From an uncultured Dehalococcoidia bacterium (GTDB lineage: Bacteria > Chloroflexota > Dehalococcoidia > Lucifugimonadales > UBA1127), in NCBI GenBank assembly GCA_913049785.1, contig CAJWXP010000001.1, positions 7,447-71,446 on the forward strand: 64,000 bases of DNA, written 5' to 3'. Below the pieces are notes generated by a model, which saw only the letters and a program-made list of their open reading frames with translations, was not told the origin of the DNA and ran no database searches. Below are positions 1 through 64,000 of this stretch, piece by piece. The position numbers were made by a program, and so were the translations under genes. Each line of letters begins with the position of its first letter. Position 1 is the stretch's first letter.

Positions 1-684
1 GCCGATGCCGACGACTTCGCGGCTGGTGCAAGCGGCGCCTGGCCCAATGCCGACCAGGAGTCCCTGGATGCCGTTCTCCATGAGCTCCAGCGCCACGTCG
101 TAACCGACGCAGTTGCCCACGACGACGGGGATCTTGATCTGTTCAACCAGCTCTGAGAAGACAAGGCCGTGGTAGCTCTTGGAGATGTGCTTCGCTGTGG
201 TGACGGTGGATTGGACTACCAGCATGTCTGCCCCTGCCTCTACGGCAATGGGGGCGAAACGCTTGGCCTTCTGCGGCGTGACTGCTACAGCGCACTTCAC
301 ATCGCCGGCCTTGATCTCATGGACTCGTTGGGCAATAAGCTCCTCCTGGATCGGTGCGGTGTAGAGGCTTTGCAGCAGTGCGGTGGCTTGTTCCAACGGG
401 GTCTCAGCAACCTCCGCCAGCTTGTCCTCCGCGTCCTGGTATCGGGTCCACAGTCCCTCCAGGTTGAGGACGGCGATGCCGCCCTTCCTCCCCATCTGTA
501 TGGCGAAGCTCGGCGAGACTATGGCGTCCATGGCGGATGCCATCACGGGAATATCAAACTTCAGATCCCCGATGGACATGCTCATGTCGGCCTGCTCTGG
601 ATTGATGGTGACCTGCCCCGGGACAATGGCAACCTCGTCGAACCCATAACTGCGACGTATCTCCTTGAACTGGGGCACCGCCAT
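1..684 (-). CDS. guaB: GuaB3-family IMP dehydrogenase-related protein (partial, runs off left edge)
   Basis: Minus-strand ATG at 684 reads MAVPQFKEIRRSYGFDEVAIVPG..., later VGNCVGY...LLVGIGPGAACTSREVVGIG, the IMPDH catalytic Cys loop. Absent from the ORF track because there is no stop in the window. Confidence 0.88.
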   Translation of the reverse strand, partial: MAVPQFKEIRRSYGFDEVAIVPGQVTINPEQADMSMSIGDLKFDIPVMASAMDAIVSPSFAIQMGRKGGIAVLNLEGLWTRYQDAEDKLAEVAETPLEQATALLQSLYTAPIQEELIAQRVHEIKAGDVKCAVAVTPQKAKRFAPIAVEAGADMLVVQSTVTTAKHISKSYHGLVFSELVEQIKIPVVVGNCVGYDVALELMENGIQGLLVGIGPGAACTSREVVGIG

Positions 685-815
685 AAGCCACTTCCTTTCA
701 GCTTTTCAATATATTCGGGCGAGTGTATCAACGCACAAATTCATCGTCAATGAATTGTGATTCATGTTTTGACCGGTTTTGATGATCTCCATCTGGCCAT
801 CCTTGTGACAGCTAT

Positions 816-857
816 AAAAGAGAGGGGCCCGTCGCGCAGACGAGCCCCTTTCTTATT
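816..857 (-). terminator. Intrinsic terminator downstream of FAH gene
   Basis: AGAGGGGCCCGTC-GCGCA-GACGAGCCCCTTT hairpin flanked by A/T runs. Confidence 0.65.
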
Positions 858-898
858 TCATCCGTTCAGTATTTCTACAGATGAGGTTCATTGGTGGG

Positions 899-1663
899 TT
901 ATTCACTCACGACAGGGTTTCGGAGGACTCCGATGCCCGGAATCTCAACTTCAACCACATCGCCGGGCTGCAACTGACTGGTCTGGCCTGGTGTGCCGCT
1001 GTAGATGATGTCGCCGGGGTCCAGGGTGACATACTTGCTGATCTCTGCGATCACCGTTGGGATGTCAAAGATCAGGTCCTTGGAGTGGGCTTTGTTTGCG
1101 GTCTTCTCTCCGTTGACCAGCACCTGGATGGTGAAGTCAAAGGGGTCTATGTCCGTGCTGATGACGGGGCCAAGCGGGCCGAAGGTGTCTGCACCCTTGG
1201 CACGCCACCACTGCATGTCCTTCTCAGGGCCGTTCTGCCAATCGCGGGCGCTGACATCGTTGCCAATGGTGTAGCCCATGACGTAGTCAAGCGCATTTTC
1301 CTTGGAGACGTTCTTGGCCGTCTTGCCGATGATGATGACCAGCTCGCCTTCCTCGTCCACGCGACCTGCATCGGCTGGGAGGACGATGTTCTCGCCGTCA
1401 GCGATGATGCAGTTGTGAGGCTTGTAGAAGCCCTCTACGCGCTTGGGAGCGGGTCGCTCACCCAGATGGGTGCTGTAGTTCAGTGCGATGGCAACTACTT
1501 TGCCGGGGACGACGGGGGCCAGGAGTTGTACGTGCTCCAGCGGATGAGCGTGATCCGTGACCTGATAGTCTTCAAATGGTGTGGTGGTGATCTGTTTCAC
1601 CATACCGTCTTCTACAACGCCGTAGGCGATTTCGCCGTGAGCGAGGTACCGCGCGAACTGCAT
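899..1663 (-). CDS. Fumarylacetoacetate hydrolase family protein
   Basis: Start moved to MQFARY (AAAGGAGG RBS); motifs EEGELVIIIGK, GYTIGNDVSARDWQ, AKGADTFGPLGP, PGDIIYSGTPG. Confidence 0.92.
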   Translation of the reverse strand: MQFARYLAHGEIAYGVVEDGMVKQITTTPFEDYQVTDHAHPLEHVQLLAPVVPGKVVAIALNYSTHLGERPAPKRVEGFYKPHNCIIADGENIVLPADAGRVDEEGELVIIIGKTAKNVSKENALDYVMGYTIGNDVSARDWQNGPEKDMQWWRAKGADTFGPLGPVISTDIDPFDFTIQVLVNGEKTANKAHSKDLIFDIPTVIAEISKYVTLDPGDIIYSGTPGQTSQLQPGDVVEVEIPGIGVLRNPVVSE

Positions 1664-1884
1664 GAACCCTCCTTTTTGTCTCTGCCAACTCTTGATATTC
1701 AGACTAGTATAACGAAAAACGTCGCAATACCCAAGGGGTATTACGGAGCAATTCCCATATTGGAAATTAGGGCTTGTCTGGTTGAATCTAGAGCATAAAA
1801 GAAGGCGGCTCATCGCGCTTGATGTGTGAATCGCCGCCTATCTTTCGATACTCGCCAGCCAGGTGGGTACAGGGCCAGTCCGGC

Positions 1885-2964
1885 CTACGAGGGCTTGGTG
1901 GTGATGAAGTAGGAGTTCTCGATGTCGCCATCAACGCGCTTGATCTCCTCTACCTTCAGGCCGGTAGCCTCCAGCATCTCTTGGGCCAACTCGATCCCCC
2001 AGACGGTTCCAAGGCCTTCACCGCCCAGCGCCAGCGCCACCGTCATGCAGTGGAAGACGGAGAACGCAAAGAGCAGCGGCCCGATGGGGTGGTCGAGGTT
2101 CTTTTCAAGATGCGTAGACGCGTCCTCGTCCACCATCAGGTACGTGCCGCCGGGCTTGAGCGCATCTGCGATGGCTTGAAGCACCTGGCCGGGCTTGGCT
2201 TGGTCATGGATGGCGTCAAAGGACGTCATGAAATCGTACTTGCCTTTGACAGTGAGGTCGGAAACATCCTGGGCCTCAAAGGTCGCATTGGTCAGGCCCC
2301 AGGCATTGGCTTCGGCCCGCGCGGTGCTGAACCCCTCATCGGAGAAGTCGTAACCCACGAAGCGACTCTTCGGGAACGCCCGCGCCATGACGTTTATCGC
2401 ACGGCCCTGGCCGCACCCGATGTCCGCCACGTCGATACCGTGCTCAAGCTTCTCCGTCATGCCGGGAACCAGGGGCAGAATGGTGTCAACCATGGAGGCA
2501 TCGTGGACCATGGAGCTGATCTCACCCATGATCTTCTGGAACGTGGGGTACTGGGAGTACGGAACGCCGCCACCCTTGTGGAACGAATCTACGATCTGGT
2601 CCTCCACCAGGCCGAACAGCGCGAAGAACTGGGCAAAGGTTGCCAGATTGTCGGTGCCGGCAGCCTGGGTCATGAACGCTGCGTGTTCAGGTGGTAGCGC
2701 GTACGTCTTGCCGTCCGGTGTGTAGTCGATGATCCTGCTGACAACCATGCCACCGAGCCACTCACGAACGTACCGCTCGTTCAACTTGGCAGCATCGGCG
2801 ATCTGCTGGCTTGTTGATGGAGGCATATCACCCATCACATTGAACAGCCCCGTCCGATGACCAAGGCTGACCATCATGGCGGTGGATGCGTCATTAAGCA
2901 CCCCCATCATCCGGTCTGCGAATGCATCAGCTTTCCCTTGGTCTATATCGGAAATCGTAGTCAT
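1885..2964 (-). CDS. Class I SAM-dependent methyltransferase with N-terminal winged helix (Rv2258c-like)
   Basis: ERYVREWL wHTH; ADIGCGQG SAM motif; FDAIHD; SVFHCMTVALA...GLGTVWG. Confidence 0.9.
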   Translation of the reverse strand: MTTISDIDQGKADAFADRMMGVLNDASTAMMVSLGHRTGLFNVMGDMPPSTSQQIADAAKLNERYVREWLGGMVVSRIIDYTPDGKTYALPPEHAAFMTQAAGTDNLATFAQFFALFGLVEDQIVDSFHKGGGVPYSQYPTFQKIMGEISSMVHDASMVDTILPLVPGMTEKLEHGIDVADIGCGQGRAINVMARAFPKSRFVGYDFSDEGFSTARAEANAWGLTNATFEAQDVSDLTVKGKYDFMTSFDAIHDQAKPGQVLQAIADALKPGGTYLMVDEDASTHLEKNLDHPIGPLLFAFSVFHCMTVALALGGEGLGTVWGIELAQEMLEATGLKVEEIKRVDGDIENSYFITTKPS

Positions 2965-3086
2965 GTTTTTCTCTCCTTAGTCGTTATTTACCTAATTGGG
3001 GGTAGCTTCAAAACACGGTAAGATTGGAGCACAGTACAAACCAACACAGATGTCCGTCAGGGAGTATAGGTACAGGATGCATCCTG

Positions 3087-3758
3087 TTAGATGCCGGTGA
3101 TGCGAATAGACGAGTGGGCCTTGTACGTCCTATTGATGTTCAGTAGCAAGGCTGTCAGGTCCTCTACATAGCGCGAGTTTGCCAGCCCGCCGCCGTTCAC
3201 CGCACGGACGCCCAGGATCATCTCTGCTAGCCCCATGATCCGGGTCTTGGCTGAGTCGTCGTCGCTGCACACGATAACATCGCAGTCAAGGCTCCGGTCG
3301 GGCACCATGAGGTCTGCTGCGCTGATGTTGTGGAACGCGCTGACGATCTTGGAGTTGGGCAAGATCTGCGCCGCCTCTTCCGCTGCGGAGCCTGCTTCCA
3401 CGATCGTTGCGCTCGCTCGACCTTTCTCGAAGGCCAGCGGCACCACCACGTCTACGATGACCTTGTTTTTCAGTGATTCCGTCAGGGCTTTCAACGTGTC
3501 CTTGTGGGCTGCGTACGGCACCGCGATGAACACCGCGTCGCCGAGTTGAGCGTAGCCGGTGTTCGCTGCTTCTTCGTTCGCGCCACCACGGATGTAGTCC
3601 TTGGGCAGTCCTGCCGGGAGCAGCTCCTGGACTTCTGTCGCCGCTGCGAGCCCTCGCTCGGCGTCTCGTGAACCGATAAAGACCCGCTCCCCCGCAATTG
3701 CGAATCGCAGGGCAAGCCCTTTACCTTCCGGACCTGTTCCCCCAATGAAGGAGATCAT
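3087..3758 (-). CDS. npdG: NADPH-dependent F420 reductase
   Basis: MISFIGGTGPEGKGLALR, GSRD, GSAAE, SAFHNISA, DVIVCSDD, LLLNINRTYK. Confidence 0.9.
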   Translation of the reverse strand: MISFIGGTGPEGKGLALRFAIAGERVFIGSRDAERGLAAATEVQELLPAGLPKDYIRGGANEEAANTGYAQLGDAVFIAVPYAAHKDTLKALTESLKNKVIVDVVVPLAFEKGRASATIVEAGSAAEEAAQILPNSKIVSAFHNISAADLMVPDRSLDCDVIVCSDDDSAKTRIMGLAEMILGVRAVNGGGLANSRYVEDLTALLLNINRTYKAHSSIRITGI

Positions 3759-3972
3759 CTGCACCTCGTCAATAGGTATTGTCGACCGACAGGATAGAGC
3801 AGCCACGTCGTTCTTGGAAGGGCGACACAATATCATCACCTTGACTGTGCCCGAACCGCAACGGATACTGACGCGGATTTCATCGCATGTGCCCCCTTGA
3901 CTCATGTGAAACCGGTGCATGGACTAGCAACAGCGGAGCACTAGGGATTTAGCAAACGGCAGGAGACACCAA

Positions 3973-5157
3973 ATGAAACGAAGCACAGACAGGATACTGA
4001 CCACCCACGCGGGCAAGCTGCCCAACCCCACAAACATGGCGGAAGTGCAGAAGGCCAAGGCTTCTGGGGACCAAGCAAAGATCGATGACGTGGTGACGGC
4101 GGGCATCCTGGAAGCGTTCGTCCGGCAGCGTGAACTGAAGAACGATATTCACAGCGACGGCGAGTTCTGGAAGAGTCGTGACGAGACCTACTTCGCAGGT
4201 AGGACTACGGGAGTGGAAGCCAAGCCGGTCACTCCTGACAACCCGGCGTCCATGCTGGCCAACATGCAGGAGCGGCACAGCGGGCAGTTCGATGACTTCT
4301 ATGCGGCGTTCGACCGTGTGGGCAACACGCCCCAACCGGGACAGGACAACCCCGCTCCAACGCAGCGATGGGTCATCACCGGCGCTATGGAGAACAAAGA
4401 CGAGGCGTCCAGCAAACACGAAGTCGCAGTGGTCAAGGCCGCGCTGGAAAAGGCGGGCGTCGACAAGGAGGACTTCTTCTATCCGGTGCTGAGTCCGGGC
4501 TGGCTGGGTCATTCCCTGTGGAACGAGTACTACAAGACCGAGGAAGAGTACGTCTATGCGATGGCTGAGTTCTATCGTCAGGACTACGAGGCCGTGGCGG
4601 AGGCTGGGTTCCTCCTGCAGATCGACGACCCTGATCTGGTGGACGCCTTCTGCATGTTCACCCCAGCTAAAAGCGTTGAGGAGTACCGGAAGTACGTCGA
4701 CCTTCGCATCGAGGCGTTGAACTACGGTCTGCGCAACGTTCCAGAAGAACAGATCCGCTACCACACCTGCTGGGGAAGCTGGCACACCCCTCATGTTACA
4801 GACCTCCCCTTTGAGCACACGGTGGACATCATGCTCAAGGTGAAGGCCCAGGCTTACTCCGTTGAGGCGGCGGACGCGCAGCACATCCTGGACTACAAGG
4901 TCTGGGACAGGATCAAATTCCCGGACGGCAAGATATACATCCCAGGCGTAGTAGCTCACAAGACCACCACGGTGGAGACGCCTGAGGTGGTGGCAGACCG
5001 CATCATCACCTACGCAAACATCATGGGTAAAGAGAACGTAATCGCTGGGACAGACTGCGGTTACGGCGGCAGGACGTATCCGGACATCGCGTGGGCCAAG
5101 ATGCGGGCAATGGCGGCGGGCGCTGAGCTAGCAACCAAGCAACTCTGGGGCAAGTAG
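3973..5157 (+). CDS. Cobalamin-independent methionine synthase II family (MetE catalytic-domain-like) protein
   Basis: RILTTHAGKLP, DGEF, LQIDDP, Zn ligands HTCWG...E...GTDCG. Confidence 0.85.
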   Translation: MKRSTDRILTTHAGKLPNPTNMAEVQKAKASGDQAKIDDVVTAGILEAFVRQRELKNDIHSDGEFWKSRDETYFAGRTTGVEAKPVTPDNPASMLANMQERHSGQFDDFYAAFDRVGNTPQPGQDNPAPTQRWVITGAMENKDEASSKHEVAVVKAALEKAGVDKEDFFYPVLSPGWLGHSLWNEYYKTEEEYVYAMAEFYRQDYEAVAEAGFLLQIDDPDLVDAFCMFTPAKSVEEYRKYVDLRIEALNYGLRNVPEEQIRYHTCWGSWHTPHVTDLPFEHTVDIMLKVKAQAYSVEAADAQHILDYKVWDRIKFPDGKIYIPGVVAHKTTTVETPEVVADRIITYANIMGKENVIAGTDCGYGGRTYPDIAWAKMRAMAAGAELATKQLWGK

Positions 5158-5273
5158 TCAGGGCTCGCCTGCAGGAACACTGAATTGCTAAGGCATCGCG
5201 TGAAAAAAGAACGATGCTGGAGTAAACTATCGCATCAAGGTTTTTAAACCCGGAATTCGGGGAGGAGGACGAT

Positions 5274-5669
5274 ATGGGACTGAGTCTGGATCACACCATT
5301 GTTCCGTCCAAGGGCAAAGAGGCAGCGGCAAAGTGGATGGCAGGTATCCTGGGAGTGGAGTACACCGGAATGTGGGGCCACTTCGCTCCAGTCAAAATCA
5401 ATGATCTCTTGAGCTTCGACTTCGATGACCGCGAGGAGTTTGAGTCTCACCACTATGCTCTACTGGCCACCGATCAAGAGTTCGATGAGATATTGGACAG
5501 GGTCAAGGGAGAGGGTATCCCGTACGGCAGTGGCCCCCGGGCACGCACAGATATGGAGATCAATCACCTCCACACCGGGCGTGGCTTCTACTTTGAGGAC
5601 AAGGATCGCCACGTTTGGGAAGTCATCACCCACACCTATGGAGAGTTTCCCGGCCAGTCGCAACCTTAG
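5274..5669 (+). CDS. VOC/glyoxalase family protein
   Basis: LDHTIVPS...HHYA...EFDEILDR...GRGFYFEDKDRHVWEVIT; GGAGG RBS. Confidence 0.88.
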   Translation: MGLSLDHTIVPSKGKEAAAKWMAGILGVEYTGMWGHFAPVKINDLLSFDFDDREEFESHHYALLATDQEFDEILDRVKGEGIPYGSGPRARTDMEINHLHTGRGFYFEDKDRHVWEVITHTYGEFPGQSQP

Positions 5670-5694
5670 CAACTAACCACGAATAGCGAAAAAC

Positions 5695-5732
5695 AACGAA
5701 CCCGCTTCACGTTGATTGGGGCGGGTTCGTTG
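5695..5732 (+). terminator. Hairpin terminator
   Basis: CAACGAACCCGC...GCGGGTTCGTTG inverted repeat after the VOC gene. Confidence 0.6.
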
Positions 5733-5767
5733 CGTCAAGCGGCCTTTCTTGTGTAACCGCCAGGCAT

Positions 5768-5790
5768 ATGAGTCCAGGGTCTCACCCTGG
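5768..5790 (+). promoter_or_regulatory. Palindromic box CCAGGG-N5-CCCTGG upstream of CitE-like operon
   Basis: ATGAGTCCAGGGTCTCACCCTGG; near-identical copy at 42088-42109 (minus strand) and related copies at 24577 and 24695. Confidence 0.5.
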
Positions 5791-5808
5791 TGTGATATCC
5801 TGCCAGGT

Positions 5809-6723
5809 ATGGAAGCGGGTACACGAGTGCTGGTACGTCGATCCCTGCTGGTGGTGTCACCACTGGACGATAGGGGACTTACGGACGCAGCCAATAGCGT
5901 AGCCGACGCCATAGTGGTCGATCTGACCTCCCGCGTTCCCAAACCCCAACGTGATGACGCACGCCGTGCCACTCCGTCCGCGGTGGAACGCCTGTCGGGC
6001 AGCGGCGCTGAGTTGCTTCTGTGGACGGACCCTAAGGGCGTTTCGGCTGACCTTGCGGCCTGCGGATTTGAAGCTATCACCGGAGTGGTTGCAGCCGTTG
6101 ATACACCTGAGGAAGCTAACAGTATCGACGAAGCCCTGGCTACGTGGGAATCGGCCAACAACATCCCAAACGGCACGCTGACCATGGAGCTTGTCCTTGC
6201 ATCTGCCAAAGCTGTGGGCAACGTAGACCAACTAGCGGCTGCCAGCCGTCGTATCGCGGCGATGGCCCTTGACGATGAAACGCTGCTGTGTGAAATGGGC
6301 GTTGCATCTTCTGGCCCTTCAGACAGGTTGCTCTATCAACGGGGTAAGATGGTCATGTCCGCCCGGTCGGCAGGGATACAGGTACACGCACTGGGGCATA
6401 TAGGCGACAGCCTCGTCGACCGCGCAGTCGCAGCTCGCCAGGCCGGACTTCGAGGGGCATTGTGCTTCAACTCGATTGAAGTCCTGGCTCTTAATACCGG
6501 TTTTAGTCCCCTTATCGAAGAAATCGAGGCCGCGAGACAAGTTCTGGAAGTCATGCAGGAAGCTGTCGATGGCGGTCGCGGCGCGGTTGCCGTGTCCAGC
6601 GGACAGATGGCAGACCTGGCCAACGTCCGGGGCGCGCAGGCCATCATCGCGTGGAGCGAAGCCGTCGAAGCCCGAGAATCTCTTCGCAGGCAGCCTGCCT
6701 CGTCGCAAATAAGCCTGGAGTGA
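5809..6723 (+). CDS. CitE/HpcH aldolase-citrate lyase family protein, degenerate active site
   Basis: RRSLL...ADAIVVDL fold signature, but DLED reads DLTS, RVN reads WTD, IE reads LA. Confidence 0.75.
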   Translation: MEAGTRVLVRRSLLVVSPLDDRGLTDAANSVADAIVVDLTSRVPKPQRDDARRATPSAVERLSGSGAELLLWTDPKGVSADLAACGFEAITGVVAAVDTPEEANSIDEALATWESANNIPNGTLTMELVLASAKAVGNVDQLAAASRRIAAMALDDETLLCEMGVASSGPSDRLLYQRGKMVMSARSAGIQVHALGHIGDSLVDRAVAARQAGLRGALCFNSIEVLALNTGFSPLIEEIEAARQVLEVMQEAVDGGRGAVAVSSGQMADLANVRGAQAIIAWSEAVEARESLRRQPASSQISLE

Positions 6724-6754
6724 TAGACAACTCGACTCAAGAAAGGGAAACCTT

Positions 6755-8263
6755 TTGGCTATAGAGGATTACATACAACCCGGCGAGCGTATCGTTGCTG
6801 AGTGCGCGGGGGTGTATGCCACAAACCATCGAATCATCCACTACACGCCGCGGTCAAAGAGCCTGACCTTCCGTGAGTATGCTTACCCCCAGATCACAGC
6901 GCTCAAGCTGGTGCCGAAAGCACGTTTCTCCACGGTGTTTCTTGGCTTCATCGTCACATTGCTCAGCCTTCTAGCCGGACCCGGCAGCCCCTTTCAAGTA
7001 GGTGTTGCAGCTCTGGGAGTGGGCGCAATGGGGATGGGGCTTCTCCTGGGTGACCGGTATCTGGAGGTCACCGGCGACGCGGACGACGGTAAACCTGCTC
7101 AGTGGCGACTGAGAGATGCTTCCGACAAAGAGAGCAAAGAGTTCCTAGCGGCTGCGCGAGCTGCGATGGCTGGCCCTCCTGCACTGGTTGCTGTAACACC
7201 CGCCATAGTCATAGAAACATCGATGTCTGGCACCGTGCCGAGATCAGTCCTATTGATTCCCGCCGACCAGCCTTCGCAAGTGCGATCCGCGCTGGAAAGC
7301 GTCGCGGACGTTGTTTGCATCGATATGGCTGACCTGGTGCATCCTGCCAACCGGGCCGCAGCCCGACTCATGATGTGGGGAGAGGTCACTGCGGCAGCAC
7401 GATCATCCAAGGGCGTTTGGGCACAAATCGGCGTGGAGTCGCTTCAAGAGGATCTGGAAGCCTGTGTGTGGCCCGGTCTTGGCGCTGTCGTCGCACACGT
7501 GGACTCCGCTGAGGCTGTACGCGGGTTGGACGATGCACTAGCCGCCTGGGAGAAGGAACGGGACGTGCAATCCCAAGTGAGCATCGTGGTTGCTCTGGAC
7601 ACCGCCGCTGCGGTCTGGTCTGTCCGCGAGACCCTTGTTGCAAGCCCAAGGGTATTGGCAGCGGCTGTCGGGGGGCAAGACCTCCTCCACCTGCCGGAAA
7701 CTATCTCACCGAGACAACTCTTCTCAGCTCAGGAATACATGCAGGGTCGGATAGCCGCTGGGGCGATCGAAGCCGGCGTGCCGATGCTGGGAAAGATCGG
7801 CACAGACATCGCGCTGGGACATCTGGCTGAGGCTTTAGGGACAATCGTAGATACTCGAATATTCCGGGCTGCACAGACGGCTCGCGGCGATGGGTTCCAC
7901 GGCGCAGTCACCACTCACCTTGAGGCCCTAAGCGCCTGCAACACAGCCTTCCCGCTTTCCGTGCCAATGCTGACCCCGCTACAACCACCGGCCCCATTGG
8001 CCGCGCATCTGCAACCCGTTGTGCCATCGCACTTTGAACTGGCGCAGATTGCTCCGCAAACAACTCCGACTCCCTCAGCTTATAACCCTGTAGTGCCGTC
8101 CCACTTCGACGTTAAACCACAAACAATGCCGCCGGTGCCCGAGAGATCGCGACCCGTCGCGGCTCCACGCGGGCTAAAGTCCTTGCCGCTGTCGCCCAGT
8201 AATTGGCGACCGGTAGTGCCGTCACATTTTGGGCGTGTCGTCCCACCTCCTGAGGCTGGCTAG
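6755..8263 (+). CDS. Fusion: N-terminal membrane-anchored domain + degenerate CitE-like domain + Pro-rich tail with 3x PVVPSHF
   Basis: Two hydrophobic helices at about aa 58-98; PRSVLLIPAD...ADVVCIDMAD...ACVWPGL CitE-like core; repeats at 8015, 8087, 8210. Confidence 0.75.
   Translation: MAIEDYIQPGERIVAECAGVYATNHRIIHYTPRSKSLTFREYAYPQITALKLVPKARFSTVFLGFIVTLLSLLAGPGSPFQVGVAALGVGAMGMGLLLGDRYLEVTGDADDGKPAQWRLRDASDKESKEFLAAARAAMAGPPALVAVTPAIVIETSMSGTVPRSVLLIPADQPSQVRSALESVADVVCIDMADLVHPANRAAARLMMWGEVTAAARSSKGVWAQIGVESLQEDLEACVWPGLGAVVAHVDSAEAVRGLDDALAAWEKERDVQSQVSIVVALDTAAAVWSVRETLVASPRVLAAAVGGQDLLHLPETISPRQLFSAQEYMQGRIAAGAIEAGVPMLGKIGTDIALGHLAEALGTIVDTRIFRAAQTARGDGFHGAVTTHLEALSACNTAFPLSVPMLTPLQPPAPLAAHLQPVVPSHFELAQIAPQTTPTPSAYNPVVPSHFDVKPQTMPPVPERSRPVAAPRGLKSLPLSPSNWRPVVPSHFGRVVPPPEAG
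8015..8230 (+). repeat. Three protein-level repeats PVVPSHF
   Basis: 8015-8035, 8087-8107, 8210-8230: identical peptide, differing synonymous codons. Confidence 0.9.
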
Positions 8264-8273
8264 GCTTCCGGCG

Positions 8274-9230
8274 ATGACCTTCGTCCGCCGCTCCATGCTG
8301 TTCACCCCTGCCAACGTGCGTCGCTTTGTGGAGGGCGTCTGGAAGCACAGCCCCGACATGGTGGTGCTTGACATTGAGGACTCGGTGGCGCCCGACCAGA
8401 AGCAGTCGGCGCAAGCCATGATGCAGGACGCCATACCCCTGGCTGCGCGAGGTGGCGCAGAGGTCGCAGTGCGCGTGAACAGTGACACCGTGGCAGAGGA
8501 CTGCAACGCCGCGATATGGCCCGGCTTGTGTGCCGTGGTACTCCCCAAGGCTGAAACTCAAGAGCAGATCACAACGTTGGACGCCCTACTCACCCGACTT
8601 GAAGCCGAGCGTGGCCTGCCTCCTATGTCTGTGGAGATCATGCCCATGATAGAGTCGGCGATAGGGGTCCAGAACGCCTACGCAATCGCCTCTGCCAGCA
8701 GGCGTATCAAATCGTTCGGCGTGCTGGGAGAAGCGGATCTCACGGCCGACCTGGGAGCATCGTTCGACGCACTGCAATCCCACGACGTGCTTGCGTACCC
8801 ACGTGGCGAGGTTGGCCTAGCAGCATGCGCTCTGGGACTGACGGTAAACGGTCGAGCGTGGACACCGGGCAAAGCGACCATCGCCGACTACGGCGACCTC
8901 GAAGCTCTAGAACGGTCTATGCGGGCTTCGTGGTTGGCGGGGTGTCGCAGCACCTTCTGCATCCATCCCCGACAGGTGGCCGCCGCAAACGAGCACCTGC
9001 GCCCATCGGCGTCAGACGTTGCTCAGGCTTCCGAGATGGTGCGAGCGTACACAGAGGCCGACCGGGCACGGCTGCCTTACGGCGTGCTTGACGGGTTGGT
9101 CGTTGACGCCAAAAGCGCCCAGACTGCTCAGAACATCATCGATTACGCGGCGGCGTGTGATGCCAAAGATGCAGCCAAGGCCAGCCGTCGCGCCAAGTTG
9201 GAAGTCGAGGCACGCAATGAGCCTGTATAA
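8274..9230 (+). CDS. CitE-like CoA ester lyase (malyl/citramalyl-CoA lyase family), intact motifs
   Basis: RRSMLFTPAN, LDIEDSV, VRVN, LPKAE, MIES, GEADL, CIHPRQV. Confidence 0.88.
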   Translation: MTFVRRSMLFTPANVRRFVEGVWKHSPDMVVLDIEDSVAPDQKQSAQAMMQDAIPLAARGGAEVAVRVNSDTVAEDCNAAIWPGLCAVVLPKAETQEQITTLDALLTRLEAERGLPPMSVEIMPMIESAIGVQNAYAIASASRRIKSFGVLGEADLTADLGASFDALQSHDVLAYPRGEVGLAACALGLTVNGRAWTPGKATIADYGDLEALERSMRASWLAGCRSTFCIHPRQVAAANEHLRPSASDVAQASEMVRAYTEADRARLPYGVLDGLVVDAKSAQTAQNIIDYAAACDAKDAAKASRRAKLEVEARNEPV

Positions 9231-9884
9231 AGCGGTGTTGTTTGATCTTGATGGCACTCTGATCACCGCGTTGCGGCGTTCGGACGTGTAGCCGGAGCAC
9301 TGCACGAGGACGAGCCAGCGATTCAAGCTGCACTATCACGGGAGAAGTTCGTTGAGCAGATGCTGACGTGGGACGAGGATGGATACGCTCCCAGGGAAGA
9401 TGTGTATAGTCTGGTTCTCAAATTATGGCCTGGCGTGACCCGCTCTCTCCAGGACCTGCTGGCATTCCACAACCGGACACAACCCGTCTCCACGTTGCCT
9501 GATGAACGAGTTGTGGTATTTTTGCGGGAGTTGCACGACGCCGGAGTGCGTTGGGGTGTTATCACTAATGGAGGCTCGACCCAACGACCAAAAATCGAAT
9601 CGTCAGGGTTTGGAGACATCATGCCGTTCGTCGTCGTGTCTGGCGAAGTTGGGTACGAGAAGCCAGACCCACGCATCTACCAGGACGGGTTGAAGCAGCT
9701 AGGCGATGTATCGGCCGCAAACACGCTCTTCGTGGGCGACAACGTCGAAACGGACATTGGTGGTGCGCAGTCGGCCGGAATGGCAACGGCGTGGGTGCGG
9801 CGAGGTAGCGAATGGCCAGCAGCCAATGAGCCGCCCAGCTACGAGGTCGACCATGTGGACGAGCTACGGTCAGTGTTGCTCTAG
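9217..9884 (+). pseudogene. HAD-family hydrolase with 1-nt frameshift near 9264
   Basis: MSLYKAVLFDLDGTLI in one frame; restoring one base (ATC [G]AC CGC GTT GCG...) joins it to the 9360-9884 ORF with ITNG, KPDPRIY, VGDNVETDI. Confidence 0.8.
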
Positions 9885-10045
9885 CGTATGCCGGGGGCAC
9901 ATCCCTCGGAGCCCTTTGCCAGAGGGGTTCCCCTCTGAACTCCCCAGTGTTGGTACTTGGCAAGAGCGGCTTTAGTCTCCTCGTCGCAGCGCGTATGCCA
10001 GGGACTGGCCTGAGGGCCAGACGGCTTTAGTCCCCTCGCCGCAGC
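9884..10045. repeat. Intergenic REP-like palindromes and degenerate direct repeats
   Basis: CAGAGGGG-TT-CCCCTCTG hairpin; CGGCTTTAGTC(T/C)CCTCG(T/C)CGCAGC at 9967 and 10022; GCGTATGCCRGGG at 9884 and 9991. Confidence 0.6.
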
Positions 10046-10058
10046 TACACAAACCCTG

Positions 10059-11381
10059 CTAAACCCTGCCGTCAGCGCGCAGTGCGGAGAATGTCTCCTC
10101 AAAGTACCCTAGCGTCTCCTGGATATCGGCGTCAGTGTGGGCTGATGAGACCAGTCCGGAGCGCCCGCCCATCAGGTCCATGCCTGAGTTCAACGCAGCC
10201 AACCGCAGTTGCCTGACCAATGCCGGTGGGGTCGCGCCCTGCGATTCTGACGGGTGCTGGTGCTCGGCGTCCGTACACTGGCACTGCATCCCCAACCGAA
10301 GCTGGAAGATCGATGCCATGCCGTAGCAGCAACCGGGTATCTCCATGCGCGTCATGAGGTCGTTGATGCCGCGTCGCAGCACCGTGGCTGTGGCGTCCGC
10401 CTTGGCGTTGTGCTCACCGGTTGCAACGAGTTTCAGCGCCGCCGTGCCCGCAGCCGCTGCCAGAGGATTGGCGTTGAACGTGCCGGCGTGGCCCACACGG
10501 TTGTCGCCGTTGCTCTCATCGTGGGCGATCATGTTCAGGATGTCAGCGCGACCCGACACGGCGCCGCCGGGCAGCCCGCCAGCGAGGATCTTGGCCAGCG
10601 TTGTGACGTCCGGGGTCACGCCGTAGAGGGACTGTGCGCCTCCTGTGGAGATACGAAAGCCTGTTACCACCTCGTCGAAAATCAGTACGACGCCATGCTT
10701 GGTTGTGACGTCTCGTAGCTCCTGCAAGAACTCCGGGTACACGGGAATCTGGCCCATGCCAGCGCCTGTGGGCTCTAGGATGACCGCTGCGATGTCGTCG
10801 TGCTCCTCCAGCGTGCGCGCTACTGCGCCATTGTCGTTGGGCTGCAGAACGTAGGACAGGGCGGCGACCTCCGGGGCGATGCCACCCATGTTGCGACCTG
10901 AGCCTGCCAGCAGGAAGTCATGCCAGCCGTGGAAGTGGCTCTGGAACTTGATGACTTTGTACTTCCCGGTGAACGCTCGAACCAGGCGCAGGGCCAGCAG
11001 CGTCGCTTCCGTGCCGGAGGATGTGAATCGCACGCGTTCGGCGGAGGGGATGAGCTTCTGCACCAGACGACCCCATTCGATCTCCTCCTTGGTGTTGGCT
11101 CCCAGATGGGTGCCCTGGGTCACCTTGTCGGTAACGGCCTTTACCACATCCGGGTGGCCGTGGCCCAGGAGAAGCGCACCGTGGCCCATGACATAATCAA
11201 CGTACTCATTGCCGTCAACGTCCCACTTGCGGCTTCCCTTGGCGTGGGTAGCCACAACGGGGAAGGGCATCAGGAAACGGTTGTCGTGGGTGACGCCGTC
11301 GGGGAAGATGTCCATGGCATCGGCGTAGGTCTCCTGCGACGTTGGGTGCTTTGCTTGATACTGCTCTTCAATGGTCGGCAT
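10059..11381 (-). CDS. Class III PLP aminotransferase (glutamate-1-semialdehyde aminomutase-like)
   Basis: WDVDGNEYVDY, RFTSSGTEAT, FHGWHD, LIFDEVVTGFR, AKILAGGLPGG, HAGTFNANP. Confidence 0.9.
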   Translation of the reverse strand: MPTIEEQYQAKHPTSQETYADAMDIFPDGVTHDNRFLMPFPVVATHAKGSRKWDVDGNEYVDYVMGHGALLLGHGHPDVVKAVTDKVTQGTHLGANTKEEIEWGRLVQKLIPSAERVRFTSSGTEATLLALRLVRAFTGKYKVIKFQSHFHGWHDFLLAGSGRNMGGIAPEVAALSYVLQPNDNGAVARTLEEHDDIAAVILEPTGAGMGQIPVYPEFLQELRDVTTKHGVVLIFDEVVTGFRISTGGAQSLYGVTPDVTTLAKILAGGLPGGAVSGRADILNMIAHDESNGDNRVGHAGTFNANPLAAAAGTAALKLVATGEHNAKADATATVLRRGINDLMTRMEIPGCCYGMASIFQLRLGMQCQCTDAEHQHPSESQGATPPALVRQLRLAALNSGMDLMGGRSGLVSSAHTDADIQETLGYFEETFSALRADGRV

Positions 11382-11401
11382 GGTGCGTCTCCCTTGTTTG
11401 T

Positions 11402-12439
11402 TTATCGTGGGTCTGCCAGTTGCGTATGTATCTTAAGTAGGCCGGGGACGGTATCGGCGGGTCGTCGCGAAAGGCCGCACTCCGTTGCCACGCCGAAGCT
11501 ACTGCACGACTTTGTTGCCGCCGTGACGCGGGCTTGTGCGCCTTCTAGGCCGTCCGTGTTGTGGATGAGGCCAAGGAAGACGTCTGTGCCTTCAGACAGC
11601 TTCAGGTCTTTCAGCGGTGCGAAGTAGGCATCGTCGTTGCGGTCACGGGGAACGGGCATGTGCATCCAGGTGACCTGGCGATGGACGCCGCTCACGATGC
11701 CGTTGGCGACGCGCACCATGATACCCATGTCTGCAGGCTGCTTGAAGTGTTTGTGGCCAGAGTCCCCGTAGCAGAAGTGATACCCCACCTGCGCTGGCTC
11801 CGGAACAGCGTCAGTCAGGGCAGCGAGCCGGGCGGGAATCTCCGACCACGGATCTTTCATGATGGTATCGTAGGCGTCTTCCAGGATGGCAAGCTGGTAC
11901 ACGAATTCCCACTGGATGGCCAACTCGTTGTTGGGTATGGCGTCCAGTATCTGATCAAGTTCGCCCATCAACGCCTTCTCGTAGATCGGTCCCATGAGGG
12001 TATGGGTGTCCGTCTCGAAGTGGCCGATGGCTGGTTCTAGTGGCGCCGGTAGTCCCACCTGGAAGCGCACATGGGTGGGTATCTTACCCTCGTCCTTCAA
12101 GCGCTTGAACACCGCGTAGGACTCGATGGCGGCTTCGGCGTAGCCCAGCGGGCCCAGGTCTATATCGGCAGCGGTGACGCCGTACTTGGCATGGAGTCGA
12201 GGTCGTTGCACGTATGCGTCCGGCGCGGGGTCAACATCCTCAAACTTCCCCTCCAACTTGTTGAAGACGGCGCGCTGCCAGGCGATCCAGACCGCTCGGT
12301 TGCCAAGTTCGCCGTCTGGAAGTCGCTCGATGTGCTGGCCCAGGGCATTGCTGAGGGTCGTCATGACCACTTCGACGCTCTCCAACGGCACGCTGCCTAT
12401 GAGTTGAGCTCCTTTGGGGCGCGGGTTGCTGGTCGTCAT
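11402..12439 (-). CDS. MetE/UROD-superfamily Zn-binding protein of unknown function
   Basis: LIGSVPL, RLPDGE, LAIQW, GYHFCYGD, WMHMPVP, ATECGL. Confidence 0.75.
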   Translation of the reverse strand: MTTSNPRPKGAQLIGSVPLESVEVVMTTLSNALGQHIERLPDGELGNRAVWIAWQRAVFNKLEGKFEDVDPAPDAYVQRPRLHAKYGVTAADIDLGPLGYAEAAIESYAVFKRLKDEGKIPTHVRFQVGLPAPLEPAIGHFETDTHTLMGPIYEKALMGELDQILDAIPNNELAIQWEFVYQLAILEDAYDTIMKDPWSEIPARLAALTDAVPEPAQVGYHFCYGDSGHKHFKQPADMGIMVRVANGIVSGVHRQVTWMHMPVPRDRNDDAYFAPLKDLKLSEGTDVFLGLIHNTDGLEGAQARVTAATKSCSSFGVATECGLSRRPADTVPGLLKIHTQLADPR

Positions 12440-12599
12440 CGCACACCTCACCTCGCATCGGAATTCCTCGTATGGTCACGCATTATCTGTGGCGCAGGGC
12501 AGCTTGTCTACGTATGAGGGCATCGTCGACCGTGAACGAATAAAAACGGCTTGCAGCTATGCTATGATTGCCGAACGAAATCCATAGCTGGACGGAACA

Positions 12600-13778
12600 A
12601 TGAAAAGCTACCTGACCCACCTGGAATGCACGGCCTGCGGGCTGCGCCACGATGCATCTGAACTCCACACGGTGTGTACGGCCTGCGCCAAGGTGCTGTA
12701 CCCGCGATACGACCTGGCAGCGGTGAAGGCTGTGGTCTCGCCCTGGGACCTGGCCTCCCGCGAGCAGACGATGTGGCGCTACTTTGAGGTACTGCCGGTG
12801 CTGGACGCGACGAACGTGGCCACGCTGGGCGAGGGCGGTACGCCGTTGCTGCGAGCCAATCAGCTTGGCGAAGCCCTTGGCTGCACGGACCTGTACATCA
12901 AGGATGAGGGGCTGAACCCCACGGCGTCGTTCAAGGCGCGGGGAATGGCTGCGGCGGTGTCCAAGGCCAAAGAGCTTGGCGTGACGCGCATGATGGTGCC
13001 ATCGGCGGGGAACGCTGCAGGAGCGATGGCTGCCTATGCCGCCAGAGCAGGGATCGAAGCACACCTGTTCATGCCGAAATCGACACCGCAGTCCAACATC
13101 CTGGAATCGGGCATCGCCGGCGCAGAGGTGGAGCTTGTTGACGGCCACATCGGAGACGCAGGCCGCATCGCTCGGGAACGGGCCGCAGAGATACCGATGT
13201 TCGACATGTCGACGATGAAGGAGCCGTACCGGGTGGAGGGCAAGAAGACCCTGGGCTATGAGATCGCGGAGGCCCTGGGCTGGCGGCTGCCGGACGTGAT
13301 CGTATACCCAACGGGCGGCGGGACGGGGTTGCTGGGGATGTGGAAGGCCTTTGCGGAGATGGAGGAGATGGGTTGGCTGCCTGACTCGCACCGACCAAGC
13401 ATGATCGCTGTGCAGGCCGAGGGGTGCGCGCCGGTGGTGAAGGCTTTCCTGGATGGCGCGGATCACTGCGAGCCATGGGAGAACGCTCAGACGGTGGCTG
13501 CCGGACTTCGGGTGCCCGGGCCCTATGCCGATTACTTGATCCTGCAATGCCTGCGAGAGAGTGGCGGCACGGCCCTGACGGTTACTGACGACGAAGCCCT
13601 GGCGTGCGTGCCGGAGATGGCCGCTGCGGAGGGCATCTTCCCCTGCCCCGAAGGCGCTGCGACGCTGGCTGCGCTGAAGAAGCTGCTGGCTGATGGCACT
13701 GTCGACAAGGACGAGCGCATCGTGCTGCTGAACACGGGCAGCGGCCTGAAGTATCTGGACTTGTTTACGGGCCCATGA
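12600..13778 (+). CDS. thrC: Threonine synthase
   Basis: TLGEGGTPL, KDEGLNPTASFKARG, PSAGNA, EGKKT, YPTGGGTG, LLNTGSGLKY. Confidence 0.9.
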   Translation: MKSYLTHLECTACGLRHDASELHTVCTACAKVLYPRYDLAAVKAVVSPWDLASREQTMWRYFEVLPVLDATNVATLGEGGTPLLRANQLGEALGCTDLYIKDEGLNPTASFKARGMAAAVSKAKELGVTRMMVPSAGNAAGAMAAYAARAGIEAHLFMPKSTPQSNILESGIAGAEVELVDGHIGDAGRIARERAAEIPMFDMSTMKEPYRVEGKKTLGYEIAEALGWRLPDVIVYPTGGGTGLLGMWKAFAEMEEMGWLPDSHRPSMIAVQAEGCAPVVKAFLDGADHCEPWENAQTVAAGLRVPGPYADYLILQCLRESGGTALTVTDDEALACVPEMAAAEGIFPCPEGAATLAALKKLLADGTVDKDERIVLLNTGSGLKYLDLFTGP

Positions 13779-14062
13779 CCCAAGACACCGGATGCCCCCA
13801 CGAGCACCGCGTCCACCTTGGCGAGGAGACACGTCGCGAGGTGGAGCCGTTCTTCGATGGGCTAGAGGTGTCTACAGGCACCGTGGACCTGTTTGACGGA
13901 GCGGACACCGCTGTGTTAGACATCCGGAACGCCGAGGCCGTCTCCTGGTGCCGCGACTGCTCCCACGTCCTCATCACCTGGCTCATAGGCGACGACCCGC
14001 TGGACATGCCCTTCCCCAACACCGCCGCAGAGGGGTTTCTGAGGGTGCGACTCCAGGCTTAG
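13775..14062 (+). CDS. Small hypothetical protein, CxH...CxxC putative Zn-binding
   Basis: ATGA overlap with thrC stop; CPHEH and WCRDC motifs. Confidence 0.65.
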   Translation: MTQDTGCPHEHRVHLGEETRREVEPFFDGLEVSTGTVDLFDGADTAVLDIRNAEAVSWCRDCSHVLITWLIGDDPLDMPFPNTAAEGFLRVRLQA

Positions 14063-14165
14063 GAGCCTTAGGGTCTTTTGTTGGATAGGCCTCTTTGTAC
14101 TAGACCTGGTCGCAGGTGGGGTTGTAGCTGACAGAAGGGCCCCCTTTTTGTGCTAACCTGCAAGC

Positions 14166-14425
14166 ATGTGGATCGCCATAATGATTGCTTGGATTATTGG
14201 ACTAATGGGCCTTCCGTTGTTGTGGTTGATTTACCAAGAACGTATCCACCAAAAGGCCACCCCATCGGGAATTTTTTAATCATGTTCTGGCCAATCCTGC
14301 CTTCTGTTAGGGCGTTAGCATTTGCATCTTGGTGGCCGACCCCTTCGGATGAGAATCAGATGATGGCATTAGGCCTTGGGCTGGAGTTGTTTGGCGCTCA
14401 GTATTTTCTTGTCAAATTTCCATAA
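14166..14425 (+). pseudogene. Possible degraded membrane-protein gene or small membrane peptides
   Basis: Lower-GC patch with short hydrophobic ORFs: MWIAIMIAWIIGLMGLPLLWLIYQER (14166-14279) and MFWPILP...LGLGLELFGAQYFLVKFP (14282-14425). Confidence 0.3.
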
Positions 14426-14651
14426 CACATGTCCCAGCAGGGATAATGTTCCATTGGCAGAATGAATCTGGTACCTAATGCCACCACTCGTTATCTTTGT
14501 GGCTTGAGTTGGCACCTCACTGCCGGATTATTGATTTGCGCCCCCTCCCGTCCCGTGAATCTTGTTGCTGCGCTGTCGGTGGCGTATAGTGCGCGGTAAA
14601 TGGGTCTAGGCTCTCGTTGCAACAAGTTGAAGTGGATGTGGAGGTGAGTAA

Positions 14652-14900
14652 ATGGCAACGTTAACGTCACCCAGTAGTACACGGAAAAACAAGACCGTCC
14701 TCCAGGGTGAGGAGACCAAGGTCATCAAGGTACTGCCCCTCTATCGCTCCGGCCAGGTAGGCCTCGGCCTCAAGCGAGTAGCCGAGCTTGGCAAACTCCC
14801 CTCCAAGGACGCTTCCGCCGTCCTGCAGCGGCTTCGACACCAGAAGCGAGTCACCATCAAGATCGCTTCGAACGGCTATCACTACTTCCGTATGCCGTAG
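14652..14900 (+). CDS. Small basic protein, probable winged helix-turn-helix
   Basis: GGAGGTG RBS; LKRVAELGKLPSKDASAVLQRLRHQKRV...GYHYF pattern resembles a wHTH. Confidence 0.65.
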   Translation: MATLTSPSSTRKNKTVLQGEETKVIKVLPLYRSGQVGLGLKRVAELGKLPSKDASAVLQRLRHQKRVTIKIASNGYHYFRMP

Positions 14901-14985
14901 CGCTTATGCTCTCCAGCAGGGGACTAAAGCCGGTTCTTCGTGTCCTTACTGATGCTGATGTGTGTAGTGGTGGTGAGGAGGGGAT

Positions 14986-15201
14986 ATGCCAGCTCAATTC
15001 GTTTCCGGCCAGCCAGTCAGGGTCATTGCCGATTATGGCCCACAGGACCCCACGCCCATGCAGGACATCCTGGGTCGATCAGGCATCGTCCGGTTCGTGC
15101 ACACGCTGCCGGGCGAAGCCCACCCGCAGTACGACGTTAAGTTCCTTGAGGGCACGCCTGATACCGCTCTCTGTCGAGAACACTGGCTCATAGCTGAATA
15201 A
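14986..15201 (+). CDS. Small SH3-like beta-barrel hypothetical protein
   Basis: GAGGAG RBS; F-x-x-GQPVRV...GRSGIV...YDVKF...EHWL. Confidence 0.65.
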   Translation: MPAQFVSGQPVRVIADYGPQDPTPMQDILGRSGIVRFVHTLPGEAHPQYDVKFLEGTPDTALCREHWLIAE

Positions 15202-15354
15202 CGTCTGCCCGTATTAACTCCCACTATTCACAAAATATTCATGTATGCCTTCACTTATTCATGCTGAATCTACAACCCTCGTACTATGCTCATCTCACTG
15301 AATTCACTGGTGGGGTGCCGCAGTAAACCGGCCCCTCGCCACAGGGAGGGAGCC

Positions 15355-15573
15355 ATGACGATGCACCACATCGCATCGAGAGTCCGTATTCGCAAGGGTG
15401 ATGGAGAGGCCCCCTTGGGCATGTGGGGAAAAGCCGGCCTGGTTGTGGGCATTGATGCTTCGCCAGACCCCCGAGTCGAGGGTGTCCAGAGGCACCATCA
15501 GAGTTATGCAGTCCTGTTTGACGGCGATAGCGCTCCCATGGACATCTATGAACGTTGGCTTGAGAGCGCGTAG
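15355..15573 (+). CDS. Small SH3-like beta-barrel hypothetical protein (paralogue of 14986)
   Basis: GGGAGG RBS; RVRI...GKAGLV...YAVLF...IYERWLE. Confidence 0.65.
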   Translation: MTMHHIASRVRIRKGDGEAPLGMWGKAGLVVGIDASPDPRVEGVQRHHQSYAVLFDGDSAPMDIYERWLESA

Positions 15574-15746
15574 CATCCCCAATTCTCTTCACCGTGCCCC
15601 TCGGAGGTACCTCCCATCCTTCCGGAGATTAGCGGCGTGCCTTAGCCATCAGACTTTGTACCTGCCCACGTTTCTGGTACACTGTGTTTAATCCAACAAC
15701 TAAGAATGCATTAGCCCTATGTCACTGAGGAGAAAAGAAAACAACT

Positions 15747-16043
15747 ATGGCAACCTTTAAGAACCCATCACGAATGGTCTGGCACACATCGGTCTGCTCC
15801 CGCTGCAACAAAGTCATCACACGGGTGCAGCTACCGGGACTGTTCAAGGTCACATCCCATCGTATTTGCGATGCGTGCCTCTCAGAGGGCGGAGCAGCCC
15901 AGGCCGCTGCGGCTGCACCGGCAGGTGTGGGTAGCGGAACACCGGCCCCCGCAGCAGCACCAGCACGTCGACCACGTGGCGGTGGCGGAGCCCGGGGTGG
16001 TGGCGGCGGACGCAGAGGCGGAGCAGCACCAGCGGCTGAATAG
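15747..16043 (+). CDS. CxxC-x20-CxxC Zn-ribbon protein with Ala/Pro and Gly/Arg-rich tail
   Basis: CSRC...CDAC; RRPRGGGGARGGGGGRRGG tail; GAGGAG upstream; hairpin plus U-run after the stop. Confidence 0.7.
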   Translation: MATFKNPSRMVWHTSVCSRCNKVITRVQLPGLFKVTSHRICDACLSEGGAAQAAAAAPAGVGSGTPAPAAAPARRPRGGGGARGGGGGRRGGAAPAAE

Positions 16044-16069
16044 ACCCGTCAACCAAACATCGTAACTGT

Positions 16070-16111
16070 GGAGCCAGTCGTTCTTTTGAGGGAGGCTGGT
16101 TCTTCTTTTTC
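16070..16111 (+). terminator. Probable intrinsic terminator
   Basis: GGAGCCAGTC...GGCTGGTTCT followed by TCTTTTT. Confidence 0.5.
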
Positions 16112-16188
16112 CTCGCGTCGTATTGGCACATGCGTGCTAAATGATGTATCGTTCCCGTGGGCAAAGAATCCCTGACTGGGGAGCGAGA

Positions 16189-17298
16189 TTGCGACACATC
16201 CTGCACGCTGACATGGACGCCTTCTACGCGTCTGTGGAGCAGTACGACAACCCGGAGATCCGTGGCAAGCCCGTGCTTGTCGGCGGTTCACCCACGTCAC
16301 GAGGGGTGGTCGCTGCAGCGTCGTACGAGGCCAGGAAGTTCGGCGTCCACTCCGCCATGCCAATGAGCTCCGCCGTTCGACGATGCCCTAACGCCGTCAT
16401 CGTCCGGCCCCGGTTCGATCGCTACCACGAAATATCGCAACAGATACGCGCCATCTTCCATCGCGTGACGCCGCTGGTGGAGCCACTATCGCTGGATGAG
16501 GCCTACTTGGACGTGACGGACGTGGTCACGGAGGACAGGACAGCGGAGGCCATCGCGCGAGAGATCAAGCTGCGCGTCAAGATGGACGTCGGCTTGACAA
16601 TCTCAGTAGGCGTCGCCACGTGCAAATCTGTGGCCAAAGTGGCTTCGGACTTCGATAAGCCTGACGGGCTGACCGTGATCCCGCCGGGCACAGAGGCCGC
16701 GTTCTTTGCGCCGTTGCCTGTGGGCAAGCTCCAGGGAATCGGGCCGAAGACAGCAGAACGCTTGAAGCCTGACGGCATCAACACTATCGGTCAGCTGGCC
16801 GACAAGCCGGAATCGTGGTTCATCCAGCGGTTCGGCAAGCGCGGCCCCGATCTTCGCATGATGGCGCTGGGTCAGGACGACCATCCAGTGGCCACAGAGC
16901 GAGAGGCAAAGTCGGTCAGCGCCGAGACCACCCTGGCGGAGGATGTGACAGAGCTTGAAGACCTGCGGGCCATCGTCCGTCAGCAGAGCGAGCGTGTCGC
17001 GGGGCACCTTGAGGGCTCAGGCCTCCAGGGGAAGACGGTGACGCTGAAGCTGCGCCTGTCTGACTTCACCACGTTCACTCGACAAGTAACGGTCACACAC
17101 CCGGTCTCCGAGGCTGACCAGATCGATGCTGTGGCCCAGGTCATTCTTGAGCGAGAGATCGCGCCGGACCGCTGGTTCCGGCTGATCGGCGTTGGCGTAT
17201 CCCACTTCGGCGAGGAGCCGGACAACCCGCAACTAACCCTGTTCGGCACCGATGACGAGGAATCGAACGAAGAGCCGGATGAGTTGAGCATAGACTGA
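16189..17298 (+). CDS. dinB: DNA polymerase IV
   Basis: ILHADMDAFYASVEQ, AASYEARKFGVHSAMP, SLDEAYLD, AKVASDFDKPDG; C-terminal QLTLF clamp-binding motif; TTG start inferred. Confidence 0.95.
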   Translation: MRHILHADMDAFYASVEQYDNPEIRGKPVLVGGSPTSRGVVAAASYEARKFGVHSAMPMSSAVRRCPNAVIVRPRFDRYHEISQQIRAIFHRVTPLVEPLSLDEAYLDVTDVVTEDRTAEAIAREIKLRVKMDVGLTISVGVATCKSVAKVASDFDKPDGLTVIPPGTEAAFFAPLPVGKLQGIGPKTAERLKPDGINTIGQLADKPESWFIQRFGKRGPDLRMMALGQDDHPVATEREAKSVSAETTLAEDVTELEDLRAIVRQQSERVAGHLEGSGLQGKTVTLKLRLSDFTTFTRQVTVTHPVSEADQIDAVAQVILEREIAPDRWFRLIGVGVSHFGEEPDNPQLTLFGTDDEESNEEPDELSID

Positions 17299-17318
17299 CG
17301 ACGGAGTAGCATTGGCGT

Positions 17319-18269
17319 ATGGAAGTCATTCTAGGATCGCCCAGAGGGTTCTGCGCTGGCGTGGTGCGGGCTATCGACATCGTCGAGTTGTCGCTCATCA
17401 AGTACGGCAGCCCGGTATACGTCCGACATGAGATCGTGCATAACCCCTTCGTAGTCGACGACCTTCGCGCAAAGGGTGCCATCTTTGTCGATGAGCTTGA
17501 AGAAGTACCGGACGGGCAGATGGTCATATTCAGTGCCCACGGTGTCCCGCCGGAAGTCCGCAAGGAGGCCGACAGGCGTGGGCTCCGAGTGCTGGACGCT
17601 ACGTGTCCGCTGGTGACCAAAGTGCACGTCGAGGCGGTGAGGTTCGGCGGCAAGGACCACACCATCCTGCTGGTAGGGCATCGAGACCATCCGGAGACCA
17701 TAGGCACGCTGGGCGAAGCGCCTGACCGGACGGTAGTGGTGGAGACGGTTGAAGATGCGGAGGCGGTGCAGGTGCCGGACCCCAACAAGGTGGTGGTGCT
17801 GACCCAGACCACGCTGAGCGTGGATGACACCAGCGAGGTTGTGAACATTCTCCGGACCCGCTTCCCCAACGTCATTCTGCGCAACGATATCTGCTATGCC
17901 ACCACCAACCGCCAGATGGCCGCCAAGGTCCTTGCGGCGGAGGCGGATGTGGTGCTTGTTATCGGCGCGCGCAATAGCTCCAACTGCAATCGACTTCGAG
18001 AGGTGGTGGAGGCTGCCGGCGTCAGGGCCTACCTGGTTAACGGCCCGGAAGAGGTGACCAAGGAACAGGTCAAAGGAGCGAAGATAGTCGGCATCGTGTC
18101 CGGCGCGTCCACCCCGGAGTCGCTGGTTGAGGCCGTTGTGGCGATGCTTGAGCCATCCAGCATCGTATCGAGGAAAGTCATCGATGAAGATGTGACCTTC
18201 GTTCTACCGAAAGAGCTGCAAGGAATGGGCGCTGATGCTGCTGGCATCGCCGGCAAACGGGTACTTTAG
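17319..18269 (+). CDS. ispH: 4-hydroxy-3-methylbut-2-enyl diphosphate reductase
   Basis: PRGFCAGV, HEIVHN, FSAHG, DATCPLV, ICYATTNRQ, SGASTP. Confidence 0.96.
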   Translation: MEVILGSPRGFCAGVVRAIDIVELSLIKYGSPVYVRHEIVHNPFVVDDLRAKGAIFVDELEEVPDGQMVIFSAHGVPPEVRKEADRRGLRVLDATCPLVTKVHVEAVRFGGKDHTILLVGHRDHPETIGTLGEAPDRTVVVETVEDAEAVQVPDPNKVVVLTQTTLSVDDTSEVVNILRTRFPNVILRNDICYATTNRQMAAKVLAAEADVVLVIGARNSSNCNRLREVVEAAGVRAYLVNGPEEVTKEQVKGAKIVGIVSGASTPESLVEAVVAMLEPSSIVSRKVIDEDVTFVLPKELQGMGADAAGIAGKRVL

Positions 18270-18297
18270 CTCCATAATTGCGAAAAGAGGACTGAAG

Positions 18298-18411
18298 GGA
18301 GCACTCCACCAGCCGATCAGCGATCACCCCACAGAGGTCTGGGAGATGGTCGCGTGCAGGAACTCTCCTGTTGAGATCGTTGAGGAGTACATCCCGCAAG
18401 TGAGAGACTGA
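18298..18411 (+). pseudogene. Possible C-terminal remnant of a cupin gene
   Basis: Startless frame GALHQPISDHPTEVWEMVACRNSPVEIVEEYIPQVRD* resembles cupin motif-2 ends; followed by terminator. Confidence 0.35.
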
Positions 18412-18417
18412 AGCCTA

Positions 18418-18457
18418 AGAGAAATCCCCTTCCAGTTGGAAGGGGATTTCTCTATTT
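18418..18457. terminator. Bidirectional terminator between convergent genes
   Basis: Perfect 17-bp inverted repeat AGAGAAATCCCCTTCCA-GT-TGGAAGGGGATTTCTCT. Confidence 0.85.
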
Positions 18458-18479
18458 GAGGCTAGTGCTGTGATACCTT

Positions 18480-18878
18480 CTACCCTAGAGCAGCGATACC
18501 GAATGCAGCGATGTCTTCGTCCTGCTGGCTGGTCGCACCGCCTACTCCGCAAGAGCCCACAGTGACATCGCCTTCCTTGATGGGCATTGCGCCCTGGTGG
18601 AAGACGAACCGGCCGCCGGACTGCAGCAACGCGGACTGCATGATGGGCAGGTTTGCTCGCTCAGATAGCGCCCCAGAGGGTTGGCCGTAGGTGGCGGAAG
18701 CAAACGCTTTGCCCTGGGAGAAGTTAGCGGTGCCCCACCGTGCTCCGTCCATGCGATAGAGGCCCAGCAGGTCTCCCCGCGCATCCACCACGGCGATGCT
18801 GACCTTCACGCCCATCTCTACGGCTTTGGCGTTGGCAGCTTCCAATATCTTCTTGACTCCATCTAGATTCAGTGCCAT
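18480..18878 (-). CDS. GlcG/HbpS-family heme-binding protein
   Basis: VSIAVVDARG, RMDGA, KAFAS, GSCGVGGATSQQDEDIA. Confidence 0.88.
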   Translation of the reverse strand: MALNLDGVKKILEAANAKAVEMGVKVSIAVVDARGDLLGLYRMDGARWGTANFSQGKAFASATYGQPSGALSERANLPIMQSALLQSGGRFVFHQGAMPIKEGDVTVGSCGVGGATSQQDEDIAAFGIAALG

Positions 18879-18958
18879 GTGTATCCTCCCTGATTTTTTT
18901 GGTACGGCGGAGTATAGGTTTGTCCCTACAGAAGGGTCAAGGCAATTTCGAGTTCGAT

Positions 18959-19975
18959 CTAGATGACCGATGATTCATAAATCTGGTTTATCAACTCCCA
19001 AGTTTTGACGGCGTCTGCGAAGTTGCTGGATGGTTGCCGGGATTCTTTGATGCAGTCGATGAACTTCCGTGTTTGATGCCAGAAGCCCAGCCAGTGTTCC
19101 GGATCGCTGCCTGCCGACTCCCCAAACACCTTGGAATCGAAGACCTCCTGCTCTCCGCTGTCGGAGACGATGGTGCTCAGACGGTCGGCGTCCACAGTGG
19201 CGCTGATGTTCTTGCCGTGGATCTCAGCCCGGAAGTAGCCCGCCGCCGTGGCACCCGGCTGCAGCGATGCCCCGCCGGTGACCATGCTGTAGTGGAGTTG
19301 CCCGACGACGCCGTTGGAGAACTCCACCTGTGCCATGACGTTATTGGCCACAGGCCCGGGTATGTAGAGCGTATCGACGTGGCTCGTCACCCATTCGACT
19401 TCCCCACCGGCCAGCCATCGGAGGTTGTCCACTGCGTGCATCCCATCGCTGGTCAGTTGATCGAGCGCGCCGTTGCCCGTAATACGGTTGAAGTCGTTAG
19501 TGGATTTCAGGTTGGCGACCATCACCGAGTGGATGGGACCGCGCTCTTCGACTCGCGCTTTCAACGCCGTCATCGCGGGCACGAATCGACGCTGGAAGCC
19601 TACCATGCTCAAGACGTTGTTGACCTCAGCGTAGTGGGCCAGTACCTTGATCTGGTTCAGGTTCAGTCCCGGTGGCTTTTCGATGAAGACATGGCGTCCC
19701 TGGTTGAGCGCGTAACTTGCCGGCTCAAGTACATCTTTCGGGTTCGTGATGATGAAGACAGCCTGAGGATCCACCTCTTCAAGCATCTGTTTGTAGTCCT
19801 GGTAGGTCTTGGGCACGCCCCACTTCTTGGCAGTCTCGTCCGCCTTTTCAGAACTGAAATCGCACAGGGCAGCGAGCTCCACATCGGGCATGCTGGTCAC
19901 GGGCGAGTAGTGACGCCAGTTCGCCTGTTTCCCTGCGCCGATGAATGCGACGCGAAGTTTACCGTTATCCATCAT
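18959..19975 (-). CDS. Gfo/Idh/MocA family oxidoreductase
   Basis: RVAFIGAG, HVFIEKP, VGFQRRF, DGMHAVD. Confidence 0.9.
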   Translation of the reverse strand: MMDNGKLRVAFIGAGKQANWRHYSPVTSMPDVELAALCDFSSEKADETAKKWGVPKTYQDYKQMLEEVDPQAVFIITNPKDVLEPASYALNQGRHVFIEKPPGLNLNQIKVLAHYAEVNNVLSMVGFQRRFVPAMTALKARVEERGPIHSVMVANLKSTNDFNRITGNGALDQLTSDGMHAVDNLRWLAGGEVEWVTSHVDTLYIPGPVANNVMAQVEFSNGVVGQLHYSMVTGGASLQPGATAAGYFRAEIHGKNISATVDADRLSTIVSDSGEQEVFDSKVFGESAGSDPEHWLGFWHQTRKFIDCIKESRQPSSNFADAVKTWELINQIYESSVI

Positions 19976-20072
19976 GGTTGCCTTTCTGATTGGCAGATTA
20001 TCAGGGGCTGTGTTGACTTGGCGGAGTATAGGATTGGGGCGATAGAGGGTCAAGACGATAATGCTGGCAAGG

Positions 20073-20100
20073 TTGACACCTGATGACGCGAGAGTATCCT
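20073..20100 (+). promoter_or_regulatory. Sigma70-type promoter of the selenoprotein gene
   Basis: TTGACA-N16-TATCCT. Confidence 0.5.
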
Positions 20101-20149
20101 AAAACGGCATTAGTGACACACCAATTAAGCGTTGAACAGAGGAGAAAAC

Positions 20150-20824
20150 ATGGGCGAGTGGCTAGGTAGGGAATACAACTATTCGGATTGGAGACCTTCT
20201 CAGGATGAGTTCCAACTCCTGAAGGAAATCCATCACGCCGGGGACGTTGCTCCGGACTTCACATTGCCGTTGCTTGATGGCGGGGAGCTTAGCCTCTCTG
20301 ATCTGAAGGGCAAGCCGGTAGTCATAGAGTTCGGGTCCATTACCTGACCCCCCTGCCAAGGGGAGTTTCCCCTTATGGATCAGCTGGCCCGCGACTACGC
20401 CGACAAGGCGCACTTCGTGTTCATCTACGCTCGAGAGGCCCATCCGGACGACTTCCCGCAGTGGCCTGAGCACAAGACCATCGAACAGAAGTTTGAACAG
20501 GCCAAGATCATGAAGGAGCGCCATGGTACGCCACGCACCATCGTGATCGACGACGTGGAGGGTGGCGTCCATCGACAATGGAGCGGCATGCCCAACATGA
20601 GCTGGATCATCGACCACACCGGTCGCGTTTTCTTCAAGGCTGGCTGGACAGTAGCAGCTGACCTTCGCTCGAGCCTGGAGGATTTTTTCGAACTGCGAGA
20701 GAAGATGCGAGAAGGTTCCACGGGCCGGTACTACAAGGAATACATCACGGCCACACCACGGATGCGTGAGGGCACCGGACAGCCTCAGCGACAGCAAAAG
20801 GAAGCCGCTGGTTCTGGCGGCTAG
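20150..20824 (+). CDS. Deiodinase-like/thioredoxin-fold selenoprotein (Sec at TGA 20345-20347)
   Basis: Track ORFs 20132-20347 and 20375-20824 are in frame: APDFTL...VVIEFGSIT-U-PPC...FVFIYAREAHP...PNMSWIID; hairpin 20358-20374. Confidence 0.85.
20358..20374 (+). promoter_or_regulatory. Putative bacterial SECIS element
   Basis: AAGGGGA-GTT-TCCCCTT 7-bp stem beginning 10 nt after the UGA, apical-loop G 18 nt downstream. Confidence 0.65.
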
Positions 20825-20850
20825 CCAGGGCCGCAGGACTAAGAGATAGT

Positions 20851-20887
20851 AGAAGAGCCTTCCCATTATGGGAAGGCTCTTCTTTTT
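20851..20887. terminator. Bidirectional terminator
   Basis: AGAAGAGCCTTCCCA-TTA-TGGGAAGGCTCTTCT plus T-run. Confidence 0.85.
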
Positions 20888-20907
20888 GTGCTAACTGGAG
20901 AGACCGG

Positions 20908-21780
20908 TTACTTGAGGGCGTCAGCCACCGTCTTGAAGTGACGTATCGCGTCGATGTGCTGCTGGGGTGTTTCAAGTCCGGCACCCATCGTCGAGACATC
21001 AAGGTGGGTTGCGCCCAGGTCATGCCACGCAGCCACCGCCGTGGCCCAATCGTCCTCCGTGGCGTTTTTGATGTCGGTGCGGCCTTCAATGCCGATAGCA
21101 GAGGAATCGCGTCCAGCCTCTCCGGCCAGCGCGTACATCTCCTCGACTCGCTTCCGTCCATCGGCATCAGGCTTGATGGGTGCAATCCACCCGTCCGACT
21201 GTGTGGCGATACGGCGAAGCACAGCGTCCGCGTTCCCGCCCATCCAGATGGGGATGGGCCGCTGGACCGGCATCGGGTTGATCCCAGCTCCTATAACGCT
21301 CTCCCATTCGCCTTCAAAGGTGACCGATTCCTGGGTCCATAGCAGGCGAAGCAGTTCAACCTGCTCTGTGACTCTTTGGCCCCTGTTGTGGAAGTCCTTC
21401 CCCATCGCTTCGTATTCAAGCTGGTTCCAGCCAAGGCCGATGCCCATGCGGAGCCTGCCGTTGCTGAGCACGTCTACTTCGGCGGCCTGCTTGGCTACAA
21501 GCGCGGTCTGTCGCTGAGGGAGAATGACGATGCCCGTTGCAAGGGTGATGTCCTTGGTGACCCCAGCCAGGTACCCAAAGAGCACAAAGGGTTCATGGAA
21601 GGCGGAGTCTATAGTGTACATTCCCTTCCAGTCAGGCCTGTTGGTGATGTCAGCGCCAAGCACGTGTTCGTAGGCCAGAATCTGGTTGTACCCAAGCTCC
21701 TCTGCGGCCTGGGCGAACTCGCGTACCGCGCCAGGGTCTGAACCGATCTCTGTTTGGGGGAAAATCACGCCGAGCTTCAT
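20908..21780 (-). CDS. LLM-class F420-dependent oxidoreductase
   Basis: GVIFPQTEIG, YEHVLG, HEPFVLFGYLAG, ILPQRQTALVAKQAAEVDVLSNGRLRMGIGLGWN. Confidence 0.92.
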   Translation of the reverse strand: MKLGVIFPQTEIGSDPGAVREFAQAAEELGYNQILAYEHVLGADITNRPDWKGMYTIDSAFHEPFVLFGYLAGVTKDITLATGIVILPQRQTALVAKQAAEVDVLSNGRLRMGIGLGWNQLEYEAMGKDFHNRGQRVTEQVELLRLLWTQESVTFEGEWESVIGAGINPMPVQRPIPIWMGGNADAVLRRIATQSDGWIAPIKPDADGRKRVEEMYALAGEAGRDSSAIGIEGRTDIKNATEDDWATAVAAWHDLGATHLDVSTMGAGLETPQQHIDAIRHFKTVADALK

Positions 21781-21887
21781 GTATCTACTCCCTTTGGGCT
21801 AGATTGGTGCGAGTATGGGCAGGGATATGTCGTGTGTCAATGAGTTTGAGCGACGGCTATTTGTAGCAGTGCGCAGGCAAACCATGT

Positions 21888-21927
21888 AATAGAGAAGAGG
21901 CCCGAATCACCGGGCCTCTTCTCTATT
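21888..21927 (-). terminator. Terminator after MFS gene
   Basis: AATAGAGAAGAGGCCCG-AATCAC-CGGGCCTCTTCTCTATT. Confidence 0.75.
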
Positions 21928-21949
21928 CAAGTCGACTATAGCAGCAGGA

Positions 21950-23218
21950 CTATCGAGCGATCGGGTTCCTCACCCATTTGCCCGTGACTTCCGGCAGCGC
22001 CAGAGATGCCAGGGTCCCTACGGCGTAGAAGATGGCTGCGTAGATGAAGAAGACCTCAACGCCAAAGGAGAGTGTAAGGACCCCAAGGATGATGGGAGAA
22101 GCAGCACCGAACAGGGCATTCACGCCCCAGAGCAGGCCGATCATGCTGCCTTCCAGGTTCATGCCGTCCGCCATGTCCATTGAACCGGCCTGAGTGAGGG
22201 AGTTCACGGAGAACATGAAAATACCAGAGAGTGCTACCAGGAGGGCCAGCGTGATGCCGTTATCGAAGAAAACCATGAAGGACATGATCACTGTAGATGC
22301 GGCCATGATCAGGAGGATGACCGGGCCTCGCCCCATCTTGTCAGACAGACTGCCGAACAGTGGGCCACTGAAGATGGCTACTGCGGTCAGCAACGATATG
22401 TGTACACCGATACCTATCGGTCCCATATCCAGTTCTTGCCTCAAGTAGATAGGTAGGAACAGGATGAGGGCATTATCGGCGATGCCTCGCACGCCTCCGA
22501 CAAACAGCAAGGCAACGAAGCCTCGGATCTTGAAGAGTTTGCCTATTGCCCCCATTTGCTCGCGGAGGCTACGTTCTTCACCCTGAACCATCTGCCCCTT
22601 AACGCCGCCTACGTTCCTGAGGAAAATCAAGAGGGCAATGGACACCAGAGCAGCGAAGGGGAAAACACCCAGCAGTACCGCTTGCCATGCAAAGACTGCA
22701 ATGATGAGTCCGAAGGCAAGAGGGGCTATCGTCTCTCCTACGTTTCCTGCTGAGCGGTGGAGAGAGATGTAGAAGCCTCGTCGTTCGGGGAAACGCTGGG
22801 AAAGGATGCCCAACGCCGGGGGATGCCAGATGGAGCCTGCCGCAGCGGCGAAGCCTACTGCTACGAGTATGACGTAGTAACTGGGAGCTATTCCGACAAT
22901 GAGGTAACCGAAGCCCATCAACCCGATGCTGCCCGATAGGATATAGCCGCGTAGGTGCTGGAAGCGGTCTGTGAGGACTCCGCCACCCATGCTGGCCACG
23001 CCACTGCTGATGCGGCGGATGCCGTCAAGCATTCCTGCTGCAAGAGTGCCGAATCCCAGGGACTCCATCATGAAGGGAAGTACGACCACGAAGCCACGGG
23101 AGTAGACGTGCTGCATTGTATGAGCGCTGATGATCATGATGGCAACAAACATGTTGCTATCTCTGCGGCTTACCGGTCTTTCCTGAACTGTGCCGTGAGT
23201 GGCTTCTGCTTGGGCCAT
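21950..23218 (-). CDS. MFS transporter
   Basis: About 12 hydrophobic segments; GVLTDRF and GSLSDKMGR loop motifs; WHPPA. Confidence 0.9.
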   Translation of the reverse strand: MAQAEATHGTVQERPVSRRDSNMFVAIMIISAHTMQHVYSRGFVVVLPFMMESLGFGTLAAGMLDGIRRISSGVASMGGGVLTDRFQHLRGYILSGSIGLMGFGYLIVGIAPSYYVILVAVGFAAAAGSIWHPPALGILSQRFPERRGFYISLHRSAGNVGETIAPLAFGLIIAVFAWQAVLLGVFPFAALVSIALLIFLRNVGGVKGQMVQGEERSLREQMGAIGKLFKIRGFVALLFVGGVRGIADNALILFLPIYLRQELDMGPIGIGVHISLLTAVAIFSGPLFGSLSDKMGRGPVILLIMAASTVIMSFMVFFDNGITLALLVALSGIFMFSVNSLTQAGSMDMADGMNLEGSMIGLLWGVNALFGAASPIILGVLTLSFGVEVFFIYAAIFYAVGTLASLALPEVTGKWVRNPIAR

Positions 23219-23412
23219 AGGATCCTCCCCTGAAACTACGAGGTTGGGCGCTGCGTACCGGGGAGAAGGGCTCTGCCCGGTGCAATTGATATCTGTTGCA
23301 ATGTGCTGGGAGGGCCTAACGGCTACTTCAGCACATCCTGCGATTCTAAATCGGATAGTACCGATGACCCGTCAGGAGTGTCAAGCGTGCTCACCATTGC
23401 CGTCGTATGCGA

Positions 23413-24513
23413 CTATTCGATGTGGAAGATGCTGGCGGCGTTGTCCCAAAGCACCTTCTTCTTCTGCTCGTCGGTCAGGGCGGAATCCCCAACGAAATTA
23501 TCCAACTCATTGGGGAACGTCGATAGCAGGGGCCACGGGTACTGGCTTCCCCAGACCACTACGTTGTCCCCGACCTCCTCGAACACATCGGGCGTGCTGG
23601 TCTCCCACGGCGCACTGGCGGCGAATCCCTGCTGCTTGAACAGGTAGTCTGGTGGCAGGGTGGAGGGGCAATCGTTGCCGAAGGGTATCTCACCCCAGTG
23701 CTCTTCCAGTCGCTCTATCCAGAACGGGAGCCAGCCTGCACCGGCGCCAAGGAAGCCCACCTTCAAGCCTGGGAAACGCTCCAGGACGTTGTGGCCGAAG
23801 AAGGACATCATGGCTACCCAGAGTTCAAAGGTGTCAGACACAGCCTCGTGGGAGAACTTGTCGTCCGGATAGCGGTCTGTGCCAAGCTCCGGGAGGACGC
23901 TGCCAGTAGCCTCGCTGATGACGATGGGCACGCCCAGGTCAAGGGCTTCCTGGTAGAGGGGGTCGTAGTCGGTATCGTGAAGCAGCCGATGAACCACCGG
24001 ATTGGAGCGCATGAACGCGGCCACAAACCCCAACTCCTTCACCGCACGTCGCAGCTCTTTCACCGACTCCTCGACGCTCTGGAGAGGCAGGAGGGCTATC
24101 CCTTTGAGACGCTTCGTGTCGGCGTTGCAGTAGTCGGCCAGGTAGTTGTTGTACGCCCGGGCCATAGCCGCCGCCAGGGGTGCATCGATGTGGTCAGACC
24201 AGATGGCGTACAGGCCTGCGGTAGGCAGGAGGATGCCGACATCCACACCCTCTTTGTCCATGTCTGCCAGGTGCGATTGGCTGGAGAAGTCGGCGGCTGA
24301 TGCATCGTCGTAGACCTTCTGGTACGCGGGGTTGGCAAGGAAGTTGGTCTGATTCCGGGAAACCGGGCGACCTTTCACGGTCATCGCCACACGGCTGCTG
24401 TCCATCTTCACGGGTCGTTGGGTCTTGAAGGGCTCCTCAAGCCATGTGTCCCACAGGTCGACCGGCTCTATGACGTGGCGTGTCGTATCGATGACCTGGA
24501 ACTGACCCTTCAT
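23413..24513 (-). CDS. Amidohydrolase_2-family protein with apparently lost metal ligands
   Basis: Family signature (MDKEGVD, ARAYNNY, LERFPGLKVGFL, KKVLWDNA) but IDTTRH, PIVISE and WGSQYPW replace the usual IDxDxH, PxxxH and WxSDYPH. Confidence 0.8.
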   Translation of the reverse strand: MKGQFQVIDTTRHVIEPVDLWDTWLEEPFKTQRPVKMDSSRVAMTVKGRPVSRNQTNFLANPAYQKVYDDASAADFSSQSHLADMDKEGVDVGILLPTAGLYAIWSDHIDAPLAAAMARAYNNYLADYCNADTKRLKGIALLPLQSVEESVKELRRAVKELGFVAAFMRSNPVVHRLLHDTDYDPLYQEALDLGVPIVISEATGSVLPELGTDRYPDDKFSHEAVSDTFELWVAMMSFFGHNVLERFPGLKVGFLGAGAGWLPFWIERLEEHWGEIPFGNDCPSTLPPDYLFKQQGFAASAPWETSTPDVFEEVGDNVVVWGSQYPWPLLSTFPNELDNFVGDSALTDEQKKKVLWDNAASIFHIE

Positions 24514-24547
24514 GGTTCCTCCGCGATGCTATTTGTGATCAAAGGCT

Positions 24548-24742
24548 ATGCTAGCTGCGCCCTCAACCCCCGTCAACCAGGGCAGTGCCCTGGGCCCAGG
24601 CTCACCGATTGGCTGTTTCGTTTTGTTGCTGGCCGTGTAAAGTAAGAGGTAAAACTAAGGACACCTGCCTTTGGTAGCCGCAGGCACAGGGGGCCCAGGG
24701 TGAACCCTGGTGGTTGACCGTGAGGAAGGCCACAGATACCAT
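24548..24742. promoter_or_regulatory. Mirror-image divergent promoter pair with shared palindromic boxes
   Basis: Minus: TTGACG(24576-24571)-N17-TAGCAT; plus: TTGACC(24714-24719)-N17-TACCAT; each preceded by GGGCCCAGGG-N4/5-CCCTGG. Confidence 0.65.
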
Positions 24743-24774
24743 GTCGCCACTCCAAAATCCAAGGGAGATGCACT

Positions 24775-25716
24775 ATGAAACTCGTACGATTTACAGACAC
24801 GGCAGGAGCCACCGACAGCGCTGCCAAGCCCGGATTGGTGAAGGGTGACGCCGTGGTGGACATATCATCCGTTGTGGCAGGCCTCCCCGCGTCCACGCCC
24901 CAGATGCTGATGGAATCGATCATCGATAACTTTGGGTCGCTGCGACCTGAATTTGAGAAGCTACTGGAATCGGGTGCGTCTGCGCCCATCGCCAGCGTGA
25001 AGCTGCGCCCGCCGCTGCCCCGTCCAAGCAAGATACTCTGCTGCATCGGCAACTACTGGGAGCACATGCAGCGAGAGGCGGGCCCACTGAACATGTTCTT
25101 GAAGTCGCCGGACGCGGTCATCGGCGATGGCGACACGGTGGTGCTTCCCAACAACACCAGCCCGTACATGTTCCAGCATGAGGCCGAGCTTGCCATCGTG
25201 TTCAAGGGGCCGGCAAAGGACGTGAGCCAGGCCGACCACAAAAATGCCATCTTCGGCTACACTTGCATCATCGATGTGTCTGCCCGAGCTGAAGGACGCC
25301 GTACATGGCGTCAGGGAAGCTGGATGGGCAAGTCGTTCGACACGTTCGCGCCCATAGGCCCCTGCATCGTCACCGCTGACGAGATCGAAGACCCTAACTC
25401 TCTGTGGGTGAAGTTCTGGAACAACGGCGACCTTCGACACGACTACGTGACCGACGATATGGAGCACCGCGTACCAGAGTTGATCGAGTTCTCCACCAAC
25501 ATCATGACCATGAACTCCGGCGATCTCCTGAGCTGTGGGACCAACCATGAGGGGCTGGGGCCGTTGCAGGACGGCGAGACTGGTGAGATCGAGATTCAGG
25601 GTATTGGCCGGCTGACCATCCACGTGTCAGACCCGCTGAAGCGCTCATGGGATCGTGGCATCTTCATGGGAGAGGGCTCAACAAACCCGGAGGCGCGAGC
25701 GCAGCAAAATAAGTAA
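24775..25716 (+). CDS. Fumarylacetoacetate hydrolase family protein
   Basis: KILCCIGNY, FLKSP, HEAELA, IDVSAR, GKSFDTFAPIGP. Confidence 0.9.
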   Translation: MKLVRFTDTAGATDSAAKPGLVKGDAVVDISSVVAGLPASTPQMLMESIIDNFGSLRPEFEKLLESGASAPIASVKLRPPLPRPSKILCCIGNYWEHMQREAGPLNMFLKSPDAVIGDGDTVVLPNNTSPYMFQHEAELAIVFKGPAKDVSQADHKNAIFGYTCIIDVSARAEGRRTWRQGSWMGKSFDTFAPIGPCIVTADEIEDPNSLWVKFWNNGDLRHDYVTDDMEHRVPELIEFSTNIMTMNSGDLLSCGTNHEGLGPLQDGETGEIEIQGIGRLTIHVSDPLKRSWDRGIFMGEGSTNPEARAQQNK

Positions 25717-25748
25717 TTCGTTCCAAAGGTAGACCAGGGAGACAGCAA

Positions 25749-26756
25749 ATGGAGATTACCCATGAAGCTCTGCTGAAGATGTTCGAGACCATGGTGACCA
25801 TCCGGCAGTTCGAGTTAAGGGCGTTCGCAGAGGTCGGTCAGCGGAGCCTGCGCGGTGCCATCCACCTCTCCGTGGGGCAGGAGGCTGTGCCAACGGGCAT
25901 TTGCGCCCACCTGACTGATGACGATTATTTGGCTTCCACCCACCGGGGTCATGGCCACTGCATCGCCAAGGGAGTCGATGTCCAGGGCATGATGGCGGAG
26001 ATCCTTCAGAAATCCACAGGGACCAACAAGGGCAAGGGTGGCTCCATGCACATCGCCGATATTAGCAAGGGCATGTTGGGAGCTAACGGAGTCGTCGGCT
26101 CCAGCGTCCCGCTGGCGGTAGGAGCGGCGCTGGCTGCAAAACGCAGGAGCACAGACCAGGTGGCCATCGCGTTCTTTGGCGATGGCGCTGTGAACCAGGG
26201 TGTGGTCCACGAGAGCATGAACCTGGCCGCCATCTGGAAGCTGCCTGTCATCTTTGCCTGTGAGAATAACCATTATGCAGAGTCGACGCCGGTGGAGTAC
26301 GCCACACCCATTGCGAATATCGCAGAGCGGGCAAAGGGCTACAACATGCCCGGCGTGGTCGTCGATGGCATGGACGCCTTCGCGGTGTACGACGCTGCAG
26401 GGACCGCCATCGGTCGGGCGAGGGCAGGCTTAGGGCCGACGTTGCTTGAGTGCAAGACGTATCGCTATTACGGCCACGCGGCGTTCGACAACCCCAAGAG
26501 CTACCGATCTACTGAAGAGGAAGATGAGTGGAAGGCCCGGGATGCCATCATGAAGTTCCGGGAGCGTGTCCTAGAAGAAGGTACTTTGAGCCAGGCTGAG
26601 ATGGACGAGACGGAGGCCAAGGTCACGGAGCAGATGGACGAAGCAGTCCGATTCTCCGACGAATCGCCCGCGCCTGGCCTGAGCGAGCTGCTCACTGATG
26701 TGTACGTCGATGCTCCCAAGGGTTCGCTTGGTCGGAGTTCCCATCTGTTTACATAA
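25749..26756 (+). CDS. acoA: TPP-dependent dehydrogenase E1 alpha subunit (acetoin dehydrogenase-like)
   Basis: HLSVGQEA, STHRGHGH, GKGGSMH, FFGDGA...N, YRYYGH. Confidence 0.8.
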   Translation: MEITHEALLKMFETMVTIRQFELRAFAEVGQRSLRGAIHLSVGQEAVPTGICAHLTDDDYLASTHRGHGHCIAKGVDVQGMMAEILQKSTGTNKGKGGSMHIADISKGMLGANGVVGSSVPLAVGAALAAKRRSTDQVAIAFFGDGAVNQGVVHESMNLAAIWKLPVIFACENNHYAESTPVEYATPIANIAERAKGYNMPGVVVDGMDAFAVYDAAGTAIGRARAGLGPTLLECKTYRYYGHAAFDNPKSYRSTEEEDEWKARDAIMKFRERVLEEGTLSQAEMDETEAKVTEQMDEAVRFSDESPAPGLSELLTDVYVDAPKGSLGRSSHLFT

Positions 26757-26776
26757 ATGACGATTCGGAGTGTGTC

Positions 26777-27805
26777 ATGACATCGAAAACCACGCGTATG
26801 CTCTCCTACAGGGATGCCATCAACGAAGCGTTGCAGCAGGAGATGGAACGTAACCCGGACATCACCCTCATGGGAGAGGACATTGCTGGCGCGGCTGGCA
26901 GGGCAGATCAGGGGTTTGTCGACGCGTGGGGCGGGCCGTTCCGTACGACCCAGGGCCTGATCCAACAGTTCGGTGAAGAGCGTGTCAGGGACACCCCCAT
27001 TTCAGAGGCGGCGTTCATCGGCACAGCTATAGGTGCAGCCGCAGCGGGTGTTCGCACGGTGGCTGAGCTCATGTACTTCGATTTCATTGGCGTCTGTTTC
27101 GACCAACTCCTGAACAACGCGGCGAAGATGCACTACATGTATGGCGGCAACGTCACCCTGCCATTCACGCTGCTAACGCGCATAGGTGCGGGCGTGGGCT
27201 CTGCGGCGCAACACTCTGAGACGCTGTACTCGCTGATGGCCCACATCCCGGGCCTGAAGGGTGTTGTTCCGTCCGATGCTTACACGGCCAAGGGCTTGCT
27301 GACGGCGGCACTGAGGTCAAACGACCCGGTCATCTTCTTTGAGCACAAACTCCTCTACCACGAACAGTGCGAGGTGCCTGAAGAGTCGTACGAACTCCCC
27401 ATCGGCGATGCCAGGACAATGCGCGAGGGTACAGACATCACTCTAGTTGGCATCTCCAAGATGACCTCCGTGTGTCTAGAGGCAGCTGAGCTTTTGGCAG
27501 CAGAAGGCATAAATGCCGAAGTCGTCGACCTGCTCAGCGTGTTCCCCATCGACTATGACCACATCATCGCGTCGATCCAGAAGACGCACAGGATGGTGGT
27601 TGTCGACGAGGACACGCCTACGTGCAGCGTCGCAGCGGACATCGCGGCCACAGTGGGCGAAGAGGCATTCGACTCTCTGGACGCTCCAATCATGCGGGTG
27701 CAGGCGCCCCACACCCCGGTGCCCTACGCCAGAGACCTGGAGCTTGCCTACATCCCGGACGCCCAGCGAGTGGTGAAGACCGTGCGGGAGGTCTTTGGGA
27801 GCTAA
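26777..27805 (+). CDS. acoB: TPP-dependent dehydrogenase E1 beta subunit (acetoin dehydrogenase-like)
   Basis: MGEDIAG...DAWGG, RVRDTPISE, AAQHSE, DPVIFFEHK, LDAPI. Confidence 0.8.
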   Translation: MTSKTTRMLSYRDAINEALQQEMERNPDITLMGEDIAGAAGRADQGFVDAWGGPFRTTQGLIQQFGEERVRDTPISEAAFIGTAIGAAAAGVRTVAELMYFDFIGVCFDQLLNNAAKMHYMYGGNVTLPFTLLTRIGAGVGSAAQHSETLYSLMAHIPGLKGVVPSDAYTAKGLLTAALRSNDPVIFFEHKLLYHEQCEVPEESYELPIGDARTMREGTDITLVGISKMTSVCLEAAELLAAEGINAEVVDLLSVFPIDYDHIIASIQKTHRMVVVDEDTPTCSVAADIAATVGEEAFDSLDAPIMRVQAPHTPVPYARDLELAYIPDAQRVVKTVREVFGS

Positions 27806-27843
27806 CGAGGATCACAGAGGGCGATATTCGCCAGGAGGAACCG

Positions 27844-28266
27844 ATGGAGTTTACAGCCGCCAAAGCGTTTCTGGAGACCAACCACCGTGGGGTGGTGACT
27901 ACGACCCAGAAGAATGGCGCAGCCCACGATAGCATCGTGGTGTGTGGTCACTATAAGGACAAGATGCTCTTCGTGTCCGTCCTGGGCAACTCGCGCAAGG
28001 TACATAACCTCCGCCGAGACCCACGCTGCACGGTATTGGGCGTGTCTGACGATTGGGGCAAATACGTCGTCGTCGAAGGGCAAGCGCAGCTCATGGACTA
28101 CAGCAACATTGATCCAGAGGAATTCCGAGTGCTTCTCCGCGATGCGTTCCGTGCCTGTGGCGGGGGTGAACACTCGGACTGGGACGAATACGACCAGTCC
28201 ATGCGTAAACAGGATGCTGTGATGGTGTTGGTCTCCCCGGAAAACGTCTACGGCAGGATTCGCTAG
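27844..28266 (+). CDS. PPOX-class F420-dependent (split beta-barrel) protein
   Basis: AGGAGG RBS; RGVVTT, KVHNLRRDPRCTV, YVVVEG, HSDWDEYDQSM. Confidence 0.85.
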   Translation: MEFTAAKAFLETNHRGVVTTTQKNGAAHDSIVVCGHYKDKMLFVSVLGNSRKVHNLRRDPRCTVLGVSDDWGKYVVVEGQAQLMDYSNIDPEEFRVLLRDAFRACGGGEHSDWDEYDQSMRKQDAVMVLVSPENVYGRIR

Positions 28267-28398
28267 TCGTCACAACGTGCCTACATCTATTCACGTCAAC
28301 TACGTTGACTCATCCTCTGAACGCCCATAGGATGAATGTGCCCCTTGATCCCTTTGCATCTAACGTATGGGAGTTCCTACTGCATGGGTAACCATTCA

Positions 28399-29706
28399 AT
28401 GTTTTCATCGACTCGGCTTGGTGGTGTCCACTACGCCTGGGTGATCGTTGGCCTGGCGTTTGGAATCCAGACTGCAAGCTCCTCGATGCGTCTGGCTTTT
28501 GGCACCTTTGTTGACCCGCTGGCGGAAACATACGGCTGGTCCAACGGTTCTATCGGCCTGGCCTATGCCATTCAGTTCGCCGCTTCCGCAGCGTTCGCAC
28601 CGGTTGCCGGTTGGATGGGCGATGTCTATGGGACACGACGCACCCTCCTTGTAGGTGTGGTGCTGTTTGCTGTGGGGATTATGCTGACGGGCAGCATGGA
28701 TAGCCTGTGGGAGTTCTACCTCTATTACGGCGTCATCGTCGGCGTTGCCCTCGCGGTATTCATGGTGCTGCTGGTCTCAGCGGTCTCCTACTGGTTCAAG
28801 ACCCAGCAAGGGCTAGCCATAGGGGTGCTTATGGCGTCCTTTGGCGTTGGCCCGTTGATCGCCGCACCCCTAATCGTCTACGTCATCAACCGATTCGGCT
28901 GGGGAACGGCCATGACTGTCGCCGGTCTTGGCTCCGGCCTGATAATGCTGGTCCTCATCGCCAAATTTTACGGAAAGCCTGCTGACAATGGCGCTAAACC
29001 CTATGGCGCGTTGCCGTCAGACCCCATTGAGGCCGTGGCGGACAGGGCAACAGTGACCGCAGAATCCAAGGCGTTCTTCAATCGAGCGCGAGGCACGTTC
29101 AATTTCTGGAACTTGGTGAACATCCACTTCCTGGGGTGCGTGGGCCATTCCATCATCATTGTGTACGGCGCATCTATTGCTATCCATGAGGGGATCGATC
29201 CTGTGGTGGCTGCGGGAGTAGTCAGCACCTTCTTTGGATTGAGCATCGCCTCAAGGTTCTGGACGGCCTTTCTGGCAGACTACTTCAGCCCACGAGGCAT
29301 TATGGTGGCCTCCTTCTTTCTCCAGGGAGTCACGGTGTTCATGCTGTTGGAATCCACCGCTGTCTGGCATTTCTACCTCTTCGCCGTGGTCTTCGGCATC
29401 GGGTACGGTGGAGAGGGGACCGTGTTCCCTATGTTGGACCGGAGTTACTACAAGAAGGCACCCTTTGGCACGTCGTACGGTTGGCAGATGTTCGGGGCCA
29501 GCCTAGGCATGGGCCTGGGGGGATGGATCGGCGGCTATCTGTTTGACATAACCGGTACGTATACCCTGACCATCCTCGTATCGGCGGCCACAAGCCTCGG
29601 CGGGATGGTGAGCATCTTATTCCTGGCGGATCCTCGCAAAGAGTTGATACCTGACTGGAATAAGGACATCGTCGTAGACGGCGGCGCGTTGCGTCACGTT
29701 CACTAA
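28399..29706 (+). CDS. MFS transporter
   Basis: HYAWVIV, GWMGDVYGTRR, about 12 TM helices; start could be 28384. Confidence 0.88.
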   Translation: MFSSTRLGGVHYAWVIVGLAFGIQTASSSMRLAFGTFVDPLAETYGWSNGSIGLAYAIQFAASAAFAPVAGWMGDVYGTRRTLLVGVVLFAVGIMLTGSMDSLWEFYLYYGVIVGVALAVFMVLLVSAVSYWFKTQQGLAIGVLMASFGVGPLIAAPLIVYVINRFGWGTAMTVAGLGSGLIMLVLIAKFYGKPADNGAKPYGALPSDPIEAVADRATVTAESKAFFNRARGTFNFWNLVNIHFLGCVGHSIIIVYGASIAIHEGIDPVVAAGVVSTFFGLSIASRFWTAFLADYFSPRGIMVASFFLQGVTVFMLLESTAVWHFYLFAVVFGIGYGGEGTVFPMLDRSYYKKAPFGTSYGWQMFGASLGMGLGGWIGGYLFDITGTYTLTILVSAATSLGGMVSILFLADPRKELIPDWNKDIVVDGGALRHVH

Positions 29707-29736
29707 CCAGTTGACCTTCCGTAATTCCCCTAGGAG

Positions 29737-30660
29737 ATGAATGTGTCCCTCTGGCTGCTGTTAGCGCTGATCGTTCCCTTCATGCTGGCTGCCGTGAACA
29801 TGATCGATAAGCTGGTAGTAGACCGGCACATCAGCACAACTCTCCTGTATCCCTTCTACGTCGGCATCGTTGAGGTAGTGCTCGCTACTACCCTACTCAC
29901 GACACTACTTCTGACCGGGTTGGAAGATGCGGACTGGCGGGTGATAGGCGGTGCAATGGCCATGGGTTCGTTGCGCGGAATAAGTCTGGCCACCATGGTC
30001 CTTGCGCTGCGGTTGGAACAGGTCTCCCGGGTCATCGCACTCTGGTTCCTCAACCCCATCATGGTCGTAGGCATGGCCGTCGCCTTCCTCAGCGAGTCGA
30101 TATCAGTTCTGGCGATCGGAGCTATCGCGATGGCATCGTTGGGCGCTGGGGTGGTGTCGTGGACGGGAGGCAAAACGTCAGGAGGTTTCATGCCACCCAA
30201 GGTCATCGTCCTGGCGCTGGTGTCTGCGTTGGCCTGGGCCACGGCGAACATCCTGACGAAGCAGTTTGTTGACGATGAGTCCTTCTGGCAGCTCTACTTC
30301 GGCTCTCGCGCAGGCTTCGGCGCAGTGATGATGGTGTTGATATTCAGCAAAGAGGTGCGACGGGCTGCTCGGACCGAATGGCGGTCTCGACCGCTAATAG
30401 GCCTGTTCCTGCTGGCGGAACTGATCGTCACCATCAGCCTTATCCTCTACTACTCCGCTATCAACCTGGGGCCGGTGTCCCTGGTCTCCGCCATCGGCGC
30501 GATACAACCGCTTACGGTGCTTATCTACTCCATTGCGCTTGCCCTGCTGTTCCCGGCTATCTTCAGCGGCTGGGTTACCAGAGGTAGAGGCAAACTTGTG
30601 CCGCAGCTCATCGGCACCCTGGTGCTGGCCGTGGGTGTCAGCATTGTCAGCGTTCAGTAG
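29737..30660 (+). CDS. EamA/DMT family transporter
   Basis: Ten hydrophobic segments in two repeats; FLSE and GPVSLVS motifs. Confidence 0.85.
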   Translation: MNVSLWLLLALIVPFMLAAVNMIDKLVVDRHISTTLLYPFYVGIVEVVLATTLLTTLLLTGLEDADWRVIGGAMAMGSLRGISLATMVLALRLEQVSRVIALWFLNPIMVVGMAVAFLSESISVLAIGAIAMASLGAGVVSWTGGKTSGGFMPPKVIVLALVSALAWATANILTKQFVDDESFWQLYFGSRAGFGAVMMVLIFSKEVRRAARTEWRSRPLIGLFLLAELIVTISLILYYSAINLGPVSLVSAIGAIQPLTVLIYSIALALLFPAIFSGWVTRGRGKLVPQLIGTLVLAVGVSIVSVQ

Positions 30661-30782
30661 CAGCCTTTGTGGTGCTAGGCGCGTTGACATGACCGCCGGG
30701 GCGATGCACCCTTCACCTTGGCGACAGCATCGGAATAAGTACGAACGAATCTGAGCGAGTCAGGGTCGGGTGATAGTGATCG

Positions 30783-32192
30783 ATGCGCAAGACCAAGATT
30801 GTTGCTACGTTAGGGCCGGCCTCTTCCGGCGAGGAACAGGTAAGCGAGCTGTTGCAGGCTGGTGTTGACGTCTTCCGCCTCAATTTCTCCCACGGCACCC
30901 ATGAAGAACATACGGCCACAGTAGGTCTGATCCGCAAACACGCCGAGCAGCAAGGCCGATCAGTGGCCATACTCCAGGACCTGCAGGGCCCACGCATCCG
31001 CACAGGCATGTTAGCTGGCGGCGTTCCCGTCCACCTTCAACCCGGCACCCCACTTATCCTCACCACAAAGCAGGTCGACGGCTCTGCCGACATGGTCTCT
31101 GTCACGTACGGCGGGCTTCCCAAAGACGCGCACGTAGGCAGTCGCATCTTTATCGCAGATGGGTCGATAGAGTTGCGAGTGGTGACAGCGACATCCACCG
31201 AGCTTCGCACTGAGGTCGTCCGTGGGGGGAAGTTGGGGGAGCGGAAGGGCATCAACGCCCCGGAAGTCCACCTGAACGTCAAGAGTTTCACGGACAAGGA
31301 TCAGGAGGATCTCCACCTGGGGGTGAGCTTGGGCGTCGACTACATCGCATTGAGTTTTGTGCGTAGCGCCGCTGACGTGGAGGAAGTCCGAAGCGCGATA
31401 TGGGCGTCGGGCGCCTCGATTCCCATCATCGCGAAGATCGAGAGCCAGGAAGCCGTAGAGCGCCTGGACGAGATACTGCAGGCAAGTGATGGGGTCATGG
31501 TCGCTCGGGGAGACCTTGGGGTGGAGTTGGGCCCAGAAAGGGTCCCCATGCTCCAGAAATCGATACTGCGCCGGGCGAACGAGCTTGGAGTCCCGTCCAT
31601 CACCGCAACGCAGATGCTGGAATCCATGATCACCAGCCCATCGCCGACGAGGGCAGAGGCCAGCGATGTGGCCAACGCCATCCTTGACGGTACTGACGCC
31701 GTGATGCTCTCAGGCGAAACGGCTGTGGGCCGGTATCCTTTGGAAGCAGTACGAACTATGGATAGCATCGCCCTGGAGGTAGAATCACACGCCCCTCGAA
31801 TCGACATGCACTTGGAATACTCAAGCGACCACAGCCATAGCCTAGCGCATGCTGCAACCCTGGTGGCGGAAGAAGTGGATGCCACCGCCATTGCCGTATT
31901 CACCAACAGTGGATTCACGGCGCAACTCCTGTCAAAACAGGCTCCCATGATCCCTATCTACGCGTTCACGTCGCGGGAGGATACGTACCACAGACTTGCG
32001 CTGTGGCACGGAGTGACGGCACTACGTGGCGAATTTGCGGAGGATACAGACGCCTTAATTGCAGGGATGCTTGGGGAGTTACGGGACCGTCAGTTTGCCG
32101 AGCTAGGGCGTAACGTAGTAGTGGTTCGGCTTTCTCCTCCCGGGGGCAGGCACCTGGCAAATTTTATTACGGTGCGTGTTATTACTCTTTGA
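30783..32192 (+). CDS. pyk: Pyruvate kinase
   Basis: KTKIVATLGP, FRLNFSHG, DLQGPRIR, IIAKIE, MVARGDLGVE, TATQMLESM, MLSGETA. Confidence 0.97.
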   Translation: MRKTKIVATLGPASSGEEQVSELLQAGVDVFRLNFSHGTHEEHTATVGLIRKHAEQQGRSVAILQDLQGPRIRTGMLAGGVPVHLQPGTPLILTTKQVDGSADMVSVTYGGLPKDAHVGSRIFIADGSIELRVVTATSTELRTEVVRGGKLGERKGINAPEVHLNVKSFTDKDQEDLHLGVSLGVDYIALSFVRSAADVEEVRSAIWASGASIPIIAKIESQEAVERLDEILQASDGVMVARGDLGVELGPERVPMLQKSILRRANELGVPSITATQMLESMITSPSPTRAEASDVANAILDGTDAVMLSGETAVGRYPLEAVRTMDSIALEVESHAPRIDMHLEYSSDHSHSLAHAATLVAEEVDATAIAVFTNSGFTAQLLSKQAPMIPIYAFTSREDTYHRLALWHGVTALRGEFAEDTDALIAGMLGELRDRQFAELGRNVVVVRLSPPGGRHLANFITVRVITL

Positions 32193-32384
32193 ACCTTTTT
32201 CAATCACTATGACCTTCTCTTGCGCCTTGGTCAGAGGCAGGATCGAGCTAGTTCTATTCCGATCCTCCTTCTAGCACTCTAGGCATCTATTTCATCAAAG
32301 AAACATGTCACTCATGACTATCGCTGGTTCCCACTGGCAGATACGGTGTTTACGATAATCGCAACAGATTGTTGTACCTAGGCC

Positions 32385-32413
32385 TTGACACGTAGTTATT
32401 TGTCCTGTAGCTT
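32385..32413 (+). promoter_or_regulatory. Sigma70-type promoter
   Basis: TTGACA-N17-TAGCTT upstream of the SBP gene. Confidence 0.55.
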
Positions 32414-32478
32414 GCTTAAGGTTTTAATAGGCGTTTCGACTGTCATATGACCGTCATATACAAAAGGGGGGTAGAGTT

Positions 32479-34221
32479 ATGGTTCGATTACTACGTGGTG
32501 GGAGCACTACGATCATCCTGGGGCTAATGGCCCTTATGTTGCTGGCCGCGTGCAGCAGCGACGGCGACGATGAAAGCACGTCAGGAGCAGCAGCACCAAC
32601 TGCAGTGCCTGCCACCGCTGTTGCTCCTGCTCCAGACGCAAAGCCGACAGTGGAGAAATTGGTCATCTCCGACGCAATTCCTTCTGTGGAGTCCAACAAC
32701 CCCTGGAAGCTTGAAAACCCCCGGACTCCCTATTACATGCGACCTATGTATGAATCACTCATTGGCGTTGACGCCCTCACCGGGGAGTTTGTGCCACAGT
32801 TGGCAACGGAGTTCAGTGTTGAGCCGGACGGAACATCCCTCCGCTTCATACTCCGCAAGGGTGTCAGGTTCCACGGCGACAACGGTGAGTTCACTGCGGC
32901 AGATGTGGTGGCCACCCACGCCAATTCTTCTGCGGAGGACTCCGTCCACACCCATAGGACCCAATATCGCAGGGTCACCGTTGAAGTGGTCAACGACTAC
33001 GAGATCGTCTTCCGCACTGACGTACCCAACCCGGAGCTGATCCCCAACATCTCCGAGCGGAACACCATTTCCATGGAGCCCTATAGCGCCAAGGATATGG
33101 CTGCACTGGGTGGTAACCCAGACCTATCCAGCAGGCTTCCGGCGGGCACGGGCTTCTACGAGTATGATGACCGGTTCCAGGGCCAATTCTTCCGAATGAA
33201 GCGCGTCCCCTACCAGCACTGGGAGAACCAGGGGCAGTTCGAAGAGATAGAGATGCGTTTTATCAGTGAGGCGTCCACCCGCCTGGCGGGACTGCTGACG
33301 GCAGAGATCCACATGGGCCAGCTCCCGCGGGATCAGCAACAACAGGCGGTGGCTGAGGGCCTGAAGGTGGCCCGGGCCAAGGTACTGGCCCGAGAGCGGA
33401 CCTTGCTGTTCGGTGGGATGCAACTCGACAAGAAATACGCAAACTATGAAGCGCAAGGCACCGCTTGCGGATACGCCCACTGTGACTCGGTCTTCCTTGA
33501 CGTCAAAGTGCGCAGGGCCCTGAGCAAGGCCATCAACCGGGCTTCCCTCAACAACGCCTTCTTCGGCGGCGAGGGTATTGAAGTCCACAACATCCATATG
33601 ATACCCACAGCCTCCTACTGGAACCCGGCATGGGACCAGAACTTCCAGGAACAGTATGGGTACGACCCGGCAGCAGCCCTGGCCCTGCTGGCCGAGGCGG
33701 GCTATAGCACCAGCAACCCCCTGGAATTTAAGATTGATGGTACCGCCGTCGGAGGGTTCCCTGAGGCGGGGGACTTTGCCGAGACGTTCGTTGGGTTCTG
33801 GCAGGAAATCGGGGTCAAGGCCACTCTTGATCTGACAGATAGCACTACCAGCCGGGCATGGGGCAGGTCCTTTGATGTGAAACTTAATAACCGCATGGCG
33901 GGGTGGATGACCAGCAACATCGTGGAGACCCAGGCCTTCCGCGTCCACAACTGGGCTGGCTCGGCGCCACGGGGCGGCCCCGAGTTCCCAGAACTTGAGG
34001 TGGCCATCCTGGCCCAACGGAACACGGTGGACCCGGTGAGGGCCCTGGACGGGTTGCGGCAGGTGGGAGACGTGATATTCCCGCTGCACATCGGCATACC
34101 CATCTTCTGGATCCCTGACGACATCGTCTACAACCCAGAAGTCGTCGCATCCTACGAGTGGTCAGGCGTACCGCTGGGAACATACAGCAGCTTCCAGCAG
34201 ATCAAGGCTGTTCTGGAGTAA
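32479..34221 (+). CDS. ABC transporter substrate-binding lipoprotein, family 5 (peptide/nickel-like)
   Basis: Lipobox LAAC; YESL...PQLA...FILRKGVRFH...FTAADV; KVRRALSKAINR; YDPAAALALLAEAGY. Confidence 0.9.
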   Translation: MVRLLRGGSTTIILGLMALMLLAACSSDGDDESTSGAAAPTAVPATAVAPAPDAKPTVEKLVISDAIPSVESNNPWKLENPRTPYYMRPMYESLIGVDALTGEFVPQLATEFSVEPDGTSLRFILRKGVRFHGDNGEFTAADVVATHANSSAEDSVHTHRTQYRRVTVEVVNDYEIVFRTDVPNPELIPNISERNTISMEPYSAKDMAALGGNPDLSSRLPAGTGFYEYDDRFQGQFFRMKRVPYQHWENQGQFEEIEMRFISEASTRLAGLLTAEIHMGQLPRDQQQQAVAEGLKVARAKVLARERTLLFGGMQLDKKYANYEAQGTACGYAHCDSVFLDVKVRRALSKAINRASLNNAFFGGEGIEVHNIHMIPTASYWNPAWDQNFQEQYGYDPAAALALLAEAGYSTSNPLEFKIDGTAVGGFPEAGDFAETFVGFWQEIGVKATLDLTDSTTSRAWGRSFDVKLNNRMAGWMTSNIVETQAFRVHNWAGSAPRGGPEFPELEVAILAQRNTVDPVRALDGLRQVGDVIFPLHIGIPIFWIPDDIVYNPEVVASYEWSGVPLGTYSSFQQIKAVLE

Positions 34222-34250
34222 TACCGACCACAGCGTTCAATAGAGACTGA

Positions 34251-34291
34251 GAACTGGGTGACACGGAATTCCGTGTCACCCAGTTCGTTTT
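34251..34291 (+). terminator. Intrinsic terminator
   Basis: GAACTGGGTGACACGGA/TCCGTGTCACCCAGTTC palindrome plus TTTT. Confidence 0.85.
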
Positions 34292-34384
34292 GTGTGGGAG
34301 ATGTGCCTCGTCGTATTGCTGCCCCTTGCTTGACGCTACCTATGGCGCCTCATACCATGCGCTGAACCACAGTAAGGGGGATTC

Positions 34385-35371
34385 ATGGAGGGTACTCCAC
34401 AGGATCCGGGCTCAAGTTTCCGGGCGAACATCATCCGCGTCAAAACCTTCTGAGAGATCGGCCTCCACCTGGTCAGTGACCCCAGCATCACCTACGGCGG
34501 CAACCGGGACATGACCATCACTATAGGCAGTGGCGCTCACGAGGACTTTCAACCATCGCTGCGCATGGCCACGGGTTCCATCATCCTTGCCCACGGCGTT
34601 GCCAGTGGTGACGTGGACATGGCCTTCGTGAACCCTTCGGCGTGTCTCACCCAGGCGTACAAGGGGACTGGCATGTTCGATAAGCCCCTGCCCGTTCGCA
34701 TCGTTGCCAGCTATCCCTCGTGGGACCGCTTTGTGGTTGTGGCGCACCCTAGGATCGGCATCACCTCGCTGGCTGAGATCAAGGAGCGTCGAACCCCCGT
34801 CCGCATGTCCATACGCGAAGACCCCACCCACTCCACGCTGGTGCTGCTGAACCAGATCCTCGCCGTGCATGGCTTCAGCCTGGCGGACATCGAGTCATGG
34901 GGCGGCAGCTTCCAACTGAACGGCCCGCCGCACGATAAACGGCGCATGGACGCGCTTTACGCCGACGAACTGGACATCATCTGCGACGAAGGTATCCCCA
35001 CCATGTGGTTCGACGAAGCCCTTCAGCAGGGTATGCAGCCCATAACGCTGGACGACAAGGTGTTTGGGGCGATGGAGGCCATCGGGTGGCGGAAGGTGAC
35101 GATACCTGCCGGCCGGTTCCCCCATCTGACGCAGGACTATGACTGCATCGATTTCAGCGGCTGGCCCATCTACACCCGGGCAGGGCTGGACGACGAGACG
35201 GTATACAAGGTGTGCGCTGCCATCCACGCCAAGGACGATGCTATCCCCTGGGACGGCGACTCCTACACGGACATCAACCAGGTGTGGCAGGAGACGGAAG
35301 CCACGCCGGTAGACGTGCCGTTCCATCCTGGCGCGCTCCAGTGGTACAAGGAGCACGGCGTTAAGCTTTGA
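34385..35371 (+). pseudogene. TAXI-family TRAP solute-binding protein with in-frame TGA at 34451
   Basis: ATG 34385 is in frame with the 34511 ORF: ...RVKTF*EIGLH...GNRDMTITIG; GDVDMAFVNP, GITSLAEIKE, VPFHPGALQWYKE. Confidence 0.7.
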
Positions 35372-35596
35372 GCAAGGCCGTGCTCTGCAGTTGTCGTTGC
35401 GAGACTTTCACGTTGTTCAGGGTACACTCCGCGAAGGAGTCTGGTGGGATGACTGCGCTCCAAACATCTGGATTGCCACGCTCGACGCTGTCGATGCTCG
35501 CAATGACGAAAGGCTTTGAGGGGCAAGGGTGTAGCGGAATTTATTGACGCAGCTAGAGGATGGCTGATACGCTTCGCCCGCTACGAGGGCATGAAG

Positions 35597-35630
35597 CCCC
35601 CACCCCATCCCTCCCCACGAGGGAGGGAGA
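35597..35630. repeat. REP-like palindrome CCCCCACCCCATCCCTCCCCACGAGGGAGGGAG
   Basis: TCCCTCCC-CACGA-GGGAGGGA hairpin with a C-rich leader, resembling a common intergenic repeat type. Confidence 0.45.
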
Positions 35631-35654
35631 TAACGCAAAGCTAGGTGATTCGGC

Positions 35655-36875
35655 ATGGCAGACCATACGTATGACATCGCAATAATCGGCGGCGGGATAC
35701 TGGGCATTGCCACGGCTATGGAGCTCACCCACCGCTTCCCCAAGCTCACCGTGGGCGTGGTGGAGAAGGAAAAGAGGCTGGCTGCCCATCAGACAGGGCA
35801 CAACAGCGGCGTCATCCACTCCGGCATCTACTACAAGCCAGGCTCACTCAAAGCTCAGAACTGCGTGACGGGCGTAAGTTCCCTGCTGGCGTTCTGCGAC
35901 GAGAACAACATCAAGTACGACCTGTGCGGCAAGGTCATCGTGGCTACCGGGGAAGACGAGCTTGGTCGCCTCGACGACCTGTTTGAGCGAGGGAAGGCCA
36001 ACGGCGTCCCCGGCCTGGAGATGATCGGCCCGGAGCGGCTGAAGGAGATAGAGCCCCACGCGGCGGGCATCAAAGCGCTCTGGTCGCCGAACACAGGCAT
36101 CATCGACTACACAGAGGTCACAGAGGCGTATGGTCGCAAGTTCAGGGAGAACGGCGGGGAGATTCTGACGGATGCCAAGGTTGAGGACATCAAGAAGGGC
36201 AGTGACGGTCGCGTGACCCTCATCACGAACCAGGGCGATGTCAGCGCCAAGTACATGGTCAACTGCGCCGGGTTGCACGCCCACACCATAGCCCACAAGA
36301 TGGGTGTGCCCTACGACCTGCGCATCATCCCCTTCCGTGGCGAGTACTTCACACTGTCGCCGGAAGGACAGGAGTTGGTGAAAGGGCTTATCTACCCGGT
36401 GCCGGATCCCCGGTTCCCGTTCCTGGGCGTGCACTTCACTCGCGGCATCCACGGTGATGTAGAGGCCGGGCCGAACGCCGTGCTGGCCCTTGCTCAGGAG
36501 GGGTATACCAAGTTCAAGATCAACGTGAAGGAAACCCTAGCTACTCTGACCTTCAAGGGCTTCTGGATCATGGCAGCCAAGCACTGGAAGACGGCGTGCC
36601 AGGAGTACTATCGCTCCTTCAGCAAAGGCACATTCACTAAGTCGCTGCAGCGACTGGTGCCGGAGATAGAGAAGCATCACCTCACTGGCGGCGGCGCTGG
36701 TGTCCGAGCCCAGGCTGTCGAGCGCAACGGATTCCTCGTCGATGACTTCCGCATCAGCCAGACGGAGAACGCCATCCACGTTCGCAACGCACCATCGCCG
36801 GGGGCCACGGCATCGCTGTCGATCAGTCGAGGCATCGTCGATATGGCTGAAGAGGCGTTCGACCTCCAGGCGTAG
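35655..36875 (+). CDS. lhgO: L-2-hydroxyglutarate oxidase
   Basis: IIGGGILG, HQTGHNSGVIHSGIYY, PFRGEY, IYPVPDPRFPFLGVHFT, AGVRAQA, NAPSPGAT. Confidence 0.93.
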   Translation: MADHTYDIAIIGGGILGIATAMELTHRFPKLTVGVVEKEKRLAAHQTGHNSGVIHSGIYYKPGSLKAQNCVTGVSSLLAFCDENNIKYDLCGKVIVATGEDELGRLDDLFERGKANGVPGLEMIGPERLKEIEPHAAGIKALWSPNTGIIDYTEVTEAYGRKFRENGGEILTDAKVEDIKKGSDGRVTLITNQGDVSAKYMVNCAGLHAHTIAHKMGVPYDLRIIPFRGEYFTLSPEGQELVKGLIYPVPDPRFPFLGVHFTRGIHGDVEAGPNAVLALAQEGYTKFKINVKETLATLTFKGFWIMAAKHWKTACQEYYRSFSKGTFTKSLQRLVPEIEKHHLTGGGAGVRAQAVERNGFLVDDFRISQTENAIHVRNAPSPGATASLSISRGIVDMAEEAFDLQA

Positions 36876-36979
36876 CCTTCTCAGAATCAACCGACTCTTG
36901 ACAGCCCCTAGCTAGTGTCGTGTACTGTTTTCGAGGCTCAGTTGCCTTCAAGCCAAGAACCTAACAAGGAGGATTCCTG

Positions 36980-38293
36980 ATGCTGACCCACGAAGAAAAT
37001 GACATGTTGACCCAGACCGGGAAGGGCACTCCTATGGGGGAGCTGTTCCGGCGATTCTGGGTTCCGGCTTGCCTATCTGAAGAGATTCCTGGCGCTGACA
37101 GTACGCCCGCGCGAGTGAAGCTGATGGGCGAGGACCTCATCGCCTTCCGTGACAGCGATGGTAATCCTGGCTTGGTTGATGCTCACTGTCCCCATCGTGG
37201 CGCGCCTATGTTCTTTGCTCGCAATGAGGAGTGCGGCTTGCGCTGCGTCTACCACGGATGGAAGTTCGATATAAACGGCAAGTGCGTCGATCTGCCGAAC
37301 TCACCCGAAGGCGAGACGTACAAGGTCAAGGTCAGCATCACCGCGTATCCTGCGTTTGACGCTGCGGGCATGGTGTGGGCGTACCTGGGGCCCAAGGACC
37401 ATCTGCCTCCCAGGCCTCAGTTCGATTGGATGGAGTTCGGGCCTGACCGGACCTACGTGCGCAAGTATCACCTGCGTTGCAACTTCTTCCAGGCCATCGA
37501 GGGCGACTACGACCCGAGCCACGCGGCGTTCCTGCACACCACTCGCGATCTTAACGTCCCTAGCGCCATTGAGAACGCAGCTCCTGCGCTGGGCGCGTTA
37601 CTGGGCAACAAGAGCTTCCTGCGGATGAAGTATGTAACCTATGACGACACCGACTACGGCATGCTGCAAATTGCTGTGACCCCTGAGAGTGATGGCACAC
37701 AGACGGTGTCCGCCAGCCAGTTCTACATGCCCTGCTTCAGTTCGGCGGGCATCGCAGGCGCGGGCGTGTTCTCAAGCAACATGCGCATCCCCATCGACGA
37801 TGAGAGCTGCTACATGTATCGCTTCCGCTGGAGCTATGAGCCGTTTGTGCAGAAGCAGATCGAGGAAGACCGGTTCGGCAACTTCACCTTCCCGGAGCAG
37901 ATACCAGGCTCGTTCATGGCTGTGGAGAACAAGGACAACGATTATCTAGTTGACCGGGTGGCGCAGAAGAACTATTCCTACACCGGCATCAAGTCCTTCC
38001 CCATCCAGGACCTGGCGTTGGTGGAAGACCAGTGGGGCCCAAGGGCTGACCGCTCGTTGGAGCATCTGGTGACGTCTGACGAGCCGATCATGCACGTGAG
38101 GCGGAGGCTACTCAACGCTGCCCGCGAGTTGATGGAGGGGCAGGAGCCTGCCGGGCCTCATAACCCGGAGGGCTTCAGGGTTCACACTGCACGCATGAGC
38201 ATAGCGGGAGGTGTGCCGGTCATAGAGGCCATTGAGCAGATCAAGAAGCAGACGTTGGGGCCGGTACCACCGGCCAAGGTGCACGCAGCCTAA
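36980..38293 (+). CDS. Rieske non-heme iron oxygenase alpha subunit (phthalate 4,5-dioxygenase-like)
   Basis: CPHRG...CVYHGWKF Rieske motif; EGDYDPSHAAFLH; QDLA...EHL. Confidence 0.9.
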   Translation: MLTHEENDMLTQTGKGTPMGELFRRFWVPACLSEEIPGADSTPARVKLMGEDLIAFRDSDGNPGLVDAHCPHRGAPMFFARNEECGLRCVYHGWKFDINGKCVDLPNSPEGETYKVKVSITAYPAFDAAGMVWAYLGPKDHLPPRPQFDWMEFGPDRTYVRKYHLRCNFFQAIEGDYDPSHAAFLHTTRDLNVPSAIENAAPALGALLGNKSFLRMKYVTYDDTDYGMLQIAVTPESDGTQTVSASQFYMPCFSSAGIAGAGVFSSNMRIPIDDESCYMYRFRWSYEPFVQKQIEEDRFGNFTFPEQIPGSFMAVENKDNDYLVDRVAQKNYSYTGIKSFPIQDLALVEDQWGPRADRSLEHLVTSDEPIMHVRRRLLNAARELMEGQEPAGPHNPEGFRVHTARMSIAGGVPVIEAIEQIKKQTLGPVPPAKVHAA

Positions 38294-39090
38294 GTCCCTA
38301 TCTGCAGCGGGTTCTCAATGCCCTGTAGCGTCGTGATGATGGACATCACGGTCAGCCTGCCTGTACGCGGGTTCTCCGTGGGGATGTTCTCGATTTCGAT
38401 GTGCAGCCTGCCGAACTCACCCTCTACCAGGATGTCGTGGCAGTTCCGCTCAAGGCCTGGTACGGCGAAGATGCGGATGCGCGTCTTGTCGGGCCCGATT
38501 CCCGCGAAGCTGACGGCAGCCGAGACATTCACATTGGCGGGGAATCCTTTGCAGGCCTCTCGCGCAGTGCCAGAGAATATCTCCTGCTCCTCTGTGAAGC
38601 CGAGGACTGAAATGCCACGCTCCACCAGATACGGCGAGCCTTCCAGCGCCTTCAACGGCTTCCGTGTGGTCATGGTTACGTGGTCGATGCGTCCGGACGA
38701 TGCCGACTTGATGCCGTCCAGTCCCGCTATCGCGCCAGAAGGCGCATAGAGCTTGCAGCCTCGCTCCTTGGCCATCTCCAGGATCTCAGGGTGGTCCAGC
38801 AACGCGCCGATGCTGATAGCCATGAGGTCCTTGCCAGCCTCGAAGGTCGCCCGGGCAAGGTCGGGCACTACGTCGCCGCCAGCAGCTTCGACCATCAAGT
38901 CGGCGTTGGCGATCAGCTCGTCGCGAGAGCAGTACCCCGGCGGGTTTTTAAGAGTGGCCAGGAATGCCTTCGCGGTCTCATCAGTCCTACTGGTGATGCC
39001 GATAATGGGGAGCGTCATCGCGCCGGACTCGGACGCCTTCAGAAGCGCCTGGCCCACTGCACCACATCCCACTATCCCAATGGTTGTCAT
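38290..39090 (-). CDS. nadX: Aspartate dehydrogenase
   Basis: IGIVGCGAVG, VEAAG, SIGAL, PSGAIAGLD, FPANVNVSA, ENPRTG. Confidence 0.88.
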   Translation of the reverse strand: MTTIGIVGCGAVGQALLKASESGAMTLPIIGITSRTDETAKAFLATLKNPPGYCSRDELIANADLMVEAAGGDVVPDLARATFEAGKDLMAISIGALLDHPEILEMAKERGCKLYAPSGAIAGLDGIKSASSGRIDHVTMTTRKPLKALEGSPYLVERGISVLGFTEEQEIFSGTAREACKGFPANVNVSAAVSFAGIGPDKTRIRIFAVPGLERNCHDILVEGEFGRLHIEIENIPTENPRTGRLTVMSIITTLQGIENPLQIGT

Positions 39091-39237
39091 TGTCTGAACC
39101 ACCCTTCTCATACTACGTTCTGGAACTGCGGCAACACTGTAGCATGTATTGCCCTACCGTAGCCACGCTAGCTAGGAATCCGGTACACTCCGCTTGTCCG
39201 AATTCAGCCTTATGTGGCTAATCGAAAGGAATCATCA

Positions 39238-39526
39238 ATGACCTACATTGATCCGGTTGAAGTATCTGGAGAAAACTACAAGCTGCTGTTGGAGAACGAT
39301 GCAGTTAAAGTGCTGGAAATGACTCTGAAGGCTGGCACCTCTGATATCGAGCACTCCCACCACATATTTCATCACCGGTGGCAAGGCGAAGGTCCATATT
39401 CCTGACGGCGGCTCTGCGGAGTTGGAGTTCCCTGACGGCTTTGTGATGTGGCATGAGGCATGGACCCACAGGGTTGAGAACGTGGGAACTACGGCCATCC
39501 GCGCCATCATCGTGGAGCCCAAGTAA
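39238..39526 (+). pseudogene. Small cupin-domain protein, frameshifted near 39360
   Basis: MTYIDP...YKLLLEND.VKVLEM...EHSH in one frame; TYFITGGKAKVH...MWHEAWTHRVENVG...IIVEPK* in another. Confidence 0.8.
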
Positions 39527-39562
39527 CCAGCAGAGGCATCAACGGCTAGCCCGAATTAACGA

Positions 39563-39595
39563 AGCACCCTCGCTAAGGCAGCGAGGGTGCTTTTT
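39563..39595 (+). terminator. Intrinsic terminator
   Basis: AGCACCCTCGCT-AAGGC-AGCGAGGGTGCT plus T-run. Confidence 0.8.
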
Positions 39596-39927
39596 GTGGC
39601 TTTGGGGGGCACTGGCACGATGTTAGCCTCAATATCTTGCTTTCCACCGATTAGGGTGAGTACAACCTTAAGGAAATCACACACATTTCACACCTTTATG
39701 GAATTATGGATTTCAAAGCGCCGTTGACAACTTGTTAATGGAGTGAGAAAGGGGTGAGGCGGCTTCACCGCAAAGAAGTAATCCTTTTCCATAATACGAT
39801 TCACCCCCTATAGCGATGCCGAATCATGCGTGGAGGCGATGTTCAGAGCCTGCTGTAGATATAGGCTGATTGTGTACTGATAAACAAGACATTAATGAGT
39901 CAGCCGAAGACAGCAGGAGAAAACGAG

Positions 39928-40689
39928 ATGAAGATTTTGACACGGATGGTTGCACTAGAACTGGTACTGGGGGCCACACTGATGGTCACAGTGTCCAGCC
40001 TCATGGCCGATTCCTCCGTTCAATTCAAGGTCTCTCCCGGCTGGACGCTCATCTCTGTCCCCTTCATCCAGGCAGACCCGGCCATAGACGCGGTCATCCC
40101 CGCAGACCAACCCATCGACGTAGTGATGGAGTGGGATGCCGAGGCAAGGATGTGGTACGTTGCTTGACGCAATGCCGCAACGGGGTTGTTCGAGGGTGAT
40201 GTGAAGACCATCCGCCCGGACACTGGGTACTTCATCTGGGCAACCGATGCAGCCACACTGAGATGGAAGCAGGCACAACCAGTCCCGGCCAGTTTCCAGG
40301 AGCCCACAGCCACACAGAAAGGGCTGAACCTGATCCCCGTGCTGTACGGCTCACGACCGAGCCCCTGGCCGTTGCTGCCGATGATTACCTGGACGGCGTT
40401 GATTGGGTGAAGGCCTTCACCTTCAGCCCGGCCACCGACAAGTGGACCACGGTGAAGCGTGGACAGACCATAGAGGTCGGCTACGGCTTCGATAACCCCT
40501 GCACCGGGGCGCCGGTAGTGCCCGCCCAACGTAGAAGCCGGCACGGAGCCCTGCCAGGCGACCGAGTACGGAGACCGGTACTTCAACAAGGTCTTCACAC
40601 CCCTGGACATCGTAGAGATTAAGGCACCACTGTTCTTGGGGAACGCCTACTGGCTCCACACCATGGATGACGGAGTAATCGTCCGATAA
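39928..40689 (+). pseudogene. Secreted/surface protein pseudogene (in-frame TGA 40165, frameshifts near 40350 and 40527)
   Basis: Signal-peptide-like N-terminus; duplicated GW(T/N)L(I)-type...GY(F/W) modules reconstructed across a stop and two frameshifts, ending GNAYWLHTMDDGVIVR*. Confidence 0.6.
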
Positions 40690-40705
40690 CCGAACAAGCT
40701 AACGG

Positions 40706-40742
40706 AAAAGAACCCTCTCATCAAGTGAGAGGGTTCTTTTTT
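40706..40742. terminator. Bidirectional terminator
   Basis: AAAAGAACCCTCTCA-TCAAG-TGAGAGGGTTCTTTT. Confidence 0.85.
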
Positions 40743-40762
40743 ATGTTTCGTATCAGCGGGTA

Positions 40763-42076
40763 TCAGGCCGGGGTGTACTCCGGGGAGTAGTTCGCCTTCT
40801 GGTAGAACTCCTTGTGCAAGGCAGTTCGCCAATCAACATCGGACGGGAGGATCTTTTCGATAGCACGCAGGTCATAGATGTTGGTACCTAGACCTGGAGG
40901 GTCGCCGCCGTCCTCTACTATCCTTGCGGCCTCCAGCATCATCTTTCGGGTCATGATGATGGCTCTGTCTGTGGTGCCAAGGTGCTCCTGCGTACGGTCA
41001 CAGATGGTGCCCATGCTCTCCTGCACGGCTCTGTCCTGGGTATTGATGCCGTTTATTCCCGTGAAATTCTTGGTGCGCTGCATCTCACGGTCAAGGAAGT
41101 AGTCGTTTCCAGCGTTGGCAATGGAGCGGAAGCCGTTTGCCGGGTCAATGTCCTTGTGCATCTCGTTGCCGCTGCCCTCTTGCTGCCGCTCGCCCTCCGT
41201 CAGCGGGACATCAGTGAAGCTGTAGGTGAAGTTCCAAACCATGGTGTTCTCATCGTCGACAGGCACCCATGCGTGGCCTGAGATGATGGGCTTCACATCG
41301 CCGCGGCCCGTTATCACTGAACCCAGTTGGGCCGCTCGTAGCTGATAGAAAGGCATGATGAAGTGGTATCCGCGCACGAAGTTGCCGCCATCGTCAGGCA
41401 TCGGCCGAATACCAGCGTAGGTGTAACCGAAATCGGTCGGCTGCACTTCAAGGGTGGCCGCTGCCGACTTCTTGATGGCCTCATCACGGGCCGAGATGCC
41501 GAACCCTGCCATCCTTCGATGGAGGAAGGTGCTGTGGACGGTGTCTATGCCGCCTTCCAACCCCTGAAGCCAACCGCAGGGCTGCAGGATTTTGTTCACG
41601 CCTCTGTGTGTGTCTGGCACCTGGGTCCACTCCATCTTAGGTAGTGGAGGAACGGACTCCTTGGGCCCCATGTAGAGCCAGATAACCTCGCCGAACTCAG
41701 CGGTCTGGTACGCGATGATCTTCACCTTGTCTTTGAAGTTACTTTCTGCGGGTTCTGAGGGCATATCGACGCAGTTGCCTTCGATATCGAACTTCCAGCC
41801 GTGGTAAACGCATCGCAGCCCACATTCCTCGTTGCGACCGAAGAATAAGCTTGCTCGACGATGCGGGCAGTATTTGTCGAGGACGCCCACGTTGCCATCG
41901 GTATCGCGAAAGGCGACCATGTCCTCGCCCAGAAGGCGCAGTCGAATCGGTGGGCAATCGGCTTCCGGGAGCTCCCAGGAGAGCATGGCAGGCATCCAGT
42001 ATCGCCGGAACAGGTTTCCGATAGGTGTGCCCGGCCCTACGTTGGCCAGTCGCTCGTTCTCTTCAGGTGTCAGCAT
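40763..42076 (-). CDS. Rieske non-heme iron oxygenase alpha subunit (phthalate 4,5-dioxygenase-like)
   Basis: MLTPEEN; CPHRR...CVYHGWKF; EGGIDTVHSTFLH; QDRAVQESMG. Confidence 0.9.
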   Translation of the reverse strand: MLTPEENERLANVGPGTPIGNLFRRYWMPAMLSWELPEADCPPIRLRLLGEDMVAFRDTDGNVGVLDKYCPHRRASLFFGRNEECGLRCVYHGWKFDIEGNCVDMPSEPAESNFKDKVKIIAYQTAEFGEVIWLYMGPKESVPPLPKMEWTQVPDTHRGVNKILQPCGWLQGLEGGIDTVHSTFLHRRMAGFGISARDEAIKKSAAATLEVQPTDFGYTYAGIRPMPDDGGNFVRGYHFIMPFYQLRAAQLGSVITGRGDVKPIISGHAWVPVDDENTMVWNFTYSFTDVPLTEGERQQEGSGNEMHKDIDPANGFRSIANAGNDYFLDREMQRTKNFTGINGINTQDRAVQESMGTICDRTQEHLGTTDRAIIMTRKMMLEAARIVEDGGDPPGLGTNIYDLRAIEKILPSDVDWRTALHKEFYQKANYSPEYTPA

Positions 42077-42087
42077 ATTTAGCCTCC

Positions 42088-42109
42088 CCAGGGCGAGCCC
42101 TGGACTCAT
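42088..42109 (-). promoter_or_regulatory. Palindromic box CCAGGG-N4-CCCTGG abutting the RBS of the Rieske gene
   Basis: Minus strand ATGAGTCCAGGGCTCGCCCTGG, near-identical to 5768-5790. Confidence 0.5.
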
Positions 42110-42176
42110 GTATCTGTGGGGCAGCAATGTAGCGCTGGCCACATTCTACACCACGTGAACCAACGCTGAACCGGCG

Positions 42177-43022
42177 TTACCCGATGGACTTTGCGTACGT
42201 GTCCAACAGGGGTAGCACGACGTCTCTCTCTGCAGCGGGAAGCGAGAATATTGCCCGCTCGACACCAGCCCCGCCGAGTCGTGCGATGTTCGCTTCGTCT
42301 GGTTGAGCACTGAACACAGATATAGAGATGGATGAGGGGTCACGGCCAGCCTCAGCCGTACGCTGCTTCAGGATTGCGATCTTCTCCGGCAGGTCTGGGC
42401 CTTCTGAGGGTCTACCCTGGATGGGCATCCAGCCATCGCAGAACTCTATGACACGATCGAAGGTGGTGGGGCCATCGCCTCCCATGATGACAGGCGGGTG
42501 GGGCTGCTGCAGCGGCTTGGGATACGCCCATATCTTATCGAAATCCACGAAGTCTCCGTGGAACTCCACCTATTCCTGGGTCCATATCTCCTTCATGGCC
42601 AATACCTTCTCTCGGAGCTGCCGGAACCTGGCCTTGAATGCGGTGTCGTGGTTCTCGATCTCCTCCACATTCCAACCCCCTCCGATGCCGAAGAGGAACC
42701 GGCCGCCGGAGAGTCGGTCGAGGCTGGCGATCTGTTTTGCCAACGTTAGCGGGTCATGCTGGATGATGAGGCAGATGCCTGTGGCAAGCTTCAGCGTGGT
42801 GGTAACGGCTGCCGCCGCTGTGAGGGCCACAAACGGGTCGTAGGTGTGCCAGTAATCCCTTGGCAGGTCCGGTCCACCAGGCCACGGCGTGTTGTGACTG
42901 GCGGGGATGTGCGTGTGCTCTGGCGACCAGTACGACTCGAATCCGCGATCCTCTAGTTCCTTTGCCAGCTCGTCCGGAAGTATGGCGTAGTCCGTTGGGA
43001 ACATGGTTACTCCGAAATCCAT
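42177..43022 (-). pseudogene. LLM-class F420-dependent oxidoreductase split by in-frame TAG (42570-42572)
   Basis: Track ORFs 42570-43022 and 42177-42569 abut in frame: ...KEIWTQE*VEFHGDFVDF...PKPLQQPHPP; EHTHIP, DPFVAL. Confidence 0.8.
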
Positions 43023-43046
43023 CTGACCCTTCCTGTGATGTTTGCC

Positions 43047-44048
43047 TTACTTAAAGTGTGGCATGACCTGTTCAGCTACAAGTCGCATGCAGTTGGCGGT
43101 CGGCTCTACACTCATGCCCGCCCACCGCATCCGCAGTCCCATGTGGGTGACGCCAAGGGCCTCGTATCGCTTCAGATCGGCGACTACATCCTCTACGCTC
43201 CCAACGATGAACCGATCTTTCGCCAGCTCCTCGAACGCGCTCGTGAAGGCTTGCTCGCCGTCCAAAGCCTGGTCCTGGCCCCATTGGGCGTAGGTCTCAT
43301 ATTTTCCAGCAAGGAATGGCTGGCATATGCGGATTGCTTCATCCCTGTTATCAGCTACAAAGAACTCTCTCAGTGCCGGCAGCGTCGTGACGTTACTGTG
43401 CCCTGCGTCCTTGAGCGCGGCGCGGTACATGGCCACCTGACGCTCCACTGTTGGGTAGTCGGCATGGTTGATGAGCCATGGATAGCCCAGCCGCCCCGCA
43501 CGCTCCACAGCTACGTCAGCGCTTGCGGCTATCCAGACAGGTGGCGACGGCTGCTGCACCGGGTTCAGGCCGATGTGTACATCAGAAAGCTGGAAGTGCT
43601 TACCGTTGTACGAGACTTTCTCCCCGGACCAGAGCAGCTTCATAACCTCTAGCGACTCGACCATGCGTGAGACGCGGTCTCCTCGTTTTACCCCGAAAGA
43701 GTCGTGCTCTTCCTCTCGATATCCTAGTGCGACGGCGAGGACTGCATGGCCGTTGGTGATGACGTCAAGGGATGCCACCTGCTCCGCTAGATCGACAGGG
43801 TTGTAGAGGGGTAGGACAGCCGTGAAGACCTGATCCATGCCCGGAGCCTCGGCAGCCAGTCGCCCCATCACCGGCAACGGCTGCAACATCTGGTATGGGT
43901 CACTCAGGTAGTGTTGACCTGCGTACACGTACGAGAACCCTAGCTCGTTTGCCAATCGCACCAGCCCTACCGCTTCTTCCAGGCTCTGTACCATGTCCGT
44001 GCCCTGGGGTTGTTGGAGCATGCCGGTCATTGAAAGTCCGAATTTCAA
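43047..44048 (-). CDS. LLM-class flavin-dependent oxidoreductase
   Basis: GQHYL, PLYNPVDLAEQVASLD, LGYREEE, PVQQPSPPVWIAA, FIVGS; TTG start with GGAG RBS. Confidence 0.9.
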   Translation of the reverse strand: MKFGLSMTGMLQQPQGTDMVQSLEEAVGLVRLANELGFSYVYAGQHYLSDPYQMLQPLPVMGRLAAEAPGMDQVFTAVLPLYNPVDLAEQVASLDVITNGHAVLAVALGYREEEHDSFGVKRGDRVSRMVESLEVMKLLWSGEKVSYNGKHFQLSDVHIGLNPVQQPSPPVWIAASADVAVERAGRLGYPWLINHADYPTVERQVAMYRAALKDAGHSNVTTLPALREFFVADNRDEAIRICQPFLAGKYETYAQWGQDQALDGEQAFTSAFEELAKDRFIVGSVEDVVADLKRYEALGVTHMGLRMRWAGMSVEPTANCMRLVAEQVMPHFK

Positions 44049-44223
44049 GCGATGTCTCCTCTTCTTCGTATCGGGTAGTCATTGCCGCAATTCGGCATTA
44101 CTATCGGCTTCCGATGTCATTTGTTAGAATTGGGCCATTAGGTTTACGGTTGGATGGAACCAGCACATCGGGCCACCAGGGCGTAAACGTCATTTAGTAG
44201 ACGCCCTTTAAAGGCGATTGATT

Positions 44224-45498
44224 ATGGATCAGGTAATCCACTGGCATGACAGCCCGTATCCAATGCTACTTCTGCTGGCAGGAGTAGCCACCTCTACGCT
44301 GACGTTTCTGGCCTGAAACCGTCGCAGCGCGCCTGGTGCGTACCCGCTCATTTTCCTTGGTCTGGGCGCTGCCATCTGGCAGGTGGCATTCGGTCTGGCC
44401 CTCTTCACTGATCCCAGCGAATTCCGAATCGTCCTGGCCAAAGTGCAATACATTGGGATTGTCATAGTGCCTACGGCATGGCTGACGTTCGCCATTCAGT
44501 ATACAGGCAGGAGAAACTGGCTCAACGCCAAGACTATCCCATTACTGGCGGTGATGCCTATCGCCATCCTTGCTTTGGTTTGGACCAATGGATCGCATCA
44601 TCTTATCTGGGCCACCATAGAGTTTGACGTTACCGGAGATCTGTCACTTCTGAACCTCACATATGGCAACGCATTCTGGGTACATACCGTGTACTCCTAC
44701 GTGGCAATGCTTGCCGGTATCCTGATTGTTGCTGAGGACATCTTCTACTCCCACTGCCTCTTCTGGCAGCAATCTGCGGCCATGCTGGTATCCGCGATTA
44801 CGCCGTGGGTTGCCAACTGGCTCTTCTTCATTGAAGCGGGCCCAGTGGAAAACCTTGACCCAACGCCTTTTGCCTTCCTGGCGAGCGTCGCTGTTCTTTG
44901 GTGGACCGTATACCGCGTTCGATTGCTAGACATAACTCCAGTGGCGTTGAAGGCGATCTTTGAGAATATCACGAGCGGGGTCATCGGCCTTGACGAGCTG
45001 GAACGGGTAGTAGCCTCCAACGAGGCAGCGAAGGCGATAGTCGGCCAGCCTGGTTTGGAGACGATAGGCCGCCCGCTTAAGGAAGTGTGGCCCAGCGGTG
45101 CTTCAATGCTGCATACGCAGGTGGGCGAGCCGACAACGTATCCAGACGTTGTGTTTGAGGATGAGCCGGAGGTTAGAGAGGTACAACGCCGGCTTTTGGA
45201 GAAAGACCCAAGGCTGACTGTGATCGGGGAGGCGTCGTCCGGCGAGGAGGCGTTGGAATCCGTTTGCAATATGGCTCCGGACGTGATCACTATGGATTTA
45301 CTGATGCCCGGAATGGACGGCCTTGAGGCCACACGTCGAATCAAGGACAGCTACCCGGATATCAAGGTGGTGGTGGTCAGCGCGTATGGCGGAGAGTACC
45401 TGCAGAGGAGCGTTGATACGGGCGCGGACGGGTACGTTCTTAAATCTCTAGCTTCAACTGCCCTTGCTGAAAGACTTCTAGAGGTGATGAAGCAGTAG
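44224..45498 (+). pseudogene. HisKA_7TM - PAS-like - receiver fusion, in-frame TGA at 44314, no kinase core
   Basis: ATG 44224 in frame: ...LTFLA*NRRSAPGA...; FAIQYTG, WTNGSHHLIW, LDPTPF, RLLDITPVA; receiver PDVITMDLLMPGMDGLEA...GADGYVLK. Confidence 0.7.
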
Positions 45499-45675
45499 CC
45501 ACAGGTTAGCGATTCCGAAGGAAAGGGCCCATCAAGCGATTCACACCCCAGTCTCCCCACAGCCTTTGAAGGCTATGTACCTACGAGGAATGGCTTTTGT
45601 TCTGTCTGAGACGTGCGACTCCTGCTGTATCGATGGCGATTCACTGCAACGTTAGTTCATTGGTATACTCTGCTC

Positions 45676-45960
45676 ATGATGTTTCAAGTGACAGAAGCGG
45701 CCCTGAAAGCGCTCTACAAGGGCCGAATCGATGCTGCTCACCCTGAGGGTGAAGCTATGCGGCTTATCAAAGAAGGCGATGGGTTTGGTTTCAAGTTGGG
45801 TGCTGCTCGACTCACAGACATGGTGTTTCAGCATGAAGGGCAGGATGTTCTTCTGGTGGCCTCGGTGTTGAATCGTACAATGGGCCATATGCGGTTGGAT
45901 ACAGTGACCAGGAACGGGAAGAACACTTTTGTGCTGAATGAGCAGCCCAGCAGTAAATGA
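45676..45960 (+). CDS. Small hypothetical protein (HesB/IscA-like fold, no Cys)
   Basis: FQVTEAA...MRL...DMVFQHEGQDVLLV pattern. Confidence 0.55.
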   Translation: MMFQVTEAALKALYKGRIDAAHPEGEAMRLIKEGDGFGFKLGAARLTDMVFQHEGQDVLLVASVLNRTMGHMRLDTVTRNGKNTFVLNEQPSSK

Positions 45961-45977
45961 GCAGGGTGGGGGGGAAG

Positions 45978-46053
45978 TGGTGGGCCGTCAGGGGCTCGAA
46001 CCCTGGACACCCGGATTAAAAGTCCGGTGCTCTGCCAACTGAGCTAACGGCCC
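45978..46053 (-). tRNA. tRNA-Lys(TTT)
   Basis: GGGCCGTTAGCTCAGTTGGCAGAGCACCGGACTTTTAATCCGGGTGTCCAGGGTTCGAGCCCCTGACGGCCCACCA: 76 nt cloverleaf, encoded CCA. Confidence 0.97.
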
Positions 46054-46170
46054 ACGGAAGGGATTGTAGCAAGAATTCCGGAAGTTGTCAGAAGATGGAA
46101 TTGTAAATCGTATTGAATCCATTTGTTATTCAATCGAAATACAATATAGTAAATCGAAATAAATCTATAT

Positions 46171-46767
46171 CTATCTCAAGAAGCCCAACACAGCGCTGAG
46201 GGTCTCAATACTAGGAAGCGGCCAGTAAGAAAACCATGCTTTGCCAACGATATTCTCTTGGGGTATCGGGCCCAGCCCTCGAGAGTCGTAGCTCGCCGAA
46301 CGATTGTCGCCGAGAACGAAATAAAACCCGGGCTGGACGAACACAGGGGCGAGATTGCTGGTATCCCGTTTGCCGAGATACGGTTCTTCAAGGAGGTTGC
46401 CGTTGACATAAACAACACCAAACTTCATCTCTACTGTGTTGCCGGGAACTCCAATGATGCGCTTAACGAAGTCTCTGGTGGGATCGGTTGGTTCATGGAA
46501 AACGATCACATCGCCCTGTTCCGGAGGATGGAATGGAAAGATCCAGCGTCTGATGTTGGGAGTAACCTGGCCGTTCACCGTTTCTTCGGACTGGAAAGGA
46601 ATGGGCTCATACACTAACTTGTTCACCAGAAGGTATTGGCCATGAGTCAGGGTAGGGTCCATGCTGATACCCTCGACGCGGAAGTTCTGCACGCTGGCTT
46701 GCAGGATCAGGAATACGGCCAACGCTAAAAGAACTGTTTCTAACGATTCAAAAAGAAACCCGCGCAC
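46171..46767 (-). CDS. lepB: Signal peptidase I
   Basis: VEGISMDPTL (Ser), DFVKRIIG (Lys), FVLGDNRSASYDSR; GTG start inferred. Confidence 0.93.
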   Translation of the reverse strand: MRGFLFESLETVLLALAVFLILQASVQNFRVEGISMDPTLTHGQYLLVNKLVYEPIPFQSEETVNGQVTPNIRRWIFPFHPPEQGDVIVFHEPTDPTRDFVKRIIGVPGNTVEMKFGVVYVNGNLLEEPYLGKRDTSNLAPVFVQPGFYFVLGDNRSASYDSRGLGPIPQENIVGKAWFSYWPLPSIETLSAVLGFLR

Positions 46768-46925
46768 TATCCTTGCCTCATTTGGATTGCCTCTTCCACT
46801 ATAACGATTAAACACTGATAATGTGTAGCAGTAGTATTACGGTCCAAGGAAAATCTATTTGTCATAAATGACCGCAGTTCTTTATTATGTTATACTGCGT
46901 CCACTTTGACTATGGCAGGTAAGCC

Positions 46926-47504
46926 ATGGATGAACAAACGCTTTTGCAGGCCAGCAAAGACGGCGATGCCGAAGCCTACAACAGTCTGGTGCTCCAGTAT
47001 CAGACATCGATCTACAACGTAGCTCTTCGCATGGTGGGGGAAACCGCCGTGGCGGAGGACATTGCCCAAGAAACATTTGTTTCTGCGTATCGTGCCCTCC
47101 ATACGTTTGCAGCGGGAAACTTCCGAGCCTGGCTTTTCCGCATCGCCACCAACGCCTGCCGCGATCACCTGCGCTCCGCCCATGTCAGACGCAATACCTC
47201 ACTCGACCTCTTGGTGGAGAACCCCACGTTCAGCGTCGCCAGTGACGAAGAATCCCCAGAGGACTATACGGTTCGCCGTGAGTTGTCGAGTTTCATCCAA
47301 CAATCTCTGACCAGATTGCCTGAAGACCAACGCGTGGTCCTGATTTTAGTTGACATCCAGGCCTTCAGTTACGAGGAAGCAGCTCAGATCCTGAAGACTC
47401 CAGTTGGGACAGTGAAGTCGAGGCTCAGCCGTGCACGAGAGGCCATGCGGGCGACGCTCTCGACCCAACGGGAACTTTTACCTGGGCAATTCCGTTCTGG
47501 TTAG
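46926..47504 (+). CDS. ECF RNA polymerase sigma factor
   Basis: AEDIAQETF, FRAWLFRIATN, SYEEAAQIL..PVGTVKSRLSRAR. Confidence 0.93.
   Translation: MDEQTLLQASKDGDAEAYNSLVLQYQTSIYNVALRMVGETAVAEDIAQETFVSAYRALHTFAAGNFRAWLFRIATNACRDHLRSAHVRRNTSLDLLVENPTFSVASDEESPEDYTVRRELSSFIQQSLTRLPEDQRVVLILVDIQAFSYEEAAQILKTPVGTVKSRLSRAREAMRATLSTQRELLPGQFRSG
47471..47496 (+). promoter_or_regulatory. ECF-type promoter embedded in the 3' end of the sigma gene
   Basis: GGAACT-N16-CGTT, 21 nt upstream of the anti-sigma ATG. Confidence 0.6.
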
Positions 47505-47517
47505 TGGAGGATAGATA

Positions 47518-48180
47518 ATGAAGCTCTTTTCACGAAGCTCAGTGGATGGTCACATTTCTCAGGAAATAGTTTCCGCTTTTCTTGATGGTGCGCTCAGCAC
47601 GAAAGAGATGAGCAGGGTTGACCATCATATGACATCGTGTGAAGTCTGCGTCCAGGAAGCAGACGAGCTACGTTCCGTGGTAAGCGTCCTCCGTGCGATG
47701 CCCACCGTTCCCGCACCCAGGAGCTTCGCCATCCCCGTGCCCGCCAGGGCATGGGTACCGGAGCCTTCCCGCCCATGGTGGTCACCTGTACCTCTGGTGG
47801 GCCTACGTGCCGCAGCCGCTGGAGCAGCCATTGCACTGGCGATTGTGTTCGCCGGGGACCTCTCTGGAAACCTTGGCTCCTCTCCTGACGTGCCGATTCA
47901 GGTCGGACTGGCAGAGCCCGCTGCTGTGATCATCAGTGGAACCCCAGCAGGCGCTGAGAAGTCCTTGCCGTTGGGTGAGGATATCGTTGTGGATGCTGGA
48001 ACATCAGCCGCCGTTGAGAACACTGCCGATACATTCAGCTCAGCTGACATCCAGCCAAGCCTTGTAACGGATGACGGGTTCTCGTTGGGCCTCTGGCCAC
48101 TAGAACTAGGTCTGTTGATCCTAGTAGTGGCGCTTGGTGGCTTTAACTTCATCCTTCGCCGCCGTTCTTCCTCCCTGTAA
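47518..48180 (+). CDS. Zinc-finger (ZAS, HxxxCxxC) membrane anti-sigma factor
   Basis: SAFLDGAL...HMTSCEVC; two hydrophobic segments. Confidence 0.88.
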   Translation: MKLFSRSSVDGHISQEIVSAFLDGALSTKEMSRVDHHMTSCEVCVQEADELRSVVSVLRAMPTVPAPRSFAIPVPARAWVPEPSRPWWSPVPLVGLRAAAAGAAIALAIVFAGDLSGNLGSSPDVPIQVGLAEPAAVIISGTPAGAEKSLPLGEDIVVDAGTSAAVENTADTFSSADIQPSLVTDDGFSLGLWPLELGLLILVVALGGFNFILRRRSSSL

Positions 48181-48199
48181 TCCTCTGTAACCTCTTCTG

Positions 48200-48225
48200 G
48201 GAACCTAAAACCTCCTGCCGTCGTC
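48200..48225 (+). promoter_or_regulatory. ECF-type promoter upstream of SIMPL gene
   Basis: GGAACC-N16-CGTC. Confidence 0.65.
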
Positions 48226-48274
48226 CTTTGTCGTGAAGGGGACATCCCCAAACAACATTGCAGGAGGCATCATC

Positions 48275-49129
48275 ATGCACCACGTTCGTTTTCCTCGAGT
48301 ATTTCTTGGATTAGCCCTGGTAGCCGTTTTGGCGCTGGCTACTGCGTGCAGTAGCGACGACCCCTCAACACTATCGACCTCGACCAACCTTCCCGTTGGT
48401 GCACCTGCGGGCGTTGTGAGTGGCATTGATGGATTAGCCAGAGCATCTACAGGGCTTACGAGCGTAAGCTCGCAGCAAGCCGGGATATGGGTCAATGGAG
48501 TTGGAACGGTGGTCACAGAACCGAACATCACCAACTTGAGCCTTGGCGTAGAAGCCAGCGCATCCACGGTCACCCTAGCTCGCAACGAAGCTGCGACGGC
48601 CATGACGGCTATCGTCGCGTTTCTCACCTCCAACGGCGTAGCGGAGCGGGATATCCGTACTCAGTCATTCAACATATCCCCGCAGTACACCTTCAGGGAG
48701 AGGTTGGAAGATGGTTTCCGCACCAATGAACGCGTATTGACCGGATACCAGGTGACCAACACCGTATCTGTGAAAGTGCGTGAGCTTGACCAGACAGGGG
48801 CCATTTTGGACGGCGTGGTCAAGGCTGGAGGAGACCTGATCAGGATCAATGGGATCAGCTTCACCGTCGACGACCCATCACCGCTAAAGGTCCAAGCTAG
48901 GGAACTGGCGGTTCAAGAGGCGATGAAGAAGGCGCAGGAGCTGGCCACCCTTGCTGGTGTGGGCCTGGGTCAGCTGATATTCATCTCTGAGACCAGCAGC
49001 ACCCCTATCTTTAATCAGGTAGAGGCGCGAGGCGACTTTGCGCTGGCTGCCTCGTTTGCGGCCACTCCCATCAGCGCAGGAGAGACGCAGATCCAGGTCA
49101 GTGTCCAGGCGGTCTTCGCCATTCAGTAG
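48275..49129 (+). CDS. SIMPL (DUF541) domain lipoprotein
   Basis: Lipobox ATAC; IWVNGVG, DIRTQSFNISPQY, GYQVTN, PISAGE. Confidence 0.88.
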   Translation: MHHVRFPRVFLGLALVAVLALATACSSDDPSTLSTSTNLPVGAPAGVVSGIDGLARASTGLTSVSSQQAGIWVNGVGTVVTEPNITNLSLGVEASASTVTLARNEAATAMTAIVAFLTSNGVAERDIRTQSFNISPQYTFRERLEDGFRTNERVLTGYQVTNTVSVKVRELDQTGAILDGVVKAGGDLIRINGISFTVDDPSPLKVQARELAVQEAMKKAQELATLAGVGLGQLIFISETSSTPIFNQVEARGDFALAASFAATPISAGETQIQVSVQAVFAIQ

Positions 49130-49179
49130 ACAAAGCGACGTGGATAACGATTCCTTCTCCTTGTTCAAAGTGTGGAAGA

Positions 49180-51108
49180 TCAGGGAGTTCTGTCTTCGGG
49201 CGTAGAATCGCCTTCTGCGCTGACAGGTTCCTCGTCTGCTTCCTCAGAGATCCCAGGGAACATGAACACCTTGGTCTCCTTACAGGCTTTCGTTGTACCA
49301 CTACCCTTTTTGCCCTTGCCGCCTTCCACCTCATACCCTTCCAGCGTCTCCACCTCTTGGGCCAAGAACTGGTGGTAGTAGGTGGTGTACTCTCCCTTGT
49401 TCCGGAACCGCTTGTGCCGCCTATTATGGAGCCTACCCACAGTGACGCCCTGCACTCGAGCTACCGCCCGTACCAGAGCCCTCTCAAGCGTGTATGCGGA
49501 GGCCTCAGGGTCCGTGTGAGCGCCACCTTCAGGTTCAGGCACTACGGTGTCTATGATCTTCATCTCAAGGCCATCCATGGCGGTCAGTCGGAGGGAGTAG
49601 GCAGCATCTTCCGCCCGGCTATCGTCTCGATACAGCACAGACGCCGCAGCTTCCGGCGATACCGGCGCGTAGATCGCGCCTTCCAGCATCAGAATCCGGT
49701 CAGCAATGCTCAGCGCCAGGCCGCTTTCCCTGCCACCCTCGCTCAAGATGACCGCGACTGTCGGGACAGGGAGGTTGGCCATTGTTGCTATCGTCGTAGC
49801 TATGGCATGCCCCAGTCCCCCTTCTTCAGCCTCCAGCGTTTGGGCCGGGCCTGCAGAATCGATCAGGGTTATAAGGGGGATTCCGAACTTGACTGCCATG
49901 TGCATGGCGCGCTGGGCCTTACGGAACCCATCAGGCCCTATATACGGGCCCTGCGGCTCTCCTGCGGCTCTTGGGGTGCGCTGCTGCGCTATGACCATGA
50001 CGCTGGCGCCGTACAGGTCACCTATACCGCATACGATGTTGGGGTCGTCAGACGTCAGGCGATCTCCGTGTATCTCCACGAACCCACCGAACACCCTTGA
50101 TATGTAGTCGCGGGCGGTTGGCCGTTCCGGATGCCGCGAGCGCTGCACCGCCTCCCACGCGTCTATTGGGCCCTTGGGCTTCTGTTCACGGCCTCTGGGG
50201 CGAAGGAGCCGCACTTTGGTCCTCGCCGGCACCAGACGTCGCATGAGCGACGAAAGGGTGTCTCTCAGCTCTTCTCGATCGACTACGGCATCCAACATGC
50301 CATGCTTCAGGTGGGACTCGGCGGTGTGTGACTCTATCGGCAACGGCTGGTCCGCCATCTCCTGGAGGACGCGTAGGGGGGCAAAGCCCATCAGTGCGCC
50401 CGGCTCTGCCAGCAGCACGTCCGCCATGTTGGCAAAGCTGGCGTATGACTGGCCGGTAGTGGGGTTGGCGAAGACGGCGATATACGGCAGACCCTTCCTG
50501 TGGAGGGCGTTTACTGCTGTGGCAGTTTTGGCCATCTGCATCAGTGAGAGAGCCCCTTCTTGCAATCGAGCGCCACCGCTGGTGACGATGGCTATCAGTG
50601 GCAATCGTTTCTTGCTGGCCAGCTCACAGGCTAAGGCTACTTTTTCGCCTACGACGAGGCCCATGCTGCCGCCCAGGAAGCTGAAGTCCAGCGCTACGAC
50701 TACCGTGGATATGCCATCGATCTTGCACTGGCCTACCACGGCGGCTTCTGTAAGCCCGGTTGTCTTCTGTGCATCGAAGATACGGCTTCTGTATGCGACC
50801 TTGCTGCTGAATGCTAGGGGATCCAGAGAGGTGACGGTGCGGAACTTCTCCTTGAAACTCTTTGGGTCAGCAAGTAGCTGTATTCGCTCCCGAGCAGTGA
50901 TGCTGTAGTGGAAGCGACAATTGGGGCATACGCGGGCCTGCTGGTACAGCTCTGACTCCAACAATGGAGCATCACATACCAGACAGTGCTCCTGGGCAAG
51001 CAAACTCTGACCGCCGAGGTTCCCTCTGCGACCGAAAAGCACGCTGAGAACGTCTGTTAATCCCCTTGCCACTGTGTCCCCTTTGCGTTGCGTCTCACCT
51101 GATGCCAA
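49180..51108 (-). CDS. accDA: Fused acetyl-CoA carboxylase carboxyltransferase beta/alpha, divergent
   Basis: Zn finger CLVC...CPNC; FLGGSMG; SGGARLQEG; SRHPERP, EIHGDR, GFRKAQR, EPEGGAH. Confidence 0.85.
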   Translation of the reverse strand: MASGETQRKGDTVARGLTDVLSVLFGRRGNLGGQSLLAQEHCLVCDAPLLESELYQQARVCPNCRFHYSITARERIQLLADPKSFKEKFRTVTSLDPLAFSSKVAYRSRIFDAQKTTGLTEAAVVGQCKIDGISTVVVALDFSFLGGSMGLVVGEKVALACELASKKRLPLIAIVTSGGARLQEGALSLMQMAKTATAVNALHRKGLPYIAVFANPTTGQSYASFANMADVLLAEPGALMGFAPLRVLQEMADQPLPIESHTAESHLKHGMLDAVVDREELRDTLSSLMRRLVPARTKVRLLRPRGREQKPKGPIDAWEAVQRSRHPERPTARDYISRVFGGFVEIHGDRLTSDDPNIVCGIGDLYGASVMVIAQQRTPRAAGEPQGPYIGPDGFRKAQRAMHMAVKFGIPLITLIDSAGPAQTLEAEEGGLGHAIATTIATMANLPVPTVAVILSEGGRESGLALSIADRILMLEGAIYAPVSPEAAASVLYRDDSRAEDAAYSLRLTAMDGLEMKIIDTVVPEPEGGAHTDPEASAYTLERALVRAVARVQGVTVGRLHNRRHKRFRNKGEYTTYYHQFLAQEVETLEGYEVEGGKGKKGSGTTKACKETKVFMFPGISEEADEEPVSAEGDSTPEDRTP

Positions 51109-51150
51109 CGCTAGCCACTTGTTTCTATGACGACTGTCAAACCTATCGGG

Positions 51151-53814
51151 TTAGCCGGGTGTTATGACTTCCCGTGACTTGCCGGGGTCTCCTGGCCCCA
51201 CGATCCCCTTGTCCTCAAGGTGATCCAGCAGGCTCGACGCCTTTGCGTACCCGATGCCGAGTTTGCGCTGCAACAACGATGCTGATATGCGGTTGTGCTT
51301 GATAGCCAGACTCTGGGCATCCTGTAGCAGTACGTCTTCTTCGTCCTCGGAGTCAGCCGGAGCCAGATCGACTTGTACCGTAGGCAGGATCTTGCCTTTT
51401 TGCTTCTGCCAGAAGGACACGATGCTGTCCACTTCTTCGTCGGAGATGTACGTGCCCTGAACGCGTTTGGGCTTAGGCGCGTTGGTGGGCATGAAGAGCA
51501 TATCACCACGACCCAGCAGCTTCTCAGCACCTGCGCCGTCCAACACGGTCCGGGAGTCCACTTGCGACGATACAGCGAAGCTTGCTCTGCTTGGGAAGTT
51601 CGCTTTGATGAGTCCTGTCAGCACATCGACAGAAGGTCGCTGCGTGGCTACTACCAGGTGGATACCTGTTGCGCGGCCAAGCTGCGCCAAACGACAGAGG
51701 GCCCATTCCACGTCTGCTGGAGAGGTCATCATCAGGTCCGCAAGCTCGTCGATGACCAGCATCAGATACGGGATGCGGTCCTCTTGTTTGGACATTTTGG
51801 CGTTATAGACCTGGATGTTCCGTGCACCCTGGGCTTCGAAGCGCTTGTATCGAGACTGCATCTCGGCGATGAGCGCATGGAGGGCGGGCACTGCCTGGTC
51901 CGCTTCTACCAGGACTGGCCCAGCAAGGTGAGGCAACCCGTTGTACGCGGTCAGCTCAACGCGCTTTGGGTCAACCAGGTACATCTGAAGCTCAAGGGGC
52001 GTCAATTGCATCATCAATGAGCAGATGATGGTGTTTATACAGACACTCTTGCCGCTGCCGGTTGCGCCCGCAATCAGGAGGTGTGGCATATCCGCAAGGT
52101 CTGTGATGACCGGCTCTCCGCCACTGCCTAAGCCAAGGGCAACCGGTAGTTTGGCCTTGGCCTGAAGCGTCTGGAATGCGCTGCTCTCGAGGATGGTTCG
52201 AAGGGCGACTACTTCTCTGCGGGCGTTGGGCACTTCAAGCCCAACAAAGGACTCTCCCGGCACCGGGGCCTCAAACCGCAAACTAGGGGCAGCCAGCGCC
52301 AGCGCCAGGTCCTTTTCCCTTGCGAGGATGTGGTCCACCTTGACCCGGGTCTTCTCTTCTATGCGACTGCTAATCAGCTTACCGTCTTCGCCTCGGGCTT
52401 GAGAGCCGTCAGGGTTGCGCTCCTTGACCTCCCGATAACGTCGCACCCAACCTGGGACAAGGCCGTATTGGGTGACCACGGGGCCGGGCCTGATCTCCTT
52501 GACGGTGACCTCGATGCTGTATTCGCTGAGGGTCTGTTCAATGAGCCTGGCGACGGCCTGATGCTCTTCTTCCGAGACGTCGCGATGTTCTCCGACCTTT
52601 AGCAGGTCCAGAGGAGGCACTGCCCAACTGGATTTGGAGGAGGTGATCGTCCCGCCACTACGGGCTTCCTTGCTGCTGAGGTCTATCATCACAGGCAGCG
52701 GTGCGTTAGCGGCGAGTTCATCTTCCAGGTCATCGTTTTCTTCGATTTCGATCGCGGTGGGCTTGTCTTCCGGTTCCGCTTCACCCTTAACCGTTAATAC
52801 AGCCTCGATGTCTTCGGGCGATACTTCTTCAACTTCCGGATACGATTCCTCTTCGTCGACCTCGTCTTCGTCCTCAAGTGCAGGTATGTCTTCATACTCG
52901 TCAGCTTCATCATCCTCTTCATCCTGCAGCCACGGTGGGAGGGTTTGGGCACCCATAGGCGGCGCAGCCACATCAACAGCGACGTCCGGCTCAGCAATTG
53001 CGACATTTCCAGCCTCAAGGGGCTCGTAGGCGAAGGCGATTGCTGGTTCTGGGTATGTATCGACTTCTGACTTGCTTCGACTGAACCGTTGTCGAACCGA
53101 CCGGATGGCCAGGGCTGTTCCTGTAGTGACCCACGCCAGGAGGATCAGGTGGGCGGGATAGCGGCGATAGAGCGCTAACGTCCTTTGTGCTAGTCGCCAT
53201 GTCTTCTGCCCCATCGACACGAACCTTACCCTGATGAGCTTAACGCCGGCACCGAGGCGCTGAGAGCCCCCTGTGGAGCGCATACCTGTCCAGACGCCGA
53301 GTTGCTGTGCAACGTCAGATGCCTGACCAAGCAGTCGCAACGTCGTTTGAGGTGCGCTCACCGCCAGCGACAGGGCGAAGATGGCGGCTATGCGAAGAAT
53401 TCCCCCTGCGGCCGTAGGCCCAATGACGTTCTCGCCGAAGGTCCCGCCGAAATGGGGCTGGGATAGCTGCAATGAGCCTGCAACCACCGGCAACAGGATG
53501 AGTCCTGCAAGGAACACGTTGCCTTTGTGGGCGATAAGGGATGGACGGCTCCAGAGGGCAAGCCCTGAGATCACTACCCAGGCGCAAATCGCTATCACGG
53601 AGTATTGCAGTGATGACCAAAGCGATTCTCTGGCGGATTGGATCGGAGCCCACCATGTCGCCACAGCTACAATCCCCGCTACAGATACGAGGGTCGCCAG
53701 GGCGAGGATGAACTGCAGTTTCCGGCCGGATTTCGCTTCGCGCCTCCCAATGAAGGGTATAGGGATACCAAAGAGGGTAAAGTGCCAGCTTTGGTTGTCT
53801 TGTGCGTCTAACAT
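51151..53814 (-). CDS. ftsK: DNA translocase FtsK
   Basis: N-terminal TMs, acidic linker, MPHLLIAGATGSGKS, IDELADLM, ATQRPSVD, gamma domain SLLQRKLGIGY. Confidence 0.95.
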   Translation of the reverse strand: MLDAQDNQSWHFTLFGIPIPFIGRREAKSGRKLQFILALATLVSVAGIVAVATWWAPIQSARESLWSSLQYSVIAICAWVVISGLALWSRPSLIAHKGNVFLAGLILLPVVAGSLQLSQPHFGGTFGENVIGPTAAGGILRIAAIFALSLAVSAPQTTLRLLGQASDVAQQLGVWTGMRSTGGSQRLGAGVKLIRVRFVSMGQKTWRLAQRTLALYRRYPAHLILLAWVTTGTALAIRSVRQRFSRSKSEVDTYPEPAIAFAYEPLEAGNVAIAEPDVAVDVAAPPMGAQTLPPWLQDEEDDEADEYEDIPALEDEDEVDEEESYPEVEEVSPEDIEAVLTVKGEAEPEDKPTAIEIEENDDLEDELAANAPLPVMIDLSSKEARSGGTITSSKSSWAVPPLDLLKVGEHRDVSEEEHQAVARLIEQTLSEYSIEVTVKEIRPGPVVTQYGLVPGWVRRYREVKERNPDGSQARGEDGKLISSRIEEKTRVKVDHILAREKDLALALAAPSLRFEAPVPGESFVGLEVPNARREVVALRTILESSAFQTLQAKAKLPVALGLGSGGEPVITDLADMPHLLIAGATGSGKSVCINTIICSLMMQLTPLELQMYLVDPKRVELTAYNGLPHLAGPVLVEADQAVPALHALIAEMQSRYKRFEAQGARNIQVYNAKMSKQEDRIPYLMLVIDELADLMMTSPADVEWALCRLAQLGRATGIHLVVATQRPSVDVLTGLIKANFPSRASFAVSSQVDSRTVLDGAGAEKLLGRGDMLFMPTNAPKPKRVQGTYISDEEVDSIVSFWQKQKGKILPTVQVDLAPADSEDEEDVLLQDAQSLAIKHNRISASLLQRKLGIGYAKASSLLDHLEDKGIVGPGDPGKSREVITPG

Positions 53815-53913
53815 GACTGTGCCCTCAAGAGGATAGCCATTGGAGTAGAAGGTGGTGGCACCGTGGCTACATTTACTAAACGCGTGAGGCGCGCATGAGG
53901 TTCCCTGATTTGG

Positions 53914-55704
53914 CTACACCGGGGAAATTACGACCAATACTACGGGGCGTCGACCTGTCTTATCCCGCAGGAACTTGCCAAGCACATCGGACGTTCGCTG
54001 CTTGAGCGCATTTTCCGGTTGGTCCTGATCCCATTGCTGCTGGCCCAGCACTTCCTTCAACCGCTGACACGCCAGATCCATGATCTCTTCGTGGTCCTCA
54101 GGTGCTTCAAACCCATGGGTGGTCACAGTCGGTGTTCCCTTGAGATCCCCGGTAATCGTGTCAAGCGCAAGGGCGACGACGATCACGCCGTCTCGGCCCA
54201 GCGATTGGCGGTCTTTGAACACGCTGTTGGACGGGTCCCAGAGTCTACGACCTAGAACGAATATGTGCCCGGCAGGGATCCGATCAACGACTGCTGCTTC
54301 TTGGTCGTTCAGCTCAAGGATATCGCCGTCTTCCATGACGAAAATGTGATCTTCCGGCATTCCCATTTTAAACGCGATGCCGGCGTGGGCGACCAGGTGC
54401 CGATACTCGCCGTGGATAGGGACGAAGAAGCGGGGCTTGATCATACGGAGCATGAGCTTGAGCTCTTCCTGGCTGGCATGGCCGTGAACGTGCACTGTGG
54501 CGTTCTTGGCATGGAGCACGCGGGTCCCCTGCCGGAGGAGGTTGTCTATCGTCTTGTTGATGAGACCCTCGTTGCCAGGGATTGGCGAAGCTGAGAACAC
54601 GATGGTGTCGCCTTCCGCCAGTGTGATATCGCGATGGTCATGGTTGGCTACTCGGGAGAGCGCGGATGTAGGCTCGCCCTGGGCACCGGTCATGATGATG
54701 ACCGTCTTCTCCATAGGGAGGCCAGCCAGGCTCTCCCAGGGGACGATCACGCCGTCGGGGACGTCCATGTAGCCCATCTGTTGGGCCATAGCCAAGTTAT
54801 TGACCATGCTCCTGCCCACCACGGCCACCTTGCGTCCAGCTCTGTCAGCGGCGTTGGCTATCTGTTGGATACGGGCGATGAGTGATGCGAACGTGGCCAC
54901 CATCACCCGTCCCGGGGCCTCGGCAATGATGCGCTCTAGGTTTTCGTCGAGGACCGCTTCGGAGGGTGTGTACCCCTCCATCTCCGCATAGGTGGAATCG
55001 GCAAGGAGGAGCGTGACGCCTTCGATGCCAAGCTCCGCCAATCGAGCGAAGTCCGTGGGCTTCTTGTCGACGGGGGTGTGATCGAACTTGAAATCGCCGG
55101 TGTGCACCACCAGCCCGATGGGTGTGTGGATTGCGATGCCCATAGCGTCCGGGATGCTGTGGCAGACACGGAAGAACTCAGCCTGGAATACACCGAAGTT
55201 GAAGACCTCTCCAGGCTCTATCTGATGAAGCTCCGATGCAGTGAGGAGCCGGTGCTCCTTGAGCTTGACCTGGATGAGGCCGTGGGCAAGCCTCGGGGCA
55301 TAGACGGGCACGTTCAATCTGGGAAGTACGAAGGGGATTGCTCCTGTGTGGTCCTCATGGCCGTGGGTTATGAGAATGGCGCGAACCTTTTCTCGGTTCT
55401 CCATGAGGTAGTCAGTGTTGGCGATGACTAGGTCTACCCCGGGCATGTCCTCTTCAGGAAACATGACGCCAGCGTCCACGATGATGATGTCATCACCGAA
55501 CTCCAGGGCCATCATGTTCTTGCCGATTTCGCCAAGTCCACCCAAGGGGACAATACGGAGCTTTCCAGGTGTAACGGTGGTGAATTGGCCTGCGCGCCCC
55601 GTGCGAACGAGAGGCTCAGGAACGGGGTTGTCCTGGGTGTCGTTATCTGTAGCTTGGTCTGGAGAGTCGTCTGACCGTTTTAACCAGCGTCCTACTTGTT
55701 GCAT
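53914..55704 (-). CDS. rnj: Ribonuclease J
   Basis: LGGLGEIGKN, THGHEDH, HSIPD, HTGDFK, HVHGH, PIHGE; exact start uncertain. Confidence 0.95.
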   Translation of the reverse strand: MQQVGRWLKRSDDSPDQATDNDTQDNPVPEPLVRTGRAGQFTTVTPGKLRIVPLGGLGEIGKNMMALEFGDDIIIVDAGVMFPEEDMPGVDLVIANTDYLMENREKVRAILITHGHEDHTGAIPFVLPRLNVPVYAPRLAHGLIQVKLKEHRLLTASELHQIEPGEVFNFGVFQAEFFRVCHSIPDAMGIAIHTPIGLVVHTGDFKFDHTPVDKKPTDFARLAELGIEGVTLLLADSTYAEMEGYTPSEAVLDENLERIIAEAPGRVMVATFASLIARIQQIANAADRAGRKVAVVGRSMVNNLAMAQQMGYMDVPDGVIVPWESLAGLPMEKTVIIMTGAQGEPTSALSRVANHDHRDITLAEGDTIVFSASPIPGNEGLINKTIDNLLRQGTRVLHAKNATVHVHGHASQEELKLMLRMIKPRFFVPIHGEYRHLVAHAGIAFKMGMPEDHIFVMEDGDILELNDQEAAVVDRIPAGHIFVLGRRLWDPSNSVFKDRQSLGRDGVIVVALALDTITGDLKGTPTVTTHGFEAPEDHEEIMDLACQRLKEVLGQQQWDQDQPENALKQRTSDVLGKFLRDKTGRRPVVLVVISPV

Positions 55705-55791
55705 CTAAGAAGTTCGAGCCTCGATAGTCTCTAGATTGCCGTAATCGCATGTCTAACCTGTGTCTATCTTACACTCGATGTGGTTGGCTGA

Positions 55792-56409
55792 CTACAGCAT
55801 GGTGAGTTGCTCAGGCTGTGGGGGCTCCTCAGCAACGTTTTCTTCTGCTAAGGACTCAGTCTGAATAAGCTGGAGCAACACTGGCAGTTTCCGCATATCC
55901 TCTTCCAAAACATGGCGTAGATTGCCCTGGTGAAGCGCCGCTGCTGGGTGGTACATGGGGAATATGTAGCGATGCCCCCAGAGTCGAGGTTGGCCGTGGA
56001 CCTTGGAGATGGTCTCCTGGGGTAGGAACCGTATAAGGGAGAACCGCCCCAGAGTCACAATGACTTTAGGGTCTATCAATCGAATCTGCTGATCAAGGTA
56101 CTTGCGACAGGCTTTGATCTCCTCCGGGAGCGGGTCACGGTTGTTGGGAGGCCTACACTTCACCACGTTGGCGATGTACACGTCTGGCCTGGACAGGCCG
56201 ATCAGGCCAAGGAGGTCGTCCAACAATTTGCCGGAAGGGCCCACAAACGGGCGCCCTTGCTGGTCCTCATGGAACCCTGGGCCTTCTCCAATGAACAGGA
56301 TGTCTGATGTTTCCGAACCTTCGCCTGGAACGCTGAAGGTGCGAGTCTCACAGAGCCTGCAGTCAGTGCAGACTGCTACCGCTTGTTCTAATGCTTTGAT
56401 GGTGTCCAT
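55792..56409 (-). CDS. udg: Uracil-DNA glycosylase family 4
   Basis: CxxCxL, GEGPG, GRPFVG, NVVKCRPPNNRDP, YHPAA. Confidence 0.93.
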   Translation of the reverse strand: MDTIKALEQAVAVCTDCRLCETRTFSVPGEGSETSDILFIGEGPGFHEDQQGRPFVGPSGKLLDDLLGLIGLSRPDVYIANVVKCRPPNNRDPLPEEIKACRKYLDQQIRLIDPKVIVTLGRFSLIRFLPQETISKVHGQPRLWGHRYIFPMYHPAAALHQGNLRHVLEEDMRKLPVLLQLIQTESLAEENVAEEPPQPEQLTML

Positions 56410-56623
56410 TGACCCTCCGTGCCACCCTGTTTGCAGCGGAATCTTAGCATGGTGTCAGAAGGCGCAGTCAATGGGGATTCAGGACTGCTCTTGCCGTAAA
56501 TCCAGGGAGATAAAACGAAAATTCAGAGTTGCGAAATCCGTAATAAACCCATAGACTATCTTGCTTGGCCAATAAAATGTATACATAAATACGATGTTAC
56601 CTGACCAGAGAGGAGTCGGAACG

Positions 56624-57598
56624 TTGATCACAACAGTAGTAGGAAATTATCCGAAGATCGGGACGGGCACCAAAACCCCTAACCTTCGGACAGCAATCAG
56701 CCGCGGCGACCGTGGAGAGATGACGCCGGAGCAAATCCAGGGCGTAAGGGCCGAAGTCACCGCGGAGGTCATCAGTGACCAGATACAGGCAGGCATAGAC
56801 CTGGTAACGGACGGCCTGATCCGATGGGACGATGGCCAGACCTATCTGGCACGAGCGATCAGCGGATTTTCCTTCACAGGATTGATCCGATACTTCGATA
56901 CGAACACCTACTTCCGACAGCCAGTGGTGGACGGCTTGCTCAAGTGGTCTGCACCCATCACGGTTGCTGACTACGAGTTCGCAGCCGCTAACAGCTCCAA
57001 GCCAGTCAAAGCGGTACTAACAGGCCCGTACACGTTGGCTCGACTCTCCAAGGATCAGAAGTACCACGATCAAAAGAAGTTGGTGCTTGACCTGGCGGAG
57101 GTGCTGAACCAGGAAGCAAAAGCACTTCAGAAAGCCGGGGCTACGGTGATCCAGTTCGATGAGCCAGCCATCCTCAAGCACAAAGATGAATTCCCACTGT
57201 TCCAAGAGGCAATGGACCGCTTGACCAAGGGCCTCAAACCCACGTTGGCCCTGTACACCTACTTCGATGACATTTCTGGCGTGTATCCGGCGTTTTTGAA
57301 GCTGCCGTTCCAGATATTCGGCCTCGACTATGTTATGGGGAAGGCCAACTGGGATGTGGTAACAGAAGTACCGTCCGATGTGTCCTTGGGGCTCGGTGTG
57401 GTCAATGCCAGGAACACAAAGATGGAGACTGAAGCGGAGATCGGGGATGCTATCAAACGCATCGCGCCAATAGTGCCCTCGGACAGACTCTACATAAATC
57501 CAAATTGCGGCCTGGAATTCCTGCCCCGAGAAACCGCTTACCAGAAGCTGGTGCGCATGGTTGAGGGCGCGAAGAAGGTAGCGGAGGTAACAGCATGA
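56624..57598 (+). CDS. MetE-like protein, N-terminal half of split methionine synthase (lacks the HxC Zn ligands)
   Basis: VVGNYPK, TDGLIRWDD, RYFDTNTYFRQP, GPYTLA, QFDEP, LYTYF in place of HxC; TTG start inferred. Confidence 0.75.
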   Translation: MITTVVGNYPKIGTGTKTPNLRTAISRGDRGEMTPEQIQGVRAEVTAEVISDQIQAGIDLVTDGLIRWDDGQTYLARAISGFSFTGLIRYFDTNTYFRQPVVDGLLKWSAPITVADYEFAAANSSKPVKAVLTGPYTLARLSKDQKYHDQKKLVLDLAEVLNQEAKALQKAGATVIQFDEPAILKHKDEFPLFQEAMDRLTKGLKPTLALYTYFDDISGVYPAFLKLPFQIFGLDYVMGKANWDVVTEVPSDVSLGLGVVNARNTKMETEAEIGDAIKRIAPIVPSDRLYINPNCGLEFLPRETAYQKLVRMVEGAKKVAEVTA

Positions 57599-58566
57599 GC
57601 GGTTTACTTACAACATCGGTAGGGAGCTTTCCCAAGCCCCCTGAGCTCCAAGCGGCAAGGAACAAGATGCTCCGCGGTGAGCTTGGTCGGGATGAGTTGG
57701 AGCAGATGGAGCGGGAAGCTACCGCATTCTGGATCAAGTCCCAGGAAGAGTTGGGCATAGACATCCTGGTAGATGGCGAAATGGACCGGGGCGATATGGT
57801 GACCTACTTCTCCGAGCTCCTTGATGGATTCACCATCAGCGGCCTCGTGCGATCATACGGGAACCGCTATTATCGGAAGCCCATCGCTGTGGGGCCCATC
57901 GGGCGTAAGAACCCCATGACGTTGAAAACATGGGAATATGCGCAAAGCCTGACAGACAAGCCGGTGAAGGGCCTGCTCACAGGCCCGTACACCATCGCAG
58001 AGTGGTCCTTCAATGAGTACTACTCCACCTTTGAAGAGTTCGTCATGGAAGTGGCAAAGGTCGTCCATGATGAGGCAATGGACCTGGAGCGAGCCGGGGC
58101 CAAGTACATCCAGATCGATGAGCCGGCAGCGTCTACTCGACCCGAGGAGATGGAGCTGGTCGCCAAGTCCATGGCAGTCGTCACCAAAGGGTTGAGCGCC
58201 TATACCCTGACGCACATCTGCTACGGAGACTTCGAGGCCGTGATCGACGACCTCAACAGCATCCCGGTGGACAACCTGGACATGGAGACGGCCAACCAGG
58301 ACTACAGCCTTTTGGAGCTGTTTCGAGGCCACAAGTCTGACAAGCACCTGTCCCTTGGCGTGACCGATGTGCACACCCACGAGATCGAGTCACTTGAGCA
58401 GGTCAAGGCGGGAATCCGCAAGGGGTTGGAGATATTCACCCCGGAGCAGTTGTTCATTGGACCGGACTGCGGCCTGAAGACGAGGACTACAGACGAGTCC
58501 ATCGCTAAGTTGAAAGTCATGGTGCAAGCAGTGAACGAGATCAAAGCAGAGATGGGTATCTCCTAG
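57595..58566 (+). CDS. metE: Methionine synthase, catalytic half (split MetE)
   Basis: VGSFPKP, DGEMDRGDMVTYF, VRSYGNRYYRKP, HICYG, E, GPDCGLKTR; ATGA-coupled to upstream gene. Confidence 0.82.
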   Translation: MSGLLTTSVGSFPKPPELQAARNKMLRGELGRDELEQMEREATAFWIKSQEELGIDILVDGEMDRGDMVTYFSELLDGFTISGLVRSYGNRYYRKPIAVGPIGRKNPMTLKTWEYAQSLTDKPVKGLLTGPYTIAEWSFNEYYSTFEEFVMEVAKVVHDEAMDLERAGAKYIQIDEPAASTRPEEMELVAKSMAVVTKGLSAYTLTHICYGDFEAVIDDLNSIPVDNLDMETANQDYSLLELFRGHKSDKHLSLGVTDVHTHEIESLEQVKAGIRKGLEIFTPEQLFIGPDCGLKTRTTDESIAKLKVMVQAVNEIKAEMGIS

Positions 58567-58600
58567 CCTGCTGTAGCCGGTATCCAACTAGCATTTATCA

Positions 58601-58631
58601 AAGAAGCCAGCCCAACCGGGCTGGCTTCTTT
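58601..58631 (+). terminator. Intrinsic terminator
   Basis: AAGAAGCCAGCCC-AACC-GGGCTGGCTTCTT plus T-run. Confidence 0.85.
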
Positions 58632-58842
58632 GTGTTTGGCCCGCATGACTGTGCGCCGTAAGGTCCATCAGCAGGGGCCATTTGGCCCTATTCCCTCCAG
58701 CACAACGGTTGTACTGTCGATTATGCCATGTTGAGACGATTTAAAATAATTAGTCCATCTGTGATCTGAAACATCGGCGTACTTCAACAAAAATAACATG
58801 TCGAAAATAAAAAACTATGTACGTACTTACTAAATATATATA

Positions 58843-58906
58843 TTGACACTAATTCTCAACAAATTATAGATATATCAATCATTATTTCGTGTGACCGATT
58901 TTCTCA
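58843..58906 (+). promoter_or_regulatory. AT-rich promoter with two Fur-box-like sites
   Basis: TTGACA-N16-TATAGA; TGACACTAATTCTCA (58844-58858) and TGACCGATTTTCTCA (58892-58906) resemble the 7-1-7 TGATAATnATTATCA. Confidence 0.5.
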
Positions 58907-58928
58907 AGATGGAGGGGCTCAATAACAT

Positions 58929-59315
58929 GAGGGTGTCTACCACACCCCCACCACGCGGTTTGTCGCGGAGTTCCTGGGGCTTGCCGACTTCATCCCGGCA
59001 ATGTTCGGCGATGGGAAACTCGAGACGATATTGGGTTCTATTACCTGGAATCAGGAGCCCCCTCCCTCTGGCTCAGAGGTGTTGGTGCGGCCTGACGATA
59101 TGACCTTTGAACCGTCTGAGGCCGGGCAGGGGCATATCGTCAGTCGTATCTTCCAGGGGCCGTCGTACTTGTATGAAGTCGATCTGGCAGCCGGGGGTGT
59201 CGTTCACGTGTTGCAGCACCATACCAAGCAGTACGATGTGGGTACACGGGTACAGGTTCGCATCATCGCCGAGCACCGGCTGGCTTGCTTCCTTGGCGAA
59301 CGTCGCGTGGGGTAA
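58929..59315 (+). pseudogene. C-terminal remnant (TOBE region) of FbpC/PotA-like ABC ATPase
   Basis: EGVYHTPTTRFVAEFLGLADF...VLVRPDD...FQGPSYLYEV; Walker A/B region absent. Confidence 0.8.
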
Positions 59316-59323
59316 GCTGCCGG

Positions 59324-60610
59324 CTAAGGGATCAGCGTCTTACGACTGATGGTCTCGTGACGGTTCGGCCCCGTTGAAATGACATCAAGCGGGCAGCCTA
59401 TGATCTCTTCCAGCCCCTGGACATACTTCTTGGCTTGTCGCGGCACATCGTCCCAATTCGTTAGGCCCGCAGTAGGCAGCGTCCATCCTTCAAAATCACG
59501 GTAGACGGGTTTGCACTTCTCTAACGCATTGATCTGGGCCGGGAAGCCTTCAACAGGCTTACCGTCTATCTCATACCCTATACAGACCTTCACAGTCTTC
59601 ATGCCGTCGAGTATGTCCAGTCGCGTGAGTATCCCAGACGTGAGGTCGTTGACGATGACGCCGTAACGGGCAGCCACGCCATCGAACCAGCCGCAGCGTC
59701 GCGGACGTCCAGTTGTTGTGCCGAACTCCCCGGCCTTCTGGCGAATGGCCTCGCCGACTTCATCGTCCAACTCCGTGGGCATGGGGCCTGAGCCCACCCT
59801 GGTGTTGTAGGCCTTGAATATGCCGAACACACCGGCTACAGACCTGGGGCCTATCCCTAAACCGGCGCAGGCGCCACCTACCGAACTCGATGAAGAGGTC
59901 ACATAGGGGTATGTCCCGTGGTCAAGGTCAAGCAGGGTGCCCTGAGCGCCCTCCAGCAGGACGTTCTCACCCTTACTGAGGGCATCCCGGACTCGTTCCT
60001 CCACCGGGGCGATGAAGGGGAGTAACTGATCCCTCCAGTTCAAGCACCGATCGAAGATGTCCTGCACATCGAAGGCCTCGCCTCCGTGTACCTTGGTGAT
60101 TACGGCGTTCACGTGGGGCAAAACCTGTTCGATGCGGTTTCGCAAGCCTTCGGCGTCCAGCATGTCACCGAATCTGATACCGGTGCGCGCTACTTTGTCC
60201 ACGTATGCGGGGCCGACACCTCGACCGGTGGTTCCCAACGCGCTGTTGCCACGGCCCTTCTCTTCAAGTTGGTCCAGGGCCACGTGGTACGGCATGATGA
60301 TGTGGGCGCGGTCGCTGATCTGCAGTTTGCTCACATCCAGCCCTCGCGAACGCAAGTCCTCGATCTCTTGAATGAGGACATCAGGGTCTACGACAACACC
60401 GTTGCCTATGACCGGAGTCACCTGAGGCCAGACAGCCCCTGACGGCATCAGGTGGAACTTGAACTCACCCTTCTCATTGAGAACGGTATGGCCGGCATTG
60501 TTCCCTCCAGAAAATCGGGCCACCACAGTGACCCGCTCCGATAGGTAATCAATGACCTTCCCTTTTCCTTCATCACCCCATTGGCCGCCGATTACGGCAT
60601 ACGCAGGCAT
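59324..60610 (-). CDS. purA: Adenylosuccinate synthetase
   Basis: QWGDEGKGK, GGNNAGHT, GTTGRGVGPAY, EGAQG, GTTTGRPRRCGW. Confidence 0.97.
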   Translation of the reverse strand: MPAYAVIGGQWGDEGKGKVIDYLSERVTVVARFSGGNNAGHTVLNEKGEFKFHLMPSGAVWPQVTPVIGNGVVVDPDVLIQEIEDLRSRGLDVSKLQISDRAHIIMPYHVALDQLEEKGRGNSALGTTGRGVGPAYVDKVARTGIRFGDMLDAEGLRNRIEQVLPHVNAVITKVHGGEAFDVQDIFDRCLNWRDQLLPFIAPVEERVRDALSKGENVLLEGAQGTLLDLDHGTYPYVTSSSSSVGGACAGLGIGPRSVAGVFGIFKAYNTRVGSGPMPTELDDEVGEAIRQKAGEFGTTTGRPRRCGWFDGVAARYGVIVNDLTSGILTRLDILDGMKTVKVCIGYEIDGKPVEGFPAQINALEKCKPVYRDFEGWTLPTAGLTNWDDVPRQAKKYVQGLEEIIGCPLDVISTGPNRHETISRKTLIP

Positions 60611-60867
60611 ATCCACTCCAGAGTCAAACGTTTGGTGTTTGGGCGAAAACCCGTGGCATTATATCAAAACCGTGTGTGTCTGGAAAGCTGGAGTTGGCAG
60701 TGATTGATACCCGATGAAAAACAACGAAAACTTGGACGCATCCCCCTATGAATTAGATAGGGGTTCGAATTACCTTTGTGCTATAATCAAACTTGCTCTG
60801 CAGCTTGACGGGCACCGTGGTTTCTCGAGTGTCCGTAACAGACTGCACTGACCTAGAGGGGGTTAGA

Positions 60868-61830
60868 ATGCCTGATCTGGAGAACCTGAAGATCTTCAGC
60901 GGCGCCGCTCATCCTACGTTAGCCCAAGATGTCTGTACCTACGTCGACATCCCACTAGGGAAGGCGACGGTATCTAAGTTCTCCAACGACAATACGTTTG
61001 TACAGTACCAGGAAAACATCCGCCAGCAGGATATTTTCATCATCCAGCCTTTTTCGTATCCAGTGAACGACTCTATTATGGAACTCCTCATCATGATCGA
61101 TGCAGCCAAGCGGGCATCGGCTGGACGGATCACTGCGGTAATCCCTTTTTACGCTTACGGGCGTACAGATAAGAAAGACCAGCCGCGCGTTCCCATCACA
61201 GCGCGGCTCCTAGCCGACCTTATTACCGTAGCTGGAGCCCACCGTGTGTTGACCGTGGACCTGCATGCCGGACAGATTCAGGGGTTCTTCAACATCCCTG
61301 TGGATGAGTTAACCGCTTTGCCGTTACTCACAAGTTATTACCGACACAAGGAACTTGTTAATCCTGTGGTGGTTGCGGTGGACATCGGAATCAGTAAGCG
61401 CGCACGCGACATGGCAAACGCCCTAGGAATTCCCTTGGCAATTATTGAGAAACGGCGAGTAGATAATAACGATCACACGGAAGTCCTGAATGTTATTGGT
61501 GACGTAGCAGGTAAAACAGCCATCACCTTTGACGATGAAACGGGAACCGGCGGTTCATTGGTGTCCGCCGTTCAGGCTGTTGTGAACGCAGGGGCAAAAG
61601 AGATTTACTCTTGCTCCACTCATGGTGTGTTTACAGACCCGGCGATAGACAGGATCAGCAACAGCCAGATCAAAGAGATGGTGGTAACGGACACATTACC
61701 CAGCGCATCCAAAGCGGATTCGCCCAAGATCAAGGTGTTGTCTGTGGCTACCCTGCTTGGAGAAGCCATCTGCCGGATTCACGAAGGGCGTTCAGTAGGT
61801 GAGTTGTTTGCAGAAGTCAGGGATAGCTAA
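60868..61830 (+). CDS. prs: Ribose-phosphate pyrophosphokinase
   Basis: MELLIMIDAAKRASA, YAYGRTDKK, DLHAGQIQGFF, IIEKRR, DDETGTGG, THG. Confidence 0.95.
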   Translation: MPDLENLKIFSGAAHPTLAQDVCTYVDIPLGKATVSKFSNDNTFVQYQENIRQQDIFIIQPFSYPVNDSIMELLIMIDAAKRASAGRITAVIPFYAYGRTDKKDQPRVPITARLLADLITVAGAHRVLTVDLHAGQIQGFFNIPVDELTALPLLTSYYRHKELVNPVVVAVDIGISKRARDMANALGIPLAIIEKRRVDNNDHTEVLNVIGDVAGKTAITFDDETGTGGSLVSAVQAVVNAGAKEIYSCSTHGVFTDPAIDRISNSQIKEMVVTDTLPSASKADSPKIKVLSVATLLGEAICRIHEGRSVGELFAEVRDS

Positions 61831-61866
61831 TCAGCCCGTGCTTTTGCATAGGAGAGGGAACAAGTA

Positions 61867-64000
61867 ATGGCAGGCCTGTTAGGGAAGGTATTCAAGAATC
61901 GTAATGAAGGCATAATCAAAAAACTTTTGCCTTCGGTGAAAGACGCCAACGCCTTTGAGCCTGAGTTCAAGTCCATGAGTGACGATGACTTGAAGGGTAT
62001 GACTGCGAAACTCAGGTCTCGCCTGGACGCCGGGGAGACGCTGGATGACCTACTGCCCATCGCCTTTGCCGCCGTGCGAGAGGCTGCATGGCGGAATATC
62101 GGGCTTCGACACTTCGATGTGCAGCTCATCGGCGGCATGGTGCTCCATGATGGGAAGATCGCCGAGATGCGCACGGGTGAAGGCAAGACCCTTGTGGCTA
62201 CCCTGGCGGCGTATCTCAATGCCCTGGAGAACAAGGGCGTCCACGTCATCACGGTGAACGATTACCTTGCTCGCCGGGACACTCAGTGGATGGGCCCGGT
62301 CTACTACGGTCTTGGGATGTCCGTGGGTTGCCTCCAGCATGAGATCTCCTACCAACTTGACCCTGAAGTCCACTCTGACCAGCCTGGGATGAACGCCCTG
62401 CGCGTGGTCTCTCGTCAAGATGCGTACGCCGCTGACCTCACCTATGGCACCAACCATGAGTTCGGCTTTGATTACCTCCGCGACAACATGGCGATCGATG
62501 CTGTGAACCGCGTGCAGCGAGAGTTGAACTTCGTCATCGTGGACGAGGTGGACAACATCCTCATCGACGAGGCGAGGACACCCCTGATCATCAGTGGCCC
62601 TGCACAAGAGGCTACCCAGACGTACGGCACGATGGCTCGCATCGTACCGCGGCTGCAGATCGAAGATGACTTCACCCTCGATGAGAAACATCGCACCATC
62701 TCCTTGACGGAAGACGGCATCGGGGCGCTGGAGCAGGCCCTGAACATCGACAACCTGTACGAGCCAGGGAACTATCAGCTGACCCACTATGTGGAGAACG
62801 CAATCCGCGCTCTCCACATCTACCAGAAGGACAAAGACTATCTGGTGGAGGACGGCGAAATCATTCTGGTGGACGAGTTCACCGGACGGAAGATGTACGG
62901 GAGACGGTACTCTGACGGTCTGCATCAGGCTTTGGAGGCAAAGGAAGGGTTGAAGGTCCAACAGGAGACCATCACCTACGCAACCATCACCCTGCAAAAC
63001 TACTTCCGTATGTACAACAAGCTGGCGGGCATGACTGGTACCGCCATGACTGAAGCCGAAGAGTTCATGCGGATCTACCGCCTGGATGTCGTGAGTATTC
63101 CTACCAACATGCCGAACGTCAGAGACGATAGGATCGACTTCATTTACAAGACAGAAGACGGTAAGTGGAACGCCATCCTTGAAGACATTCAGGAGGCGCA
63201 CATTGAGGGCCGGCCCGTCTTGGTAGGCACCGCCTCAATTGAGACCTCCGAGATATTGGACGGCATCCTGAAGCGGAACGGCATTCCCCACCAGGTACTG
63301 AACGCCAAGAACCATGAACAAGAGGCCAACATCGTGGCGCAGGCCGGACGCGTGGGCTCCGTGACCGTGGCTACAAACATGGCAGGTCGAGGAACGGACA
63401 TCATCCTGGGCGGGAACCAGGAAATGTTGTTGGCAGATGAGTTGCGCAGGAAGGGCCACGCAACACCGGAGGATGCCCCCGAGGATGTCGTCGAGTCCAT
63501 CAAAGAGGCTGTCCACCAGAAATGGCTCGAGGAGCACCAGCAGATCATAGACATGGGCGGGCTGTACGTCATCGGCACAGAGAAGAACGACGCTCGCCGT
63601 ATCGACAACCAGCTCCGTGGACGAACCGGTCGTCAAGGAGACCCTGGCACGACTCGTTTCTACGTTTCCCTCGACGATGATCTGATGCGCCGCTTTGGTG
63701 GAGACCGCATCAAAGGGATTATGGGTACGTTCGGCCTAGGTGACGATCAGGCTCTTGAGAACTCTATGGTGAGTAAAGCCCTTGGGAACGCTCAGACAAA
63801 GGTAGAGGCGTACCACTTCGAGATCCGGAAGAACCTTGTAGAGTACGACGATGTGATCAATACCCACCGTGAAGTGATCTATGCGGAACGCCACAAGGTC
63901 CTGGAAGGCGCAGACCTCAAGAGCAACATCCTGGACATGATAGATAAAGAGCTGGGAGAGATCGTAGACAACTATGTAGTGGGCTCCCACTCGGAGGAAT
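61867..64000 (+). CDS. secA: Preprotein translocase SecA (partial, runs off right edge)
   Basis: MAGLLGKVF...HFDVQLIGG...AEMRTGEGKT...VDEVDNILIDEARTPLIISG...ATNMAGRGTDI...RGRTGRQGDPG; absent from the ORF track. Confidence 0.97.
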   Translation, partial: MAGLLGKVFKNRNEGIIKKLLPSVKDANAFEPEFKSMSDDDLKGMTAKLRSRLDAGETLDDLLPIAFAAVREAAWRNIGLRHFDVQLIGGMVLHDGKIAEMRTGEGKTLVATLAAYLNALENKGVHVITVNDYLARRDTQWMGPVYYGLGMSVGCLQHEISYQLDPEVHSDQPGMNALRVVSRQDAYAADLTYGTNHEFGFDYLRDNMAIDAVNRVQRELNFVIVDEVDNILIDEARTPLIISGPAQEATQTYGTMARIVPRLQIEDDFTLDEKHRTISLTEDGIGALEQALNIDNLYEPGNYQLTHYVENAIRALHIYQKDKDYLVEDGEIILVDEFTGRKMYGRRYSDGLHQALEAKEGLKVQQETITYATITLQNYFRMYNKLAGMTGTAMTEAEEFMRIYRLDVVSIPTNMPNVRDDRIDFIYKTEDGKWNAILEDIQEAHIEGRPVLVGTASIETSEILDGILKRNGIPHQVLNAKNHEQEANIVAQAGRVGSVTVATNMAGRGTDIILGGNQEMLLADELRRKGHATPEDAPEDVVESIKEAVHQKWLEEHQQIIDMGGLYVIGTEKNDARRIDNQLRGRTGRQGDPGTTRFYVSLDDDLMRRFGGDRIKGIMGTFGLGDDQALENSMVSKALGNAQTKVEAYHFEIRKNLVEYDDVINTHREVIYAERHKVLEGADLKSNILDMIDKELGEIVDNYVVGSHSEE

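Follow-up and report, generated by a model that had tools for sequence, protein, structure and literature searches.

Three adjacent CitE-like paralogues in a Dehalococcoidia genome have probably split one active site between them

We analysed a window of 64,000 nucleotides from an uncultured Dehalococcoidia bacterium (assembly GCA_913049785.1, contig CAJWXP010000001.1, positions 7,447 to 71,446 of the forward strand), in which three open reading frames on one strand encode CitE-like proteins. The first gene, g1 (5809..6723, + strand), encodes 304 amino acids, the second, g2 (6755..8263, +), starts with TTG and encodes 502, and the third, g3 (8274..9230, +), encodes 318. The gaps between them are 31 nt (g1-g2) and 10 nt (g2-g3). 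All three products lie above the gathering score of the Pfam family HpcH_HpaI (PF03328; 25 bits), with 50.6 bits for g1, 41.6 bits for g2, where the match covers residues 163-311, and 100.4 bits for g3. This bears out the preliminary description of the locus, which had noted three adjacent, tightly spaced CitE-family genes. A search of the 2.15-Mb genome (93% complete) with g2 as query returned g1, g2 and g3 only, which excludes chance as the source of the trio. PF03328 has five matches elsewhere in the genome, namely a pyruvate kinase and four ORFs of 249-289 amino acids without the C-terminal lid, which we read from their sequences as HpcH-type aldolases.

Copies of this kind are labelled 'citrate lyase subunit beta' in the genome annotation, and the best NCBIfam score of g1, g2 and g3 each is to the citE model. 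None of the three reaches the cut-off of 443.4 bits for the citrate lyase beta equivalog TIGR01588 (g3 119.9, g1 75.2 and g2 37.7 bits), and g3 also stays below the cut-offs of NF041626 for L-malyl-CoA/beta-methylmalyl-CoA lyase (51 against 500 bits) and NF038242 for RipC/Ccl (97.9 against 375 bits). No CitD or CitF partner gene was found among the annotated ORFs of window positions 1-42142 and no family III CoA-transferase in this genome, and none of the neighbours of the trio indicates a substrate.

The solved structures nearest to g3 by sequence are the malyl-CoA lyases (MCLs) 4l9y (E 9e-22) and 5ugr (E 6e-21). According to excerpts of the structural report on these enzymes (PMC3832036), the MCL trimer is a prerequisite for activity, each lid covering the active site of its neighbour and supplying the family's catalytic aspartate (Asp299 of the Rhodobacter sphaeroides enzyme, MCL-R), which lies in the C-terminal lid. 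The complete catalytic set within one chain (D42, E44, D45, R76, E141, D168 and D299 in MCL numbering) is present in g3, whose catalytic residues are D33-I-E35-D36, R67 (VRVN), E127 (IES), D155 (GEAD), H231-P232 and the lid residue D278. All nine positions (D33, E35, D36, R67, E127, D155, H231, P232 and D278) are identical in each of the 15 aligned sequences, and in one genus (labelled g7) the g3 barrel is shorter by about 30 residues. Residue alignment thus confirms the earlier statement that g3 alone retains the full set, and the motifs that the preliminary description had called in the three genes were correct.

The barrel of g1 is catalytically dead by the same alignment. Its DxED position reads D38-L-T40-S41, and W72 (WTD) stands in place of the arginine, A133 (LAS) in place of the Mg-binding glutamate and T158 in place of the Mg-binding aspartate, leaving only D38 and the lid aspartate D269 of the set. 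D269 is carried by the lid hairpin at residues 252-278 (GGRGAVAVSSGQMADLAN; 6562..6642, +) and is the equivalent of Asp299 of R. sphaeroides MCL, as aligned to 5ugr and 4l9y, both of which g1 matches by sequence, and as described in excerpts of PMC3832036. Among 27 relatives of g1, W72 is found in 26, both Mg ligands are lost in all 27, and D269 is kept in all 27; the arginine and the glutamate of DxED are also lost in this family. Conservation within g1 is highest in the lid (0.82, compared with 0.69 in the barrel). The description of g1 as a degenerate copy therefore stands for its barrel and fails for its lid. Since the lid aspartate is kept in 27/27 relatives while the barrel is dead, the most likely contribution of g1 is a catalytic residue provided in trans, which goes beyond a merely structural or regulatory role. 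Further pocket residues are conserved besides D38 (D74 in 25/27 and D155 in 27/27), and D38, W72, D74 and D155 might just as well mark a site for a new ligand. In a survey with a g1 profile, the best 150 representatives gave 153 domain rows, of which 29 keep at most one of the four barrel residues; the lid position of these 29 is Asp or Glu in 24, a gap in five and another residue in none. As judged from these aligned residues, the rule of a dead barrel with a live lid holds beyond the g1 family.

In g2, three parts follow one another. The N-terminal domain (residues 1-140; 6755..7174, +; pLDDT 83) is predicted to adopt a PH-like fold, its model showing seven strands and a C-terminal helix, and it is split by a predicted two-helix hydrophobic hairpin (residues 58-97, nt 6926-7045) with helices at residues 58-74 and 79-97, on which the membrane tethering of g2 is predicted. 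Foldseek matched this domain to the bacterial PH domain 3dcx (E 8.7e-4, TM 0.51/0.62) and also to 3hsa, and VIA-align matched it to PH/GRAM-like domains with Z up to 10.6 (rmsd 2.3 over 92 residues). A Pfam scan of the domain from the window gave no family at E up to 10, and scans of four g2 relatives gave two stray matches, DsbD_N (E 0.13) and DUF4231 (E 0.036). Stand-alone look-alikes of 140-160 amino acids occur in the Atlas, among which DUF6232 is a lead only. The second part is a TIM barrel at residues of about 160-400 (7232..7954, +; D190, A192, D193, Q224, D282, D309 and H388), placed by model and alignment; the whole g2 model (mean pLDDT 80.5) has as its top Foldseek match the malyl-CoA lyase 4l9y (E 5e-15, TM 0.63-0.73 by target). 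The third part is a proline-rich tail (7955..8260, +) at the place of the lid, predicted to be disordered (pLDDT below 50 at residues 427-498). It contains three PVVPSHF motifs (8015-8035, 8087-8107 and 8210-8230, +), a motif that a six-frame translation of the genome shows at no other place, and g2 orthologues of the same genus carry one to three copies of WQPVVPSHFGI.

The g2 motifs are D190-M-A-D, Q224 (AQI) and D282 (LDT). The second Mg ligand, D309, is present and an aspartate (D282) replaces the glutamate ligand, so that of the complete set g2 has D190, D193, D282 and D309, with Gln for Arg and no lid. The Gln of the window is an exception, as 34 of 40 full-length relatives (28-81% identity) have Arg at this position; Glu or Asp occupies the first Mg ligand in 31 of the 40 and Asp the second in 38, and the Glu of DxED occurs in one. 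Against the earlier view of g2 as degenerate, most relatives show only a half-degenerate barrel, although the lid is absent. A lid-less g2 whose Arg and Mg ligands are kept in most relatives would be understandable only with a lid from another chain.

The order g1-g2-g3 is retained in 11 further loci from two Dehalococcoidia genera, with g2 between g1 and g3 in every one and with flanking synteny in the ten loci examined. Over pairs with dS of 0.25-1.7, dN/dS is 0.14-0.33 for g1, 0.19-0.28 for g2 and 0.11-0.38 for g3, so purifying selection acts on each of the three genes, and g1 and g2 combine this with the loss of catalytic residues. Open frames are kept across the 40 relatives of g2 and 27 of g1 at 28-81% amino-acid identity, and contigs of four independent marine runs have no indels in g1-g3. 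The preliminary description had made its proposal depend on conservation of the trio and on selection on the degenerate copies, and both were found. g2 is not confined to the trio, because g2-like genes without an adjacent g1 or g3 occur in three other genera (labelled g4, g5 and g6; loci L015-L018), where two of them adjoin MoxR/DUF58 genes; g1 orthologues were not found in the genomes of these genera with the query used.

We also found a second arrangement, here called X2-X3-X1, next to CoA-transferases in five other Dehalococcoidia genomes. X3 is canonical and X1 has a dead barrel with a live lid. In the tree, g3 groups with X3 (SH-aLRT 97) and g1 with X1 (87), and g2 is a long branch with no supported place, so that equivalence of g2 and X2 stays a candidate. 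Single-chain X2-X3 fusions exist elsewhere (P0076, P0077 and P0089), one fusion being that of a Gaiellaceae MAG. We regard the X-type trio as an older parallel of g1-g2-g3.

A complex model of the trio predicts a hetero-complex, in agreement with the hetero-interface expected in the preliminary description. The model reached an ipSAE of 0.71, compared with 0.00 for the best of the controls, which were unrelated proteins and not homotrimers of each chain; this mark was attained by 116 of the 157 solved complexes and by 2 of the 215 mismatched pairs used for comparison. Three runs shared at least 94% of contacts, with a partner pLDDT of at least 84, and as they differ by seed only they test the choice between the two ring orders weakly. 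In the model, g1 residues 252-278, the lid, are predicted to contact residues 36-42, 127-133, 152-166 and 230-231 of g3, which make up the g3 active site, and the contact between g1 and g2 involves only 14 listed g2 residues. The score may also reflect the likeness of the chains to solved CitE/MCL homotrimers. Of the earlier proposal that the degenerate copies are structural or regulatory subunits assembling with the lyase, the predicted hetero-complex supports the assembly, and the roles would change to a probable lid donor for g1 and a partly kept barrel for g2.

In our preferred reading, to which we give a probability of about one half, g1, g2 and g3 assemble as chains A, B and C of a single heterotrimer, a CitE-type beta-hydroxyacyl-CoA lyase (or a lyase/thioesterase) with composite active sites. 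An active site of this family combines the barrel of one chain, with DxED, the Arg and the Glu/Asp-bound Mg2+, and the C-terminal lid of its neighbour with the catalytic Asp. Under this arrangement g3 would supply both barrel and lid, g1, with its dead barrel and strictly conserved lid Asp, would be the lid donor, and g2, with its lid-less and partly kept barrel and its PH-like domain with membrane hairpin, would be the anchor. The g1 lid would close the g3 barrel, as the modelled contact predicts, to form the one site that should certainly be complete. If the ring closes, the g3 lid would lie over the g2 barrel and form a second, weakened or ligand-binding site, which is probably dead in this genome since its Arg is replaced by Gln, and the vacant lid position of g2 would face the dead barrel of g1. 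The heterotrimers may be paired as a dimer of trimers, a stoichiometry that we infer, and the enzyme would be held on what we take to be the cytoplasmic face of the membrane.

A narrower alternative confines the mixed oligomer to g1 and g3, g1 donating the lid and g3 the active barrel, and makes g2 a separate membrane protein, acting alone or with other partners, that has just the operon in common with them. We consider this unlikely, although the tree fits it, with g1+X1 and g3+X3 as sister groups and the g2 branch unplaced, as do the g2-like genes in L015-L018 that have no g1 or g3, two of them beside MoxR/DUF58 genes, and the small modelled contact of g2 with g1. Against it, the middle position of g2, 31 nt behind g1 and 10 nt ahead of g3, is kept in every locus of the two genera, a lid-less g2 retains its Arg and Mg ligands in most relatives, and the X-type trios likewise have three chains, with fusions of X2 to X3.

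To our knowledge, the solved members of the CitE family other than MCLs are homo-oligomers. The three genes could accordingly encode three separate homo-oligomers, g3 being an ordinary lyase and g1 and g2 having new non-lyase or ligand-binding functions in the same pathway, which we also think improbable. The solved family members found as matches carry a single CitE-type molecule name, MCLs are stated to be homo-oligomers in excerpts of PMC3832036, g1 has a conserved pocket of its own (W72 26/27, D74 25/27 and D155 27/27), and purifying selection by itself is no proof of assembly. However, the lid Asp of a g1 homotrimer would be opposite a barrel that has neither Arg nor Mg ligands, and it is nevertheless kept in 27/27 relatives, and Asp or Glu is likewise kept at the lid in 24 of 24 ungapped barrel-dead rows among the best 150 representatives. 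A homotrimer of g2 would have barrels and no lids at all.

That g1 and g2 are decaying, functionless duplicates is very improbable, because the loss of catalytic residues and the broken HAD gene that adjoins them in the window are outweighed by dN/dS of 0.14-0.33, by frames kept open at 28-81% identity, by the indel-free contigs of the four marine runs and by the absence of the HAD break itself from three of these. The HAD-family hydrolase gene (9217..9884, +; PF00702 and PF13419 match at 9360-9881) overlaps the end of the operon, as described earlier, its ATG at 9217 preceding the g3 stop at 9228-9230 with an overlap of 14 nt; the earlier account is corrected in that the gene is frameshifted in the window. 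Three-frame reading places the frameshift near 9264, just past motif I (DLDGTLI). An extra G behind 9264 is present in the contigs of three of the four marine runs, so the break is absent there, and the HAD orthologue in locus L026 is intact.

The heterotrimer that we favour resembles several known systems in part. In the prozymes of trypanosomatids (AdoMet decarboxylase and deoxyhypusine synthase), a paralogue that is catalytically impaired but under selection pairs obligately with the active one, and the active sites of the hetero-oligomer are shared or lie at the interface. These have another fold, belong to another kingdom and merely activate, whereas the trio has three chains, of which the dead one would contribute a catalytic residue. 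CitE itself acts inside a hetero-oligomer, the citrate lyase CitD/CitE/CitF, where its partners are an unrelated acyl carrier and a transferase, whereas the partners in the trio are CitE paralogues. [quoted passage not shown] They serve one pathway, and the thioesterase group carries a lid Glu instead of Asp, as do two X1 proteins (thioesterase cluster: PMC3832036, excerpts). The malyl-CoA lyases of R. sphaeroides and Chloroflexus aurantiacus (4l9y and 4l7z; PMC3832036, excerpts) have in common with the trio the TIM barrel, the swapped C-terminal lid, DxED, Arg, the Glu/Asp-Mg site and the lid Asp, but they are homohexamers of one complete soluble chain, whereas the trio spreads these parts over three paralogues, one predicted to be membrane-anchored. 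Bacterial PH-domain proteins (DUF1696; 3dcx and 3hsa) have a fold like the N-terminal domain of g2 (Foldseek E 8.7e-4; VIA-align Z 8.7 for 3hsa), from which g2 differs by the hydrophobic hairpin inserted between strands 5 and 6, by the fused enzyme barrel and by having no sequence-family match.

The current view of CitE-like lyases, such as malyl-CoA, citramalyl-CoA and HMG-CoA lyases, CLYBL and Mycobacterium CitE, is that a single complete chain forms a homo-oligomer, and in the literature searched, which lay outside subscription journals, we found no description of mixed CitE-type oligomers. The elements of a single active site are probably distributed over the three paralogues, which would function solely as a mixed, membrane-anchored trimer. 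If this is true, many 'citrate lyase subunit beta' annotations would denote lid donors or anchors and not enzymes, the trio would be a clean bacterial example of complementary degeneration from a homotrimer to an obligate heterotrimer, and a CoA-ester lyase would be located at the membrane in abundant marine Dehalococcoidia. More tentatively, the trio may be an obligate ABC heterotrimeric C-C lyase made up of one complete chain, a lid donor with a dead barrel that supplies the catalytic Asp in trans, and a lid-less barrel fused to a PH domain inserted in the membrane. It would have one or two composite sites at the membrane, and the PVVPSHF motifs would dock an additional partner or the unoccupied face of g1. 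Mixed CitE trimers would then be widespread and overlooked, including the X1/X2/X3 trios, the X2-X3 fusions and about twenty more barrel-dead/lid-live clusters, and would extend into Actinomycetota and Betaproteobacteria.

The stretch occurs in seawater, marine and cold-seep metagenomes. Divergent from the trio lies an F420-dependent NADP oxidoreductase-like gene (3090..3920, - strand; PF03807, E 3.8e-13), separated from g1 in the window by MetE-like and glyoxalase-like genes. In nine of the ten related loci examined it is the immediate upstream neighbour of g1, in opposite orientation, and in L026 a glyoxalase-like gene stands between the two, as in the window.

We identified three neighbouring CitE-like paralogues on the same strand, g1 (5809-6723, 304 aa), g2 (6755-8263, 502 aa with a TTG start) and g3 (8274-9230, 318 aa), separated by 31 nt (g1-g2) and 10 nt (g2-g3). 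All three scored above the 25-bit cut-off of the Pfam HpcH/HpaI aldolase/citrate lyase family (PF03328), at 50.6, 41.6 and 100.4 bits respectively, which bears out their earlier assignment to this family. The top NCBIfam model for each was citE, at 75, 38 and 120 bits and thus far under its cut-off of 443, and g3 fell under all equivalog cut-offs. The closest solved structures are malyl-CoA lyases (4l9y and 5ugr), followed by CLYBL and CitE proteins, and public records give these proteins generic names only. In the window's own genome (2.15 Mb, 93% complete), g2 as a query matched only g1-g3. Five further PF03328 matches there comprise a pyruvate kinase and four short ORFs without a lid (the C-terminal part that carries the catalytic Asp and covers the active site of the neighbouring chain); from their sequences, we read these four as probable HpcH-type aldolases. 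DNA near-identical to the stretch is present in seawater, marine and cold-seep metagenomes from 11 studies, and none of the data sets listed was of RNA. A scan for promoters and terminators gave counts not above those of shuffled sequence.

According to a report on R. sphaeroides malyl-CoA lyase (MCL; PMC3832036), the catalytic set consists of Asp42, Glu44 and Asp45 (the DxED motif), Arg76, the Mg ligands Glu141 and Asp168, and Asp299 of the C-terminal lid. Counting along the 4l9y chain places Asp299 in the motif G-R-L-V-D-I-A, and this count, set against the numbering in that report, ruled out a catalytic Asp in the hairpin preceding the IHP motif. Relocating the residue to the C-terminal G..L.D.A motif reversed our view of g1. 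The barrel residues of g3 (D33, E35, D36, R67, E127, D155 and H231-P232) are invariant (15/15) and its lid Asp, D278, is kept. The g1 barrel retains D38 and has T40, S41, W72, A133 and T158 in the other places, and its lid keeps D269. The g2 barrel carries D190, A192, D193, Q224, D282 and D309, and g2 has no lid. Among 27 relatives of g1, Trp occupies the Arg position in 26 and both Mg ligands are gone in all, while the lid Asp and the Gly before it are retained in every one; within g1, conservation is highest in the lid. Relatives of g2 (n=40) have Arg in 34 cases, the Gln of the window being unique; 31 fill the first Mg position with Glu or Asp and 38 fill the second with Asp, and the DxED Glu is left in only one. 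The motifs cited for the three genes in the preliminary description were therefore correct, but g1 and g2 are not equally dead, and the residue patterns point to complementary loss.

We then modelled g3 together with g2 residues 150-405 and g1, the scored partner, with a separate alignment for each chain. The ipSAE reached 0.71, 0.76 and 0.70 over three runs and was 0.00 in each of three controls. The job comprised three chains with their own alignments, unlike the calibration, where 116 of 157 solved complexes and 2 of 215 mismatched pairs attained this mark. At least 94% of contacts recur across the runs, and the partner pLDDT is at least 84. A hetero-interface, as had been proposed, is thus predicted; this supports binding, short of demonstrating it, and because solved homotrimers of the family exist, the ipSAE pass may reflect likeness to them. 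The geometry is the informative part of the prediction. In the model, the D269-bearing lid hairpin of g1 (residues 252-259 and 264-278) contacts g3 at residues 12, 36-42, 127-133, 152-166, 200-208 and 230-231, which are the regions of DxED, Glu127, Asp155 and His231. The modelled contact between g2 and g1 runs solely through core helices (327-339, 378-380). Conservation of the predicted g2 interface (0.67) is no higher than in the rest of its barrel (0.66).

The alignment-based model of g2 (mean pLDDT 80.5) has four parts: a confident N-terminal part (residues 1-140), a linker predicted to be disordered (143-157), a TIM barrel (164-398) that matches malyl-CoA lyase 4l9y (Foldseek E 5e-15), and a proline-rich C-terminal tail, also predicted to be disordered. 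Folded alone (pLDDT 83), the N-terminal part shows five strands and two long hydrophobic helices (58-74, 79-97), after which the model places two further strands and a C-terminal helix. This fold resembles those of the bacterial PH domains 3dcx and 3hsa (E 8.7e-4) and of PH/GRAM-like domains (Z up to 10.6), and the modelled part is a PH-like domain carrying an inserted, predicted membrane hairpin. No Pfam family was found for the window's domain at E up to 10, and stand-alone look-alikes of 140-160 aa exist. The disordered tail contains PVVPSHF three times (8015-8035, 8087-8107 and 8210-8230), and a six-frame translation of the genome holds it nowhere else. The longer form WQPVVPSHFGI is conserved in the genus at 1-3 copies per orthologue, and PVVPSHF may be a docking motif.

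Our main reading, to which we give a probability of about one half, is that g1, g2 and g3 form an ABC heterotrimer with composite sites and g2 as membrane anchor. On ring closure, the g3 lid would lie over the g2 barrel and the absent g2 lid would fall opposite the dead g1 barrel; this order is the sole arrangement that wastes no intact part. In fold, chemistry and the principle of lid swapping, the trio follows the known CitE and MCL enzymes, whereas the new feature would be one active site divided among three paralogous chains, one of them with a predicted membrane-inserted PH domain. Such a split CitE-type site is not described in the literature searched.

A second, related trio type (X2-X3-X1) was found in G031 and, among 301 Dehalococcoidia genomes sampled, in 4 more (L019:4480-10039, L041, L042, L043 and L044). 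X3 is canonical. X1 lacks the DxED Glu in 5/5, the Mg Glu in 4/5 and the Mg Asp in 5/5, and keeps a lid Asp or Glu in all four complete sequences. X2 is nearly canonical, without the IHP motif, and its lid Asp is missing in two genomes. In four of the five loci the trio has family III CoA-transferase genes beside it, two to four per locus, and no CoA-transferase match was seen at L043. L042 runs to the contig end and holds an additional X3 copy. In a maximum-likelihood tree (42 rows, quick search, midpoint root), g3 grouped with X3 (SH-aLRT 97) and g1 with X1 (87), and g2 formed a long branch without a resolved place.

We also examined the distribution of the window's trio. Defined by an E of 1e-47 or lower with the N-terminal domain covered, full-length g2 relatives occur in 11 of the genus's 12 other genomes (the exception is 84% complete), in 6 of 8 genomes from the family's other genera, and in none of 20 genomes from the order's other families. 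The g1-g2-g3 order is retained in nine complete loci of the genus and two of a further genus, g7, which shows the trio to be conserved in relatives, and two more trio loci are interrupted by contig ends. In genus g7 (L013:6017-6910 and L014), g3 lacks about 30 residues between the seventh helix region and the IHP strand and retains every catalytic residue. Orthologues of g1 (E below 1e-55) were detected in the window's genus and g7 only, and three other genera (g4-g6) have g2 without an adjoining g1 or g3. At two of these lone-g2 loci, each from a different genus (L015:5259-7460 and L017:201-3778), MoxR-type AAA+ ATPase and DUF58 genes directly follow the g2-like gene, with a DUF4129 gene as well in L017. 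A search of the genome contigs with g2 alone found no related locus. That g2 also occurs apart from the trio, together with its position in the tree, would suit a g1-g3 heteromer with g2 acting independently, an arrangement that we consider unlikely.

A profile of the g1 family, run against 1.84 billion representatives, matched 10,739 proteins with E up to 1e-3, of which 557 had E up to 1e-30. Among the best 150, three (P0076, P0077 and P0089; 612-645 aa) join X2-like and X3-like parts in a single chain. P0076 came from a Gaiellaceae MAG and, as a query for related loci, returned only an unrelated Devosia locus. With the three fused chains each split in two, the best 150 gave 153 domain rows, each scored for four barrel residues (DxED Glu, Arg, Glu and Asp): all four were kept in 114 and at most one in 29. 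In these 29 barrel-dead rows the lid position held Asp or Glu in 24, a gap in 5 and any other residue in none. Nine have the g1-like Trp at the Arg position, and the remaining 20 belong to other clusters, one including a betaproteobacterial member. Three separate homo-oligomers with new functions seem as unlikely as the g1-g3 heteromer; they leave unexplained why the lid Asp is invariant opposite a dead barrel, and why there are barrels without any lid. That g1 and g2 are decaying duplicates is highly improbable, being contradicted by Nei-Gojobori dN/dS over eight pairs (g1 0.14-0.33, g2 0.19-0.28, g3 0.11-0.38), in which neutral evolution of the degenerate copies is not seen, and by contigs from four marine runs of four studies, one covering the entire stretch, that differ in g1-g3 by substitutions only.

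Flanking synteny is shared by all 10 loci studied, with a divergent F420/NADP oxidoreductase-like gene ahead of the trio and a class III aminotransferase gene and then a threonine synthase-like (PLP enzyme) gene 3' of it; these conserved neighbours point to no substrate. In the window, MetE-like (PF01717, weak match) and glyoxalase-like genes (3973-5669) separate the trio from the oxidoreductase-like gene. The glyoxalase-like gene is also present in the closest relative's locus (L026), and neither insert occurs in the eight other loci. A role as malate synthase substitute was rejected on account of a canonical malate synthase barrel at G000:C11 of the same genome. Nor can the association of the X-type trios with CoA-transferases be extended to this trio: a search of the 93%-complete genome gave no family III CoA-transferase (PF02515). 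The HAD-family hydrolase gene (9217-9884) does overlap the end of g3, by 14 nt, as first noticed. In the window it carries a frameshift at about 9264, just past motif I. Contigs of three of the four marine runs have an extra G behind 9264, and the L026 orthologue is a single open frame, which leaves strain variation or an assembly error as the cause of the break. Further along, the region 20911-42142 (the window being annotated up to 42142) is rich in oxidative catabolism genes, including two LigXa-type Rieske oxygenases, a luciferase-like monooxygenase, an amidohydrolase and an FAA hydrolase, together with E1 dehydrogenase subunits, MFS and EamA transporters and solute-binding proteins.
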